Positions 1 to 64,000 are shown, counted from the first letter of the stretch. The stretch: 64,000 nucleotides of DNA from an uncultured Chloroflexia bacterium (GCA_963748625.1 CAVVJT010000003.1:160001-224000); one strand, 5' to 3'. Made by a program: numbers and translations. Notes: generated by a model not told the origin, from the letters alone.

Positions 1-148
1 CACCCGCCACCAGCGGGAGTCCAACAGTCGGGGACGTGGCCGCGGGAGCCGCGCTGCCTTGCACCGCGGGCGCTGCCGCTCCAACCAAGGCGCCGAAGGC
101 CATCAGCACCACCAGCCGCATCGGCATCGAAGTGCGCCTGGCGTTCAT
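1..148 (-). CDS. 5' part of a probable secreted protein (runs off the window edge)
   Basis: ATG at 148, frame open to the edge; MNARRTSMPMRLVVLMAFGALVGAAAPAVQG resembles a signal peptide. Confidence 0.4.
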   Translation of the reverse strand, partial: MNARRTSMPMRLVVLMAFGALVGAAAPAVQGSAAPAATSPTVGLPLVAG

Positions 149-509
149 CCGCCTGAGTTGCCCAGCGCCGCAGTCACCCCACTCCGTCCCGACTCGCACC
201 ATGACCCCTGCTCCCCTCACTGTGGCGCCACCTCGCCGCGTCAGCACGGGCAGGCACCGCAGGCATCGCGGTCACGTGCGCGGCCGTCCACCGCCAAACC
301 CCCTCGTACACGTCTCCCCCTGCGGGTGCGTTCCCGGCATCGTGCATGCTTGGATCACCGCCCTCCCAGTGCCCAACGGCCTCCCGCAACTGCCTGCTGG
401 TGCTGGTACTGGAAGGACCAGCGATCGCAGAAGATGGAGCGGTCGAGCGCCACCGGGCGGACAACCGCTGGCGCCTGATCGGTCTCGCCACGGTCCGTGG
501 GCGCACCCG

Positions 510-1472
510 CTACGGGACACGGAACGGGAACTCCCACGGGCCCGACAGCCGGACCTGTGTTCCATCCTGCTGATCCCCGACCAATTCGGTGATGACCAGC
601 GTCCACTCGCCCTCAGCCGGATCGGCCCCTTCCACCGTGCCGGCGATGAGGTCTGCATCCTGGCCCGGTGCCCTGGTCTCCCACGCGAAGTCCATGGTCT
701 GCCCGTCGTGCCTGAGGTAGCCGGCCACCCACCAGTCGTCGACGTCGTGCTTCGGCGAGTCGACGTCCAGCCAGGCTCGGGCCATGGTCGGGCTCAGCCA
801 CACCTCGCTGACGCCGATCGAAGTTCCAGCGACATCCTTGACCTGTGCGACGTCGACGACCGTGCCGACGGGCGGCGGAAGCCGGAAGCGGTACGTCCAG
901 GCAGGCCCGTCGCGGCCGGTGGTGACCCGGAGCGTGTAGTCACCCTCGGCCGCGGTCGCCGGGCCGAAGGAATAGACCTCGGCGGTGCCGTTTGCCCCGA
1001 CGATGCCGAAGCCCGGCGTTCCCCCTGGCGGCAGTGATACGCCGGCCGGATCCGTGAGGTCCGCGAACATGTCCACGCCGACTGGACCACGACCGTCGGC
1101 TTGCTCGATAGACAGCGCGATGAAGACCTGGTTGATGTCCGCGTAGCCCCGTTCGAGCGTGATGGCGTAGTCACCGTGGACCTGCCGCTCGTTGAACTCG
1201 ACACCAAGGTCCAGCGCGACCGACGTGCCGGGTGTTGCTGACGCGACGAGCTCGATCAGCCGCACGGCGGCGACCGTTGCCCCGGCCAGGACAACGAGCG
1301 CGGCAGCCACGGCCAGCGCGAGGCGGAGGCCACGCCACCGGTGGCGTGACGGCGGGGCAGCCGCCCCCGTGGTCAGGGCCGCGACCCGGCGATCGGCAGC
1401 CTCGAAGCCATCTGCCGGCAGCACCGCGTAGGCCGCCGCGAGCCGATCCTCGAGCGCTCTTGCATCAATCAT
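510..1472 (-). CDS. Putative membrane-anchored anti-sigma factor (DUF4179-like extracytoplasmic domain)
   Basis: Start overlaps ECF sigma stop (ATGA); short N-terminus, one TM helix (LALAVAAALVVLAGATVAAV), beta-rich C-terminal region. Confidence 0.65.
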   Translation of the reverse strand: MIDARALEDRLAAAYAVLPADGFEAADRRVAALTTGAAAPPSRHRWRGLRLALAVAAALVVLAGATVAAVRLIELVASATPGTSVALDLGVEFNERQVHGDYAITLERGYADINQVFIALSIEQADGRGPVGVDMFADLTDPAGVSLPPGGTPGFGIVGANGTAEVYSFGPATAAEGDYTLRVTTGRDGPAWTYRFRLPPPVGTVVDVAQVKDVAGTSIGVSEVWLSPTMARAWLDVDSPKHDVDDWWVAGYLRHDGQTMDFAWETRAPGQDADLIAGTVEGADPAEGEWTLVITELVGDQQDGTQVRLSGPWEFPFRVP

Positions 1473-2002
1473 TCGAGCGCCTCCCGGAGGGCCTCGAGTC
1501 CACGCTGGATCTGCTTCTGGACCGCCGCCTCGGACTTGCCCAGGACGTGGCCGATCTCCCTGGCGTTGAGCCCGCCCGCATAGCGCAGCCAGATCGCGTC
1601 GCGCTGCACCTCGGGCAGGCCTGCAACCGCGTCGCGCACCTCCTCGTGCGCATGCTGTGCACGGTCGGCTGCGGCTTGCCGGGGATCCTCGTGGTCGACC
1701 AACGACAACTCGGGCCGGCGGCGGCGATGGGCGTCGATGGCGGCGTTGCGAGCGATCCGCAGCAGCCAGGCCCCGAGACCGCCGTCACGTGGCCGAAACG
1801 TGTGGCGATTGGCGAATGCCCGCTCGAAGGTGACGGCCGTGAGGTCCAGCGCGTCCTCGTCGGTGGCACCGCGCGCCCGCAGGTAGCGGTAGACCGACAG
1901 CCGGAAGCGCACATAGGCCTCGGCGAACACCGCCGGGTCGCTGATGCCGGTACCGAGCGCGTCGGCATCCACTGCATCATCGACGACCGTCGCTGTGTCC
2001 AC
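1469..2002 (-). CDS. ECF sigma-70 family RNA polymerase sigma factor
   Basis: Region 2 (DALDLTAVTFERAF...AWLLRIARNAAID) and region 4 (LPEVQRDAIWLRY...EIGHVLGKSEAAV); GGAGG before GTG at 2002. Confidence 0.9.
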   Translation of the reverse strand: MDTATVVDDAVDADALGTGISDPAVFAEAYVRFRLSVYRYLRARGATDEDALDLTAVTFERAFANRHTFRPRDGGLGAWLLRIARNAAIDAHRRRRPELSLVDHEDPRQAAADRAQHAHEEVRDAVAGLPEVQRDAIWLRYAGGLNAREIGHVLGKSEAAVQKQIQRGLEALREALE

Positions 2003-2229
2003 CCCACCTCCATGCGCTGCAAAGCGTCTCACACGGACAACGCAGCCCGCCGGCGGAATCGGACAAGCTGCCGGACGCACGCATGTGCGAACCTGGCGCA
2101 CGGTTGCGGCCGAACCCCGAGCGGCTGTACGCGAACAGGCGTGGCGCGTCGCCAGGCCCCTCGACCGCGCAGTTGCGGGGCAGGTCCGCCACGTCGCCGG
2201 GCTTCAGGTGGTCGTGCGACCGCCCGTCG

Positions 2230-2658
2230 TCAACCCTGCTCCGATGCCAGGAGAGCCCCGGCTCGCTCGGCGATGGCGAGCAGGGTCCCGCGCTCATACG
2301 CGGCGGCAATCTCACCGTCGCTGAAGCGCTCGCCGCGGAGAATCGTGGTGAGCAGGTAGACAAGGTCTTCCTGGGTCGCGCCGGCGATCTCCGCCGGGTC
2401 GGCGATGAGCCGCTGCCCCTCCGGCGTGCGCGACCACTGCATCCAGTCGACCGGCCGGACGAGCTCGGCCTGGTACATCTCGGTGACGAATCGATTGATC
2501 TCGTCGGAGTACTCGAACCACGACAGGTGGATCACGCCGGCGGCGTCCGTCTCGCCACCCTCCCAATGCCCGATCGATCCGCGTCGGGCGAACGTGTCGG
2601 CCCAGCCCGCAAGGATGCGCAGGCTGGCAGGTGAGATCTCCACTGGTCCGTCGTGCAT
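2230..2658 (-). CDS. DUF6508-like protein
   Basis: LLTTILRGERFSDGEIAAAYERGTLLAIAER pattern. Confidence 0.65.
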   Translation of the reverse strand: MHDGPVEISPASLRILAGWADTFARRGSIGHWEGGETDAAGVIHLSWFEYSDEINRFVTEMYQAELVRPVDWMQWSRTPEGQRLIADPAEIAGATQEDLVYLLTTILRGERFSDGEIAAAYERGTLLAIAERAGALLASEQG

Positions 2659-2756
2659 GGCTGCCTCGAATCTCCCCGTGCTCAGCTGCCCCCGGATCTC
2701 GCAGGAACAGGTCGCCACATGCTTACCGACCCGGGGCCACACGATATCCTCCCGGC

Positions 2757-3020
2757 ATGGCCGACCTCGTGATCCGCGACTGGGCAGCGCGCCTGCTCGG
2801 TCACCGCCCCGCCGACCTGGACCTCGCCGGCATCGACCACCGCGACGACGGGTTCACCGCGCGCTTCACCGTGGCCGGCGAGGCCGACGGGGTGCGCGTG
2901 GACTGCACGCAGGCTCCCGACGGCAGCTGGCGCATCCACGCCGCCCTGGACAACGAGCACCGGACGAACCTGGCCAGGACCATCGCCTACGGCGACATCG
3001 TGGTGGCACCTCCCCGCTGA
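2757..3020 (+). CDS. Hypothetical protein (87 aa)
   Basis: GC-rich third positions; TATCCT 6 nt before ATG (leaderless-type start). Confidence 0.55.
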   Translation: MADLVIRDWAARLLGHRPADLDLAGIDHRDDGFTARFTVAGEADGVRVDCTQAPDGSWRIHAALDNEHRTNLARTIAYGDIVVAPPR

Positions 3021-3067
3021 CGCGAGGCGCGACGCCGCGCCGGGTCCGTCTGGTAGCGTCGGACGTG

Positions 3068-4384
3068 ATGCGCCAGCGCGAGCCCGCCCCCTCCTACAGC
3101 GACCTGTTCAAGATCCCGGGCCTGACCCGGATCCTGATCGGGATGGCGATCTCGCGGATCGGCGGGAGCATGCTGGGCGTGGCGATTGTGCTGTTCGCCC
3201 TCGACCTGTTCGAGTCCCCGGCGATCGCTGGGGCCGTGACGTTCGCCTCGGTCGCGCCCGGCCTGTTCGTGAGTCCCATCGTGGGCGCACTCCTCGACCG
3301 GCACGGCCGGACGCGCCTGATCATCCTGGACCAGCTCGTGGGCGCAGTGGCACTGCTGCTGATCGCCTGGCTCGCGGTGGCCGGGAGCCTGACCCCGGTG
3401 GGGATGGTGCTGATCACGGCGGTCGCCGGGCTCACCGCGCCGCTGTCGGCGGTCGGGCTGCGCACGCTCTTCCCGATCCTGGTGCCCAAGCCGCTCTGGG
3501 AGCGGGTGAACGCGGTGGACTCCAACGGCTACGTCGTGGCGACGCTCGTGGGGCCGCCGCTGGCCGGCGTGCTCTTCCAGGTCGTCGGCGGCGCGGCGAC
3601 GATGACGGTGATCGCGGTCCTGTACGGGGTGTCGGCCATCGTGTTCATCGGGGTACCCGATCCGCGCACCCAGGTCGTGAGCACGGGGCGGCTCCTCGTG
3701 GACTCCTGGCGGGGGCTCGTCTACACGCTGAAGAACCCCACGCTGCGCGGCCTTGGGGTGTCGCTCTCGGTGCTCAACCTCGGCTGGGGGATCGTGACGA
3801 TCCTGCTGCCGGTGCTGCTGCTGGACCAGCTGGGCTACGGCCCGGCGGTGGTGGGCGCGGTCTGGGCGGTGTCGGGGATCACGGGCGGCATCGGGGCGCT
3901 GGTGGCGGGCCGCTGGCGCATCTTCGGGCGGGAGCGGGCGATGCTCGTCTGGACGATGGCAGGCATGGCGCTCTGCCTCGTCGGGTTCCTCGTCTCCCCC
4001 ACCCTGCCGGTGATCGTGGTGGTGATGGCGATCGCGGGCTTTCTCAACGGGCCGATGGACGTGGCGCTGTTCACCCTCCGTCAGCGTCGGACCGACCCGG
4101 CCTGGATGGGCCGTGCGTTCGCGGTGTCGATGTCGATCAACTTCATGGGCTACCCGTTCGGCGCGGCGCTTGGCGGTGCGCTGGTGACCGTCGGGATCCC
4201 GATCACGATCGCGACCGCGGCGGCGCTCACGGGGCTTGCGGCGGTCCTGGGCGCCGTGATGCTGCCGGGCGGAAGCGCGTCGAAGGGGACGCCGGACGCC
4301 GCGCCAGCACCGGACCTAGCGGGCGGTGATACCGGTGAAGGTGCCGCCCTCGTCGCGGACCATGCGCCGGACCTCCATGACTGA
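3068..4384 (+). CDS. MFS transporter
   Basis: About 12 hydrophobic segments; motif A GALLDRHGRTR. Confidence 0.9.
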   Translation: MRQREPAPSYSDLFKIPGLTRILIGMAISRIGGSMLGVAIVLFALDLFESPAIAGAVTFASVAPGLFVSPIVGALLDRHGRTRLIILDQLVGAVALLLIAWLAVAGSLTPVGMVLITAVAGLTAPLSAVGLRTLFPILVPKPLWERVNAVDSNGYVVATLVGPPLAGVLFQVVGGAATMTVIAVLYGVSAIVFIGVPDPRTQVVSTGRLLVDSWRGLVYTLKNPTLRGLGVSLSVLNLGWGIVTILLPVLLLDQLGYGPAVVGAVWAVSGITGGIGALVAGRWRIFGRERAMLVWTMAGMALCLVGFLVSPTLPVIVVVMAIAGFLNGPMDVALFTLRQRRTDPAWMGRAFAVSMSINFMGYPFGAALGGALVTVGIPITIATAAALTGLAAVLGAVMLPGGSASKGTPDAAPAPDLAGGDTGEGAALVADHAPDLHD

Positions 4385-4657
4385 TGACGGATCCACCGGC
4401 CCGTAGATGTGCGGGTACGGGCTGCCAGGCTCGTCGAAGCGCCATGGGCTGCCCGTCTGCTCGAGATCCAGCGTTAGCAGCAGGAACGGGCGCGGATCGC
4501 CGCGGTAGAACCGGTTGGCGACCACGACCATCTCGGCGTCCCCGTCCGTGCAGTGGATGAACCCGTCCTCTTCGTAGGCGGCCGGCAGATACGGCGCGGC
4601 CGGATCGCGCGCGTCCCACGTCGCCTCAGGCACGAGGTGGAGCGTGGGCCGTGTCAC
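4316..4657 (-). CDS. DUF952 family protein
   Basis: DGFIHCT and PHIYGP motifs. Confidence 0.85.
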
Positions 4658-6771
4658 GCGTCGGCAGCCACGGCGGGAAGGTCCACGCTCATCCAGCGCC
4701 GGTCGAGCGCCACCTGGATCACCGTTGACGCCGAGGCGGCGAGCGCCGTCCGCAGCGCCGCCTCGAAGGTTGCGTCGCTGTCCACCCGCACGCCGCGGGC
4801 ACCGCAGGCACGGGCGGCAGCGGCGAAGTCCACCGGGCCCAGGTCCGTTCCCGGCGCCGTGGGACTGCCCATGCGGTCCTGGTAGCCGCGGATCATGCCG
4901 TAGCGCTCGTTGTCGAACACGATCGCCACGACGTGCGCCCCCTCACGCACGGCCGTCTCCAGCTCGGCGAGCGTCATGCCCATCCCGCCATCGCCCACGA
5001 GGGCGACCACGCGCCGCTCGCGATGGACGAGGGCTGCCGCGAGTGCAGCCGGGAACCCATAGCCCATGGCGCCCGAGGTGGGGCCAAGGAACGTGCCCGG
5101 ACGCTTGAACCGGAAGCCGCGCGCGGCCCAGCCAGCGAACGAACCGGCGTCGGTGGTGAGAATGGCGTCATCGGGAAGCAGGCGCCGCAGGACCGCGACG
5201 ATGCGGCCCGGGTGCACGCCCGGACCGGTCCAGGCGCCGGCGTCCACCACGGTCGCCGCCTCCCAGGCTGCCCGGTCCACGGCATTGTGCGCATCGCGAG
5301 CGGCAAGCGGCTCCGCGAGCAGCACGCCGTCCTTCAGGCGTGCGACGGCCGCCCGCAGGAACGCGCGGGCATCGGCGCGGATCGCGCGTTCGGGCGCCTC
5401 GGCGAAGCCCACCGGCCCCGTCCGCGGCTCCAGGTCCACGTGCATCCAGCGCTGGCCCATGGACGGGATCCGATACTCGAAGCTCGTGGGCTCGTTGAGC
5501 CGGGAACCGACGACCAGCAGCGCATCCGCCGCCTCGAGGCGCTCGCGGACGACCCGCGGGCTGCCGAAGCCCGTCATGCCCAAATACAGCGGGTGATCGT
5601 TGGGGATCACGTCGCCGCGCCGCCAGGAGGCGATCACAGGGACGTGGAGCAGCTCCGCGAGCCGCACGAGGTCGTTGGAGCACCGGGCACGCAGGACACC
5701 GGCTCCCGCGAGGATCACCGGGCGCTCCGCGCCGGCCAGGAAGTGCAGGGCGGCGCGGATGTCCGCGGCCGTCGGCGTCTCCGGATGCGGACGCACCACC
5801 GGTGCCTTCGTCCCCTCCGGGATGGCCAGGTCCAGGACATCCTCGGGCAGGGCGAGGAACGCCGGACCCGGGCGGCCCTCCACTGTGGCCCTGACCGCGG
5901 CCTCCAGCGTGGCGGCGGCAGTAGCCGGGTCGTCGATCCGGCCCGCCCACTTGGCGAGGCCGCCGACGGTGCCGACCAGGTCCACCTCCTGGAATGCCTC
6001 CCGACCGGCCAGTCCGCGGGCGACGTCGCCCACGAGGACGAACATGGAGGTGGAGTCGGCGGTGGCGGTGTGGATACCGATGGACAGGTTGGCCGCGCCC
6101 ACGGCGCGGGTGCCGAGGCAGGCGGCCGGACGGCCGGTGAGCTGGCCGTAGGCCTCGGCGGCGAAGGCGGCGGCACCCTCGTGGCGGGTGGGCACGATGC
6201 GGATCCCCGCAGCGACGAGCGCATCGAGGACGGGCAGGAAGCTCTCCCCGGGGACCGTGAAGGCCATGCGGACGCCGGCGGCGCGCAGGGTGGCTGCGAC
6301 CAGCTCGGCTACCGTGGCCGGCTCGGCCTGCGGGCCGGCGGCGTCATCGGCGTCGTGGTGGGGCTCGCCGTTGTGGTCGGCGGCTGGCGCAGCGGGTTCG
6401 GGTTCGTGCTCGACGTCACCGGCGGCCGGGGCATCGACGATCTCGGCCTCGACCACGGGCGCGGGTGCCTCGGACGCGGCCACGGGCTCAGGCTCGGCGA
6501 CCGGCTCGGGCGCCTGCGCGGGCTCGGGCTCCGGCTCGACAGCGGGCTCGGACTCCGGCTCGACAGCGGGCTCGGGCTCCGGCTCGACAGCGGGCTCGGG
6601 CTCCGGCTCGACAGCGGGCTCGGGCTCCGGCTCGACAGCGGGCTCGGACTCCGGCTCGACAGCGGGCTCGGGCTCGGGTGCCTCCACCTCGGCAGTCGGC
6701 TCCACCTCGGGAGACGGATCTGCGCCGACCTCGGCGACCTGCTCGACCGGCTCGTCCTGCTGCGGGTGCAT
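4654..6771 (-). CDS. Thiamine pyrophosphate-dependent enzyme (acetolactate synthase large-subunit-like) with long acidic N-terminal extension
   Basis: [34 protein letters not shown]...N TPP motif; GAGGAGG SD before ATG 6771. Confidence 0.85.
6521..6677. repeat. 24-bp coding tandem repeat, about 6.5 copies ([16 protein letters not shown])
   Basis: Unit ggctcgg(g/a)ctccggctcgacagcg read directly. Confidence 0.95.
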
Positions 6772-6852
6772 CGACGACCTCCTCGTGCCGGCCGGGACGG
6801 CGGTCCGCCCGGGGCCGGTGTCTGCGGATGGGGGCTGGGTCTGCTGCGGAGT

Positions 6853-6963
6853 CTACGTGGCCGGGCCGACCATCGCGGTCGCCATCGTGCCGAACAGCAA
6901 GGCCGCGACCACGACGATCGCGACGAGGATCATGATCTTGCGAGCCGCGCCTGCGCCGGGCAT
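6853..6963 (-). CDS. Small single-pass membrane peptide (36 aa, MPGAGAARKIMILVAIVVVAALLFGTMATAMVGPAT)
   Basis: AGGAGG SD overlapping the yajQ stop; one hydrophobic helix; too short for the supplied ORF track. Confidence 0.65.
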   Translation of the reverse strand: MPGAGAARKIMILVAIVVVAALLFGTMATAMVGPAT

Positions 6964-6972
6964 CGTGGCCTC

Positions 6973-7464
6973 CTACCGGTAGTTTTCGAACTGGAGCGGC
7001 ACGACCTCGTCGAGCTCGCGCAGCCAGGCGATCACCCGCTGCAGCTCATCCTTGGACTTGCCGACGACACGGATCGCGTCGCCCTGGATACGCGGCTGGA
7101 TCTTCGGGAACTCGTCACGGATCTGCTTGACGAGCTTCCGTGCGAGGTCGTCCGGGAGGCCGCGCCGCAGCGTGATCTCCTGGCGCACCTTGTTGCCGCC
7201 GGACGGGACCACGTCGCCCCAGTCGAAGATCTTGAGCGAGAGGTTGCGCCGCACGGCCTTCGACTCGAGCAGGTCGCGGATCGCGCGCGCCCGCATGTCA
7301 CTGTCGGTGACCAGGACGATGCGGTCCTTCTCCTGGGTCAGCTCCACGTGCGCGCCCTTGAAGTCGTAGCGCTGCTGCACCTCGCGCCTCACCTGGTCCA
7401 GCGCGTTGCGGAGCTCCTGCTCATCGAAGTCCGACACGACGTCGAACGAGACCTCGCCCGCCAT
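6973..7464 (-). CDS. yajQ: YajQ family nucleotide/c-di-GMP-binding protein
   Basis: SFDVVS...RYDFKG...IQGDAIRVVGKSKDELQ...LQFENYR. Confidence 0.95.
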   Translation of the reverse strand: MAGEVSFDVVSDFDEQELRNALDQVRREVQQRYDFKGAHVELTQEKDRIVLVTDSDMRARAIRDLLESKAVRRNLSLKIFDWGDVVPSGGNKVRQEITLRRGLPDDLARKLVKQIRDEFPKIQPRIQGDAIRVVGKSKDELQRVIAWLRELDEVVPLQFENYR

Positions 7465-7476
7465 CGACCCTCCTTG

Positions 7477-7863
7477 TCAGCCCGCGAGGTGCTCGCGGGA
7501 CACCGTCCACAGCTTCAGGCGCTCGATGCGCCCGTCCTCCCCCATCTCGGCGGAGAGGAACCCTGCCTGCCGGACCTTCGCCTCGTCGGCGTTCCTGGTC
7601 CAGCTGGCGTGCCATGCGGCCAGCACGGTCGAGCCGGACACCCAGTGCCGCTCGATCGCGAGGTCGAACCATCGTTCGGCCTCCGCCGCGTCGTTCAAGT
7701 ATGCGCGGAGGGCATTGTGCCCGACCAGCGGCGCCTCGAACGGGTCGATCACCACGTCGCAGGTCTCGGTGAACTGGTCCACCAGGGCATCGCCCAGGTA
7801 CTGCATGCGTGCCTCGACGAGGCGGCCGAGCAGGTCGTGTGCCTCGGCATAGGTGATGTTCAC
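7477..7863 (-). CDS. NTF2/SnoaL-like domain protein
   Basis: 128 aa; DPFEAPLVGHNALRAY and DGRIERLKLW pattern; GTGA coupling to murC. Confidence 0.7.
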   Translation of the reverse strand: MNITYAEAHDLLGRLVEARMQYLGDALVDQFTETCDVVIDPFEAPLVGHNALRAYLNDAAEAERWFDLAIERHWVSGSTVLAAWHASWTRNADEAKVRQAGFLSAEMGEDGRIERLKLWTVSREHLAG

Positions 7864-9386
7864 GTCGCCTCCAGCTGCTCGAGGAGGAGCTCACCGATCC
7901 GGTATGAACGGCCGCCACCCATCACGAGGACGACGTCGCCCGGCTCGACATGGACCGCCAGCCACGCGGCAGTGGCCTCGACCGACCCCGGGGCGACCGA
8001 CGTGATCGACGGGTTGCGCGTGGCAACGGCGGCGGCAAGCCCGGCTGCGCTGGCGATGGTCGTGTCGGGGTCCCGCCCGGCCCAGATGTCGGCGATGGCG
8101 ACGGCGTCGGCACCGGCGAGCACCGCGGCGAAGTCCTGGAGCAGGGCAGCCGTGCGGTGGAAGGTGAGCGGCTCGTACACGGCCCAGGTCCGCCGGCCCG
8201 GCTCCCGCTGGCGGACGGCGGCAAGCGTCTCGCGGATGGCCGTGGGATGGTGGCCGTAGTCGTCGTAGACCACGACGCCCTTCGCCTCGCCCTTGCGCTC
8301 CAGGCGGCGCCCGACGCCGGGGAACGTTGCGAGCGCCGGCAGCGCGACCTCGGGCGGGAAGCCGGCCGCGAAGCACGCCCCGATGACGCCCAGGGCGTTC
8401 GAGGCATTGTGGCGGCCCGCCGTCGGCAGCCTGACTCCATAGGCGCTGCCGTCGGCGAAGGTGACCGTGAGCGCGGTCCCGTCGGGCTCGGCAGCCACGA
8501 TGTGGCCCTCGATCTCGGCCTCGCCGGGCCGCTCCGGGTCCACGGCGGTGCGAACGACGAGGCCGCCCCAGCCGCCCGCCAGCAGCCGCTCCACGAGCAG
8601 GGCGACGCCGGTATCGCCCGTGTTCGCCACGAGCACCACCGGGATGGCATCGTCGGGGCGGTCCCGGGCAGCGCGCAGGATCCACTGCTCGAACGCCACG
8701 ATGACGGCCTCCCGGTCGGCGAAGACATCGGGATGGTCCCACTCCGCCGAGGTGAGGACGATCACGTCCGGCCGGTACGGGTCGAAGTTGCCGGCGTACT
8801 CGTCCGCCTCAACCACGAACGGGACGCCCGCGCCACGCCGGCCCGTCGCCGCCACGCCGATGCCCGTGATGGCCGCCGGCAGCAGTGCCCCGACGAACGC
8901 GCCGGGATCGCCCCCGGCACCCACGAGCGTGTGCACCAGCCAGCCGGACGTCGTGCTCTTGCCGTGCGTCCCGGCCACCGCGATGAGCAGGCGCCCGTGG
9001 GCCGCGTCCGCCACCACCTGCTGCCAGGGCTCCAGGGGGATGCCTGCGGCACGGGCGGCGGCCAACTCGGGGTTGTCGGGATCGATGGCCGTCAGCGCCT
9101 TGGTGACCGCCAGGCGGGCGGGCGGTCGGTTGCCCGCGACGTGCGCGGCGTCATGGTGGTCCGCCACCCGCACCCCCACCGCCTCGAGCGCCGGCGTGTA
9201 CTGCGACGGACCCCCCGGATCGCATCCGTCAACGTCGGCACCTGCCCACGCGGCGAGCAGCGCGGCCGCCGACGCACCGGCCCCCTGGGCACCCAGGACG
9301 TGGATCCGCTCGCCGGGCGTGATCGGCCGGGAGGGCCGGGCCGGGGCGAGTCCCGCGCCGATCTCCGCCGCCCCTCGGACGGTCAT
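7860..9386 (-). CDS. murC: UDP-N-acetylmuramate--L-alanine ligase (MurC/Mpl family)
   Basis: AVAGTHGKSTT P-loop, VEADEY, DHPD, GVGRRLE, DDYGHHPT, VLVMGGG. Confidence 0.8.
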   Translation of the reverse strand: MTVRGAAEIGAGLAPARPSRPITPGERIHVLGAQGAGASAAALLAAWAGADVDGCDPGGPSQYTPALEAVGVRVADHHDAAHVAGNRPPARLAVTKALTAIDPDNPELAAARAAGIPLEPWQQVVADAAHGRLLIAVAGTHGKSTTSGWLVHTLVGAGGDPGAFVGALLPAAITGIGVAATGRRGAGVPFVVEADEYAGNFDPYRPDVIVLTSAEWDHPDVFADREAVIVAFEQWILRAARDRPDDAIPVVLVANTGDTGVALLVERLLAGGWGGLVVRTAVDPERPGEAEIEGHIVAAEPDGTALTVTFADGSAYGVRLPTAGRHNASNALGVIGACFAAGFPPEVALPALATFPGVGRRLERKGEAKGVVVYDDYGHHPTAIRETLAAVRQREPGRRTWAVYEPLTFHRTAALLQDFAAVLAGADAVAIADIWAGRDPDTTIASAAGLAAAVATRNPSITSVAPGSVEATAAWLAVHVEPGDVVLVMGGGRSYRIGELLLEQLEAT

Positions 9387-9428
9387 GCGCCGGCTCCGTG
9401 GAGACTCACGCGCCGGACCCTCGATGGC

Positions 9429-9920
9429 TCACGCGCCGCCCGCCTGCTCGAGCAGCAGCCGCAGGGCCGCCTCCGCGCTGTCGGTCTTGTTCGTCGCGCG
9501 ATCGCCCGGCCAGTGGTAGCGGCGGACCACGGGCTCACGACCCCCACCCGCAACCGCGACGTACACCAGCCCGACCGGCTTCTCCTCGGTCCCGCCGTCC
9601 GGGCCGGCCACGCCGGTCACCCCGACGCCGAGGTCCGTCCCCAGACGCGAGCGGGCGCCTTCCGCCATCGCGAGGGCCACCTGGGCGGAGACGGCGCCAT
9701 GCGCGGCCAGCACCTCCGCCGGGACGTCGAGCAGCGAAGCCTTCACGTCGTTGGCATAGGCCACGATCCCACCCCGCAGGTACGCGGATGACCCGGGGAT
9801 CTCGGTGATCACGTGGGCGACCAGACCGCCCGTGCAGGACTCAGCGGTCGCCACGGTCAGGCCGCGCTCGAGGCAGACCGCCTGCAGGCGGCGGGCGAGC
9901 TCCACCAGGGCATCGGCCAT
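9429..9920 (-). CDS. CinA C-terminal domain protein (PncC, NMN deamidase)
   Basis: [36 protein letters not shown]. Confidence 0.9.
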
Positions 9921-9921
9921 G

Positions 9922-11328
9922 TCAGGTCCGGCTGGTCTCCACCGGCGGATCCGGCGGGTCGAAGAGGTAGGTGGCAGGGTTGCTCTGGCGCGAGAGCCGT
10001 CCAAGGTCCTCGCCATTGAGGGTGAAGTACGTGGCGCTCGACTTGCCGGTCCGGACCTCGATGGTCTCCTTGGCGGTGATGGTCAGCACCTTGCCCGGGT
10101 TGTAGACCTGGCCGGCCGCGCCGGTCGTCTTCCAGATCTTGCCGTCCACCCAGACCTTGAGCCACGCGTTGGCACCCTTGATCCGGACCACGAGGTTCAC
10201 ACCGCGGTAGACGATGGCGACATTGCGCGCAAGCGAGACGGCCTTGCCCTCGGCCGAGGTCGCCGTGACGACGATCCGCCACTTGCCGGTGGACAGGTCG
10301 AGCGGCGCGTCGAACGAGCCGTCAGCGGCGACGTCCACCGTCGTGGGACCCACCACCTCGCCCACCGGCGCCGGCGTCGCCGTTCCGGGCGATGCCGATG
10401 GATCCGGCGTGGCCGGCGCCACCACCGGGACACCATCCTCGGTCTCGGTCTGGTACGCCGTGATGGAGACGGTCTTGGCGTTGGAGGTGGATCCACGGAC
10501 CGGGACCGCCCCGTTCTCGAACTGCGAGCCCTCCGCGGGCGATTCAACCGAGAGCGTGGGGGCCTCGATGACCAGGAACGGCACGGTGATCAGGTACTGC
10601 GGCGTCTCCTCGGCCGTCTTGCCGGTCTCGGGATCCAGGGCGCTGACGTCGAACTGGTTGCGCCCACGGCGGAGCTCCACCTCGGACTCCCAGCGCCCGG
10701 TCGCGTCCGCGGTCACCCGGTACGGCTGGTCCCGGCCGGCGACGGCGATGGTGACGGTCGCACGCGGGATCGACGTGCCGCGGAACGTGTAGGTAGTCGT
10801 GTCCTCAGGCACCTCGATGACCGCCTCGGTCGGACTGATCACCGTGAGCGTGGGCGGCTTTGCGAAACGGACCAGCTGGACGCCGATGTACAGCGCGAAG
10901 GCTCCCGCGAGCAGCACCAGCAGGACCGCGATGATCGCCACGGGCGAGAACGTGATGCCCTGGCGCGGCGCGGCGAGGGGCTTGGGAACGGCGAGCACTG
11001 GCTCTGCCGGGATGGAGGCGTCACCGCGCTCGCGCTTCCACTGGCGGATGACGTCCTCGGGATCCAGGCCCAGGTACAGCGCGTAGTTGCGCAGGAACCC
11101 CTTGGTGTAGACGGCACCGGGCAGCTCCCGGTAGTCGCCGGCCTCGAGGGCGGCGAGATAGCGGGACCGGATCTTCGTGTCGCGTTCGGCCCGGAACAGG
11201 TCAACGCCCTTGCGCTCCCGCGCGGCGATCAGCCGCTCGGGCAGCGTGGGACCGGCTTCCGTCGCGTAGGCGGGGTCGGCGTCACGCGCACCACCGCGCC
11301 CTCGCCGTGCCTCGTCCCGCGTCGTCAT
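9922..11328 (-). CDS. rodZ: RodZ-like protein (HTH, TM helix, Ig-like repeats, DUF4115-like C-terminus)
   Basis: [29 protein letters not shown]; TM helix; WLKVWVDG C-terminal motif; next to ftsK. Confidence 0.8.
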
Positions 11329-13883
11329 GCATCGTCCTCGTCAGCGTCCAGACCGGGACCGTCGTCCCGCCGGAGCACAGCCCGCGCGGTCGAACCGTCG
11401 AACGCGCCGATGTATCCACGTGCCTCGAGCTGGTCGATGATCCGCGCAGCCCGGGCGTAGCCGATCCTGAGGCGCCGCTGCAGCAGGGACGCCGAGGCCC
11501 GATCGTACTCCCGAATGACATTGACCGCCTCGAAGAGCAGGCGGTCCGCGTCGTCGTCGGCAAGCTCCTCGACGTTGCCCACAGCCTGCCCGGTGAGCGA
11601 CGTGATGGCGCTGTCGTACCGGGGGTCCTCCACCTGGTCGCACCAGTGCTGGACGACCGCGGCGATCTCCCGGTCCGAGACGAACACGCCCTGGTGGCGG
11701 ATGGGCCGTGGCAGGTCGCTCGGCTGGTAGAGCATGTCGCCGCGGCCGATGAGGTCCTCGGCGCCGGGCGAATCGAGGATGGTGCGCGAGTCGATCTGGG
11801 AGGCCATCGCGAACGCGATCCGGCTGGGGAAGTTGGCCTTGATCAGGCCCGTCACCACGTTGACCGACGGCCGCTGCGTGGCCAGGACCATGTGGATCCC
11901 GGTCGCGCGCGCCTTCTGGGCGAGGCGGACGATCGGGTCCTCCACGTTCTTGCCCTCGCGCATCATCAGGTCGGCGAGCTCGTCGATGACGATCACGATG
12001 TACGGGAGGCGGCGCCGCTCGGGGACCTTGGGGCTCTCGTTGTAGGCCTTGATGTTGCGCGCGGAGACCCCGGCGAACTTCTTGTAGCGGCGCTCCATCT
12101 CCTCGACGGCCCAGTTGAGGGCGGCCTTCGCCTTCTCGGGCTCGGTGATCACCGGGACGAGCAGGTGCGGCAGCTTGTCGCCCTCGCTGTAGGAGGCGAG
12201 CTCCACGCGCTTGAGGTCCATCAGGATCATCCGGACCTCGCGCGGGTTCGCGTTGCACAGCAGGCTCGTGATCAGCGCGTTGACCATGACGCTCTTGCCG
12301 GAGCCCGTGGCGCCCGCGATGAGCAGATGGGGCATCCGGGCGAGATCCACGGCCTGGGCACGCCCGGCCACGTCCCGACCAAGCGCGAAGGTCAGGCGCG
12401 AGATGTGCGGCGCACCGAGGTCCACCTCGTCGAGGATCCGGCGCAGCGCGACGACGTTGAACTCCTGGTTCGGGATCTCGATCCCCACGGCCGCCTTGCC
12501 GGGGATCGGCGCCTCGATGCGGATGCTGCGAGCGGCCAGGGCCATCGCCAGGTCGTCGGCGAGCGCCTCGATGCGGCTCAGCTTGATGTGGGCCGCGGGC
12601 TGGACCACGTACTGCGTGACCACCGGCCCGGCGTTCTTGCCGATGACGTCGGCCTCGATGCCGAAGCTCGCCAGCTTCTTCTTGATGATCGCCTCGTTGC
12701 GCTCGTGCACGATGGACGAGTCCGCCGGCTGGGCGGGCGGATCGCCGGGGTCGAGGAGGTCGCGGGCGGGCAGCATGAAGTCCGCGTCGTCCACCGTGAG
12801 CGCGGCGCGCGACGCATCCACCGGCTCGTCGGCGGGGTGGCCCAGCACCTCGGGCGGCGTGAGCTCTGCGGCCTCGGCAGGGACGCCGGACGCCGTGCCG
12901 TCACCAGCAGTCGGGGGCACAGGGACATCCGCCGGGCGAACCGGGCCGTCACCCCCGGTCGAGCCCGGGGCGCGGGCGGGCGCGAAGGTCGCGGACATCG
13001 GACCTGCCGACCCGGAGGTCACCGGCACCGGCACCCCCAGGTCCTGGTCCACGTCCTGACCGAACGCACCGGTCTGACCCGGCACCGAGCCCGTACCGGT
13101 GGAGATGCGGCCGCCTCGTCCGCGACGCCCGGTCTCCTTGTCGGCCGTTGCGACGCCCCCAGCGGCGGCGGTTGCCGCGGTCCGCGCTGCAGACGATCCG
13201 TCCGCGGCCTGCGTGGGCTTGGTGGTGCGGTCCTGGAGCGTGCCGCCCGCAGCCTTCGCGGCACGCGTCGCGGGCGACAGGAGTGAACGCAGCGGGATGT
13301 CGAACGCGATCAGCAGGCCCGCGAGCACGAGCGCCAGCAGGATGACGAAGGCGCCAGGTGACGTGAGCAGGGACTCCAGGACGCCCGTGAGCAGGCGGCC
13401 GATGCGCCCCCCGCCGGTCGGCTCGCCGTCGAGCGGGTTGACAGCCTGGAACAGTTGGAGCAGCCCCAGGAACCCGACATACGCCATGCCGATCCCCAGC
13501 AGGGTGCGGCCCCAGGGTGCGCCCGGCTGCTTGCCAGGTCCCCATTCCACGTACCAGCCGGACAGCAGCAGTACGAACGGCAGCAGCCAGCGCCCGGTGC
13601 CGAAGAACGGGCCCGAGATGCTGATCCACCAGTCGGTCAGGCTCCCCTCCCCCGGCAGCATCAGCGCGATCAGCGTGACGGCACCCAGCGCGAGGAGGGC
13701 GAGACCCACAAGCGAGCGGACGACATCGGGTGACAGGCCCGTGGAGAGCTTCGGCAGCGGCAGACCCCCGCCCGACGAGCGGGCGCCCCGAGCCGTGCCG
13801 GACCGCGAGCGGGACCTGCTCGTGGTGCCGGACCGGGATCGGGACGACGGCTGACGGGAGGACGTCCTGGGCTGCTTCGCCAC
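11325..13883 (-). CDS. ftsK: DNA translocase FtsK/SpoIIIE
   Basis: N-terminal TM helices, PHLLIAGATGSGKS, IVIDELADLMM, ATQRPS, gamma domain SLLQRRLRIGYARAAR. Confidence 0.97.
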   Translation of the reverse strand: MAKQPRTSSRQPSSRSRSGTTSRSRSRSGTARGARSSGGGLPLPKLSTGLSPDVVRSLVGLALLALGAVTLIALMLPGEGSLTDWWISISGPFFGTGRWLLPFVLLLSGWYVEWGPGKQPGAPWGRTLLGIGMAYVGFLGLLQLFQAVNPLDGEPTGGGRIGRLLTGVLESLLTSPGAFVILLALVLAGLLIAFDIPLRSLLSPATRAAKAAGGTLQDRTTKPTQAADGSSAARTAATAAAGGVATADKETGRRGRGGRISTGTGSVPGQTGAFGQDVDQDLGVPVPVTSGSAGPMSATFAPARAPGSTGGDGPVRPADVPVPPTAGDGTASGVPAEAAELTPPEVLGHPADEPVDASRAALTVDDADFMLPARDLLDPGDPPAQPADSSIVHERNEAIIKKKLASFGIEADVIGKNAGPVVTQYVVQPAAHIKLSRIEALADDLAMALAARSIRIEAPIPGKAAVGIEIPNQEFNVVALRRILDEVDLGAPHISRLTFALGRDVAGRAQAVDLARMPHLLIAGATGSGKSVMVNALITSLLCNANPREVRMILMDLKRVELASYSEGDKLPHLLVPVITEPEKAKAALNWAVEEMERRYKKFAGVSARNIKAYNESPKVPERRRLPYIVIVIDELADLMMREGKNVEDPIVRLAQKARATGIHMVLATQRPSVNVVTGLIKANFPSRIAFAMASQIDSRTILDSPGAEDLIGRGDMLYQPSDLPRPIRHQGVFVSDREIAAVVQHWCDQVEDPRYDSAITSLTGQAVGNVEELADDDADRLLFEAVNVIREYDRASASLLQRRLRIGYARAARIIDQLEARGYIGAFDGSTARAVLRRDDGPGLDADEDDA

Positions 13884-13886
13884 CCG

Positions 13887-15551
13887 TTAGACCTCGACCA
13901 CCACGGGGAAGACCATCGGGCGGCGCTTGGTCTGCTCGTAGAGGAACCTGGACACGCCGTCCTTGATCTGGACCTTGAGCAGCGCGACCTCGGAGATCCG
14001 GTCCCCGGGCGCTTCGACAGCCTCGCGGATGCGCCGGATCGCCTCCTCGATGATCCGGTCCTCCTCGGGCCCGTGGACGAAGCCGCGGGTGATGATCTCG
14101 GGCCGCCCGACCACCTTGTTGGTCTGCTTGTCGATCTGGATGACGACCATGAACATGCCGTCGTTGGCGAGCGCGCGACGGTCGCGCAGGACGATGTCGC
14201 CCACCTCGCCCACGGACAGGCCATCCACGTACACGTAGCCCGCCGGGACCGACGCACCGCGACGGGCTGAGCCGTCGGCGAAGATCTCGATCGGCGTGCC
14301 GTTCTCGATGATGTACACGTTCTCCGGCGCAACGCCGGTGTCGATGGCCAGGCGGCCGTGCTGGACCAGCATCCGGAACTCGCCGTGCATCGGGATGAAG
14401 TACTTGGGCTTCGTGAGCCCGAGCATGAGCTTGAGCTCCTCCTGGCTGGCGTGCCCGGAGACGTGCGCCCGCTTGATCGTGTGGTAGAACACGTTGGCGC
14501 CGGCCTTGAACAGGTTGTCGATCGTGCGGGCCACGTACTCCTCGTTGCCGGGGATCGGGCTCGCTGAGACGATGACGGTGTCGCCGGGCTGGATCTCCAC
14601 GAACCGGTGGTCCCGGTTGGCCATGCGCGCCAGGCCGGCCATCGGCTCACCCTGGGCACCGGTCGTGGCGATGACGAGGTTGGGTGGCGCGTCCTTGATC
14701 CGGTCCTTGGAGACGATCGCAGACGGCTCGTACTTGAGGTAGCCGAGGTCGGTCGCGATCCGGAAGTTCTGCTCCATCGACCGGCCGATGACGGCGGTCT
14801 TGCGCTTCATGTCCGCGGCGGCGTCGAGCACCTGCTGGAGGCGCGCGATGTTCGAGGCGAACGTGGCGACGATCACGCGCCCATCGAGCGGCTCCATGAT
14901 CTCGCGGAAGGCCTCGCCGACGATCCGTTCGGACGGCGTGTAGCCCGGGTTCTCCGCACGGGTCGAGTCGGACAGGAGGCAGATGACGCCCTCCTCGCCG
15001 AGCCGCGCGAGGATGTGGAAGTCGGACAGCTTCCCGTCGACCGGCGTGTGGTCGAACTTGAAGTCACCCGTGTGGACCACGGTGCCCACCGGCGTGCGCA
15101 GGGCGATGCCCATCGCATCCGGGATGGAGTGGCCGATGCGGAACGGCACCGCGGTGAACGGCCCGATCTCCAGCTCGTCGCCCGGCTCCATCGCGATCAG
15201 CGGGTTGTTGTGGAGCTTGTGCTCCTTGATCTTGTTGCCCAGGAGTCCACGGGCCAGGGTGCTCGCGTAGACGGGCACGCCGGGGAACTCGGGCAGGACG
15301 TACGGGAGGCCGCCGACGTGGTCCTCATGGGCGTGCGTGATCAGGAAGGCCCGGACCTTCTCGCGGTTCTCCTTGAGGTAGGTGACATCGGGCACGACCA
15401 GGTCGATGCCGAACATCTCCTCGTCGGGGAACATGAGGCCGCAGTCGATGACGACGATGTCATCGCCGTACTCGAAGACGTACATGTTCTTGCCGATCTC
15501 GCCCACCCCGCCAAGCGGGATGATTCGGAGCGGTGTGCTGGGATCTGCCAT
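13887..15551 (-). CDS. rnj: Ribonuclease J
   Basis: PLGGVGEIGKN, THAHEDHVG, HTGDFK, HVSGH, PMHGE. Confidence 0.97.
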   Translation of the reverse strand: MADPSTPLRIIPLGGVGEIGKNMYVFEYGDDIVVIDCGLMFPDEEMFGIDLVVPDVTYLKENREKVRAFLITHAHEDHVGGLPYVLPEFPGVPVYASTLARGLLGNKIKEHKLHNNPLIAMEPGDELEIGPFTAVPFRIGHSIPDAMGIALRTPVGTVVHTGDFKFDHTPVDGKLSDFHILARLGEEGVICLLSDSTRAENPGYTPSERIVGEAFREIMEPLDGRVIVATFASNIARLQQVLDAAADMKRKTAVIGRSMEQNFRIATDLGYLKYEPSAIVSKDRIKDAPPNLVIATTGAQGEPMAGLARMANRDHRFVEIQPGDTVIVSASPIPGNEEYVARTIDNLFKAGANVFYHTIKRAHVSGHASQEELKLMLGLTKPKYFIPMHGEFRMLVQHGRLAIDTGVAPENVYIIENGTPIEIFADGSARRGASVPAGYVYVDGLSVGEVGDIVLRDRRALANDGMFMVVIQIDKQTNKVVGRPEIITRGFVHGPEEDRIIEEAIRRIREAVEAPGDRISEVALLKVQIKDGVSRFLYEQTKRRPMVFPVVVEV

Positions 15552-15576
15552 CGGTGTTCTCGGTATAGGGGTTGGG

Positions 15577-16347
15577 TCAGAACAGGGTCATCTGGTCGGC
15601 GCCGGGCTCCGCGGGACGGGCGGACTCGGACGGCGCCACGGGTGCAGGCGCGGTGTCGGCCGCGACGGGCGCGGCAGGAGCGGTCGGCGCGGCCGCGGCT
15701 GGCTCGATGATGGCGGGTCCGGACGCTGCCGTCACGGTGCTTCCGTCACCGCCGCGCAGGGCGCGGGCACGGAGGAGGGTCTCCGGTACGCGGGCGATGT
15801 CACGGTAGCTCTCCTGCTCGAGGGCCGCTGTGCGCAGTGCGGCCGCCGGGTGGTACATCGCGAAGACGAGCGCGTTGCGGGCGCCGGTCTCCGGGTCCAC
15901 GGCGGCCGTGGTCCCGTGGACCTGGCCGATTCGGGCGCCGGGCATGAACGTGCCCATCGAGTAGCGGCCAAGCGTCACCACGACGGCCGGGTCGAGCACC
16001 TCGAGCTGGCGGCGCAGGAAGCCCGCGCAGGCGGCGATCTCGTCGGGTTGCGGGTCCCGGTTGTCCGGCGGGCGGCACTTCACCACGTTCGTGATGAACA
16101 CGTCCTCCCGCTGCCAGCCGATCGAGCCCAGCAGGCGGACGAGGAGCTGGCCGGCACGCCCGACGAACGGCCGGCCCTCCCGGTCCTCGTTCATGCCCGG
16201 ACCCTCGCCCACGAAGACGACCTCCGTGTCGGGATCGCCCTCTCCGGGGACGGCTCGAGTCCGGCCCTCGTGGAGCCGGCAGGCGGTGCAGGCGCGGACC
16301 TCGTCCCCAATCCGCTCGAGCGCCTCGCGACGCTCGTCGGGGGTCAC
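15577..16347 (-). CDS. Uracil-DNA glycosylase family 4 (Fe-S)
   Basis: CTAC, VGEGPG..ED..GRPFVG, NVVKCRPP.NR.P, YHPAA; low-complexity tail ending QMTLF. Confidence 0.93.
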   Translation of the reverse strand: MTPDERREALERIGDEVRACTACRLHEGRTRAVPGEGDPDTEVVFVGEGPGMNEDREGRPFVGRAGQLLVRLLGSIGWQREDVFITNVVKCRPPDNRDPQPDEIAACAGFLRRQLEVLDPAVVVTLGRYSMGTFMPGARIGQVHGTTAAVDPETGARNALVFAMYHPAAALRTAALEQESYRDIARVPETLLRARALRGGDGSTVTAASGPAIIEPAAAAPTAPAAPVAADTAPAPVAPSESARPAEPGADQMTLF

Positions 16348-17417
16348 GCGGGCGTTCCCCCGGCGACCCCGGCGGTGTGGCGCTCGCTGCCCTTGCGGAT
16401 CCAGCCGCGCTCGATCAGGACCTCGGCGATCTCCACGGCGTTCGACGCGGCGCCCTTGCGCAGGTTGTCGCTGACCACCCAGAACGCTAGGCCCCTGTTG
16501 TCAGGGACCGACGGGTCCTGGCGGACGCGGCCCACGAACACGAGGTCGCTCCCGGCGGCGTGCTCGGCGAGCGGGTAGATCCTGTTGGCGGGGTCGTCCT
16601 GGATCACGACGCCCGGCACCTTCGCCATGACCTCGCGGGCCTCGTCGGGGGTGATCGGGGCCGTGGTCTCGACGTGGACGGCCTCAGAGTGGCTCATGAA
16701 GACCGGGACGCGGACGGCCGTGCAGGAGACGCGCAGGTCCGGCAGGTGCAGGATCTTGCGGCTCTCCGTGACGACCTTCCACTCCTCCTTCGTGTAGCCG
16801 TTGTCCATGAAGACGTCGATCTGCGGCAGGGCGTTGAAGCCGATGTTGTACGGGTAGACGCTGGCGACCTTCGGGCGGCCCTCGGCGTGGGCCTTGACCT
16901 GCTCCTCGAGCTCCACGATGGCCTTGTGGCCCGTGCCGCTCACCGCCTGGTAGGTGTCAACGATCAGGCGCTCAATGCCGACCGCGTCGCGCAGCGCCAT
17001 CAGCGGCGGCATGAGCTGCATGGTGGAGCAGTTGGGGTTCGCGATGATCCCCTCGTGCCAGTCGAGATCCTCGGGATTGACCTGGCTGACCACCAGCGGG
17101 ATGGCCGGGTCCATGCGCCAGGCACTGGAGTTGTCGATCACCGTGCAGCCGCGCTTGGCAGCCTCGGGTGCAAGCTCCTTGCTGGTGCCCCCACCCGCGC
17201 TGAAGAGCGCGATGTCGATGCCCTCGAAGGCCTCGGGGGTGGCCTCCTCCACGGTGATGTCCCTGCCGTCCACCGTGAGCGTGGTGCCCGCGCTGCGCGC
17301 GGAGGCGAGGAGGCGCAGCTCGGTGTACGGCAGCTGCTTCTCGAGGAGGACCTTGATCATCGTTCGACCGACAGCGCCGGTGGCGCCGACGACGGCGACG
17401 GTGAGCTTCTGGGGCAC
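16344..17417 (-). CDS. asd: Aspartate-semialdehyde dehydrogenase
   Basis: VVGATGAVG, DNSSAWRM, IANPNCST, YQAVSG, DNLRKGAA. Confidence 0.97.
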   Translation of the reverse strand: MPQKLTVAVVGATGAVGRTMIKVLLEKQLPYTELRLLASARSAGTTLTVDGRDITVEEATPEAFEGIDIALFSAGGGTSKELAPEAAKRGCTVIDNSSAWRMDPAIPLVVSQVNPEDLDWHEGIIANPNCSTMQLMPPLMALRDAVGIERLIVDTYQAVSGTGHKAIVELEEQVKAHAEGRPKVASVYPYNIGFNALPQIDVFMDNGYTKEEWKVVTESRKILHLPDLRVSCTAVRVPVFMSHSEAVHVETTAPITPDEAREVMAKVPGVVIQDDPANRIYPLAEHAAGSDLVFVGRVRQDPSVPDNRGLAFWVVSDNLRKGAASNAVEIAEVLIERGWIRKGSERHTAGVAGGTPA

Positions 17418-17430
17418 GTTTGCCTGCCTT

Positions 17431-18450
17431 CTACGCGATGGTTGGGCCGGGCGGGAGTATACCAGCGGGCTCCTGCGCTCCCGAGAGTCCGAGCTCCACC
17501 CCGAGCTCCAGCCCGAGCTCTGCGGCATGCTCCATGCACACGTGGCTGGCGATGTCCACGAACGCGCGTGCGGCCGGTGTGCGGTAGCGCTCCCGGTGCC
17601 AGATGAGGGCGATGCGGCGGGGCGGCAGGTCGGTCGGGATGACGGTGACCGCCGGATCGCCGGGCGTCACGGCCAGCAGCGGCATCAGGGCCGTGCCCAG
17701 GCGCGCGCCGGCCATCGCCTGGACGGTCGCGTTGTCGTCCGAGCGGAACACGAACTGGGCCTCGTAGCCCTTCGCCCGGAGCGCGCGCTCCACGGTCTGC
17801 GTGCTGCCCGCAGAGCGGAAGCCGATCAGGCGCAGGGCGGCGATCCCACGCATCGGCGGGTGCGGCGGGAGGAGCGCCGCCTTCGATCCGGTTGCCGCCA
17901 GGAGGACCCACGGGTCACGAACCAGCTCCACCGCCTCGAACGGCCCGTCCGGAAGCGGCAGGCTGCCGAACGTCAGGTCGAGTCGGCCGAGCTCAACGAG
18001 GTCGAGGAGGCCCTGGTCCGGCGCCTCCGAGAGCTCCACCTCGATCCCGGGCCACGTCGCACCGAACCGCTTCACGATCGCAGGCAGCAGCTTGGACCCG
18101 ACACTCGAGTAGACGCCGACGCGGAGCGTCCCGTGCTCACCGGCTGCGTAGGCGAGCAGGTCGGCGCGGGCCGCCTGGAGGCGCGTGGAGATCGCGTTGA
18201 CATGGCGCAGGAGGAGCTGGCCCGCCTCGGTGATCGTGACCGCCCGCCGTCCGCGTCCCCGGTTGAAGAGCCGCACCCCCAGCGCGCTCTCGAGCGAGGC
18301 GATGTGCTGGCTTACGGCGGACTGGGTGTAATCGAGCGCGTCAGCTGCGCCGTGGAAGGATCCGTGCTCCGCCACGGCCTGGAAGCTGAGCAGCTGGCGC
18401 AGGGAGACGTCGGCCAGCGCCTCGGGCAATACGGCCGGCAGGGTGGTCAT
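17431..18450 (-). CDS. LysR family transcriptional regulator
   Basis: HTH LRQLLSFQAVAEHGSFHGAADALDYTQSAVSQHI; substrate-binding domain; start could instead be 18480. Confidence 0.92.
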   Translation of the reverse strand: MTTLPAVLPEALADVSLRQLLSFQAVAEHGSFHGAADALDYTQSAVSQHIASLESALGVRLFNRGRGRRAVTITEAGQLLLRHVNAISTRLQAARADLLAYAAGEHGTLRVGVYSSVGSKLLPAIVKRFGATWPGIEVELSEAPDQGLLDLVELGRLDLTFGSLPLPDGPFEAVELVRDPWVLLAATGSKAALLPPHPPMRGIAALRLIGFRSAGSTQTVERALRAKGYEAQFVFRSDDNATVQAMAGARLGTALMPLLAVTPGDPAVTVIPTDLPPRRIALIWHRERYRTPAARAFVDIASHVCMEHAAELGLELGVELGLSGAQEPAGILPPGPTIA

Positions 18451-18525
18451 AATATCAGTTTGGCTACTCATTACGCTCATGATACGAGATTGCTCTAATC
18501 AGCGCGAGCACGCAGGATACAACTC

Positions 18526-18636
18526 ATGGAACTCCTGATTGCCCTGATCGTCGTGGTGATCATCGGCGCCCTCGCCCAGACGATCGGTACTGACTCCCGC
18601 GACGCCAACCCCAACCGCCAGGTCGCCTCGATCTAG
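18526..18636 (+). CDS. Small membrane peptide (36 aa, MELLIALIVVVIIGALAQTIGTDSRDANPNRQVASI)
   Basis: AGGA upstream, GC-rich third positions, hydrophobic N-terminal half, own terminator; divergent from LysR. Confidence 0.7.
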   Translation: MELLIALIVVVIIGALAQTIGTDSRDANPNRQVASI

Positions 18637-18655
18637 CCGCACCGCTCCTCAATTC

Positions 18656-18690
18656 GAACGCCCCCGGGCCGCAAGGCCGGGGGGCGTTTC
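18656..18690 (+). terminator. Intrinsic terminator-like hairpin
   Basis: GAACGCCCCCGGGCC-GCAA-GGCCGGGGGGCGTTTC between convergent genes. Confidence 0.8.
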
Positions 18691-18733
18691 CCGTTCATGG
18701 GGGCCGGCACGGCGGGTCACCCGGTTCAGCCGC

Positions 18734-19168
18734 TCAAGCCCCTGCGCGGACCATCCACTTCTCGGGCTGCTGCAGGGGCTCGAACCCGAACGCCGCATAC
18801 AGGCCGTGCGCGTCATCGGTGGCCAGCATCATCCGCTTGAGCCCCTGGAGGCGGGGGTCCTCCATGATCGCGACCAGCAGGCGCTTCCCCACCCCGCGGC
18901 CGCGCACCGACTCATCCACGAAGACATCGCAGATCCAGGCGAACGTGGCCTGGTCGGTGATGACGCGGGCGAACCCCACCTGGCGCCCACCACGGTAGGC
19001 CCCGAAGACCAGCGAGTGCTCGATCGACCGCTCCACAACGGAACGGTCCCGCCCCAGCGCCCAGTAGGCGCGTTCCGACAGGGCCGGATGAAGCCAGTCG
19101 AGATCGAGCTCCGACTGATCCGTGCTGATCCGCAGGTCGTCTGCAGGATCGTGGGGTCCGGCCGTCAT
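18734..19168 (-). CDS. GNAT family N-acetyltransferase
   Basis: QVGFARVITDQATFAWICDVFV...RGRGVGK...AHGLYAAFGF. Confidence 0.92.
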   Translation of the reverse strand: MTAGPHDPADDLRISTDQSELDLDWLHPALSERAYWALGRDRSVVERSIEHSLVFGAYRGGRQVGFARVITDQATFAWICDVFVDESVRGRGVGKRLLVAIMEDPRLQGLKRMMLATDDAHGLYAAFGFEPLQQPEKWMVRAGA

Positions 19169-19341
19169 CGGCTGATGGTACTTGGCGCGGCGGCGCTGCA
19201 TCGCAGCCGCCCAGGGAGCGCGGCAGAAGCCCAGCGCAGCGGCATTGCGCAAGCCTATGATCCGGAGTACCCGGCCACCGCAGAGGTGGCGCGTGCTCGT
19301 CCCGGACCGCGCCGATGTGACCGCACAGCACCGGAGGAACC

Positions 19342-20109
19342 GTGGAACCCACCCGCAAGGCACCCTACTCCGTCTCGAACGACGGCACGGGGCCGTACGC
19401 CATGTTCACCTGCGAGTCGTGCGGGCGCGACTACCGCGCGCAGCCGGTCCTCGTGGAGGAGGTCAAGGAGACCATCGCCAAGTCCGCCTTTGGCGGGCTG
19501 CTGCGCAACATCCCGCTGGTCGGCAACGCCGCCGCGAACCAGGTCGACAACGACCGCTATCGGAACACGCTGACCAACGACGAGCTCGAGAAGGCATGGG
19601 CCGAGGTGAAGGTCAACTTCGCCGAGTGCCAGTCCTGCCGCCGGATCGTGTGCATCCCCGACTTCGACATGGCCTCCGGCTTCTGCAAGGAGGACTCGCC
19701 GCGCAGCGAGGAGCTCCAGGCGCGGGATGCGGAGCAGGCCGGCGCGGCCGCCGCGAGCTTCCTCGGTGGCATCGCGAACGCATTCGGCATCCCCGACGCG
19801 ATGAAGGCCGCTGCGGCCCAGCAGGCGGCCGCGGCTCAGCCCGGAGCGGCTCCGGCAGCACCGTCAGGGTGGGGGGCGCCTGCAGCCGCGACTCCGGCGG
19901 CAACCCCGGTGGCGCCGGCTGCGGCACCCGCCGCGGCGGCCCCTGCCGCCACGTGCGCCTCCTGCGGAGGAGCGTTGGCGGCAGGGGCGAAGTTCTGCGC
20001 CAACTGTGGAACGCCCGTGCCCACCAAGGCCTTCTGCACCGGCTGCGGGAAGGAGCTCGCGCCGGGCGCGAAGTTCTGCGCCAACTGCGGCCAGCCCGCC
20101 GCAAGTTGA
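19342..20109 (+). CDS. Multi zinc-ribbon protein (C-terminal double zinc ribbon)
   Basis: GGAGG SD; CxxC pairs, duplicated GAKFCANCG. Confidence 0.8.
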   Translation: MEPTRKAPYSVSNDGTGPYAMFTCESCGRDYRAQPVLVEEVKETIAKSAFGGLLRNIPLVGNAAANQVDNDRYRNTLTNDELEKAWAEVKVNFAECQSCRRIVCIPDFDMASGFCKEDSPRSEELQARDAEQAGAAAASFLGGIANAFGIPDAMKAAAAQQAAAAQPGAAPAAPSGWGAPAAATPAATPVAPAAAPAAAAPAATCASCGGALAAGAKFCANCGTPVPTKAFCTGCGKELAPGAKFCANCGQPAAS

Positions 20110-20187
20110 GCGTGAGCGGCCCTCGGGGCGCCTGCCCAACATGCGGCCGTTGATGCCGGCGCTGGAGCGCCGGTAGAGGCTCGTCGC

Positions 20188-22482
20188 CTACCGGATCACG
20201 GTGAACGCGTCGATGTCGACGCGCGGACGATTTGCGGTGCCGAGGCACGTGATCTTCACCGTGTGCCTTGCTGACGTCGTCCACGACTTCGAGAACACGA
20301 TCCGCCGGTTCTGCGTGGAGCCGGCCCGCAGGTCGATGATGACGGGTGTGGCACCGTCGACAGAGACCGACGCCTTGCCGAGGCCGGTCCCCCGCATCGC
20401 GACCCAGGCGACAGCCCGTCCCGTGAATGCGAACGTGGCCGAAGCGCCTCGCGCGGTCGTGGCCCTGTACGACCCTCCGGATGCTCCCGTGGCACGGACG
20501 GTCTTCCAGGTCCCGCGCCAGGCGACCGCCGGGCTCGACTGCTGGCTCAGGAGCACACGGAACGTCGATCCGGGTCTGTCCGTGGAGGAGTTGGCCGCGT
20601 AGTCGGTCGCGCGGGACCGGAACCGGTACGTCCTCGTCGAGGATGCGGTGAGCGCTCGAATGACGGACGGTGTCACCGGGGACGACACGGTGACCCAGCT
20701 GCCACCGTTCGTCTGCTGCTGCAGCCGGTTCGCCTTGACGTTCGAGCCTGCGTCCGTGGCAGACCAGCGGACCTCGACGGGCACGGACGTCCGCCCCAGA
20801 ATTCCGCCAAGGTGGATCGAGACGCCTGGTGGGCCCACCGAAGGCAGCGTCTGGTCGGAGATCGGGATCAGTGCCGCGTCTTCCCAGTCTGCCGTGTAGC
20901 CGGCGCCGGACCAGTAGCCCGAGCGATACGGGGAGCCGAGCGGCGGGTCGATGGACAGCTTGTAGGAACCGCTGACAAGGCCGGATACGGTGAAGTTCCC
21001 GTTCGCATCCGTCTCGACGCCCCCGGGCCCAAACTCCCAGATCCCGCCAGACGACAGACCCGCGAAGACGCCGATCCCAGCGAGCGGCACGCCGCCGGGA
21101 CCCGTGACCCTGCCACTGATCGTGTTGCCGAGCGGGAGCACGATCGCGACCCCGCCGACGCTCGTGGTACCGACCTTCACCGGGATCGTGGCGTACGGGT
21201 CGGGGTTCGAGCGGCCGGCGGCATAGCCAATGACGACGTGATGCGCGGCGCCTGCCTGGATCTCGTACGACCCGGGGGGCACGTTGCGGACGGTCCACGT
21301 GCCGTCCGCACCCGTCACGGCACGAGCGCACCCGAGGTCCGGATCGCACGCGTTGAGCATCGCGTTGGCGACGGGCCCCGCAACGTCGCGAACCGTGCCG
21401 GACAGCGTCGGCAGCACGGGCAGGGCTGCTTGAAGCCCACTCACGTCACCCGCGGTGGTGTCGATCGCCACCCCCTCCGTGGACTGATCGACGAGGACCT
21501 CTCCGGGGCCGTTGTAGTTCCCGTACGGGAAGTTGCCGCCGAGGCTCTCCGGGACGGTGAACTGGAGGTGGTAGGAGCCCGGATACAGGCCCCTGACCTT
21601 GAACTCGCCGTCGGCATCGACCGGGAACAGGACGCTGGTCGAGGCATCGAGCGCCCGCACCTCGACCAGCTTGCCGGTCGCTCCTACGAGGGTGCCGCTG
21701 ATCGACCGGCCACGGGACAGCGTGATGTCCTGGTCCGTCAGGTCGGCCGCGACGACCTCATATCCCGTCGGCACGACCTCGCTGTCCTCCGCCACGACGA
21801 TGCCGTCAACCACGACGCCGCTCGGGAAGTCGCTGCCGTCGGGTCCGTAGACGCGCAGCGTGTAGGTGCCAGGCGTGAGGCCGACGACCTGGTAGTGGCC
21901 GTCGACGTTCGACGCGACCGACGAGCCGCTGACGGGCCCGTCCGCCGAGACCCACGCGCCCGGGACAGGGTCGCCCTCGGGGCTCTTCACGAGACCGGTG
22001 ATCCGAAGGCCATCGGCCAGGTGGATCTCGCGCCCGGCGACGTTCGCCGCGACGACGATCGAGACTGCGTCCGCCGGGTCCTGCGACCCGCCGGGCATGC
22101 CGATGTCCCACGCGCCGAACAGGTTGGTGCCCTCCGGGGCGAGCGCCTGGAGCAGATAGCTGCCATCAGGGACCGGCTGGATCGTGAACGTCCCGTCTGC
22201 TTCCGACACCCCATCGCCCCCGTCGAAGCAGTTGTCGACGGAGGAGCACAACCCCACCGAGGCGCCGGCGACCGGATTGCCGTGCGTGTCCATCACGATC
22301 CCGGAGACGGACAGGCCAACGGGGAGCTGCACGTTCTTGCCGGTCGCGCTCGCCGCGACGGCAACGGGGGGCGCTACCAGCGCCGCGGCCACCACGATGG
22401 CGACGGCTATCGAGAACATCGCCCGGATCGAGCCCCTCACCACGTCCCTCCCTCGTCCCGACCGAATCCGGTCCCGGGCCAC
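20188..22482 (-). CDS. Secreted protein with tandem carboxypeptidase-regulatory-like beta-sandwich repeats and a C-terminal FN3-like plus beta-sandwich module
   Basis: Signal-like hydrophobic N-terminus; repeated I(S/T)G.V..P.G.PV.GA...DG.Y...GL.PG.Y.L; start uncertain. Confidence 0.75.
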   Translation of the reverse strand: MARDRIRSGRGRDVVRGSIRAMFSIAVAIVVAAALVAPPVAVAASATGKNVQLPVGLSVSGIVMDTHGNPVAGASVGLCSSVDNCFDGGDGVSEADGTFTIQPVPDGSYLLQALAPEGTNLFGAWDIGMPGGSQDPADAVSIVVAANVAGREIHLADGLRITGLVKSPEGDPVPGAWVSADGPVSGSSVASNVDGHYQVVGLTPGTYTLRVYGPDGSDFPSGVVVDGIVVAEDSEVVPTGYEVVAADLTDQDITLSRGRSISGTLVGATGKLVEVRALDASTSVLFPVDADGEFKVRGLYPGSYHLQFTVPESLGGNFPYGNYNGPGEVLVDQSTEGVAIDTTAGDVSGLQAALPVLPTLSGTVRDVAGPVANAMLNACDPDLGCARAVTGADGTWTVRNVPPGSYEIQAGAAHHVVIGYAAGRSNPDPYATIPVKVGTTSVGGVAIVLPLGNTISGRVTGPGGVPLAGIGVFAGLSSGGIWEFGPGGVETDANGNFTVSGLVSGSYKLSIDPPLGSPYRSGYWSGAGYTADWEDAALIPISDQTLPSVGPPGVSIHLGGILGRTSVPVEVRWSATDAGSNVKANRLQQQTNGGSWVTVSSPVTPSVIRALTASSTRTYRFRSRATDYAANSSTDRPGSTFRVLLSQQSSPAVAWRGTWKTVRATGASGGSYRATTARGASATFAFTGRAVAWVAMRGTGLGKASVSVDGATPVIIDLRAGSTQNRRIVFSKSWTTSARHTVKITCLGTANRPRVDIDAFTVIR

Positions 22483-22561
22483 GGTAGCCCGAGGACCAGC
22501 GTCGAGTGAAGGCCAGCCGGCCCGTGTGCGAACGCCGAAGCGACCTGAGCCGCCTGAATCG

Positions 22562-22597
22562 AAAACGCCCCCGGGGCCCGAAGGCCCGGGGGCGTTT
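22562..22597 (-). terminator. Intrinsic terminator of pnp
   Basis: Minus strand AAACGCCCCCGGGCC-TTCG-GGCCCCGGGGGCGTTTTC just after the pnp stop. Confidence 0.85.
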
Positions 22598-22609
22598 GCC
22601 AGTACGGGG

Positions 22610-25195
22610 TTACTTGGCGAGGTGCCGCTGCATCGCAGCCTTGCGGCTGAGGTTCACGCGGCCCTGGCGGTCGATCTCGGTGACCACCACCATGACCTCG
22701 TCGCCGACGGACACGACGTCCTCGACGCTGGGCACGTGGTAGTCGGCGAGCTCGCCGATCCGGATGAGGCCTTCCTTGCCGGGCAGGATCTCCACGAAGC
22801 AGCCGAAGTTCATCAGCCGGGTGACCTTGCCGAGGTACAGGGAGCCGACCTCGACCTCACGGGTGAGGCTCTCGATCCACTGGATCGCCTTGCGCGAGTT
22901 CTCGCCGGAGACGGCCGCGATCTCGACGGTGCCGTCATCCTCGACGTTGATCTCGGTCTGGGTCTCCTCCTGGATCTTGCGGATCATCGACCCACCCTTG
23001 CCGATGATCTCGCGGATCTTCTCGGGGTTGATCTTGATCGTGATGATGCGCGGCGCGAAGTCGCTCATCGTCTCGCGGGCGGACGGCAGGACCTCGGTCA
23101 TCTTGTCGAGGATGTGCAGGCGGGCCGCAAGGGCCTGCTTGAGCCCCTCGCGGATGACCCGCTCGTCGATCCCCTTGACCTTGATGTCCATCTGCAGGGC
23201 GGTGATGCCCTCGGACGTCCCGGTCACCTTGAAGTCCATGTCGCCGATCGAGTCCTCCTTGCCGAGGATGTCGGTCAGCACCACGAAGTTGCCGGTGTCG
23301 CCATCGAGCACGAGGCCCATCGCAGCGCCGGCGACCGGCGCCTTGATCGGCACGCCCGCGTCCATGAGGGCGAGGGTCGAGCCGCAGGTCGACGCCATGG
23401 ACGTGGAGCCGTTGCCGGCCACGACCTCGGAGACGAGGCGGATGACGTACGGGAACTCCTCCTGCGACGGCAGGACGGGCAGGAGCGCGCGGGCGGCCAG
23501 GTTGCCGTGGCCGATGTCGCGCCGGCTCGGGCCGCGCATGGGCTTGTTCTCGCCCGTGCTGTACGGCGGGAAGTTGTAGTGGTGCAGGTACCGCTTCTCG
23601 GTCTCAGGGCTGATCGTGTCGATCCGCTGCACGTCCGAGGACGCACCGAGGGTGGCGACGGTCAGGGCCTGGGTCTGGCCGCGGGTGAACAGGCCCGAGC
23701 CGTGCGCGCGCGGCAGAAGGCCAACCTCGACCGAGATCGGGCGGACCTCGTCGGTGGCGCGGCCGTCCATGCGGAGGCCCTCGGTCAGCACGAGCTGGCG
23801 GACGGTCTTCTTCTGGACGAGGTTGAACAGGCTCTTGGAGACGCGCGCCTCGCGGCGGGCGGCCTCCAGCTTCGTCGCGGACGCGGCGGCGTCGCCCTTG
23901 ACGGCGCGGATCGCGTCGGCGATACCGGCCTTGAGGGTCTCGATCCGGCCCGGGAGGTCCTTGCCGAACCAGATGAGCAGGTTCGCGGTGGCCTCGGCGT
24001 CCGGCAGCGCGCGGTGGCTCTCCTTCAGCTCGACACCGAAGAAGTTGGCCAGGGTCGCCAGCTTGTAGTTCTCGAGGTCCGGGTAGCCCTCACGTGCGAT
24101 CACGAGCGTGTCAAGGTACGCGCCCTGCTCCACGCGGGTGCCGTCGGCGAGCGCCTCCTGGAGGAAGGCGATGTCGAAGCCGACCGAGTGGCCGACCATC
24201 GGCGCGCTGCCCACGAAGTCGAGCGCCTTGCGGGCAGCCTCGGCCGGGGCCATGGCGCCCTTGACGTCCTTGTCCGTGATGCCGTGCATCTGGTTGCCGA
24301 CGATCGGGCGTCCGGGGTTCACGAAGGTGGACCAGCGGTCGGTGATCTTGCCACCCTTGACGCGGACCGCGGCAACCTCGACGAGGTCGGCCATCTTCGG
24401 GTCCGTGCCGGTGGTCTCGACATCCACGACGACGAACTCGCCGCCCGCCTTCGCCAGTGCGGCGAACGTGAGCACGGAGTCGGTGTTGGGCTCGATGTAC
24501 GGCACGCGCTTGGGCTTGCCCACGAGCTCCCGGAGCTTCTCCTGGATCTCGATGAGCGGCACGAGCGCGCGGTGCCCGAAGAGGATGGCCTCGGCCATGA
24601 CGTCCTCGGGGAGGATCTTGACGCCCGCCTCGACCATCATGATGGCGTCGCGGGTGCCCGAGACGACAAGGTCGAGCTCGCTGTCCGCGAGCTGGGGGTA
24701 CGTCGGGTTGAGGACGAACTCGCCATCGATGCGGCCGACGCGCACGGCGCCGACGGGCCCCTGGAACGGGATCTCGCTGATGGTGAGGGCGGCGGATGCG
24801 GCGATGGTGCCGAGGATGTCCGGGTCGTTCTCGTGGTCCGTCGAGAGGACCGTGATCACGAGCTGGATATCGTCCTTGTAGCCCTCGGGGAAGAGCGGGC
24901 GGATCGGGCGGTCCGTGAGGCGCGCGGCGAGCGTCGCGGCCTCGGACATGCGACCCTCGCGCTTGATGAAGCCGCCGGGGATCTTGCCCGCGGCGTACAT
25001 CCGCTCTTCGAACTCGACCGTCAGCGGGAAGAAGTCGAGGCCGGGGCGGGGCTCGGACCGGTTCGCGGTACCGAGGACCATCGAGTCGCCGTAGCGCAGG
25101 GTGACGGCGCCGCCCGCGAGGCCGGCGAGCTTGCCGGTCTCGAGCGTGAGGGTGCGACCGCCGAACTCGATCTCGAGAGTGGTGGGAGTGGGCAC
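22610..25195 (-). CDS. pnp: Polyribonucleotide nucleotidyltransferase (PNPase, 861 aa) with an inserted DEDDh exonuclease domain
   Basis: AAGGAGGT SD plus GTG; PH1 (DFFPLTV, GKIPGGF, DRPIRPLFP), PH2 (RAHGSGLFTRGQTQ, HYNFPPYS, GDMDFKV), KH (IIGKGG), S1; follows rpsO. Confidence 0.97.
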   Translation of the reverse strand: MPTPTTLEIEFGGRTLTLETGKLAGLAGGAVTLRYGDSMVLGTANRSEPRPGLDFFPLTVEFEERMYAAGKIPGGFIKREGRMSEAATLAARLTDRPIRPLFPEGYKDDIQLVITVLSTDHENDPDILGTIAASAALTISEIPFQGPVGAVRVGRIDGEFVLNPTYPQLADSELDLVVSGTRDAIMMVEAGVKILPEDVMAEAILFGHRALVPLIEIQEKLRELVGKPKRVPYIEPNTDSVLTFAALAKAGGEFVVVDVETTGTDPKMADLVEVAAVRVKGGKITDRWSTFVNPGRPIVGNQMHGITDKDVKGAMAPAEAARKALDFVGSAPMVGHSVGFDIAFLQEALADGTRVEQGAYLDTLVIAREGYPDLENYKLATLANFFGVELKESHRALPDAEATANLLIWFGKDLPGRIETLKAGIADAIRAVKGDAAASATKLEAARREARVSKSLFNLVQKKTVRQLVLTEGLRMDGRATDEVRPISVEVGLLPRAHGSGLFTRGQTQALTVATLGASSDVQRIDTISPETEKRYLHHYNFPPYSTGENKPMRGPSRRDIGHGNLAARALLPVLPSQEEFPYVIRLVSEVVAGNGSTSMASTCGSTLALMDAGVPIKAPVAGAAMGLVLDGDTGNFVVLTDILGKEDSIGDMDFKVTGTSEGITALQMDIKVKGIDERVIREGLKQALAARLHILDKMTEVLPSARETMSDFAPRIITIKINPEKIREIIGKGGSMIRKIQEETQTEINVEDDGTVEIAAVSGENSRKAIQWIESLTREVEVGSLYLGKVTRLMNFGCFVEILPGKEGLIRIGELADYHVPSVEDVVSVGDEVMVVVTEIDRQGRVNLSRKAAMQRHLAK
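23965..24439 (-). other. DnaQ/PolC-like DEDDh 3'-5' exonuclease domain inside PNPase
   Basis: ExoI FVVVDVETTG, ExoII VGHSVGFD, LDTL, YKLATLA, ExoIII HRALPDA. Confidence 0.92.
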
Positions 25196-25283
25196 GAGCA
25201 AACGACCTCCTTGGTCGTGGATGGAGGGAGCGACCTCAGGCGGGTTGGCCTGGGCTCGCCGGGAAAGCAGGGCCGGATGCGAA

Positions 25284-25308
25284 CGACCCCGGGACGCTCC
25301 CGGGGTCG
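25284..25308 (-). terminator. Hairpin after rpsO (terminator or processing stem)
   Basis: cgaccccggga-cgc-tcccggggtcg inverted repeat in the rpsO-pnp spacer. Confidence 0.6.
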
Positions 25309-25323
25309 CGATGCGGCAAGTGC

Positions 25324-25593
25324 TTAGCGGCGCAGTCCGAGCGAGCCGATGACGGCCCGGTAGCGCGCAGGGTCCTTCTTCACGAGATACGCGAGAAGGC
25401 GACGGCGCTGGCCCACGAGCTTGAGGAGGCCGCGGCGCGAATGATTGTCCTTCGGGAAGCGTCGGAGGTGTTCGGTCAGGTCCCGGATACGCTCCGTCAG
25501 GAGGGCGATCTGGACCTCGGGCGAACCGGTGTCGCCGTCCTTGACAGCGTACTCCGCGATGACCTCTTGCTTCTTCTCCCGCGCGAGCGGCAC
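25324..25593 (-). CDS. rpsO: 30S ribosomal protein S15
   Basis: [13 protein letters not shown]...[23 protein letters not shown]. Confidence 0.98.
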
Positions 25594-25709
25594 TCGATCC
25601 TCCGACACGAACGATGGCGTGACTACACAATTTGTTCTTCGACCGGGGCAGGATAGCAGGGCATCCACATTTCGCCAAACGGGGCGGCTCCCCGGCAGCC
25701 GCCACCCGA

Positions 25710-26705
25710 TCAGGCGACAGTCCGGCCCGCGGCTTCGAACAGACGCTCCAGGACCCGCATGTTGGCGATGGCATCGGCCATGGGTACAGGCGTGGGGTCA
25801 CCGTCGAGGACCGCCGCTGAGAAGGCGTCCACCTCGCATGCATACGGGTCGGCCGGCGCGAGCTCGATCACATCGGTCTGCCAGTCCTCAGGCGCGTTTC
25901 TGCCAGTCGTGACACGGATGCGGGTGGGGATCGTGGGCGGGATGTTGAACGGGATGTCGATCGCAATCCGGCCCGTCGAGCCGTAGATGTGGACGCGCTG
26001 GTCCGGCTCCACCCGCGTCGAGCAGGTGAACGATGCCACGCCGCCTGCGAAGCGCATCGTGCCTGAGGTCAGGACGTCCACGTCTGAGGCCGGGTCGACC
26101 ACCATCACCGCGGCCACCTCAAGCGGCTCAGCACCGAACAGGAGTCGCGAGAGGTTGACGTTGTAGCAGCCGATGTCGTAGAGCGCGCCGCCCCCCATGG
26201 AGCGGACGCTGCGGATGTCCAACGGATCGTCGAGGAAGTAGCTGAACCAGCTGTCGACCGCACGCAGCTCGCCGATGGCCCCGTCCGCCACCAGCTTGCA
26301 GGCCGCCTGCCACGAGGGATGGTGGCGGTACATGAAGGCTTCCATAAGCACCCGCCCGGTGGCCTCCGCCTCAGCCGCCATGCGCTCGGCCTCCGCCACG
26401 TTCAGGCCGACCGGCTTCTCGCATAGCACGTGCTTGCCGGCCCGGAGCGCCGCGATCGTCCACTCCGCGTGCAGATTGTTCGGGAGCGGGTTGTAGATGG
26501 CGTCCACGTCCGGATCAGCCAGGAGCTGCTCGTACGACCCATAGGCCTTCGGGATGCCGAGCTCGCCGGCCACGCGCTCCGCCGTGGCGGCATGGCGTGA
26601 TGCGATGGCCACGACCTCGGCCCGCCCGGCCCGGTGCATGCCCGGAATGACCTTCCCGGTCGCGATCCGCGCGGTCGAGAGCACGCCCCAGCGGAGAGTT
26701 TCCAC
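25710..26705 (-). CDS. Gfo/Idh/MocA family oxidoreductase
   Basis: [31 protein letters not shown]. Confidence 0.92.
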
Positions 26706-26796
26706 GCGTTCCTCCATCGTCCGTCCTGCCAGGGTCCCGATGATGCGGCCTGCCGCCGGATCGCGCTCGGTGGAGCACGGGGACGGTGTGTCGCGG

Positions 26797-27570
26797 CTAG
26801 GCGCCGAAACGGACCCGAACGCGGGATCCCGCCGGGACGGGTGGCACCACGAGCCGCCCTCCATCAACGAGCACGTCGACGCGATGCTCGCGCGTCCCGG
26901 TGTCGAGTGCCGCGGGCCACCGTCCGTCCGGTGGCAGCATCACCGGCAGCGGGAACGCCACGACCGTGTCCTCTCCCTCATCCTCGTCCCGACTGGCCAC
27001 CCCGACCACGGTGTGCGGCCGGCCCAGGAGCTCAGCAGCCGTGTCCAGGTCGCCCGCGCCGATGGCCGTGCGGACCTCCGTGCTGCGTACCGAGCGTCCG
27101 TCCAACGTGAACGGCGGCACCACCACCACGTCGAACCCCTGCTCGATCCCGAGCGCCGCGAGCGCCTCGGGCGTGCCCTCGCGCCGGTAGCCGAAGGCGG
27201 CGTCGGGGGTCATCAGGAAGCCGGCCACGGGCGCACGGTCGGCGATGGCCGCCAACGAAGTCCCGGTAGGTGGTCTCGCGCAGCCGCTGGTCGAAGTGGA
27301 CCACCACGGTCGCGGCAACCCCTTCCGATCGGAGACGCTCCAGGCGCTCATGTGGGTCGCACAGGAGCGGCGGCGCCTGGCCCGTGATCACCTCGTCGGG
27401 GTGGTGGTCGAACGTGACCACGACCGGGCGGGCGGCCCGCCTGCCGGCCTCGGCAACAAGATGCTCCAGCAGGTACGCGTGCCCGCGGTGGAGACCGTCG
27501 AACACCCCGACGACCACGAACACGGGTGACTCGCTGCGGGGAGGTCGGCAAGGCCGCGTGCGACGTCCAC
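26797..27570 (-). pseudogene. ribF: RibF-like FAD synthetase interrupted by two frameshifts (real or sequencing artefact); kinase domain degenerate
   Basis: MDVARGLADLP / GVFDGLHRGH..VTFDHHP / FGYRREG..VRSTEVRTAI..AAELLGRP alternate between frames; follows truB. Confidence 0.75.
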
Positions 27571-27573
27571 GGA

Positions 27574-28674
27574 CTAGGCCTCCCCGTCCCCCGCCGGAGA
27601 CGGCGCGGGGATCGGCTCGGCGACCGTTGGCGCCGGCAGGTCCGATGTCATGGGCTCCGCCGGCAGATCCGATGTCACGGGCTCCGCCGGCAGGTCGCCC
27701 GTTGGTGCCGGCGCGGCGGCGATCGGTCTCCCGCCCTCCGACGGCCGATCGACGAGAACCTTCTGCGGGTGGAGCAGCCCGCCCACCGCCCTGCAGACCG
27801 CAGCCACCTTGCCGTCCGGCGTCATCGCCAGCACCAAGGGTGCGTCGCGGATCTCCATCGGCGTCTTGGGGCCGGTCACAAGGCCCTCCCACATGCGGCG
27901 GACCTCGTCCCAGGTGATCCGGGCGTGCGGCAGATCCTCCAGGCCGGCATCCATGGGGCGCAGGGCCAGCTCGATGCCGGCAGGCCCGTCGGCAGCGTGC
28001 TCGCGCAGCTCGTCGAACGAGACGGCGTCGTCGGCTGTGAAGTGACCGGACGCCGTGCGCACGAGGGCGCCGAGATAGGCGCCGCTATCCAGGCCCTTCC
28101 CGAGGTCACGCGCCAGCGCCCGGATGTACGTCCCGGCGGAGCACCGCACGTCCACGACGGCGATTGGCCTGGCCGGGTCCGCGTCGTCCCACTCGAGCAG
28201 CGCCGCCTCCAGGATGACGACCTCGCGCGGCGCCAGAACAACCTCCTCGCCGCGACGGGCCATCTGGTAGGCACGCCGGCCTTCGACCTGTACGGCGCTG
28301 TACTGGGGAGGCACCTGCAGCTGGGGCCCGACCGATTCGCGAAGCGCCGCCTCGAGGGCCGCGCGGGTGACCAGCGGGCCGTCAACCGTCACGCGTTCGC
28401 CGTCGATGTCGTCAGTGGTGGACGTCTCACCGAAGCACAGCGTCGCCCGGTAGCGCTTGGGCATGCCCAGGTGGTACTCGGCGAGGCGGGTCGCCTTGCC
28501 CAGGAAGATCGGCAGCACGCCCGCGGCGAATGGATCGAGCGTTCCGCCGTGACCCACGCGGCGCGTGGACGAGAGCCTGCGCACGAGACCTACCACGTCG
28601 TGGGAGGTGGGACCGGACGGCTTGGCGACCACGAGGACCCCGTCGAGGCCACCGCTCCGGTCCCGCGGGCTCAC
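27574..28674 (-). CDS. truB: tRNA pseudouridine(55) synthase
   Basis: KPSGPTSHDVV, VGHGGTLDPFAAGVL, CSAGTYIRALARD. Confidence 0.97.
   Translation of the reverse strand: MSPRDRSGGLDGVLVVAKPSGPTSHDVVGLVRRLSSTRRVGHGGTLDPFAAGVLPIFLGKATRLAEYHLGMPKRYRATLCFGETSTTDDIDGERVTVDGPLVTRAALEAALRESVGPQLQVPPQYSAVQVEGRRAYQMARRGEEVVLAPREVVILEAALLEWDDADPARPIAVVDVRCSAGTYIRALARDLGKGLDSGAYLGALVRTASGHFTADDAVSFDELREHAADGPAGIELALRPMDAGLEDLPHARITWDEVRRMWEGLVTGPKTPMEIRDAPLVLAMTPDGKVAAVCRAVGGLLHPQKVLVDRPSEGGRPIAAAPAPTGDLPAEPVTSDLPAEPMTSDLPAPTVAEPIPAPSPAGDGEA
27632..27696. repeat. 27-bp coding repeat, about 2.4 copies, in the TruB tail (DLPAEPxTS)
   Basis: gccggcag(g/a)tccgatgtca(t/c)gggctcc read directly. Confidence 0.85.
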
Positions 28675-29705
28675 CGCCGGACCTCGCCTGCCAGGCGCTG
28701 CGCCACGTCGAGCACGACCGGGATCGCCGCCTCGAGCGGCAGCGGGACCGACGCCCCGGCCGCGCGCGCATGGCCGCCGCCACCGAAGACGCCCGTCAGG
28801 ACCGTGGCATCGACGCCGCCAGGCTTCGTCCGCACCGACAGGCGGGTGGCGCCGTCGGCATAGCCCTTGAACAGCATCGCGACCTCGGCGGCCTCCGCCT
28901 GCGCCAGCAGGTCGATGATCCCCTCGGAGTGGGCGCCGATGGCGCCGGTCGCGACCAGGTCCGCCTCGGTGAGGGTGGACCAGATGACCAGGTGGTCCTC
29001 GCTCGCGACGAGCCGGTCCAGCACCCGCCCGAAGAGGCGCAGCTGGGCGTCGGGCTTCGTGCGGTACAGGCGGCGCGAGATGTCGGACAGCGGGGCGCCG
29101 GCCTCGACGAGCGCCGCCGCCACGGCGAGCGTGCGTGGCGTGGTGTTCGGATGGGCGAAGGTGGCGGTGTCCATGACGACGCCGGCCATCAGCGCGTTCG
29201 CGAGGACGCCATCGTGCAGTCCGAGGGGCAGCCCGAGCCGGACCGCAAGCAGCGCGACCAGCTCGCAGGTTGCCGCGGCGTCGGGATCGATCCAGTCGAG
29301 GTCGCTGCCATCGTTGTTGGACGCGTGGTGGTCGATGATGACCCGCGGCAGCTTCGCGAACAGCTCCGCGTTCCGCTGGGCCACGTCGCCCACCCGGTCG
29401 GCGGTCGCACAGTCGCACAGGACCAGCAGGTCGTAGGCTTCGGCTGGATCGGGATCGCGGCGGAAGCGCTCGACACCGGCGATGAAGCCGTAGAGCGGCG
29501 GCACGGGGTCCGTCGAGATGGCGGTGGCCCGGCCACCCAGCGCCTCGACGAGATGGCAGATGCCCAGGACCGCGCCGAGGGTGTCGGCATCGGGATTCTC
29601 ATGGCTGACCGCGAGCACGTGGCGGGCACCGCGGATCCGCTCCAGCACGGGCGCCGGGACGGTCTGCATCGCGAGCCCGCTGATGTCCACGTGCTGGGGC
29701 CTCAA
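28671..29705 (-). CDS. nrnA: DHH family phosphoesterase (NrnA-like nanoRNase/pAp phosphatase)
   Basis: HENPDAD, IIDHH, DTATF, GGGGHARAAG; between rbfA and truB; start uncertain. Confidence 0.9.
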   Translation of the reverse strand: MRPQHVDISGLAMQTVPAPVLERIRGARHVLAVSHENPDADTLGAVLGICHLVEALGGRATAISTDPVPPLYGFIAGVERFRRDPDPAEAYDLLVLCDCATADRVGDVAQRNAELFAKLPRVIIDHHASNNDGSDLDWIDPDAAATCELVALLAVRLGLPLGLHDGVLANALMAGVVMDTATFAHPNTTPRTLAVAAALVEAGAPLSDISRRLYRTKPDAQLRLFGRVLDRLVASEDHLVIWSTLTEADLVATGAIGAHSEGIIDLLAQAEAAEVAMLFKGYADGATRLSVRTKPGGVDATVLTGVFGGGGHARAAGASVPLPLEAAIPVVLDVAQRLAGEVRR

Positions 29706-30292
29706 CGCTTGCCTCCCTTGCCCTGCGGCGGGTGCGAGGCCTTCGGGTGCTTCTGGCCGCTCGGCCGGTCGACGCCCTTGGGTCCTCCGGAGCGGCGGCG
29801 CACCGGCTTTGTGCCGGGCGGCGGGAGGCGCTCCGCCGCCGCTGCACCGAACTCGTCTCCCGGGTCCTCGGATCCGGGCGCCGCGTCGTGGTGGAGCCGC
29901 TTCACCGGGGTGGGCAGGGACTCGTCGAACGGCTCGATCTCAAGCGGTTCCACGCCGGACTCCAGCTCCTGGAGCAGGTGCAGGACACGTGTGCCACGCT
30001 CGGCGGAGTCGTCGAGCCGCACGTGGAGAGCCGGGATTCGCCGGATGCGCAGCCGCTTGCCCAGCTCGCGCCGGATGAACGGCATGGCGTCGGCGAGCGC
30101 GCGCAACGTCTCGTCGCGATCGCCCTTGCCGCCGATGACGCTGACCCACACCTTGGCGTGGCCCAGGTCCGGGCTGGTCTCCACGTCCGTGATGGTCGCG
30201 AACCCGATCCTCGGATCCGAGACCTCTTTCGTGAGGAGCGCGCCGATCTCCTGCCGGAGCAGCTCGTCGACGCGCTCGGTGCGCTGGCTCAT
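29702..30292 (-). CDS. rbfA: Ribosome-binding factor A with long C-terminal tail
   Basis: RTERVDELLRQEI..DPRIGFATITDVETSPDL.HAKVWVS..IRRIPAL. Confidence 0.95.
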   Translation of the reverse strand: MSQRTERVDELLRQEIGALLTKEVSDPRIGFATITDVETSPDLGHAKVWVSVIGGKGDRDETLRALADAMPFIRRELGKRLRIRRIPALHVRLDDSAERGTRVLHLLQELESGVEPLEIEPFDESLPTPVKRLHHDAAPGSEDPGDEFGAAAAERLPPPGTKPVRRRSGGPKGVDRPSGQKHPKASHPPQGKGGKR

Positions 30293-30317
30293 CGCTTGGT
30301 CTCCCCGACCGGGGCCG

Positions 30318-32228
30318 TCAGCCGGTGATGCGGCTCTTGGCCTGGTGCGTGAAGCACTCGATGATGTCGCCCTCCACCTGGTCGTTCCAGCCCTCGAGGC
30401 CGATACCGCACTCGTAGTTCTGGGCGACCTCGCGGACGTCGTCACGGAACCGGCGGAGCGACTCGATCCGCTGGTCGTTGGCCACGATCCTGCCACCACG
30501 CCACACCCGGGCGAACCCGTTGCGCACGATGCGGCCGTCGGTGACGAAGCAGCCGGCGATGACGGTGACCTTGCCCACCTTGAAGAGCTGGCGCACCTCG
30601 GCGCGGCCCTCGATGACCTCCACGATCTCCGGCTCGAGCATGCCCTTGAGGGCGGCGTCGATGTCGTCGGTGAGCTTGTAGATGATGTCGTAGAGGCGGA
30701 CATCCACACCGTCCGCCTCGGCCGCCCGGCGGGCGGTCTCGGTGATACCGGTGCTGAAGCCCACGACGATGGCATTCGACGCGGTCGCGAGCATGATGTC
30801 GTTGTCGGTGATGTCCCCCGCGGCCTCGTGGAGGATGTTGATCTTCACCTCGTCCGTGGACAGCTGCTGCAGCGCATGGTCGATCGCGCCCAGCGAGCCC
30901 GACACGTCGGACTTGAGGATGATCCGCAGCTCCTTGGCCTGGCCGGCCTGGATCTGGCGGTAGAGGTCCTCCAGGGTCGCGCGCCCGGAACCCGCGCCGG
31001 CCGCCTGGGCCGCCGCGATCTTCTTGGCCTCGACCTGGTCACGGGCCACCATCACGTCCTTGACGACGCGCAGGATGTCGCCGGCCTCGGGGACGTCTGA
31101 CAGGCCGAGGATCACGGCCGCGGACGCGGGGCCCGCCTTCGTGATGCGCTTGCCCGTGGAGCTCTCGAGGGCCTTGATCTTGCCGTAGCTGGTGCCGGCG
31201 ACCACGACGTCGCCCACGCGCAGGGTGCCCGTCTGGACGATGATCGTGGCGACGGCGCCGCGACCCTTGTCCAGGCGCGCCTCGATGACCGTGCCCACGG
31301 CATCGCGCTTGGGGTTCGCCTTGAGCTCCTGGAGGTCGGCGACCAGCAGGATGATCTCGAGCAACTCGGGGATGCCCACGCGGGTCTTGGCCGACACCGG
31401 CACGAGCGGCGTGTCGCCGCCGTAGTCCTCGACCACGACGCCGGCCTCGGCCAGCTCGTTCTTGACCCGGTCCGTGTTGGCATCCGGCTTGTCGATCTTG
31501 TTCATCGCGATGACGAGCGGGACCTTCGCCGCCTTCGCGTGGCTGATCGCCTCGAGCGTCTGGGGCATGACGCCGTCGTCCGCCGCGACCACGATCACCG
31601 CGATGTCCGTGACCTTGGCGCCTCGGGCGCGCATCGAGGTGAACGCCTCGTGGCCCGGGGTGTCGAGGAAGACGACGCGCTTGCCGTCCTTCGTGGTCAC
31701 CTCGGACGCGCCGATGTGCTGGGTGATGCCACCACGCTCGCCCGCCGCGACGGTGGTCGAGCGGATGGCGTCAAGCAGGCTCGTCTTGCCGTGGTCCACG
31801 TGGCCCATGACGGTGACGATCGGGGCCCGCGGGAGGAGGTCCTTGGGATCGTCCGCCTCCTCGTCCCAGAGCTGCACCTTGGCAGCCTCCGCGGCGGGGG
31901 CGCTGTCCTCGTCCTCGTCCTCGTCGACGGCGCCCTCCTCGGCGATCTCGTAGCCGAGCTCCTCGGCGACGAGCGACGCGGTGTCGCGATCGATCAGCTG
32001 GTTGATCGTGGCGAAGATGCCGCTCTTGATGAGCTCGCGGATGATGTCCGCGGGGCTCACACCCAGCAGCTCTGCGAGCTCCTTGACGGTGATCGTCGAC
32101 GGCAGCTCGACTGCGCCACGCTCGCTCGGATCGATAATTGCGACGCCACCCGGCGTGAACGCGCCTGCGCGTCGCGGGGGCTTGCGAGGGCCTCGACGGC
32201 CGCGGGTGCCGCTCCTACTCCTGGCCAT
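30318..32228 (-). CDS. infB: Translation initiation factor IF-2
   Basis: [34 protein letters not shown]. Confidence 0.98.
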
Positions 32229-32571
32229 GGGCTCCTCCTTCGTCGGAAGTCAGGGATCCGCGGGCCGGCATTGCGGGCCCCGTGGGGCCGGCCGCCAGGG
32301 CCGCCGCGAGATCGGTGGGGATGGTGGTCTTGAGCGCGTGCTCGAGGGCACGCTTGCGGGCGGCCTGGTCCCAGCAGGACGCGTTCCGGCAAAGGTACGC
32401 GCCGCGGCCGGGGAGCCGCCCGGAGTGGTCGATGGTGACGGTGCCGGCGGGGGTTCGCACGATGCGCACGAGCTCCCGCTTGGGCCGAGGGGTACGGCAG
32501 GCAACGCAACTCCGCTCAGGGAGCCGACGCGGCGAGGAAGGCCGGGACTTACCGGCCGTCGCCGGGCCTAC
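32215..32571 (-). CDS. ylxR: YlxR/RnpM family RNA-binding protein; probable non-canonical start
   Basis: PERSCVACR..KRELVRIVR..GRGAYLC; no in-frame ATG/GTG/TTG before the Cys motif; SD 7 nt before GTA at 32571. Confidence 0.85.
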   Translation of the reverse strand, partial: VGPATAGKSRPSSPRRLPERSCVACRTPRPKRELVRIVRTPAGTVTIDHSGRLPGRGAYLCRNASCWDQAARKRALEHALKTTIPTDLAAALAAGPTGPAMPARGSLTSDEGGAHGQE

Positions 32572-33917
32572 GACGACACCTCCTCGGAGGACTTCTTCCG
32601 GGACTTCTTCACCGGGGCGGCGGGCGCCGCTTCGGGCTCAGGGGTAGCTTCCGCGGCGGGCGCCGCTTCGGGCTCAGGGGTAGCTTCCGCGGCGGGCGCC
32701 GCTTCGGGCTCAGGGGTAGCTTCCGCGGCGGGCGCCGCTTCGGGCTCCGGCGCGGGCTCGCTGGCCGGTTCCGGCTCGAAGGCCTCCTCGGGTGCGGGCC
32801 CAGGCTCGCTCACGGCGGAAGGATCCGGCGCGCTCACGGCGGCAGGCTCCGGCTCGGGCTCAGGTGCCGGGGCCGGTTCCACGGGCAGCGCGTCGCTGCG
32901 GATGTCGATCCGCCAGCCGGTGAGGCGGGCGGCCAAGCGGGCGTTCTGACCCTCCCGGCCGATCGCAAGTGAGAGCATCCGCTCGGGAACCGTGACGCTG
33001 GCGACCCGGTTCGCCTCGTCCACCGTCACGCCGAGCACCTGGGCGGGCGAGAGCGCGTTCGCGACGAACACCGACGCGTCGTCGCTCCACGGGATGACGT
33101 CGATCTTCTCGCCCGCGAGCTCCGCGACCACCGCCTGCACGCGCGCGCCACGCTGGCCGACGGTTGCGCCGACCGGGTCCAGCCCGTCCTGGCGGGAGGC
33201 CACGGCCACCTTGGAGCGCGATCCCGCCTCGCGGGAGATCGCCTTGATCTCGACGGTGCCGGCGTGGATCTCGGGCACCTCCAGCTCGAAGAGCCGGCGC
33301 AGGAAGCCCTTGTGGGTGCGCGAGACCATGATCTGGGGGCCGCGGGCCGAGCGGCGCACCTCCAGCACGAAGGCCTTCACGGGCTGGCCGATGCGGTAGT
33401 GCTCGAGCGGGCTCTGCTCACTGGTGGCGAGCACCGCCTCTGCGCCTTTGCCCACGTCGAGGATGATCGCGCGTGGCTCCACGCGGGACACGGACCCCGT
33501 GATCAGCTCACCCTCGCGCGACGCGAACTGGTCGAACATCTGGTCGCGCTCGACCTCGCGCATGCGCTGCAGGATGATCTGCTTGGCGGTCTGAGCGCCG
33601 ATCCGACCGTACTTCTCCGCGTCGAGCTGCTCGATCTCGAGCACCGCACCTACGTGGATATCCGGGTTGGACTCACGGGCCTCTGCGAACGAGATCTCCA
33701 GGTCGGGGTTCTCAATCTCATCGACGACGTGGCGCCCGCGGTAGACGCGGATCTCCCCCGTGCCCGCCTCGACCTTGACGAAGATGTCCTCCTCGCCCGC
33801 CACGCGCCGGTAGGCCGCCTGGATGCCCTCCTCGACCGCGCGGATGAGCGCCGACTGGCTGACCTGCTTCTCGGCGTTGAGCTGGAGGAGCGCACCGACG
33901 AAGTCGCGACTCATCAT
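32568..33917 (-). CDS. nusA: Transcription termination/antitermination factor NusA
   Basis: GRIGAQTAKQ, LFELEVPEI, REAGSRSKVAV, EKIDVI, AIGREGQNARLA. Confidence 0.97.
   Translation of the reverse strand: MMSRDFVGALLQLNAEKQVSQSALIRAVEEGIQAAYRRVAGEEDIFVKVEAGTGEIRVYRGRHVVDEIENPDLEISFAEARESNPDIHVGAVLEIEQLDAEKYGRIGAQTAKQIILQRMREVERDQMFDQFASREGELITGSVSRVEPRAIILDVGKGAEAVLATSEQSPLEHYRIGQPVKAFVLEVRRSARGPQIMVSRTHKGFLRRLFELEVPEIHAGTVEIKAISREAGSRSKVAVASRQDGLDPVGATVGQRGARVQAVVAELAGEKIDVIPWSDDASVFVANALSPAQVLGVTVDEANRVASVTVPERMLSLAIGREGQNARLAARLTGWRIDIRSDALPVEPAPAPEPEPEPAAVSAPDPSAVSEPGPAPEEAFEPEPASEPAPEPEAAPAAEATPEPEAAPAAEATPEPEAAPAAEATPEPEAAPAAPVKKSRKKSSEEVSS
32617..32747. repeat. 36-bp coding tandem repeat, about 3.6 copies (EATPEPEAAPAA), in the NusA tail
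   Basis: gcggcgggcgccgcttcgggctcaggggtagcttcc repeated exactly. Confidence 0.95.
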
Positions 33918-33960
33918 GCGCCTCCCTGCTGCCTGCGTCCGTGTACAAGGCTTTCGACAC

Positions 33961-33990
33961 AAAGAAACGTGGGTTGGTCACCCACGTTCG
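33961..33990 (-). promoter_or_regulatory. Leader hairpin with U-rich tail upstream of nusA (attenuator-like)
   Basis: Minus strand AACGTGGG-TGACCAA-CCCACGTT-TCTTT. Confidence 0.6.
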
Positions 33991-34016
33991 GTGGCGGCCT
34001 CGCGGTATTGCCGGGG

Positions 34017-34046
34017 AGTATACACCCGGGCGCGTGGACGACTCAA
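34017..34046 (-). promoter_or_regulatory. Sigma-70-type promoter of the nusA operon
   Basis: TTGAGT-18 nt-TATACT. Confidence 0.6.
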
Positions 34047-34341
34047 TCGCACCCCGGGAAGCCGGGTCACTCGGCCCCCGGCCCGGATGCGCGGCCAGCG
34101 TGCGCACGGGCGGGTGCCCTGCGGTTCCTGCGCGCCTGGCGCGCAGGATCGATGCTCCAGGGCCCGGGAGGCGCGGAGATGCATGCTGGGCGCGCAGGAA
34201 TGACGGGCCACGCTCCGGTAGGCACGCCCGGCGCGCACCGGCACGGGCGGGGCCAGGGCCGGCGCGGGCCTGGGCGGGGGCCAGCAGGAGATGGGAGGCT
34301 CCCCTGCTGGACGCAAGCCTCCCCGCCCACGACACGGCCCG

Positions 34342-34917
34342 TCAGCCCGGACCGAGATCTGCCGATGGGCGATGGTGCGCCTCGCCGCCAGCCGTGAAGA
34401 ACGGCTGTTGCCGCCAGCCGAACACGCCTGCGAGCAGGCTTCCGGGCACCTGGTGGATCCGCGTGTTGTAGCGGTAGACCTGGTCGTTGTAGAGCTCGCG
34501 CCGGTCGGCGATGACATCCTCGAGGCGGGCGATCTCCGCCTGGAGGCCCGCCACGTTGTCCGCCGACTTCACCTCGGGATACCGCTCGACAACCGCGAGC
34601 AGCTGCCGCACCGCCCTCGTCGTAGCCTCGCTGGTCGTCGCCTGGCTCGGGATGGGCTCGCTGTCCGAGTAGGCCGCTCGCTGGGCCGTCACCTCCGTGA
34701 GGACCTCGCGCTCGAAGGCCATGAGGTCGCGCACCGCCTCCACGAGGTTCGGGAGCTCGTCGTGTCGCTGCTTGAGGGCGACGTCGATGTTCGCCCACGC
34801 CTTGGCGATGCGGTTCCGGAGCGCGACGACGTCGTTGTACGTGGTCACGACGAGGAACGCGACCACCGCGATGACGACGGCGACCGCGAACAGCGCGGCC
34901 AGGGTGTTCAGGGGCAT
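34342..34917 (-). CDS. lemA: LemA family protein
   Basis: N-terminal TM, YNDVVALRN, AWANIDVALKQRHD..PNLV, ERYPEVK, RRELYND.V..YN. Confidence 0.92.
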   Translation of the reverse strand: MPLNTLAALFAVAVVIAVVAFLVVTTYNDVVALRNRIAKAWANIDVALKQRHDELPNLVEAVRDLMAFEREVLTEVTAQRAAYSDSEPIPSQATTSEATTRAVRQLLAVVERYPEVKSADNVAGLQAEIARLEDVIADRRELYNDQVYRYNTRIHQVPGSLLAGVFGWRQQPFFTAGGEAHHRPSADLGPG

Positions 34918-34937
34918 GGCGCGGACATCATCGCGGA

Positions 34938-36005
34938 TCAGGCTCCCGCGAGGAGTGCCGCACCGCAGACCGCCGAGACGATCGCGAGCACGGCGCCGAG
35001 CAGCCCCACGAGGAAGGTGCCCCGGTGGCGTGCCGCCACCTCGGCTGGCGCACCCCAAGCCACGAGCAGCGGCGCATCCGGCGCGGAGGCGATGACCAGG
35101 AGGTCGGGCTCGATGTCGAAGGTGACCTCGATCTCCGCTGCCTCGGCCGGCGTCGCCAGGGCCGGCGGGCGGGCGGCCGGATCCAGCTCCGGCGGTCGCA
35201 CCGGTCGGCCGATCCCGAACCCGGGGATCGCGGCATTGCCCCAGGCCTCCTCGGGGTTCAGCAGGGTTCCCGCGGCACGGGCCTCCGCGATGTCGGCTGC
35301 GATGGCGGCGTCGGCAAGGGCGCCGAGCGGGTCAAGGGACCCATCTAGCGCATCGGCCGTCGCCGGGTCCTCCAGCGTCGAGAAGGGTCGGGCCGTCCCT
35401 ACCACAGTGATCACGTCGCCCGGCTCCAGGCGGGCCTCGATGAACCGCCGCCCGTCGTCCGCGCCGAAGCCGCCGTCCAACCCCGGCAGGTCACCCGCCG
35501 GCGCCGCCGGCTGGACGGTGAGCAGCGCCGTGATCGCCGCCTCACGATCCACGGAGGGCTCGGCCATGACCACGGCGGTCCTGCGGGGCGCGAGCCCCGG
35601 CGGCAGGTCGCCCATGAGCCCGGCTTGCTCGTTGAAGCGGTCGGGGACGTCCAGGCGGGCATCGCGCGGGAAGACGCGGATGGAGCCCGACGCATCACGC
35701 ACGCGGAACCCGATCCCTCGCTCCTCCTTGAAGGTCGTCACGTCGTTCCGCCCCGACGTCTCCACGCGCGAGCGGTACCAGACGCACTCGCGGTCCTGGA
35801 GCGGCGAGCGCAGGAGCACCTCCGCCGTCTCGACCACGCCCGTCACGCGGACCTCGCCAGCCGCCAGCGTGGCGATCCGCGACGTGCTGAGACCCTCCAC
35901 CAGCGCGCCGGACCGATGCCCCATGAGGCCGCGCCAGAGGACGACAATTCCGCCGGCCATGCCGACCGCGCACAACATGAGCAGGAAGGGCTCGGGCTGG
36001 CTCAC
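34938..36005 (-). CDS. GIDE-domain-like membrane protein
   Basis: TM helices at both ends; LRSPLQDRECVWYR..FRVRDASG; EARLEPGD.ITVVG; next to lemA. Confidence 0.6.
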   Translation of the reverse strand: MSQPEPFLLMLCAVGMAGGIVVLWRGLMGHRSGALVEGLSTSRIATLAAGEVRVTGVVETAEVLLRSPLQDRECVWYRSRVETSGRNDVTTFKEERGIGFRVRDASGSIRVFPRDARLDVPDRFNEQAGLMGDLPPGLAPRRTAVVMAEPSVDREAAITALLTVQPAAPAGDLPGLDGGFGADDGRRFIEARLEPGDVITVVGTARPFSTLEDPATADALDGSLDPLGALADAAIAADIAEARAAGTLLNPEEAWGNAAIPGFGIGRPVRPPELDPAARPPALATPAEAAEIEVTFDIEPDLLVIASAPDAPLLVAWGAPAEVAARHRGTFLVGLLGAVLAIVSAVCGAALLAGA

Positions 36006-36035
36006 CTGGCGCGGCTCCCCGCCTCACCCGCGCGC

Positions 36036-37271
<1,236 letters not shown>

Positions 37272-37273
37272 GG

Positions 37274-38368
37274 TCAGTTGCCCCCGCCCAACTGCCTGGC
37301 GATGTCGAACACGGTGATCCAGATGAGGAAGCTGAATAGGGCGACGAACCCGATCGCGTACGTCAACTGCTCGGCGCGCAGCGAGATCCGCGCCCCGACG
37401 CCCGGGATGGCCTTGAGGAGCAGGACCATGATCCGGCCGCCATCCAAGGGCGGGAACGGCAGGATGTTGACCAGGGCCAGGTTGGCCGACAGGAGGCCCG
37501 CCATGTAGAGCACGTAGAGGGGGCCGAGGTTCCAGAGGATGTCGCCGACCTGGAAGGCGATGCCCACGGGACCCGCGGCGGGCGGGGCCGTGGTCGGGTT
37601 GGTCACGATGGACCGCCCGAGGTCGCCGAGACCGCCGAGGATCATGGTGAAGGCGTCGATCGTGCGCTGCCAGCCGATCTGCACCGCCTCGAGGAACGAG
37701 CGCTCGACGGTGCCGACCTGAGTGCCCGCCAGCTTGCCGATGCCCAGGGCGCCCTCGTTCTCGTTCGCCGGAACCCGCAGCGTGACGGTGTAGTCCGTGT
37801 ACGTGCCATCAGGATGGGCGACGCCGATGACCACGGTCTGGCCGGCGAGCGTCCGCAGGTCCTCGGTGGGGAACTGCTGCTCGAAGGCGGAGTAGGTCCT
37901 GCCGTTGACGCTCACGACCGTGTCGCCCGGCTGCAGGCCGATGGTCTCGGCCGGCGACCCTGCGACCACCTCCCCGACCGTCACGCCGATGGCAGGCTCG
38001 CCCCAGAACGCGATACCCGTGAAGATCACGAAGGAGAGCAGCAGGTTCATCGCGACGCCCGCGACCAGGATCACGACCTTCATCGGGAGCCGCTGGTTCG
38101 AGAAGGAGCGAGGGTCATCGGCCTCGTCGCCGTCCTCGCCCTCGAGCTTCACGAAACCGCCGATCGGCAGCCAGTTGAGCGTGTAGAGGGTCTCGCCACC
38201 CTGCTTGATGACTTTCGCCCGCGGCGGAAAGCCGATTCCAAACTCGAGCACCTTGACCTTGGCGGCGCGCGCGGTCACGAAGTGGCCGATCTCGTGGATC
38301 AGGACGAGGCCGCCCAGCACGAGGATGAAGACGACGATCGTCCCGAGGGACTGGAGCAGCTCGACCAT
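37274..38368 (-). CDS. rseP: RIP metalloprotease RseP (M50 family, PDZ domain)
   Basis: [28 protein letters not shown]. Confidence 0.93.
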
Positions 38369-39589
38369 CTAGTTCACCGGTCCTGTCGCGAAGGCGGCGC
38401 GGACCTCGAGGTCGAGGGCGACGAGGCTCTCGATGTCAGGCGCCTGGTCGGGACCCTCGCCGAAGCGGCGCACCGCCGCCTCGAGGAGACGTGGGATCCC
38501 GGGGAAGTCCAAGGTTCGATCAAGGAACCGCGCGACGGCCACCTCGTCGGCGGCGATCAGCGCGGCGGATGCCCGTGGCCCCAGGCGGCCGGCATCGCGC
38601 GCGATGCGCAGAGCCGGGAAACGCCCCTCATCGGGAGCACGGAAGTCGAGGCGGGCGGACGCAACAAGATCCGGCGGCGTCGACGGGGACGGGAGCCGGT
38701 CGGGGTGCGTCAGCGAGTACTGGATGGGAATGCGCATGTCGGGGGTGCCCAGCTGGGCCTTGAGCGAGCCGTCCACGAACAGGACGGCCGAGTGCACGAC
38801 GCTCTGCGGGTGGACGACGACGTCGATCGCGTCATAGGCCACATCGTAAAGCCAGTGCGCCTCGATGACCTCCAGGCCCTTGTTGGCGAGCGTTGCGGAG
38901 TCGATCGTGATCTTGGCCCCCATGGTCCACGTCGGGTGCTTGAGCGCCCGCTCCGGGGTGATGGACGCGAACTCGTCGCTCGGGGTTTCCAGGAACGGGC
39001 CGCCCGAGGCGGTCAGCACCAGGCGTGCCACCCGTGACATCGATTCGCCCACGAGGCACTGCCAGATGGCCGAGTGCTCGGAATCGATGGGGCGGAGCCA
39101 GGCCAGCGGCGTCGCAAGGGGGTCGTACGCGTCTGCCGCGGCGCGTGTCGCGGCCTGGCGGCGGGCCTCGGCCATCACCAGGTGACCGCCGGCGACGAGG
39201 GTCTCCTTGTTCGCGGTGGCCACGACCTTGCCGGCTTCGAGCGCTGCGAGCGTCGGGCGGAGCGACACCACGCCGCCGGTACCTACGATCACGAGGTCCA
39301 CGTCGTCGCGGGTGGCCAGGTTGAGCAGGGCATCTTCGCCCCGGACCCGGACCACCCCGGACGGAAGGTCGAGGCTCGCGCCGTCGTCCGCGAGCGCCAC
39401 GGCCCTCGGGTGCAGCCTGGCCGCCTGGGCCTCGAGCTCCGCGGCATTCCGGCCTGTCGCGAGCGCGACGACCTCGAACCGGTCGGCGTGCGCCTCGAGG
39501 ACCTCGACGGTCTGGCGGCCGATGCTGCCCGTCGAGCCGAGCAGGGCGACCCGCAGCCGCCCGCGGTCAGCGAGCGAGCGCGACGACAT
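38369..39589 (-). CDS. dxr: 1-deoxy-D-xylulose-5-phosphate reductoisomerase
   Basis: [49 protein letters not shown]. Confidence 0.97.
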
Positions 39590-40391
39590 ACAGCGCGACC
39601 ACGGGACCGGCGAACAGGAAGGAGTCGATCCGGTCGAGGATGCCGCCGTGACCCGGGATGAGCGTCCCGGAGTCCTTGGCGCCGGCGGCACGCTTGAGCA
39701 TCGACTCGGCGAGGTCGCCGGCCTGGGCCGCCAGCGCCAGGACCGGGCCGAGGATGAGGCCGCCGAGGGCGTTCTGGCCCAGAAGTGCCAGCATCAGCGT
39801 AGTCACCATCGTGGACGCCACGATGCCACCGATCAGGCCCTCGATGGACTTGGACGGTGAGATGTGGGTGAGGAACTTGTGCCGGCCGATCTGGCTGCCG
39901 ACGAGGTACGCGCCCGTGTCGTAGGACCAGACGCCCAGGACGAGCAGGAGGACCCAGCCGCGCTCCGCCTGGATCGGCGCCAGCAGAGCGCTCGAGGGGA
40001 GGTCAGGTGCCACCGCAGCGACCTGCAGGACGAAGGCGATGAGGCCCACGTACACCGCCCCGAACACGGTGGCGAACCAGACGACGAGGCCGTCACGAGG
40101 ATCCTGCTGGGTGAAGGCCCCCACGCCCGCGAGCACCGTGCCGAGGCCGACCAGCAGCAGGCCCTTGTCACCGAGCGGCTGCAGGAACGCCTCCAGCACG
40201 AACGTCACGGCGAGGACGGTGCCGAACAGGCTCAGCGACGGGTAGCCCGCCATCTTGAGCAGCTTGAACACCTCGGTCCCGCCGACGACGGCGAGTACCA
40301 CCAGGAGCGCGGCGATCCCAGGCAGGCCGAGCGCCACCGCGACCAGCAGCACCGGGACGATCACGAGCGCGGACAGGCCGCGGGTCTTCAT
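39567..40391 (-). CDS. cdsA: Phosphatidate cytidylyltransferase
   Basis: [44 protein letters not shown]. Confidence 0.95.
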
Positions 40392-40404
40392 GCGGGGGTC
40401 TCCC

Positions 40405-41220
40405 CTAGCGGCCGAAGCGGCGCGTGCGGCTGGCGAACTCCTGCAGCGCGGCGTCGAACGCGTCAGGTCCGAAGTCCGGCCACAGGCAGTCGGTGAAGAC
40501 GAGCTCCGCGTACGCGGACTGCCAGATCAGGAAGTTGCTGATCCGCTGCTCACCGCCGGTGCGGATGACGAGATCAGGATCCGGCAGGCCGCCGGTGTAC
40601 AGCGCATCTGAGATGGCGCGTTCGTCCACCTGGTCAGCGGGCACGCCCGAGGCGACAAGCTTCCGGACGGCGTCCACGAGCTCGGTGCGGCCGGCGTAGT
40701 TCCAGGCGATGTTGAGGTTGAGGCGGGCACCTGAGGCCGTCCGTTCGACGGCCCCGTCGATGGCGTCGCGGGTGTCCTGCGGGAGCTCCTCCATCCGCCC
40801 GAGCACCCGGACGTGCACGCCCTCCTGCGCCAGCTCGTCGGTCTCGCTCGCGATGGCGCGTCCGAGGAGGTCGAACAGGCCGCTGACCTCCTCATCCGAG
40901 CGGGCCCAGTTCTCGCGGCTGAAGGCGTACAGCGTGAGCATCGGGACGCCTCGGGTGACGGCGTGGCGGAGGAGGCCGCGGACGGCCTCCATCCCGGCGG
41001 CGTGCCCCTCGAAGTCCGGGAGCCCACGCGCCTTCGCCCAGCGCCGGTTGCCATCCATGATGATGGCGACGTGGCGCGGCAACTCCTCGGCTGGCAGCAA
41101 CGGCACCTCGGCCGCGGGCATGCCGGTCTCCGGCACCGCGCCGTCCGCCCCGTCCACGTGGGCGAGCGGCGGGGCGTCCGTGGGACGCGCGAGCGAGCGA
41201 TCGAGCGGCGCCTGGGCCAC
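40405..41220 (-). CDS. uppS: Isoprenyl/undecaprenyl diphosphate synthase
   Basis: [40 protein letters not shown]. Confidence 0.96.
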
Positions 41221-41777
41221 TAGACCTCCATGACCTCCTGCTCCTTGGCCCCGCCCACGCGATCGACATCGGCGACGATCCGGTCGGTGATCTTCTGGAG
41301 CTGCTCCAGCTCACGGCGGGCCTCGTCGGCGCCGATCGAGCCGTCCTTCTCTTCCTTCTTGATGTGGTCGTTCGCGTCGCGGCGCAGGCCGCGGATCTCG
41401 ACCTTCGCCTCCTCCATCCGCTTGTGGACGGTCTTGACGATGTCCTTGCGACGCTCCTCGGTGAGGGGCGGGATGTTGAGGCGGATGACGGTGCCATCGA
41501 CATTCGGCATGAGGCCGATGTCACTCTTCATGATCGCCTTCTCCATCGGGCCGAGCACCCCGCGATCCCATGGCTGGATCACGATCTGGTGCGGCTCCGG
41601 CACGGAGATCGACGCGAGCTGGTTGAGCGGCGTCTGCGTCCCGTAGTAGTCGACGTGGATGCGCTCCACCAGCGCGGTGGAGGCGCGGCCGGTCCGGAGG
41701 CCCTGGAAGTCGCGCTCCATGGCCTCGACGGCGCGGTGCATCTTGTGCTCCGCGGCCGCAAGGATCTCGCTGGTCAT
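41220..41777 (-). CDS. frr: Ribosome recycling factor
   Basis: RTGRAS, VDYYG..TPLNQLA, IPPLTEERRK. Confidence 0.97.
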   Translation of the reverse strand: MTSEILAAAEHKMHRAVEAMERDFQGLRTGRASTALVERIHVDYYGTQTPLNQLASISVPEPHQIVIQPWDRGVLGPMEKAIMKSDIGLMPNVDGTVIRLNIPPLTEERRKDIVKTVHKRMEEAKVEIRGLRRDANDHIKKEEKDGSIGADEARRELEQLQKITDRIVADVDRVGGAKEQEVMEV

Positions 41778-41794
41778 CGGATCGTCCTCTTGGC

Positions 41795-42565
41795 TCAGGC
41801 GCTGATGACGGTGCCCACGCGGTCACCGCGGGCCACCTTCATCACATTGTCGGTCTCGTTGAGGTCGAACACCACGATCGGCAGGTTGTTCTCCGAGCAC
41901 AGGGACACGGCTGCGGCGTCGAGCACCTTCAGCTGGTCGCGGAGGACGTCCTGGTAGCTGAGGTGGTCGTAGCGGACCGCGGTCGGAACCTTCATCGGGT
42001 CGGCGTCGTAGACGCCATCCACCTTGGTCGCCTTGAGCAGCACCTCGGCACCGATCTCGACCGCCCTCAGGGCGGCCGCGGTGTCCGTCGTGAAATAGGG
42101 ATTGCCGGTACCGGCCACGAAGATCGCGACCCGGCCCTTCTCCAGGTGGCGGACGGCCCGCCGGCGGATGTACGGCTCGGCGATCTCGTTCATGGAGATG
42201 GCCGACATGACGCGGACCGGCACGCCGGCCCGCTCGATGGCGTCCTGCAGCGCGAGTCCGTTCATCACGGTCGCCAGCATGCCGATGTAGTCGCCCGTGG
42301 CCCGGTCCATGCCCTTCGCCGACGCGGCAAGGCCCCGGAAGATGTTGCCGCCGCCCACCACGATACCGACCTGGACGCCCATCTCATGGACCGCCGCCAC
42401 CTGCTGCGCGACGAAGGCGCAGAAGGCAGGGTCGACCCCGTACTGGCGCTCCCCCAGGAGGGCCTCGCCGGAGAGTTTGAGCAGGATCCGGTGGTAGCGG
42501 AGGCCGTCGGCGGGGGCCGTCACCGGCCCCTCACCAGTGCCGGTCTCTCGACCGGCGTCCGTCAC
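41795..42565 (-). CDS. pyrH: UMP kinase
   Basis: [41 protein letters not shown]. Confidence 0.97.
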
Positions 42566-43158
42566 ATCTCCTCCCCGAGCGCGAAGCGGACGAAGCGGCG
42601 CACGCGGATGTTCTCGCCGATTGTCGCGATCCGGTCGGTCACGAGCTCCCGCACCGTGCGGTCCTCGTCGCGGAAGGGCTGCTCGAGGAGGCAGACCTCC
42701 TTGTACCACTTCTTGAGCTGGCCCTCGACGATCTTCTCGCGGATCGCCTCTGGCTTGCTCTGGACCGACTCGTCGGCGACGAGCGCGGCCTTCTTGGCCG
42801 TGACGACATCTTCAGGGATGCGGTCCACGTCCACGTACAGTGCGCCGAGGCCCGCGACCTGCATGGCGAGGTCCTTCACGAGCCGCTGGAACTCATCGGT
42901 ACGGGCGACGAAGTCCGTCTCGCAGTTGACCTCGATCAGCACGCCGACGCGGCCGCCGGTGTGGATGTAGCTCGAGACGAGGCCCTCGCGTGCGTCGCGG
43001 CCGGCCTTCTTCTGGGCGGCGGCGAGACCACGCTCGCGCAGGTTCGCGACGGCCTGGTCCAGGTCGCCGCCGGTCTCCTCCAGCGCGCGCTTGCAGTCCA
43101 TCATGCCGGCGCCCGTGCGCTCGCGCAGCTCCTTGACCATGTCGGCGGTGATCGCCAT
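42562..43158 (-). CDS. tsf: Elongation factor Ts (short form)
   Basis: [35 protein letters not shown]. Confidence 0.97.
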
Positions 43159-43299
43159 TCCGACTGTGCTCCTGTTCGTGACTGGGCGCGCAGGCGGGCC
43201 TGCACGCCGGACGATGTCGATCTACCCCGGGCCGGCGTGCGATTGCCGCCGGGCGGGGTGGGGCCCGGCCTGGCCCAGGTGGGCCGGCCGGATGCGGTG

Positions 43300-44208
43300 T
43301 CAGCCTGCGGCGTCGGCCTCGGGGGCGACGGCCGGGGCTGCCGCGGGGGCTGCGGCGGGGGCGCCGGGCAGCAGGTCGTCGTCGAGCTCCGGGTCGAAGG
43401 ACAGTGTGCCGCCGGCCGCCAGCTTGGCAACCAGGTCTGCGTCCGCAGCCGCGACGTCGAACTCCGGCTCAGCCATGGCTGCCGGGGCCTCGCGGACCTC
43501 GGCCTCCGACGAGGTGCGTGCAGCACGCTCGCGGGCACCCTCGATGCACGCGTCCGCGACCAGCTGGCAGAGCAGCCGGATCGAGCGGATGGCGTCGTCG
43601 TTGGCCGGGATGATGAAGTCGAGCTCGTCGGGATCGACGTTGGTGTCGCCCGTGCCCACGACCGGGATCTCGAGCTTGTTCGCCTCGGTGACGGCGATGC
43701 GCTCGCGGTGCGGATCCACGATGAAGATGGCGCCCGGCTGGCGCTTCATCTTGCGGATGCCGCCGAGAGTGGCCTGGAGCTTGTTCAGCTCCTCCATCTT
43801 CCCTGCAGCCTCCTTCTTGGGCAGCCGGTCGAAGTCACCGTTGAGGTGCTGGGCCTCGAGCTGCTCGAGCAGGCCGATGCGCTTCCGGATGGTGACGAAG
43901 TTGGTCATCATGCCGCCGAGCCAGCGCTTGGTGACGAACGGCTGGCCAGCGCGGATGGCCTCCTGCATCACCGGCTCCTGCGCCTGCTTCTTCGTGCCCA
44001 CGAAGAGCACGTAGTCGCCGCGCGCGACGGTCTCGGAGACGAACTCCAGCGCCGAGTCGAGACGCTTGACCGTCTGGGCCAGGTCGATGATGTGGATCCC
44101 GTTGCGCTCCGCGAAGATGTACGGCTTCATCTTCGGGTTCCAGCGGCGGGTCTGATGTCCGAAGTGGACGCCGGCCTCAAGCAGCTGGCGCATGGACACG
44201 GTGGGCAC
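43300..44208 (-). CDS. rpsB: 30S ribosomal protein S2
   Basis: [33 protein letters not shown]; AGGAGG SD. Confidence 0.98.
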
Positions 44209-44397
44209 TGGCAGCCTCCTGCGGTTGGTTCCTCCGCGGACCTCCGACGGGGGCCTGGTGCCGGCGCGGTTCGGCCGGTCCATGGGCACCGTCCCGTTCG
44301 GGCGGGTGTCCGCGTGTGTGCTCCGTTCCGGCGACATGCCGGAAGCGGGCGTGATTGACCACCACGGACACGCCGCGGCGAGGGCGGAGTGTACCAC
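44209..44397 (-). promoter_or_regulatory. rpsB promoter (extended -10) and long structured 5' leader
   Basis: TGG-TACACT at 44396-44388; GC stems and CACAC in the leader; rpsB leaders are known S2-autoregulated elements. Confidence 0.45.
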
Positions 44398-44679
44398 AGG
44401 GGGTCGCCAAGCCCGGTCCCGGAACCTGTCCCGGGCCGGCCGGTGGTCCGGGCGAGCCGGCCGGGCCTCGGGGCCTTGCACGCACCGCAATACCTCCGGC
44501 GTCCTCCGCTGCGGCGTTGCGCCTTTGGCACCGCGTCGACCCTCGAACGACTCGAAGCGCCCTCGCATAGGGCATTTCGTGGCGAACTCGTGCGGGCCAG
44601 GCAACACGACGCCCGATGACCCTCGAAGCATTGCCCTGAACACACCCTGGGCTCCGGTGCGCTGGCCGCCCGCTGCGGC

Positions 44680-45081
44680 TCATGGCCGTACAGCACGATG
44701 GTGCCGGACCGCCAGCCCGCCATCGGGGCCCGGATCGACCGCCACCAGGTCCACCCGCAGCGGGTGCGAAGGCAGCCGGGTGCCGCCGGGAAGCGACCCA
44801 GCCTCCAGCAGTGCCCCGACCGCCCTGCGAAGCGCAGCACGCTTGCGGTAATCGAGCGACTCCTCGGCCAGCCCGAAGTCGCGCCGGTTGCGCCATCGGA
44901 CCTCGACCACGACGAGCATCGCCGGTGGCCCTGGGTCCACGCCGATGATGTCCAGTTCCGAGCGGCCGACCCGCACGTTGCGAGCCAGGATCTGCCAGCC
45001 GGCCTCTGCGAGCCGGTCAGCAACCACGTCCTCGGCCGCGTCGCCCACACGCTGGGCTTCCGTCGTCGTCTGGCGCTGCAT
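44680..45081 (-). CDS. yraN: YraN family putative endonuclease
   Basis: GDAAED..L...GWQILARNVR..ELDIIG..VVVEVR..RVDLVAV. Confidence 0.88.
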   Translation of the reverse strand: MQRQTTTEAQRVGDAAEDVVADRLAEAGWQILARNVRVGRSELDIIGVDPGPPAMLVVVEVRWRNRRDFGLAEESLDYRKRAALRRAVGALLEAGSLPGGTRLPSHPLRVDLVAVDPGPDGGLAVRHHRAVRP

Positions 45082-45116
45082 GCCGCCGAGGATCGCAGCG
45101 GCCGCTTATGCGCGGC

Positions 45117-45509
45117 TTACGGGAGGTGGACGACCTGCCGGTGATCCCCCGTCGCATTGTGCAATTCCAGCAGCAGGGGCTGCTCGTGGCCCTCGAGGGC
45201 GGCCACCGCGATCCGGCCATACGGTCCGACGCCGATGATGAGCACGGGAGCGCCAGGACGGAGGTCGAAGATGACATCGCCTGCCACCATCGTCTCGTCA
45301 TCGACCTCCACGACCAGGATGCTGCCGTTCCCGCGCGGCTCCTCGATCAGGTTGATCCCGAAGCTCCCGCCCTCGCCCGGACAGACGCCGGACGCACCAC
45401 CCATCGCGAACTGCACCTCGAGGCACGCGCCAACGTCGGCCTCCTGGAGGACCAACCGCCACGGGCTGTCACCGAGCCGCCCTGACGTGGGCGGCTTCCT
45501 CGTGGCCAC
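45117..45509 (-). CDS. Hypothetical protein (130 aa)
   Basis: Fills the rnhB-yraN gap; TACGCT 6 nt before GTG; globular-looking composition. Confidence 0.5.
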   Translation of the reverse strand: MATRKPPTSGRLGDSPWRLVLQEADVGACLEVQFAMGGASGVCPGEGGSFGINLIEEPRGNGSILVVEVDDETMVAGDVIFDLRPGAPVLIIGVGPYGRIAVAALEGHEQPLLLELHNATGDHRQVVHLP

Positions 45510-45618
45510 AGACTCAGCGTAGGGTCACCAGCGCGGCGTCCGTGCGGGGACTGCACGCCATGTCGAGGTTCGTTGCACGCGGCGTGCGGGCACGGCCGCC
45601 AGGTGACTCCCAGCCGGG

Positions 45619-46359
45619 TCACGGTGCGGCGAAGGCGTTGGCGGCAAGGAGGTCGGCCTCGTCGGGGATGAGGTCGGCCGGCAACGGCGCCTCCCCTGCT
45701 CCACCGCCCGTGTCGAACAGGGACAGCTGGTCACCTGCGAGCAGCGTGTGGAGCGCCTGGAACGAGCGGCGATGGTGCGGCGTCAGGCCGTGCGCCCGGA
45801 TCGCGTCCCGGTGCTCCTTCGTGGCATAACCCTGGTTGCGCTCCCAGCCGTACTCCGGGTACCGCAGTGCGAGCCCGCCCATCATGCGGTCGCGCACGGT
45901 CTTGGCCACCACCGATGCGCACGCGATCGAGTAGACCTTCGCGTCACCGTCCACGATGGCCGTGTACGGACCCACCTGCTGCTCGAAGCGTGCAATGCGA
46001 TTGCCGTCCACCAGGACGTGCTCATGACCACCCAGGCGGGCGATCGCCCGGCGCATCGCGAGGTGGGTGGCGTGGTAGATGTTGAGCTGGTCGATCTCGG
46101 CCACCGACGCCGCGCCCACGCCCACCGCCACGGCCCTCCGCAGGATGACGGGGGCGAGGCGGTCGCGCTGGAGCGCCGACAGCGTCTTGGAGTCGCGGAC
46201 GCCCTCGATGCGCTTGCAGTTGACCGGCATGATCACGGCCGCCGCGACAACCGCGCCACAGGTGGGCGCCACGCCGACCTCGTCCACGCCGACCACGCGC
46301 GTCATTCCGGCGTTCCAGAGGGGACGCTCCCAGCGCAGGGTGGGGACGATCACGGCCAT
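45619..46359 (-). CDS. rnhB: Ribonuclease HII (variant active-site region)
   Basis: GVDEVG, RDSKTL, EIDQLNI, LVDGN, GDAKVYSIACASVVAK.VRD, GY.T..H, HHRRSF. Confidence 0.92.
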   Translation of the reverse strand: MAVIVPTLRWERPLWNAGMTRVVGVDEVGVAPTCGAVVAAAVIMPVNCKRIEGVRDSKTLSALQRDRLAPVILRRAVAVGVGAASVAEIDQLNIYHATHLAMRRAIARLGGHEHVLVDGNRIARFEQQVGPYTAIVDGDAKVYSIACASVVAKTVRDRMMGGLALRYPEYGWERNQGYATKEHRDAIRAHGLTPHHRRSFQALHTLLAGDQLSLFDTGGGAGEAPLPADLIPDEADLLAANAFAAP

Positions 46360-46404
46360 CGCCCGACAGCGTAGCGCGCCGCGCCCGGTGGCACACTGGC
46401 ACGC

Positions 46405-47238
46405 ATGAAACGCCCCTTCGCGCAGGTCGACGTCTTCACCACCGGGCCCGGACTCGGCAACCCGCTCGCCGTCGTACTCGACGCCACAGGCCTCACGACC
46501 GACGAGATGCGCCGCTTCGCCCGCTGGACCAACCTCTCCGAGACGACCTTCGTCCTCCCGCCGGACGACCCTGCCGCCGACTACCGGGTCCGGATCTTCA
46601 CGCCCGATGACGAGCTTCCCTTCGCGGGCCACCCGACGCTCGGCACCTGCCACGCATGGCTGGAAGCGGGCGGGCAGCCGGCGCGGGATGGCGTCGTCAT
46701 CCAGCAGTGCGGCGCGGGGCTCGTGGAGATCCGGCAGCGCCCTGACGGGCAGCTCGCATTCGCCGCCCCGCCGCTGATCCGCTCGGGTGAGGTTGAGGAG
46801 GCGCTCATCGCGCGGATCGCGGCGTCCATCGGCCTGGCCCGCGAGGACATCCTCGACGCGCAGTGGGTGGACAATGGCCCGGGCTGGGTTGGCGTGCTGC
46901 TGCGGGATGCGCAGGCCGTGCTGGACGTGCAGCCGGGCGATGTGTTCCTCGACCTCGGGCTGCTCGGCCTCTACCCGTCAGGCTCCGAGGTGGCGCTGGA
47001 GCTGCGGGCGCTGTATCCGCAGAACGGCTACGTCGTGGAGGACCCCGTCACCGGCAGCCTCAATGCGTCGGCCGCGGGATGGCTGCTCGCGACCGGCCGG
47101 CTGGTCGCGCCGTACACCGCGAGCCAGGGCGCCGCCATCGGGCGGGCGGGCAGGATCTCGATCACGCAGGATGTTGCCGGGACCGTCTGGACCGGCGGCC
47201 GGACGGTCACCGTTGTCCAGGGGACGGTCTCGATCTAG
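46405..47238 (+). CDS. PhzF family isomerase
   Basis: QVDVFT..GNPLAVV, NLSETTF, RIFTP..ELPFAGHPTLG, EDPVTGS. Confidence 0.93.
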   Translation: MKRPFAQVDVFTTGPGLGNPLAVVLDATGLTTDEMRRFARWTNLSETTFVLPPDDPAADYRVRIFTPDDELPFAGHPTLGTCHAWLEAGGQPARDGVVIQQCGAGLVEIRQRPDGQLAFAAPPLIRSGEVEEALIARIAASIGLAREDILDAQWVDNGPGWVGVLLRDAQAVLDVQPGDVFLDLGLLGLYPSGSEVALELRALYPQNGYVVEDPVTGSLNASAAGWLLATGRLVAPYTASQGAAIGRAGRISITQDVAGTVWTGGRTVTVVQGTVSI

Positions 47239-47247
47239 GACCGGCTG

Positions 47248-47306
47248 GAGGCGCTCGCCAGACCGCGAGGCGCTCGCCAGACCGCGAGGCGCTCGCCAGA
47301 CCGCGA
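47248..47306. repeat. Intergenic 19-bp perfect tandem repeat, 3 copies
   Basis: gaggcgctcgccagaccgc at 47248, 47267 and 47286. Confidence 0.95.
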
Positions 47307-47315
47307 CTGCGGGAA

Positions 47316-47471
47316 GTCTCGGGTCCAGGTGGCGCCCTGACTCAACCCCGGGGTCCTCAGGTGATGCACCGTGCGGCAGGCGTGCACCCAGGTCCAGTCA
47401 GCTGCACGTCCCGTGCACGGATGGCCGTTCCCTGACTCCCGGCGGGTTCAGCGGGGTGACATGCGGGAGAC
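47316..47471. ncRNA. Candidate structured RNA (long imperfect rod hairpin)
   Basis: Nested complementary segments gtctc/gagac, ctga..aaccc/gggttcag, ccggg/cccgg, tcagg/cctga, ccgtgc/gcacgg, cgtgca/tgcacg. Confidence 0.35.
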
Positions 47472-47549
47472 GACGTGGCGCGCCGAACGCGGGGGATGGA
47501 GAGGCAGCCCCGCCCTGCGGCGGGCCCGGCTGGTCCGGCGACCCCGGGG

Positions 47550-48086
47550 TCAGCCCTGGTGGGCGGCCTGGTATTCCTCGATCGCCTGCTCGAACGTGTG
47601 GTCCGGCGTGATGTCGATGTGGATCACCGGCTGTGCCGCGTGGAACTCGACGGTCTTGGTCACGAACTCGGCCCACGCGTCCACGTCGGCAGGCTCGATG
47701 GCCACGATGAGGCCGCTGCGGCCCTCGCGCATCAGGTTGCCCACGGACTTGAGGTCCTTGTTCTGCATGCCGCTGTCACGCAGCGCCGCAGCGACCGCAC
47801 CAACGCCGGCACCCACCGCCACCGCGCCGAGACCGACCGGGCCGGCCGCCACGAGCAAGGCGCCGAGCGCCCCGCCGAACAGTCCGCCGCGCTTCGCCCC
47901 AGGATCCGTCCCCTTGTCGCCCTCGAGCTTGACCTTGCCCTCGCGATCCTTTGTCGCAAGCGCCCAGTCGAGAAGCTTGAACGCCTTCGCATCGGCCGCC
48001 TCCTCGACGAGGAAGAGGACGTTGCGCGCGATCATCTCCTCGGAGAAGCCCATGAGGATGAGGTGGGCGGTCTTGAGCTCAGCCAT
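47550..48086 (-). CDS. DUF1269-like membrane protein
   Basis: D.ALATKDREGKVKL, Gly-rich helix GGLFGGALGALL..GPVGLG..GAGVGA. Confidence 0.7.
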   Translation of the reverse strand: MAELKTAHLILMGFSEEMIARNVLFLVEEAADAKAFKLLDWALATKDREGKVKLEGDKGTDPGAKRGGLFGGALGALLVAAGPVGLGAVAVGAGVGAVAAALRDSGMQNKDLKSVGNLMREGRSGLIVAIEPADVDAWAEFVTKTVEFHAAQPVIHIDITPDHTFEQAIEEYQAAHQG

Positions 48087-48197
48087 GGGTGGAACCCTCC
48101 TGGGGGCGGCCCGAGCGCCGCCCGATTGGCACAGGCTACATCGGGACGGCGCGATGGCAACCTCCGGAAGGGATGACTCGCGTGCCCGGACATGCGA

Positions 48198-48222
48198 CGA
48201 CCCCCGCACATCGCGGGGGTCG
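48198..48222 (-). terminator. Hairpin downstream of rplS
   Basis: cgacccccgc-acatc-gcgggggtcg; weak U tract. Confidence 0.5.
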
Positions 48223-48260
48223 CAAGGTTCGCGCGGGGCGGGCTCGAGGCCCGCCCGAGG

Positions 48261-48602
48261 TTAGCGGCGCTCGCGGAGCGTCGCGGCCTTGCCGACCCGG
48301 TTGCGCAGGAAGTACAGCTTCGCGCGGCGGACCTGGCCGTGGCGGACGACTTCGATCTTCTCAATGCGCGGGCTGTGGAGCTTGAATGAGCGCTCCACGC
48401 CGACACCCGACGCGATGCGGCGAACGGTGATCGTCGAGGCGATCCCGGCGTTGCGCATCCGCATCACGATGCCCTCGAAGACCTGGATGCGCTCGCGGTT
48501 ACCCTCGACGACCTTCGCAGACACCTTGACGGTGTCGCCCGGGATGATCTCCGGAAGGTCGGTGCGCAGCTGGTCCTGCACGATCTCGTTGAGCACGTTC
48601 AC
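48261..48602 (-). CDS. rplS: 50S ribosomal protein L19
   Basis: [37 protein letters not shown]. Confidence 0.98.
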
Positions 48603-48708
48603 GGCTGATGGATCCCTTGTTCGGTCGTCGGCAGCGGCGGCTGCGGTGGTCACGGTTCCGGGGCGGCCAATCACACAGCGGCGGGGCCGACGGCGGAGGA
48701 TAGCACGG

Positions 48709-49482
48709 TCAGGCGGGCGTGTCAGGCCCGGGAGCCTGCCCGTCGGCCTGGACAGCGACCTGCTCCGCACGGATCTCCGTGAGCAGCCTGCCCTCCTCCT
48801 TGGTGTACGTCCGCCCGTGGAGCAGCTCCGGCCTGCGCTCCAGCGTCCGCCGCAGGGACTCCTTGAGTCGCCAGCGCCGGACCTTCTCGTGGTGGCCCGA
48901 GACCAGGATGTCCGGGACGGTCACGCCGCCGAACGCCGCGGGCCGCGTGAACTGCGGGTACTCCAGGAGGCCGTCCGCAAAGGACTCCTCGCCCGTGGAC
49001 GCCTCGTCGATCGCCCCGGGCAGCAGGCGGATCACCGCGTCGAGGATCACCAGCGCCGCGAGCTCGCCCCCGGTGAGCACGTAATCCCCGATGGAGAGCT
49101 CCAGGTCCACCATCGCACGCACGCGGTCGTCCACGCCCTCATAGCGGGGACAGAGGAAGACGAGGTGCGCCTGCCCGGCAAGCTCATGCGCAATGGCCTG
49201 GCGGAACTGGCGCCCGGCCGGGTCCATCAGGATGACCGTGGAGTCCGGGCGCCGGATCGCGTCGAGCGCCGCGGCGACCACGTCGGGGCGCAGGACCATG
49301 CCCGCTCCCCCGCCGTAGGTGTAGTCGTCCACGGTCCGGTGCCGCCCGAGACCCCACGCGCGCAGGTCGTGCACGCGCACAGTGGCGAGTCCCTTGTCCA
49401 GGATCCGGCCCGGGATGCTCTCCCGGAGCGGCCCCTCGACCATCGCCGGGAAGAGCGTGAGGACCTCGACCTCGAGCGCCAT
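48709..49482 (-). CDS. trmD: tRNA (guanine-N1)-methyltransferase
   Basis: [43 protein letters not shown]. Confidence 0.97.
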
Positions 49483-49485
49483 CGG

Positions 49486-50349
49486 TCAGTCGGACGGAGG
49501 TTCGGGCTTCGCCGGCAGTGACAGGGCAGGCATCGGACGGCCTGCGGCGGCCATGGCCTCCGCGATCTCCTCGGGACTCAGCGTGTGGGTGCCCGAGGTG
49601 CTCGGGGCCTTCGTGCCCTTCGTGGCCTTGGGGGGCTTCGCCGCCTTGGCGCCGACATCGCCCTTCGTGGCGTTCCGGGTTCCCTTGGGCGGCTGGGCCG
49701 GACCCTTGGGCTTCGGCTGCTTCTGCGGACGCCGGTCGCGCGGGCGGACGTAGTCGTCGTCCTCCACGGGGCGGGCATCGAGGTCCAGGACCGCCATGTC
49801 CACGAGCATCTCGCCCCGATCGGGCGCGAGCTCGGTGACGATGCCCTTGACGCCTGGGACGTCGATCTCGCCGCGGGGACCGCGGACCACGAAGACCTCG
49901 GCGCCGCCGGCGCGGTAGATGTCGGTGATGGTGCCCAGCTCCTCGCCGTCGGTGGAGCGGACGGCGATCCCCTCGAGCTCGTGGTAGAACCACTGCCCGG
50001 GCTGGCGCGGCTCGACAGGCAGCTCGATCTCCAGGTACGCGTCGCGCAGGGCGTCGGCAGCCTCGCGCGATGGGATCTCGCGGAAGTGGAGCCACCACCC
50101 GGGACCGTCGGCCACGGCGGCTGCCTCGTCGATGGTGAGCACCCGCGGGGTGCCCTCCACCATGAGGCGGGCGCCCACCAGGAAGCGGTCCTCGGGGCGA
50201 TCCGTCAGCAGCTCCACGCGGACATGCCCGCGCAGGCCGCGCAGGCCGCGCACGAGTGCGACGGTGAGGCGGGTGGGCGATGCGTCCGGTGAGGACGCGG
50301 AAGCAGGCGGCACCGTGTCGGCGCCGCCCACCGTGTGCTCAGGGGCCAT
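49486..50349 (-). CDS. rimM: 16S rRNA processing protein RimM with Lys-rich C-terminal tail
   Basis: GLRGHVRV..LTD.PE.RF, REAADALR, FYHELEG..V, PRC barrel; position in rpsP-khpA-rimM-trmD. Confidence 0.9.
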   Translation of the reverse strand: MAPEHTVGGADTVPPASASSPDASPTRLTVALVRGLRGLRGHVRVELLTDRPEDRFLVGARLMVEGTPRVLTIDEAAAVADGPGWWLHFREIPSREAADALRDAYLEIELPVEPRQPGQWFYHELEGIAVRSTDGEELGTITDIYRAGGAEVFVVRGPRGEIDVPGVKGIVTELAPDRGEMLVDMAVLDLDARPVEDDDYVRPRDRRPQKQPKPKGPAQPPKGTRNATKGDVGAKAAKPPKATKGTKAPSTSGTHTLSPEEIAEAMAAAGRPMPALSLPAKPEPPSD

Positions 50350-50357
50350 GCCGGCCT

Positions 50358-50597
50358 CTAGGCGTCCAGGATCTCGAGGCTGACCGGCTCGCCCGTGCGG
50401 GCGGACGTCACCTTGAGCAGGGTTCGGAGCGCCTTGGCGACGCTCCCGTTGCGCCCGATGACCTTGCCCATGTCGGCTTCGGCCACGTGCAACTCGATGA
50501 TCGTCCCGTCCTCGGCGTTGACCACTTCGACGGTGACGGCGTCGGGGTCGTCCACCAGTGACTTGGCGACGTACTCGACCAGGTCTGCGGCTGCCAT
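50358..50597 (-). CDS. khpA: KH-domain RNA-binding protein KhpA
   Basis: LVEYVAKSLVDDPD.V, DMGKVIGRNG..AKALRT. Confidence 0.93.
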   Translation of the reverse strand: MAAADLVEYVAKSLVDDPDAVTVEVVNAEDGTIIELHVAEADMGKVIGRNGSVAKALRTLLKVTSARTGEPVSLEILDA

Positions 50598-50604
50598 CGC
50601 GGGC

Positions 50605-50859
50605 CTACTTGCCGCTGGGCAGGATGCCGGCCTGCTTGAACAGGCGGCGGACGGTGTCGGACGGCTGGGCGCCCTTCGCCATCCACTCCTTGGCCTTGGC
50701 CTCGTCGACCACGACCTCCACCGGCTCGGTCCGGGGGTTGTAGTGCCCGATCGTGTCAATCGCGCGGCCATCGCGAGCCGAGCGGCCGTCGGCGACGACG
50801 AACCGGTAGGTCGGCTGCTTGGTGGCTCCGACGCGGGTCAGGCGGATGCGGACTGCCAT
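50605..50859 (-). CDS. rpsP: 30S ribosomal protein S16
   Basis: [33 protein letters not shown]. Confidence 0.98.
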
Positions 50860-50953
50860 CTGGTGCGGTGCTCCTCCATGGCGGGCCCTTGGGCCGGGCC
50901 CGCGTTCTGCTGGCGTGAAGGGTATGGGCTTGCAGCGGTTGGCGCGAACGCCG

Positions 50954-52888
50954 TCAGCTGCCAGCGGTGCGAAGGATCAGGGTACCGGCGTCGATCTGCT
51001 CGCCGGGCGTGGTGGTGCCGATCAGGGCGTCGAAGCCGACGAGGTACGGCTTGAACTCCTTCTCGTAATCGGTCTTCATCTCGTTGGGGATCATGCCCTC
51101 CACCGCGCCGCGGACGGCGGCGATGTCGAGCCAGACGAGCGACGCATGCTCGACGCCGGCCTGGGCAAGCGCGGATGCGAAGCGGTCCTGGTCTGCGAGG
51201 GACTCGCCGTCCTTGGCGTCGAGCACGGCCTTGACGAAGTCCGTGCCGTAGCCGAGGACCACGACGTCGTCGGTGACGGCGTAGGCGATCGAGGCGTCTG
51301 CCGGGAGGTCGGTCCCGAGGGCCTCGCCACCCATCGCGGCAATGCCGCTGAGGTCGAGGACGTGGATCGTTGTGCCCTTGTAGTCCACCTCGGTGGCCTC
51401 GAGGCCCACCTGGGCACCGCCGAAGGCGATGAAGCCGTTGAGCTGTGTGAACAGCCGGTCGGCCGCGGCCGCATCGGTGGGGGTCACGAGCAGACCGCCC
51501 GCGATGTCCTCACCGTCGAGCGTGATCGCAATGCCCGCCTCACCCATCCAGCCGGTCACGGCCTCGAAGCCGCCCAGGATCTGGAGCGCCTCCTCCACCT
51601 GCTTGACGCCGTCCTTGAGCGACGGCTCCGAGGCGAGCTGCTGCTTGGTCCGGGCGAGGGCCTCGCCCACGTCATGGCCCTCGGCGAGGAACACGGTGGT
51701 CGGCGGCAGCATGTCGGGCAGGGTGGACTTGGCGTTCTTCGGCGCACCCATGGCCGCCACGTGCGGCGAGCGGGTGTCGACGATGAACGAGCCGTCCTCG
51801 GCGCGGAGCGCCATGACGGCCCACGGGACCTGGAGGTCCGTGATGGTGGCGGGCAGCTCGGGGAGCATCTCGGCGGCGGCGCCGGCCAGGTCGATCGCAG
51901 CGTCCGTGATGGCCGCGGCGTCAAGGTAGGCGAACGCGAGCCGGTCGCCGCTGACCGATGCCTCGGCCTCCTGGAACTGCGCGTCAGTGGGCAGGCCGGA
52001 CTTGCCGTTGGTGGCGATCGACGCCTTGACGGAGTCTAGATCGCCCATGGCGAGGACCGGGCCGATGACGGCGTAGGCGGGCTGCATTGCCGCCATTTCC
52101 GAGGGCTCGCCGGGGTGTGTGACGAGCGTGATGGTGACGCCGTTGTCGGTCTCGGTGGTGGTCGTGGCCCCCTCGGCCTTGACCATGCCGTCGATCCAGG
52201 ACGTGGCCTTCGCCTGGTCCTCGACCGAGAGCAGGATGAGCGCGTGCACGTCGGACGCGTCGAGCTCGGTGGGCAGGGCGCCGATGCTGGCGCTCACCTG
52301 GCCGCCGAACCAGGGGTCGATGTCGTTCTTCCAGGAGACCTTGCCGTCGGATGCGGCGCCCGTGACCTGGTCAAGGACCTCGGACAGCTTGATCGGGAAG
52401 GCCGCCTGGTCCTCGAAGCCCGGAAAGGCCTGCATGAGGGCCGGCAGCTCCTTGGCCTGGGTGCCCGGCAGGTCGAGCCGGAGCTCGCTGTAGGCGACGC
52501 TGTCGGCGGGGGTCCACGCGAGGACGGCCGGGTCGCCGGAGTCCGAGGTGAGCACGAGGGTGCCCGCCGCGGCGGTGCCGACGACGAGCAGGGTGACGAC
52601 GCCCGCCACCACCCACTTGATCTTGGAGCGGCCGGGGCGCTTGCCCGATGAGGCGGCCACGGGCTCCACCGGCACGGCGCCGGCCGCGACGGCTTCGATG
52701 GGCATGGCCGGGACGACGGGCATGGCCGCGGCGGGGGCGGGTACCCCGGGAGCGGCATAGCCGGCGGGCGGCGCCGGCGGCGCCGGCGGAACCACCTGCG
52801 TGGCGTCCGGAGCCGGCGGGACGGGCGGGGCCGTGGGCACCGGAGTTGCCGGCACCTCGAACGGCTGGGTCGGATCCTGGTCGGTCAT
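50954..52888 (-). CDS. Membrane-anchored DUF3352-like protein
   Basis: Pro-rich N-terminus, single TM helix, P.DSVAY, DIDPWFG, WMGEAG patterns. Confidence 0.6.
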
Positions 52889-52908
52889 GGGTACGTTCCC
52901 CTCGGCGC

Positions 52909-54243
52909 CTAGCGGCGCCCCAACAGCTGGCCCATCGCGGCACGGCGTCCGCCGGCACCCGAGAGCTGCTTCATGAGCTTCTGCATCTCGCCGAACTGCT
53001 TGATCAGGCGGTTGACCTCGGGAAGCGATGTCCCGGAGCCCTTGGCGATCCGTCGGCGTCGGGAGGCGTTGAGAATCCCCGGATCGCGCCGTTCCTTCTT
53101 GGTCATGGACAGGATGATCGCCTCGACCCGCTTGAGGTCGCCGCGATCGACGGCCTCCTGCGCCTGCTTGGCCATGCCCCCCATACCGGGGATCATGCCC
53201 ATCAGCTGGCCCATCGGCCCCATCTTCTGCATCTGCCGCATCGAGTCCAGCATGTCCTCGAGGGTGAACTGCCCCTTCTTGACCTGCTGCTCGAGCCTGG
53301 CCGTTTCCTTCTCGTCGAATGCCTCCTGGGCGCGCTCGACGAGCGTCATGACGTCGCCCATGCCCAGGATCCGGCCGGCGAGGCGGTCCGGGTGGAACAC
53401 CTCGAGGGCATCGGTCTTCTCGCCCGTGCCCAGGAACTTGATCGGGATGCCGGTGACAGCGCCGATCGAGAGCGCGGCACCGCCGCGGGCGTCACCGTCG
53501 ATCTTGGTCATGATGAGTCCGGTGACCTTGATCGCGGCGGCGAAGCCCTGCGCGACCGTCACGGCCTCCTGGCCGGTCATGGCGTCCACGACCAGCAGCG
53601 TCTCCACGGGCCTGGACACCTCGGCGACGGCCCGGATCTCGTCCATGAGCGCTTCGTCGATGGTGAGGCGGCCGGCGGTGTCGAGGATCACGGTGTCGCG
53701 GCCGATCCGCTTGGCGTGCTCGATGCCGGCCTTCGCGATGTCCACGGTGGGCGTCCCCGCCGGCGCCCGGTAGACGGCGATGTTGAGGCCCTTGCCCAGC
53801 GTCTCGAGCTGGTCCGCCGCGGCCGGGCGGTACGGGTCCGCGGCCACGAGGAGCGGCGCGCGACCCAGCTTGACGATGTGCTTGGCCAGCTTGGCGGCCG
53901 TGGTGGTCTTGCCCGACCCCTGGAGGCCGACAAGCGCGATGACGGCGGGGTTGCCGACGAGGCGGAACGTGCGGTCGCCCGCCGAGAGGAGCTCCGTGAG
54001 CTCGTCGTTGACGATCTTGACGACCTGCTGGCCGGCGGTCAGGGACTCGAGGACCTCCGCACCGATCGCGCGCTCGCGCACGCGGGCCACGAAGTCCTTG
54101 ACGACCTTGAAGTTGACGTCGGCCTCGAGCAGGGCGAGGCGGACCTCGCGCATCGCGGCGTCCACGTCGGCCTCGGTCACGCGGCCACGACCGGTGAGCC
54201 CGGCCAGGGTCTTGCGGAGGCGATCGCTGAGGCTGTCGAACAT
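52909..54243 (-). CDS. ffh: Signal recognition particle protein
   Basis: MFDSLSDRL, GLQGSGKTT, DTAGR, TKIDGDARGG, Met-rich M domain. Confidence 0.98.
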   Translation of the reverse strand: MFDSLSDRLRKTLAGLTGRGRVTEADVDAAMREVRLALLEADVNFKVVKDFVARVRERAIGAEVLESLTAGQQVVKIVNDELTELLSAGDRTFRLVGNPAVIALVGLQGSGKTTTAAKLAKHIVKLGRAPLLVAADPYRPAAADQLETLGKGLNIAVYRAPAGTPTVDIAKAGIEHAKRIGRDTVILDTAGRLTIDEALMDEIRAVAEVSRPVETLLVVDAMTGQEAVTVAQGFAAAIKVTGLIMTKIDGDARGGAALSIGAVTGIPIKFLGTGEKTDALEVFHPDRLAGRILGMGDVMTLVERAQEAFDEKETARLEQQVKKGQFTLEDMLDSMRQMQKMGPMGQLMGMIPGMGGMAKQAQEAVDRGDLKRVEAIILSMTKKERRDPGILNASRRRRIAKGSGTSLPEVNRLIKQFGEMQKLMKQLSGAGGRRAAMGQLLGRR

Positions 54244-54388
54244 GCGGGGGCGAGGACCCTTGTGGCTGACGGTGTGGATCAGGCCGCACGGCGGAGCCGG
54301 ACGGGTGGTGCGCGGGTTCTGGCGACACCGAGGCGCGAGAAGTGTACGCGATCCCGGCGATGACGCCCGCGAAGGGTACCCTCCGCCG

Positions 54389-55687
54389 GTGACCTTCGAG
54401 CCCGTCGCCGAACCGCTGCCGTCGCCCGAGGAGGCCTCCCCCACCCCGGGCCTGCGTCGCAACCGGGCGTTCATGCTCCTGTGGAGCGCGGCGACGGTCT
54501 CCGTGTTCGGGTCGTTCGTGACCCGGATCGCGCTGCCGTTCGTGGCAATCCTGACCCTGTCCGCCGGCCCCGCCGAGGTGGCCGTGCTGCGCTCGCTCGA
54601 GCTTGTTGCGGCGCTGCTGGTCGGCTTCGTGGTGGGCGCCTGGGTGGACCGGCTTCGGCGCCGGCCGGTGATGATCGTGGCGGACCTGGTGCGAGCGGTG
54701 CTCCTGGGCTCCATCCCGGTCGCGGCGATGGGCGGCTGGCTCTCGCTGCCCCAGGTGTTCGTGGTCGCCGCCCTGGCAGCCGTGATGACCACCTTCTTCG
54801 ACGTCGCCGACCGGGCCTACCTGCCCACGATCGTGGACCGCTCGGAGCTGGTGCGCGCGAACGGGGCGCTCACGGCCACGTCGGCCGCGGTGGAGTTCAC
54901 GGCGTTCGGCGTGGCCGGATTCCTTGTGAACCTGCTGACCGCGCCGCTCGCGATCCTCATCGATGCGGCGTCCTTCGTGCTGTCAGCGGTGCTGCTGGGC
55001 GGCATCCGGCGGCCCGAACCTCCTCCCCCACCCGCCTCCGACCGCGAACCGGTCCTCCACGAGATCGCGGAGGGCCTCCGGCTCGTCGTCCACGACCCGA
55101 TCCTGCGGGGCTTGCTCGCGGGCGTGATGGGTCTCGCGGCGATGTGGGGCATCTTCGGCGCAACGTGGCTGCTGTTTGTCACCGACGAGCTGCACCTGGA
55201 CCCGGCGGTGATCGGCGTGATCGCGGCACTGGGTGGCCTGGGGTCGCTGGCCGGCGCCCTGCTCGCAGAGCGGGCCGTCCGCCGTTACGGCCTGGGGCGC
55301 CTCGTGATCCTGTCGCTCGTAGTGGCGGCCATCGGCAACCTCCTGATCCCGCTGGCACCGGCTGGACTTCCCATCGTCGCGGTCGCGTTCCTGCTCGGCC
55401 AGCAGATCATCGGCGACACCGCCGTCACCGTGTTCGACGTCACCGAGGTCTCCGTCCGCCAGGCCCGCGTTGGCGACCGGCAGCTGGGCCGCGTCAATGC
55501 GACGGTGCGCGTGGCGATGGTCCTTGCGCAGCTGGCCGGCACGATTGCCGGCGGCCTCGTCGCGGAGACGCTGGGCCTGCGGACGGCGGCGTTCCTGGCG
55601 CCGGTGTTCGCGCTGCTGGGCGCGGGGATCATGTGGCTGACCCCGGTGCGCGCCCTCGTGCGGCTGGACGGGGCCACCGAAGCCTGA
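54389..55687 (+). CDS. MFS transporter
   Basis: RNRAFMLLW, GAWVDRLRRRPVMI..DLVR; about 12 TM helices. Confidence 0.9.
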   Translation: MTFEPVAEPLPSPEEASPTPGLRRNRAFMLLWSAATVSVFGSFVTRIALPFVAILTLSAGPAEVAVLRSLELVAALLVGFVVGAWVDRLRRRPVMIVADLVRAVLLGSIPVAAMGGWLSLPQVFVVAALAAVMTTFFDVADRAYLPTIVDRSELVRANGALTATSAAVEFTAFGVAGFLVNLLTAPLAILIDAASFVLSAVLLGGIRRPEPPPPPASDREPVLHEIAEGLRLVVHDPILRGLLAGVMGLAAMWGIFGATWLLFVTDELHLDPAVIGVIAALGGLGSLAGALLAERAVRRYGLGRLVILSLVVAAIGNLLIPLAPAGLPIVAVAFLLGQQIIGDTAVTVFDVTEVSVRQARVGDRQLGRVNATVRVAMVLAQLAGTIAGGLVAETLGLRTAAFLAPVFALLGAGIMWLTPVRALVRLDGATEA

Positions 55688-55698
55688 CCTCGCGGAGC

Positions 55699-56109
55699 TC
55701 AGAAGTCGAGGTCGGCCGGGTAGGTGATGTCGATCTCGCCGATCGTCTTGGGGAAGTCGGAGGCGTTGTTCGTGATGAAGCGGTCGGCGCCCGCCAGGAC
55801 GGCGGTCGCGAGGTGGACCGCATCGGCTGCGCGGAGGCCGTATGTCGCACCCAGCGCCGCCGCGGCGTCGGCGACGGTGGCGTCCACCGGTCGCAGGTCG
55901 AGTCGGCCCAGGAGCATGCCGAGTGACTCGAGCTCCGCGGTGATGCCGTCTCGGAGGGCTTTGCTCAGCACCTCGGGCACCAGCAGCACGGAGCCGACGC
56001 CGACCTGCATGTCAGGCGACCCCTGCGCCGCGAAGAGGCTCCGCACCGCTATGCCGAGCGGGTGGTCGGTGGCCGCGTAGATCAGGACATCGGCGTCGAA
56101 GGCGTCCAC
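55699..56109 (-). CDS. PIN-domain (VapC-like) toxin
   Basis: FDADVLIY, E, LRAADAVHLATA, FITNN..DF. Confidence 0.88.
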   Translation of the reverse strand: MDAFDADVLIYAATDHPLGIAVRSLFAAQGSPDMQVGVGSVLLVPEVLSKALRDGITAELESLGMLLGRLDLRPVDATVADAAAALGATYGLRAADAVHLATAVLAGADRFITNNASDFPKTIGEIDITYPADLDF

Positions 56110-56118
56110 TTCTGCGTC

Positions 56119-56412
56119 CTATCGGCGCGAGCGGCTGGCCCTGACGTACGCGAGGAGCTCCTCGGCGCGCTCTTCGCTCAGGATCCCACGGTCAGGTAGC
56201 TGTGTCCTGCGCCCGATCTCGATGGCCTCCCGGATCCGGTCGATGTCCCGCTGGAGGTTCGCCATGCGCCGCGAGCGCAAGCTGTCCGGCCGCACGATCA
56301 CCGCGACGGCTTCCCCGTGCCGCGTGAGCGTGATCTCCTCGCCCGCCTGCACCCGCTCGATGATCTCGGGCAGGACGGCGCGCGCCCTGCTTACCGTCAT
56401 GCTGTCTGCCAT
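56119..56412 (-). CDS. Phd/YefM-family antitoxin
   Basis: MTVSRARAVLPEIIERVQAGEEITLTRHGEAVAVIV. Confidence 0.88.
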   Translation of the reverse strand: MADSMTVSRARAVLPEIIERVQAGEEITLTRHGEAVAVIVRPDSLRSRRMANLQRDIDRIREAIEIGRRTQLPDRGILSEERAEELLAYVRASRSRR

Positions 56413-56418
56413 GGTCGA

Positions 56419-56447
56419 ACTGTACTTCGTTGTACAACGTTGTGCAA
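56419..56447 (-). promoter_or_regulatory. TA operator/promoter with TGTAC boxes
   Basis: Perfect palindrome CGTTGTACAACG (56428-56439), a second TGTAC at 56421; TACAGT 6 nt before ATG. Confidence 0.7.
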
Positions 56448-56567
56448 TAGCGACACGTAGCGACCGAGGTACTCAGAGGCCTCGGTCGCACCGCAGCGGT
56501 GATACGTGCGAGCGGTGGTGGTCGCGGGCCGGTCGATCGTGCACATGCGGTAGCCCGCCCGGCATCC

Positions 56568-57827
56568 CTACTCGAACAGCGCGGCGACGAAGCCCTCGGG
56601 GTCGAACGGGAGCAGGTCGTCCACCTTCTCCCCGACGCCGACGAAACGGACCGGGACGCCCAGCTCTTTCTCGATCGCGAACACGATGCCGCCCTTGGCG
56701 GTCGAGTCGAGCTTGGTCAGGACCACGCCCGTCAGACCGACCGACTCGTTGAACGCCTTCGCCTGGACGAGGCCGTTCTGGCCGGTGGTGGCGTCAAGGA
56801 CGAAGAAGGTCTCGACCTTCGCGCCCGGGATGCGCTTGTCGATGACGCGGCGCACCTTGGACAGCTCGTCCATGAGATTCGACTTGGTATGGAGACGGCC
56901 GGCGGTGTCGGCGATGACGATGTCGGCGCGGCGCGCGATGGCGGCGTCGAGCGCGTCGTAGACGACGGCGGCCGGGTCGGCGTTGGCCTTGTGGGCGACG
57001 ATCTCAGCCCCGGTCCGCTCCGCCCAGATCCCCAGCTGCTCGATGGCGGCAGCGCGGAAGGTGTCGGCGGCGGCGAGGAGGACCCGGCGGCCCATGGCGC
57101 GCTCGCGGGCGGCCAACTTGCCGATGGTTGTGGTCTTGCCGGTGCCGTTGACGCCGACCACGAGGACGATGGCGGGCATGCCCTCGGCCGACGGGGTTGG
57201 CTCCCAGTGCTGGGCGTCGCGCTTGGCGAGGAGCCCGGCAAGCTCGGAGCGGACCGCCTCCTCGGGGGTGACGTCCTTGCGCTTGCGGGCACGCTCGACG
57301 AGGTCGATCGAGAGCGAGGCGCCCACGTCGCCCGTGATCAGGGTCTCCTCGATCTCGTCCCAGTCCGCCTGGTCGCCGCTGCGGAAGGCAGACAGGAGGC
57401 GCGCGCCGAAGCCGGTGCGGGACTTCTCAAGACCGGCCTCGAGCTGCTCGCGCTCCCGCTCTTGGCGGGCGGCGTCGGCCTTCTCCGGGCTGTAGTCGGC
57501 GCCCCAGGCCCACTGGACCTGCGGCTCCGGGGCAGGCTCGGGTGCCGGCTCCGGGGCAGGCTCGGGTGCCGGCTCCGGGGCGGGCTCGGGCGCCGGCTCG
57601 GCCGGAACGTGGACCGGCTCCACGATGCCCGACCCGCCAGTGACCGGGTGGAGCGCGGGAGCCGCGTCGAGGGGCACCTCGGCCGTCACCGCCGCATCGG
57701 GGGAGCCCTGCTGCCACTCGTCCCCGATAAGGTCGTCGCCAGTCGTGTCAGCCTCAGCCGTCCCGTCGGTCCCTTGCGGCTGGGGCGGTCGGTCGTTCGG
57801 CTCTCCGCCGCGTCGGAAGAAGCGCAT
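56568..57827 (-). CDS. ftsY: SRP receptor FtsY
   Basis: [44 protein letters not shown]. Confidence 0.97.
57523..57600. repeat. 24-bp coding repeat, about 3 copies (APEP)n, in the FtsY N-terminus
   Basis: ggctccggggcaggctcgggtgcc units. Confidence 0.9.
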
Positions 57828-58162
57828 CAGCGGTGCTCCTCCTCCCCGTGGTGCGTGACCTCGGGCATCGGCAGGATGGGGGCGGGATCGACCTCACCAG
57901 TGCCACCAAGCAGCGCCCCCGGTGCTTCAGCGAGGTCCCACTCGAGCTCGTTGGGCTCGGCGACGCCAGCGTCGGGCGTGCCCTGCTTCCACTCGTCGCC
58001 GATGAGATCCGGCTCGAGGCCTCCTTCCGGGTAGAGGGAGCGGACCATGCCCGCGGGGACGTCGGCGTTGTCCGTGTCTGGTTCGGCAGACTCGACGATG
58101 GCCTCAGCCTCCGGGTCAAGCTCGAGCTGCTCGTCCTTGCGGTCGTGATGGAACAGGTGCAT
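57827..58162 (-). CDS. Small acidic hypothetical protein (111 aa) sharing a motif with the FtsY N-terminus
   Basis: TGATG overlap with both smc and ftsY; DLIGDEWKQGTPDA. Confidence 0.75.
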   Translation of the reverse strand: MHLFHHDRKDEQLELDPEAEAIVESAEPDTDNADVPAGMVRSLYPEGGLEPDLIGDEWKQGTPDAGVAEPNELEWDLAEAPGALLGGTGEVDPAPILPMPEVTHHGEEEHR

Positions 58163-61100
58163 CAGCGCTTCTTGCCCTCCGGGCGCCGTCCACCCTCGCC
58201 CGCGAGGACCGCGAGGACCTCGGTGCGCTTGTGGTCGGCAATGGCCTGCGCCTCGTCCAGGCGGAGGCTGATGACGCGGCTGACCGAGTCGTCGCCAACG
58301 GTGACCCCATAGAGGGCGTCGGCCGACTCCACGGTGCCGCGGTTGTGGGTGATCACGATGAACTGGGTGGTGGCGGTGAGCTCGCGCAGGGCGTCGGTGA
58401 ACCGCCCGATGTTGGCCTCGTCCAGGGCTGCATCGACCTCGTCGAGCACGCAGAAGGGCGCAGGGCGCACCTCGAGCATGGCGAACAGCAGCGCGACCGC
58501 GGTGAGGGTCCGCTCGCCACCCGAGAGCATGTTGAGCGCCTGCGGCTTCTTGCCGGGCGGCCTGGCCGTGATCTCGATGCCGGTGGCCGAGAGGTCCGCC
58601 GGGTCGGTCAGGGTCAGCTTCGCGAAGCCGCCCCCGAACAGCTGCCCGAACCGCTTGTCGAAGGCGACCTCGAGCCGGGCGAAGGTGGTGCGGAACTGGG
58701 TCGCGATCAGGGTGTCGAGGTCGGCGATCAGCGCACGTGTCTTGACGATCGCTTCGCGGAGGTCCTTGTCCTGGCCGGCGAGTGTCTCAAGGCGCTCGCG
58801 AACCGCACGGTACTCGTCGACCGCGAACGGGTTGGCTGCGCCGAGCTCGTGGAAGCGGCGACGCAGCGTTGCGAGGCGGCCGGCGGACGGCGGCTCGCTC
58901 ACCGGAGCCTCGTTGGTCCAGCGCGGGGCGAGCAGATCGAGCGCGCGCTCGAAGGCGGCCGTCTCGGAGCCCTCGCCCGGGCCGTCCTCGGCGCCCGAGT
59001 CCGCGGCGGCGTCCTCGTGTGCGCCGGCGGCCGCGTCCTCCTCTCCCCCGGTGTCCACGGACGACGCCTCATCGACCCCGCTCTCGTCGTCGCCTGCCAC
59101 GAGATCCGTGACGGACACCCCGGCGGCCTCTGCCAGGTGCCGCAGCCCGACCTCGCCAAGCCCGGCGAGCTCCACGAGCAGCTGCTCTCGAAGCGCGTCG
59201 AGCGCCATGCGGGCCTCGAGCACTGCCACATCGGCGGCCCGCACGCGGTCGTCGGCGGCCCGGAGACGCTCGCGCGCCGATGTGGCCGCACGCTCGGCCT
59301 CGGCCAGCCGTGTCCGCTCCACGCGGTCGGCGGCGAGGAGTGCCTCGAGCGTCTCCCGGGCACGCTGCTCGCGCGATGCGGCAGCCGCGAGCTCGTCCGC
59401 GACCGTGTCCCGCTCGTCGGCGGCTGCCTTCTCACGGTCGGCGAGGAGCGCCAGGTCCCTTTCGGTCGACGCGATCCGGGCCTCGGCCATGGTGACGGCG
59501 GCCTCCGCCCGCGCTCGTCGCCCTTCGGCGTCGCGCCGCGCACGCTCGTGGGCTGCGACGTCGTTGGCCAGGCGGTCCCGTCGCGAGCGCAGCTCCGAGG
59601 TGCGGACCTCCCAGGCGCGGATCGCCTCCTGCTCCGCGGCCCCGGCGTCCCCCGCAGGCACGTCCGCTGCCGGGCGCTCCTCGTGCGCCGCAAGCGCCTC
59701 CGACGCCCGGACGGCCTCGGCGGCCAGCCGTTCGGCCTGCGCCTGGTGCCACGCCGCCTCGCGCGCAGCCGCTTCCAGCTCGCGTCCCGCGGACCGCTCG
59801 ATGTCCTCTGCGCGCCGCCGGCGCGCCGCCGCGCCGGACTCCACGGCCCGGGCCTGCTCGAGGGCCGCCCGTGCCTCCGCCGCAGCCCTCGACGTCGTCA
59901 TCGTCTCGGCCTCGGCAGCGTCGGCCTCGGCCTGGAGCCCCTCGACCTCGCGGGCAAGCCTGTCGGCCTCCGCCCGTCGCTCCAGCGGCGAGTCGCCCCG
60001 CCCGATCCGGACTGTGAGCGGATCCAGGACCGCGCTCCCATCCCGGGTGACGCAGAGCCAGCCCAGCGGCAGCACCTGCTGGACCTCGAGCGCCGAGGCC
60101 AGGTCCGGCGCCCAGGCCACGCGCGTCAGCAGGGCACGGACCGCGCCGTTGGGATCGCGTCGGACAGCGTCCGCCAGGCGGCCGCCAGCGGCAGCCACGA
60201 GGGCGTCGTCCAGCCGGCGCAGGTCACCGGCCGTTCCGCCGCCCGGCAGCCTCTCCGCGGCGGCGAGGCGCTCGCGGACGACCAGGTGGCCGCGTTCGGC
60301 GGCCAGCGAGGCCGCCCCGCCGCGCTCCACGACGTACGCCCGCACCAACTCGCCGAGCGCGGCCTCCACGGCAGCCCGCAGGGTGGGCTCCACGCCGAGG
60401 TCCTCGTCCACCCGCTTGCCGCCAAGCTTGCGGGCCGCGCGGGCGATCCCGCGCTCCTCCTCCTCGGCGAGACGCTTCTGGAGCTGCTCCAGGCGACCGC
60501 GCGCGGACGCCAGCGCAGACCCAGCCCGCGCCGCGCGTTCCGCGACGGCGCGCCGGGTGCCCTCGCTGGCATCGGTGCGACCCCGGGCCTCCTCGCGGGC
60601 GACCACGGCGGCGACCTCCTCCTCGGCAGCGGCGGCCATGGCTGTGCGGGCATCGGCGAGAGTCCGTTCAAGGCGGGCGCGGCGATCGTCGGCCTGGGCG
60701 GCCTTCACACGCTCATCGTTGGCGCGGCGCTCGGATTCGGCATGGCGCCGGCGGGCGGTCTCGGCCTCCGCGGCACGGGCCGCCTCAGCGCGGCGGAGTG
60801 CGGCGAGCTCGTCACCGCGGGCGCGGCTGGCAGCACGCAACGACCCAAGCTCTGCGAGCGCCTCGGCGAGCGCGCGGTCGGCTTCGCCCAGCGTGGCCTC
60901 CAGTTCGAGGTCGCGCTCCGGGACGGCCTCGGCGAGGATCCGCCGCTGGGCGGCGACGTCGGCCTCTGCGGTGGCCCGCTCAGCGCCAATCCGCTGGCGA
61001 TCCCGGACGGCCGCCTGGATCTCGCCCGAGGCACGCGCCTCACGCAGGCCCAGGCCCGTGAGCTCCGCTCGGGTGGTCTCGTGGACGGCCCGATGCTCGC

Positions 61101-61959
61101 GCTCCGCCTCCGCCCGGGCGGCCATGGAGGCGGCGATGTCAGCCACGGTTGACTCGGCGGCCTCGAGGGCCTCGAGAGCGCTGTCGGTCTCGGTGCGCAG
61201 CCGGTCGCGCCTGCCGTCGGCCTCGCCGGAGCGGCTCGCGGCCCCATGCCAGCGCCCGTGGGCGGCGGCGATCAGTGCGGCGGCCAGCTCCTCGCCGGCG
61301 GTGCGGCGGGTGGCCTGCTGTTCGGCGAGCTGTCCGAGCCGTCGCGCCTGTGGTCGGAGCTCGGCAAGGATGTCCTCCACGCGCGCCAGGTTGCCCTCCG
61401 CCTCGGTGAGCTGCTCCTCGGCCTTGCGGCGGCGGCGCTCGTGGCGGCGGACACCCGCGACCTCCTCGAACAGCGGCCGGCGCTCCTCGGGCCGGAGCGC
61501 GAGCGCCTGGTCCACCATGCCCTGGCCGATGAAGAGGAACGCGTTCTCGGCGAGGTTGGCCGAGTCCAGCAGGTCCTGGAGGTCGCGCAGGCGGACGCGC
61601 TGCTTGTTGAGGAGGTAGTCGTTCTCGCCCGACCGGTACAGGCGGCGGCCCAGCTCAACGACGCTGTATTCCACCGGCAGGAGGCCGTCCGCGTTGTCGA
61701 TGACGAGCGTGACATCCGCCATGCCCTGGGCGGAGCGCTTGTCCGAGCCTGCCCAGATGACGTCCTCGGACTTGCGGATGCGCAGGCTGCGGCCCTGCTC
61801 GCCCAGCGCCCAGCGCAGCGCGTCGGCCAGGTTGGATTTGCCCGACCCGTTGGGGCCGACGATCGCACTGACGCCCGGCCCGAACTCGACCAGCGTGCGC
61901 TCGGCAAAGGACTTGAACCCCTGGACCCGCAGGCCCAGGAGGCGGGCCGGGGTGCTCAC
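58162..61959 (-). CDS. smc: Chromosome segregation protein SMC
   Basis: GFKSFA, GPNGSGKSN, coiled coils, hinge, LSGGE, LDEVDAALD, FIVITH. Confidence 0.96.
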   Translation of the reverse strand: MSTPARLLGLRVQGFKSFAERTLVEFGPGVSAIVGPNGSGKSNLADALRWALGEQGRSLRIRKSEDVIWAGSDKRSAQGMADVTLVIDNADGLLPVEYSVVELGRRLYRSGENDYLLNKQRVRLRDLQDLLDSANLAENAFLFIGQGMVDQALALRPEERRPLFEEVAGVRRHERRRRKAEEQLTEAEGNLARVEDILAELRPQARRLGQLAEQQATRRTAGEELAAALIAAAHGRWHGAASRSGEADGRRDRLRTETDSALEALEAAESTVADIAASMAARAEAEREHRAVHETTRAELTGLGLREARASGEIQAAVRDRQRIGAERATAEADVAAQRRILAEAVPERDLELEATLGEADRALAEALAELGSLRAASRARGDELAALRRAEAARAAEAETARRRHAESERRANDERVKAAQADDRRARLERTLADARTAMAAAAEEEVAAVVAREEARGRTDASEGTRRAVAERAARAGSALASARGRLEQLQKRLAEEEERGIARAARKLGGKRVDEDLGVEPTLRAAVEAALGELVRAYVVERGGAASLAAERGHLVVRERLAAAERLPGGGTAGDLRRLDDALVAAAGGRLADAVRRDPNGAVRALLTRVAWAPDLASALEVQQVLPLGWLCVTRDGSAVLDPLTVRIGRGDSPLERRAEADRLAREVEGLQAEADAAEAETMTTSRAAAEARAALEQARAVESGAAARRRRAEDIERSAGRELEAAAREAAWHQAQAERLAAEAVRASEALAAHEERPAADVPAGDAGAAEQEAIRAWEVRTSELRSRRDRLANDVAAHERARRDAEGRRARAEAAVTMAEARIASTERDLALLADREKAAADERDTVADELAAAASREQRARETLEALLAADRVERTRLAEAERAATSARERLRAADDRVRAADVAVLEARMALDALREQLLVELAGLGEVGLRHLAEAAGVSVTDLVAGDDESGVDEASSVDTGGEEDAAAGAHEDAAADSGAEDGPGEGSETAAFERALDLLAPRWTNEAPVSEPPSAGRLATLRRRFHELGAANPFAVDEYRAVRERLETLAGQDKDLREAIVKTRALIADLDTLIATQFRTTFARLEVAFDKRFGQLFGGGFAKLTLTDPADLSATGIEITARPPGKKPQALNMLSGGERTLTAVALLFAMLEVRPAPFCVLDEVDAALDEANIGRFTDALRELTATTQFIVITHNRGTVESADALYGVTVGDDSVSRVISLRLDEAQAIADHKRTEVLAVLAGEGGRRPEGKKR

Positions 61960-62852
61960 GACCCGGCAGCGTCGGGGGCGGGATCGGGATCCGGGCCGGG
62001 CGCAGGGTCGACACCGGAGCCGGGCGCAGGATCGACGCCGGGGCCGGGCTCGGGAGCGACACCAGGAGCGGGATCGGGGTCCGTGTGGGTGTCAGGGGCA
62101 GCATCAGCACCGGCAGCGGCACCTGCCGCCGCCACGACGCGCGAGCGGGGGGACCGTTGGCGCTCCTCGCGGATCACGTCGAGCGCCTCAGCGGCGGCAG
62201 ATGTCTCGGCGATGCGGCGTGACGGACCATCGCCCGTCCCAAGCACGCGCCCGTCCACCACCACCTCGATGCGGAACTGCTTCTCGTGGTCGGGTCCGAC
62301 CGCCTCGACCAGGCGGTAGACCGGGCGGTCCCCGGTGGTGCGCTGCGTGTGCTCCTGGAGCCGGCTCTTCGGGCTCTTGAGCGAGGTCATGGCCTGGTCG
62401 GCGGAGATCTCCGGCTCGGCCCACTGGTGGATCCAGTCGCGGGCCGTGTCCCAGCCGAGGTCCAGGTAGATCGCACCCACGAGCGCCTCGAAGGCGGACG
62501 CGAGGAGCGAAGGCCGCACGCGGCCGCCCCGCTGGGCCTCGCCCTCGCCGAGGAACAGGAAGTCGCCGAGGCCCAGGCGCGCCGCAAGGCGCGCGAGTCC
62601 TGGGGTGCTCACGATCGCCGCACGGCGAGCGGAGAGCACCCCTTCGTCATCGTTGGGGTGCCGTCGATAGAGTGCCTCGGAGACGGCGAGATTCACCACC
62701 GCGTCCCCGAGGAACTCAAGACGTTCGTTGTGGCCACGAGCAGCGTCTGGGTGCTCGTGGAGCCAGCTGCTGTGGACCAGCGCCTGCTCAAGCAGGTCGC
62801 GGTCGCGGATCGGAAGTCCGAGGCGCTCCGTCAGCGCGTCGGCCGGGTGCAT
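61956..62852 (-). CDS. rnc: Ribonuclease III with Pro/Asp/Gly repeat tail
   Basis: HNERLEFLGDAV, FEALVGAIYLD, dsRBD PKSRLQE..GPDH. Confidence 0.97.
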   Translation of the reverse strand: MHPADALTERLGLPIRDRDLLEQALVHSSWLHEHPDAARGHNERLEFLGDAVVNLAVSEALYRRHPNDDEGVLSARRAAIVSTPGLARLAARLGLGDFLFLGEGEAQRGGRVRPSLLASAFEALVGAIYLDLGWDTARDWIHQWAEPEISADQAMTSLKSPKSRLQEHTQRTTGDRPVYRLVEAVGPDHEKQFRIEVVVDGRVLGTGDGPSRRIAETSAAAEALDVIREERQRSPRSRVVAAAGAAAGADAAPDTHTDPDPAPGVAPEPGPGVDPAPGSGVDPAPGPDPDPAPDAAGS

Positions 62853-62871
62853 GACGCCCCGGGCAGCCCGA

Positions 62872-63108
62872 CTAGGAGTTGTGCTCTTCGATGAAGTCGA
62901 CGGCGTCCTGGACGGTCCGGATCTTCTCGGCATCCTCGTCGGCGATCTCGGTCCCGAACTCCTCTTCGAGGCTCATGATGAGCTCGACCAGGTCCAGGGA
63001 GTCGGCATTGAGGTCGTCAACGAACGACGCCTCGGGAGTCACTTCGGACTCGTCGACCCCGAGCTGCTCGATGACGATCTTCTTGAGCCGATCGTAGGTG
63101 CTGGCCAC
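62872..63108 (-). CDS. acpP: Acyl carrier protein
   Basis: [19 protein letters not shown]; GAGGAGG SD. Confidence 0.97.
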
Positions 63109-63118
63109 TGACTCCTCC

Positions 63119-63604
63119 TCAAATCGGGGTGTCCCGACGGGTCGCGTCTTGCTCCCGGACAACGCGTCCGAGCACGCCATTCAAAAGCCGCCGCATCGGT
63201 TCCCCCGAGTAGGTGCGAGCGAGCTCAACCCACTCGGCGATGGCCACCCGGGCCGGCGTCGCGGGCGAGTGTAGCACTTCACCGAGGGCGCAACGCAGCA
63301 GTGCACGGTCCATCCGGGCCAGCGAGACGACCGGGTATTGGGGCGCCGCGGCCGTGATCTGCGCGTCGAGCGTGTCCCGGTTGGCGCTCACGATCACCAC
63401 AAGTCGGCGAGCGTAGGTAGCCGTGTCGGCATCGCCCTCATCGGCCAGGTGACGCTCCAGGACCGCGTCCGCCGTCCGCTGGCCGAAGTCTGCCTCGAAC
63501 ACGGCGGCAAGCGCCAGCCGGCGGGCGGCACGGCGGCTCCGGGCCCGGTCCTCTCCTGCGCGATCGCGGCGAGGACGCGGGGCGTCAGCCTCCGACACCG
63601 TCAA
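63119..63604 (-). CDS. nusB: Transcription antitermination factor NusB
   Basis: [39 protein letters not shown]. Confidence 0.9.
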
Positions 63605-63893
63605 CCATGACGGTCACGGCGCCCACCTCGAGGCCCAGCAGCCGCTCGATGGCGCTCACGATGGCGGCGCGGACCTGGGCGGAGAGGGGCACGAGGCGCT
63701 GGCGCGGGCGCGCGACCAGCCAGATCGTGACGTAGACGCGGTCTTCGCGCACGCGGACGCGCACGGGCGAGCCGCCAATGACACCGCGCCAGCGTGGACC
63801 GCCGCGGCCCACCTTGAGCACGCCCGGGATCTCCAGGACGGCGAGCCGGACGGTCTCACGGATGACGCCGGGCCCGACGGTGAGGACGGCCAT
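63585..63893 (-). CDS. Asp23/Gls24 family protein
   Basis: VIRETVRLAVLEIPGV...QVRAAI..AIERLLGLEV..VTV.VDG; upstream of nusB. Confidence 0.8.
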   Translation of the reverse strand: MAVLTVGPGVIRETVRLAVLEIPGVLKVGRGGPRWRGVIGGSPVRVRVREDRVYVTIWLVARPRQRLVPLSAQVRAAIVSAIERLLGLEVGAVTVMVDGVGG

Positions 63894-63894
63894 G

Positions 63895-64000
63895 TCAGTC
63901 CACGCTCCCTGGCGAGCCGAGGGCATTGGTGCTGGCGGGTGAATCCGGCGTCTGCTCCGACATGCCCAGCGACTCGGCGATCTGCTCGGTGACCTGTCCG
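63895..64000 (-). CDS. 3' end of an upstream gene (possibly plsX, from context only)
   Basis: Open frame GQVTEQIAESLG...SVD* ending 1 nt before the Asp23 start. Confidence 0.4.
   Translation of the reverse strand, partial: GQVTEQIAESLGMSEQTPDSPASTNALGSPGSVD

What the first reader, a model, noticed from the sequence alone, without database searches (positions are those of the whole stretch)
22610..25195. PNPase with a built-in DEDDh exonuclease: a possible single-chain phosphorolytic plus hydrolytic nuclease
Seen: the pnp at the normal rpsO-pnp locus is 861 aa. About 160 extra residues (aa ~253-410, nt 24439-23965) sit in frame at the start of the alpha-helical domain between PH1 and PH2. The insert has all DEDDh catalytic residues: D258/E260 (FVVVDVETTG), D341 (GHSVGFD, with Ser for the usual Asn) and H394/D399 (HRALPDA). 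It resembles DnaQ/PolC/DinG-type exonuclease domains. The PH2 active site (GNGSTSMAS, EDSIGDMDFK), KH and S1 look intact, and the remaining helical domain looks shortened. Known: PNPase is a homotrimeric PH ring with KH/S1 on the entry face and the helical domain on the opposite face. It leaves short oligomers that DEDDh Orn or DHH NrnA finish, and it can act on ssDNA. The eukaryotic exosome PH ring partners with the DEDD nuclease Rrp6. Inference: three DEDDh sites on the distal face could finish product oligonucleotides, trim or proofread PNPase-made tails, or give a DNA-end processing role. That would converge on the exosome-Rrp6 arrangement. I know of no description of this architecture but could not search for one.
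Basis: partly seen in the sequence, partly recalled or inferred. Interest (0 to 1): 0.92.

Follow-up and report, generated by a model that had tools for sequence, protein, structure and literature searches.

The report
PNPase with a built-in DEDDh exonuclease
In one group of uncultured soil and freshwater Chloroflexota, the universal RNA-degrading enzyme PNPase carries a complete, conserved second nuclease domain inside it, a fusion that I found described in no paper.

Summary
The pnp gene (window 22610-25195, minus strand, 861 aa) is a full PNPase. A 158-residue DEDDh exonuclease domain (Pfam RNase_T, E 2.8e-25) sits in frame where the first part of the helical domain normally lies.

It is not an assembly artefact. 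The same architecture occurs in three families of the class Limnocylindria, with junction-spanning matches in 61/61, 7/7 and 64/66 genomes. It was not seen in two sister families (0/66, 0/1) or in 268 other Chloroflexota.

All five catalytic residues are kept in 108/108 sequences. The domain is under purifying selection as strong as the PH domains (dN/dS 0.14).

New findings:
- Genomes with the insert lack the DEDDh-DinG exonuclease-helicase gene that the sister families have.
- No RNase R/II family gene was found in the class (0/61).
- An NrnA-like nanoRNase gene is present throughout.

My best reading is an active hydrolytic 3'-5' exonuclease tethered to the PNPase ring on the face opposite S1/KH. 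It probably took over the job of the lost DinG-type nuclease. "Finishing nanoRNA" is weakened. Substrate (RNA or DNA) and geometry are untested.

I found no description in five literature searches. This is a new variant of known kinds, of high interest.

The parts
22610..25195 (-). pnp coding sequence, 861 aa plus stop: PNPase with an internal DEDDh domain
   Evidence: TIGR03591 scores 942.9 bits (cut-off 525).
25206..25212 (-). Shine-Dalgarno-like AAGGAGG, 10 nt before the GTG start
   Evidence: sequence read directly. The GTG start is kept in 12 of 12 same-genus loci.
24506..25195 (-). First RNase PH domain (PH1, aa 1-230)
   Evidence: RNase_PH, RNase_PH_C at 146-210; alignment.
24440..24505 (-). 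Linker and short helix (aa 231-252) leading into the insert. It takes the place of the first helix of the helical domain.
   Evidence: Alignment with insert-free PNPases of the sister families; AF2 helix 239-249.
23966..24439 (-). DEDDh 3'-5' exonuclease domain (aa 253-410), inserted in frame
   Evidence: PF00929 at aa 255-407, E 2.8e-25. NCBIfam DEDD exonuclease/PolC/DinG models at E 1e-38 to 1e-31. PDB PolC exonuclease 9qpc/2p1j and DinG 8zef. AF2 pLDDT is 75 to 96 per block of ten residues, mostly 84 to 96.
24416..24424 (-). Exo I motif D258-x-E260
   Evidence: D and E kept in 108 of 108 insert-bearing sequences.
24173..24190 (-). Exo II motif H336-S-V-G-F-D341
   Evidence: H336, F340 and D341 kept in 108/108. 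Position 337 is Ser in 85 and the canonical Asn in 23 of 108.
23999..24016 (-). Exo III motif H394-x4-D399 (the 'h' of DEDDh)
   Evidence: H and D kept in 108/108.
23756..23965 (-). Remaining helical domain (aa 411-480). It is joined to the last exonuclease helix by one continuous predicted helix, 396-431.
   Evidence: PF03726 positions 28-80 at aa 427-479; DSSP of the AF2 model.
23081..23755 (-). Second RNase PH domain (PH2, aa 481-705) with the phosphorolytic site motifs
   Evidence: S597, S599, R554, R558 and R559 are kept in 113/113; D648, D652, D654 and K656 in 112/113. Which of these are catalytic is recalled from E. coli PNPase work, not tested here.
22871..23050 (-). KH domain (aa 716-775)
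   Evidence: KH_1, E 3.6e-11.
22640..22855 (-). S1 domain (aa 781-852), followed by only 9 more residues
   Evidence: S1, E 1.1e-17; tail comparison.
25324..25593 (-). rpsO (ribosomal protein S15), upstream neighbour in the usual rpsO-pnp arrangement
   Evidence: Ribosomal_S15, E 1e-35. The start at 25593 is inferred from the S15 model's extent.
28671..29705 (-). NrnA-like DHH/DHHA1 gene in the same nusA-infB-rbfA-nrnA-truB-ribF-...-rpsO-pnp string. It bears on the nanoRNase hypothesis.
   Evidence: DHH E 2.1e-13, DHHA1 E 1.3e-7; a second, short DHH gene in 57 of 61 class genomes.

Best explanation
The gene encodes one polypeptide that is both a complete phosphorolytic PNPase and a complete DEDDh (DnaQ-like) hydrolytic 3'-5' exonuclease.

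What is shown:
- The exonuclease domain replaces the first helix of the all-helical linker between PH1 and PH2.
- It is predicted to be welded to the rest of that linker by one long helix.
- The architecture arose once, in the ancestor of three Limnocylindria families, and has been kept since, even in 1.0-1.4 Mb streamlined genomes.
- All metal-binding and general-base residues are invariant, and the domain is under purifying selection.

What is inferred:
- By homology with solved PNPases, a trimer would carry three exonuclease sites on the face of the ring opposite the S1/KH entry, next to the side pore that leads to the phosphorolytic site.
- The domain is catalytically active and phosphate-independent.
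- It trims 3' ends that PNPase handles poorly or releases, such as short single-stranded 3' tails of structured RNAs or rRNA precursors. It uses the PNPase trimer as its scaffold.
- In doing so it took over the cellular job of the DEDDh-DinG exonuclease-helicase. That gene is not found in exactly these lineages, in a class where no RNase R/II gene was found.
For: 1. Architecture: Pfam and NCBIfam.

2. It is real and conserved.
- Among 41 relatives, 32 give an uninterrupted match over at least 855 of 861 residues, and 40 of 41 show the insert.
- In the class sample, junction-spanning matches occur in f1 61/61 (with G000), f2 7/7 and f4 64/66, against f3 0/66 and f5 0/1.
- Five of five f3/f5 genomes examined have an ordinary 736-750 aa PNPase.
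- None of 268 Chloroflexota genomes outside the class has a spanning match. One borderline case proved to be an ordinary PNPase.
- All 120 listed database proteins carry PF00929 plus PF01138.
- DNA contigs (runs X1, X5) and RNA-library contigs (run X16) from different studies bridge both junctions.

3. It is probably active.
- D258, E260, D341, H394 and D399 are kept in 108/108 sequences, across inserts that are only 45-60% identical over the junction-spanning region (aa 150-480).
- dN/dS is 0.144 for the exonuclease core, against 0.164 for PH1, 0.091 for PH2 and 0.157 for KH-S1, over 66 pairs.
- The AF2 model is confident: pLDDT 83.5 overall and 75 to 96 per block of ten residues, mostly 84 to 96, in the insert.

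4. Single origin: the inserts form one clade (100/98) that splits into f4 and f1+f2.

5. Replacement of DinG.
- Most genomes have a single PF00929 domain. It lies in pnp in f1/f2/f4, or in an 890-1040 aa DEDDh-DinG frame in f3/f5.
- Helicase_C_2 is found in f3 19/19 and f5 1/1, but in f1 0/18 (with G000), f2 0/3 and f4 1/20. The single f4 hit is a 255-bp contig-end fragment.
- The DinG helicase part finds nothing in 5 of 5 insert-bearing genomes.

6. Need for a hydrolytic partner: the RNB family is found in 0/61 class genomes, while the control rings in 11/14 reference genomes. G000 also shows no RNase D/PF01612.

7. DinG-type DEDDh domains act on RNA 3' ends. Listeria DinG degrades ssRNA and ssDNA 3'-5' and removes unprocessed rRNA (PMC12774634, passages read).

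8. Position: the helical domain lies on the face opposite S1/KH and lines a pore to the active site (PMC2723993, passages read).
Against: - No enzyme assay exists.
- The closest characterised relatives are DNA enzymes (PolC proofreading domain, E 9e-23). B. subtilis DinG does not cut linear ssRNA with Mg2+, only the RNA strand of hybrids (PMC12525004, passages read).
- The best tree puts the insert beside small stand-alone DEDDh-WYL and DEDDh-HTH proteins (100/91), not beside the class's own DinG exonuclease domains. The constrained alternative is 30 log-likelihood units worse but is not rejected (p-AU 0.14). An earlier test against a poorer quick tree favoured the constrained tree (p 0.80).
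- The gain of the insert and the loss of DinG fall on one branch. That is a single event, not a statistical correlation.
- The PNPase-core tree does not resolve whether f4 groups with f1+f2.
- The canonical Exo II Asn is Ser in 85/108 sequences, including this one.
- I could not read model coordinates or fold a trimer. The distal-face geometry therefore rests on homology.
- RNA-library contigs can contain DNA.
Confidence: 0.5

Rival explanations
1. [quoted passage not shown] PNPase serves as the scaffold that binds single strands. On this reading the fusion is a repair or replication-stress device, not an RNA-decay device.
For: The best matches are the PolC proofreading domain, DinG and 'DEDD exonuclease domain-containing protein' models. 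B. subtilis DinG prefers ssDNA and removes R-loops (PMC12525004). The lost gene is that very enzyme type. In most insert-bearing genomes this is the only PF00929 domain: a single match in 13 of 18 f1 genomes (with G000) and 17 of 20 f4 genomes (one more f4 genome had none), but two matches in all 3 f2 genomes. A role for PNPase in DNA repair is recalled from the B. subtilis and E. coli literature and was not checked here.
Against: The host enzyme, its operon (nusA-infB-rbfA-nrnA-truB-rpsO-pnp) and its S1/KH domains belong to RNA metabolism. Listeria and S. aureus DinG also cut ssRNA. No RNase R/II gene was found in the class, which leaves a gap on the RNA side.
Confidence: 0.2
2. One reading: the three DEDDh sites finish the 2-5 nt oligonucleotides that PNPase leaves, acting as a built-in nanoRNase.
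For: The domain sits on the helical domain beside the pore that leads to the phosphorolytic site, on the exit face. DEDDh enzymes such as Orn and REXO2 do this job elsewhere (abstracts listed).
Against: An NrnA-like DHH/DHHA1 gene lies in the same operon. A second, short DHH gene occurs in 57 of the 61 class genomes sampled (the other four show only the long RecJ-sized one), with or without the insert, so nothing needed replacing. By sequence the insert is of the PolC/DinG type. No Orn or RNase T model is among the 25 best NCBIfam hits shown, of 66 in all.
Confidence: 0.12
3. The exonuclease edits PNPase's own synthetic products. It trims or proofreads the heteropolymeric 3' tails that PNPase adds in its polymerase mode.
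For: A polymerising site and a 3'-5' exonuclease share one chain, as in PolC, where a DEDDh domain of this type is also inserted inside another domain (and recall).
Against: PNPase synthesis has no template, so there is nothing to proofread. No comparative evidence points this way.
Confidence: 0.08
4. The domain is a catalytically silent structural or regulatory module, for example a docking platform or a gate on the nucleotide pore.
For: The Exo II Asn is Ser in 85/108 sequences. The helical domain is known to modulate activity (PMC2723993).
Against: All five catalytic residues are invariant in 108/108 sequences at 45-60% identity over the junction-spanning region. dN/dS is 0.14. Dead domains usually lose such residues.
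Confidence: 0.05
5. Assembly chimera or frame artefact.
For: None found. G000 is flagged with 7.7% contamination.
Against: The same frame is seen in 40 of 41 relatives, including single-contig genomes, and in 132 of 134 genomes of three families. Independent DNA and RNA-library contigs bridge both junctions.
Confidence: 0.01

Closest known systems
Bacterial polynucleotide phosphorylase (E. coli, C. crescentus, S. antibioticus; PDB 7ogk, 4aim, 1e3h)
   Same: PH1-helical-PH2-KH-S1 order, rpsO-pnp locus and conserved PH2 site motifs. Foldseek E 7e-72 with target TM-scores of 0.68-0.87 among the listed PNPase chains (0.75 for the best hit).
   Different: A 158-aa DEDDh domain replaces the first helix of the helical domain. 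Every solved PNPase listed is 730 aa or shorter and has no such domain. The Arg/Gly-rich C-terminal tail seen in the sister families is absent.
DEDDh-DinG exonuclease-helicases (S. aureus, L. monocytogenes, B. subtilis DinG; PDB 8zef)
   Same: The same kind of N-terminal DnaQ-like DEDDh domain (E 2.4e-13 to 8zef; 37-43% identity to the class's own DinG exonuclease). The two are phyletically complementary within the class. These enzymes have documented 3'-5' activity on ssRNA and ssDNA and a role in rRNA quality control.
   Different: There is no helicase domain here; the partner is a PH-ring phosphorylase. Descent from the lineage's own DinG is neither shown nor excluded.
PolC proofreading exonuclease domain (PDB 9qpc, 2p1j)
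   Same: The best sequence match among solved structures (E 9e-23 and 2e-21). From recall, it is also a DEDDh domain inserted inside another domain of a host enzyme.
   Different: The host is a templated DNA polymerase. No polymerase domains are present here.
Eukaryotic RNA exosome with Rrp44 and Rrp6 (recalled, not tested here)
   Same: A PH-domain ring with an S1/KH cap, combined with a hydrolytic 3'-5' nuclease. The DEDD superfamily is shared with Rrp6, and the position opposite the cap is shared with Rrp44.
   Different: Here the ring is still phosphorolytically competent by motif conservation. The nuclease is covalently built into each protomer, giving three copies. The domain is DEDDh, not the DEDDy of Rrp6 or the RNB of Rrp44.
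Cas2-DEDDh fusions (PDB 8fy9, 8fyc)
   Same: Another case of a DnaQ-like DEDDh domain recruited by fusion to trim 3' ends for a host machine (E 7e-14).
   Different: The host is a CRISPR adaptation protein and the substrate is DNA prespacers (function recalled).
NanoRNases Orn/REXO2 (DEDDh) and NrnA (DHH)
   Same: Orn and REXO2 share the DEDDh chemistry and act downstream of PNPase.
   Different: The insert is of the PolC/DinG type, not the Orn type. An NrnA-like gene is present anyway.

Membership tests
Polynucleotide phosphorylase (TIGR03591) | Whole-protein score above the curated cut-off | tested here: met
   942.9 bits against a cut-off of 525, in two stretches.
Polynucleotide phosphorylase (TIGR03591) | Two RNase PH domains followed by KH and S1 | tested here: met
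   Pfam.
Polynucleotide phosphorylase (TIGR03591) | Complete all-helical linker domain between PH1 and PH2 | tested here: not met
   Only positions 28-80 of 81 of PF03726 match, at exactly the cut-off (24.6 bits). The first part is replaced by the insert. This is a variant of the family, not an exclusion from it.
Polynucleotide phosphorylase (TIGR03591) | Conserved PH2 phosphate-binding and metal-binding motifs | tested here: met
   GNGSTSM and the D..D.D.K residues are kept in 112-113 of 113 sequences. Their roles are recalled from E. coli work.
Polynucleotide phosphorylase (TIGR03591) | Homotrimeric ring | not testable with these tools
   Three copies of 861 aa exceed the limit of the complex tool. 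The monomer model matches PNPase chains.
DEDDh (DnaQ-like) 3'-5' exonucleases, Pfam PF00929 | Domain score above the Pfam gathering threshold | tested here: met
   90.2 bits against 24, covering model positions 1-164 of 164.
DEDDh (DnaQ-like) 3'-5' exonucleases, Pfam PF00929 | Exo I D-x-E, Exo II D and Exo III H-x4-D | tested here: met
   D258, E260, D341, H394 and D399 are kept in 108/108 sequences.
DEDDh (DnaQ-like) 3'-5' exonucleases, Pfam PF00929 | Canonical Asn in Exo II (N-x3-D) | tested here: inconclusive
   Ser in this protein and in 85/108 sequences; Asn in 23/108.
DEDDh (DnaQ-like) 3'-5' exonucleases, Pfam PF00929 | Metal-dependent 3'-5' exonuclease activity | not testable with these tools
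   Needs an enzyme assay.
DnaQ-exonuclease/DinG-helicase family (TIGR01407) | DinG/XPD-type helicase domains after the exonuclease | tested here: not met
   No DEAD or Helicase_C_2 domain in the protein. 108.6 bits against a cut-off of 547.7. It is not a member; only the exonuclease module is alike.
PolC-type DNA polymerase III | PHP, polymerase and finger domains | tested here: not met
   Only the exonuclease part matches (124 bits against a cut-off of 873).
Oligoribonuclease (Orn) / RNase T | Best match to an Orn or RNase T model | tested here: inconclusive
   Neither is among the 25 best of 66 NCBIfam families shown. The remaining 41 were not displayed.

The most novel reading that the evidence does not exclude
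This is a single-chain, exosome-like machine with two chemistries in series. RNA is captured by S1/KH and threaded through the PH ring, where it can be degraded phosphorolytically. Alternatively its 3' end, or the released stub, can be passed to the three hydrolytic DEDDh sites on the distal face. Decay would then continue when phosphate is scarce or when PNPase stalls. This would be a bacterial counterpart of Exo9 plus Rrp44/Rrp6, evolved by domain insertion in a lineage where no RNase R/II gene was found and DinG has been lost.
Probability: 0.17. Interest if true: 0.9.

Novelty: new variant of a known kind. Interest (0 to 1): 0.76.

Why it matters
PNPase is one of the most conserved and best studied RNA-decay enzymes. 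No solved or described PNPase that I could find carries a second catalytic domain.

Here a whole abundant, uncultured lineage has kept such a domain under strong selection. According to PMC13212565 (passages read), Limnocylindria families reach up to 30% abundance in soils and are common in freshwater. The lineage has also dispensed with the stand-alone DEDDh-DinG nuclease, and no RNase R/II gene was found in it.

If the domain is active, three things follow:
- A phosphorolytic ring and a hydrolytic exonuclease can be merged in one chain, which is a natural experiment on why exosomes pair these chemistries.
- It offers a handle on the still unclear cellular role of DinG-type exonucleases.
- It provides a compact two-activity nuclease for biochemical study.

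It also warns annotators. JGI names many of these proteins 'DNA polymerase III epsilon subunit family exonuclease'.

Tried and rejected
- Chimeric assembly: rejected.
- "The insert replaces a missing nanoRNase": not supported. A second, short DHH gene is present in 57 of 61 class genomes, with or without the insert, and the gene lies in the operon.
- [quoted passage not shown]: rejected. The RNB family was not found in any of the 61 class genomes, including families without the insert.
- The same architecture elsewhere: not found.
  - In the search of 1.84 billion representatives, only 76 clusters reach E 1e-30 or better. Those listed are mostly fragments of this family.
  - I checked by Pfam only 10 multi-stretch hits and 6 further hits. 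They were tandem DEDDh, BRCT, GIY-YIG, PolC or DinG proteins, and none was a PNPase fusion.
  - One borderline Chloroflexota hit (G340) is an ordinary PNPase.
- Origin of the insert from the lineage's own DinG exonuclease domain: neither shown nor rejected.
- A PNPase-core tree to show that f4 groups with f1+f2 was unresolved. One of its five outgroup rows was a wrong ORF (branch length 8.19).
- Sequencing runs: no run holds more than 0.31 of the sampled words, so only relatives were laid. No habitat or expression level is claimed from them.
- Trimer or complex prediction was not attempted, because 3 x 861 residues exceed the limit.
- Supplementary files of the papers were not seen. Supplements of PMC13212565 might list pnp among gene gains.
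Full report
**The observation**

The minus-strand ORF ending at 22610 is open for 1077 codons in this GC-rich DNA. The gene starts at GTG 25195, ten bases after AAGGAGG and 128 bases after the stop codon of rpsO. The 861-aa product contains these Pfam domains:
- RNase_PH and RNase_PH_C, twice each
- RNase_T/PF00929 at residues 255-407 (90.2 bits, cut-off 24)
- only the last two thirds of the PNPase helical-domain model, at 427-479
- KH
- S1

The NCBIfam PNPase equivalog scores 943 bits (cut-off 525), in two stretches that flank the insert. The insert matches "DEDD exonuclease domain-containing protein", PolC and DinG models at E 1e-38 to 1e-31.

**Is it real?**

The organism is a Chloroflexota of the uncultured class Limnocylindria. 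Database relatives are named "Candidatus Limnocylindrales bacterium" or "Chloroflexota bacterium".

- Among 41 relatives, 32 give one uninterrupted match over at least 855 of 861 residues. Another 8 show the insert in genes that are cut by contig ends or split. One genome has only the first 64 residues.
- I searched 201 genomes of the class with a query spanning both junctions (aa 150-480). Junction-crossing matches occur in f1 61/61 (with G000), f2 7/7 and f4 64/66. None occurs in f3 (0/66) or f5 (0/1).
  - These counts include eight genomes flagged as unpublished. Leaving them out changes nothing.
- Five of five f3/f5 genomes examined have an ordinary 736-750 aa PNPase. The alignment shows a clean gap where the insert lies.
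- In a sample of 301 Chloroflexota genomes, all 33 members of f1/f2/f4 have the spanning match. None of the 268 genomes outside the class does: their best E-value is 2.6e-30, against 1e-84 or better for spanning matches. One borderline case proved to be an ordinary PNPase.
- A search of 1.84 billion representative proteins found 76 clusters at E 1e-30 or better. Those listed are mostly fragments of this family, with one full-length 864-aa representative. The 16 other hits that I checked by Pfam are tandem DEDDh, BRCT, GIY-YIG, PolC, DinG, WYL or HTH proteins, or bare DEDDh fragments; one is an ordinary partial PNPase without an exonuclease domain. None is a PNPase fusion.
- All 120 listed proteins from the 5.8-billion-protein collection carry PF00929 together with PF01138.
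- No public run holds more than 31% of the sampled words, so only relatives could be laid. Even so, DNA contigs of two studies (X1 records 2 and 6; X5 records 26 and 28) bridge both junctions by 31 bases or more on each side. So do contigs from one RNA library (X16 records 17 and 21). RNA libraries can contain DNA, so this is only weak evidence of transcription.

**Is the domain likely to work?**

- In 108 insert-bearing sequences, D258, E260, D341, H394 and D399 are invariant. So are H336, F340 and the D362-T363 pair.
- The Exo II asparagine is Ser in 85 sequences (including this one) and Asn in 23.
- Identity over the junction-spanning region (aa 150-480) falls to 45-50% between families.
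- Among 12 genomes of the same genus (66 pairs), dN/dS is 0.144 for the exonuclease core. The other values are 0.164 for PH1, 0.091 for PH2, 0.157 for KH-S1 and 0.32 for the rest of the helical domain.
- The PH2 motif residues are kept in 112-113 of 113 sequences.
- The AlphaFold2 model has mean pLDDT 83.5 and pTM 0.76. The insert scores between 75 and 96 per block of ten residues, mostly 84 to 96. One continuous helix (396-431) joins the last exonuclease helix to the remaining helical domain.
- The model matches solved PNPases (best E 7e-72). None of the listed PNPase chains is longer than 730 residues.

**Where it sits**

The insert replaces the first helix of the linker domain. In E. coli PNPase that domain lies on the face of the torus opposite S1/KH. 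There it forms part of a side pore to the active site, thought to serve nucleotide and phosphate traffic (PMC2723993, passages read). By homology, a trimer would carry three DEDDh sites on the distal face. I could not measure this.

**Surroundings and the cell's nuclease set**

The gene closes the string nusA-infB-rbfA-nrnA-truB-ribF-(GFO/IDH/MocA oxidoreductase)-rpsO-pnp.

- All 61 sampled class genomes at 90% completeness or better (60 drawn, plus G000 itself) have a RecJ-sized DHH gene. Of these, 57 also have a short NrnA-sized DHH gene, whether or not pnp has the insert. The idea that the insert fills in for a missing nanoRNase is therefore not supported.
- No RNB (RNase R/II) gene was found in 0 of 61 genomes, while the control rang in 11 of 14 reference genomes.
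- The window's genome shows no PF01612 domain and no RNase E/G. It does have RNase J and RNase Y.

The most telling result is the census of DEDDh domains. Most genomes have exactly one.
- In f1, f2 and f4 it is the pnp insert.
- In f3 and f5 it lies at the start of an 890-1040 aa frame. That frame is a DnaQ-exonuclease/DinG-helicase.
- The DinG helicase domain (PF13307) is found in f3 19/19 and f5 1/1. It is found in f1 0/18, f2 0/3 and f4 1/20, and that single f4 hit is a 255-bp contig-end fragment.
- The helicase part of an f3 protein finds nothing in five insert-bearing genomes.

The lineages that built a DEDDh domain into PNPase are therefore the ones that lack the DEDDh-DinG enzyme. This is one gain and one loss on what is probably a single branch. 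It is a coincidence in time, not a statistical correlation.

**Origin**

In a tree of 95 DEDDh domains the inserts form one clade (100/98). This clade splits into f4 and f1+f2, as expected for a single insertion that was then inherited vertically.
- The sisters of the insert clade are small DEDDh-WYL and DEDDh-HTH_40 proteins (100/91).
- The class's own DinG exonuclease domains group with those of other Chloroflexota.
- Forcing inserts and own-DinG domains together costs 30 log-likelihood units but is not rejected (p-AU 0.14). An earlier test against a poorer quick tree had favoured the forced tree.

Descent from the lineage's own DinG is therefore open. A PNPase-core tree did not resolve the order of f4, f3+f5 and f1+f2, and one of its outgroup rows was a wrong ORF.

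A published phylogeny places P2-11E basal, then QHBO01, then the sisters CSP1-4 and Limnocylindraceae (PMC13212565, passages read). Genome sizes suggest f2 = Limnocylindraceae and f1 = CSP1-4. Equating f4 with QHBO01 and f3 with P2-11E is my inference.

**What it most likely does**

Characterised DEDDh-DinG enzymes are 3'-5' exonucleases.
- The Listeria enzyme degrades ssRNA and ssDNA and removes unprocessed rRNA precursors. Its ATPase motif is not needed for this (PMC12774634, passages read).
- The B. subtilis enzyme prefers ssDNA and the RNA strand of R-loops (PMC12525004, passages read).

I therefore propose the following. The insert is an active, phosphate-independent 3'-5' exonuclease that uses the PNPase trimer as its scaffold. 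It has taken over the task of the lost DinG-type nuclease, most likely trimming RNA 3' ends in decay and rRNA quality control. This would matter in a class where no RNase R/II gene was found.
- The architecture, its conservation and the phyletic pattern are shown.
- Activity, substrate and geometry are inferred.

A DNA or R-loop role is the main rival. NanoRNA finishing and tail editing are less likely. A silent domain is unlikely given the invariant catalytic residues.

**Comparison and novelty**

The protein is a PNPase by every test except the complete helical domain. Its insert is a DEDDh domain by score and motifs. It is not a DinG, PolC or (as far as shown) Orn family member.

The nearest analogies are these:
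- PolC, where a DEDDh domain is inserted in a host enzyme (recalled).
- Cas2-DEDDh fusions.
- The eukaryotic exosome with Rrp44/Rrp6 (recalled). In position the insert resembles Rrp44 more than Rrp6.

Five full-text searches found no description of a PNPase-DEDD fusion. They were judged from titles and abstracts, and within the Limnocylindria paper, where PNPase, polyribonucleotide and exonuclease each occur 0 times. Supplements could not be read. Public annotation pipelines label these proteins either as PNPase or as "DNA polymerase III epsilon subunit family exonuclease".

**Verdict**

This is a real, conserved and apparently undescribed variant of a universal enzyme. It has a plausible but untested mechanism.

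Noticed in passing
class-wide; window genome G000: No RNB-family (RNase R/RNase II) gene was found in any of 61 Limnocylindria genomes at 90% completeness or better, while the control rang in 11 of 14 reference genomes. G000 also shows no RNase E/G and no PF01612 domain, but it has RNase J and RNase Y. This is a Firmicute-like decay set without RNase R.
   Followed up: partly
window about 13890-14192 (-): An RNase J C-terminal domain match (E 2.8e-27, 566-aa frame) lies about 8.4 kb downstream of pnp on the same strand.
   Followed up: no
L013-L017 (f3/f5 PNPases), L060, L063: Insert-free PNPases of the sister families end in a 48-57 aa Arg/Gly-rich tail, and some other Chloroflexota have tails of 120-190 aa. 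All 11 insert-bearing PNPases examined end 11-22 residues after the S1 domain. Loss of the tail therefore coincides with gain of the insert.
   Followed up: partly
L036 855-3560 (-), L037 647-3400 (-): In the f3 DEDDh-DinG gene (L036) the Exo I motif lies upstream of the first ATG/GTG/TTG of the open frame, so the gene may start at a non-standard codon or the frame may be mis-assembled. In L037 (f5) a TTG codon in the same frame precedes the motif, although ORF listing placed the first start downstream of it; this was not resolved.
   Followed up: no
window 25710-26867 (-): A GFO/IDH/MocA oxidoreductase gene sits between ribF and rpsO, inside an otherwise typical nusA-infB-rbfA-nrnA-truB-ribF-rpsO-pnp string.
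   Followed up: no
G000:C10:258319-258813 (L024 1459-2016, -) and G000:C4 (L025 976-2577, +): The window's genome has two further DnaQ-like ORFs. One is a 185-aa stand-alone DEDDh (weak epsilon-like hits, all below cut-off). The other is a 533-aa protein with a weak PF00929 match and no NCBIfam family. In the class sample, 13 of 18 f1 genomes (with G000) and 17 of 20 f4 genomes have no such second DEDDh match; all 3 f2 genomes have a second one, about 190-206 aa.
   Followed up: partly
window 20188-22482 (-): The gene downstream of pnp encodes a 764-aa protein with repeated CarboxypepD_reg-like domains and an N-terminal hydrophobic segment. It is probably a secreted or surface protein.
   Followed up: no
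G014:C1:377609-380193 and G034:C31:1691-4200: In two relatives the pnp match is split into two adjacent pieces on one contig, with the break inside or next to the insert (query 1-392/390-861 and 5-374/394-860). This could be a frameshift, a sequencing error or a genuinely split gene.
   Followed up: no
G000 as a whole: The assembly is reported as 98.3% complete with 7.74% contamination and is larger (4.6 Mb) than its same-genus relatives (2.3-4.4 Mb).
   Followed up: no
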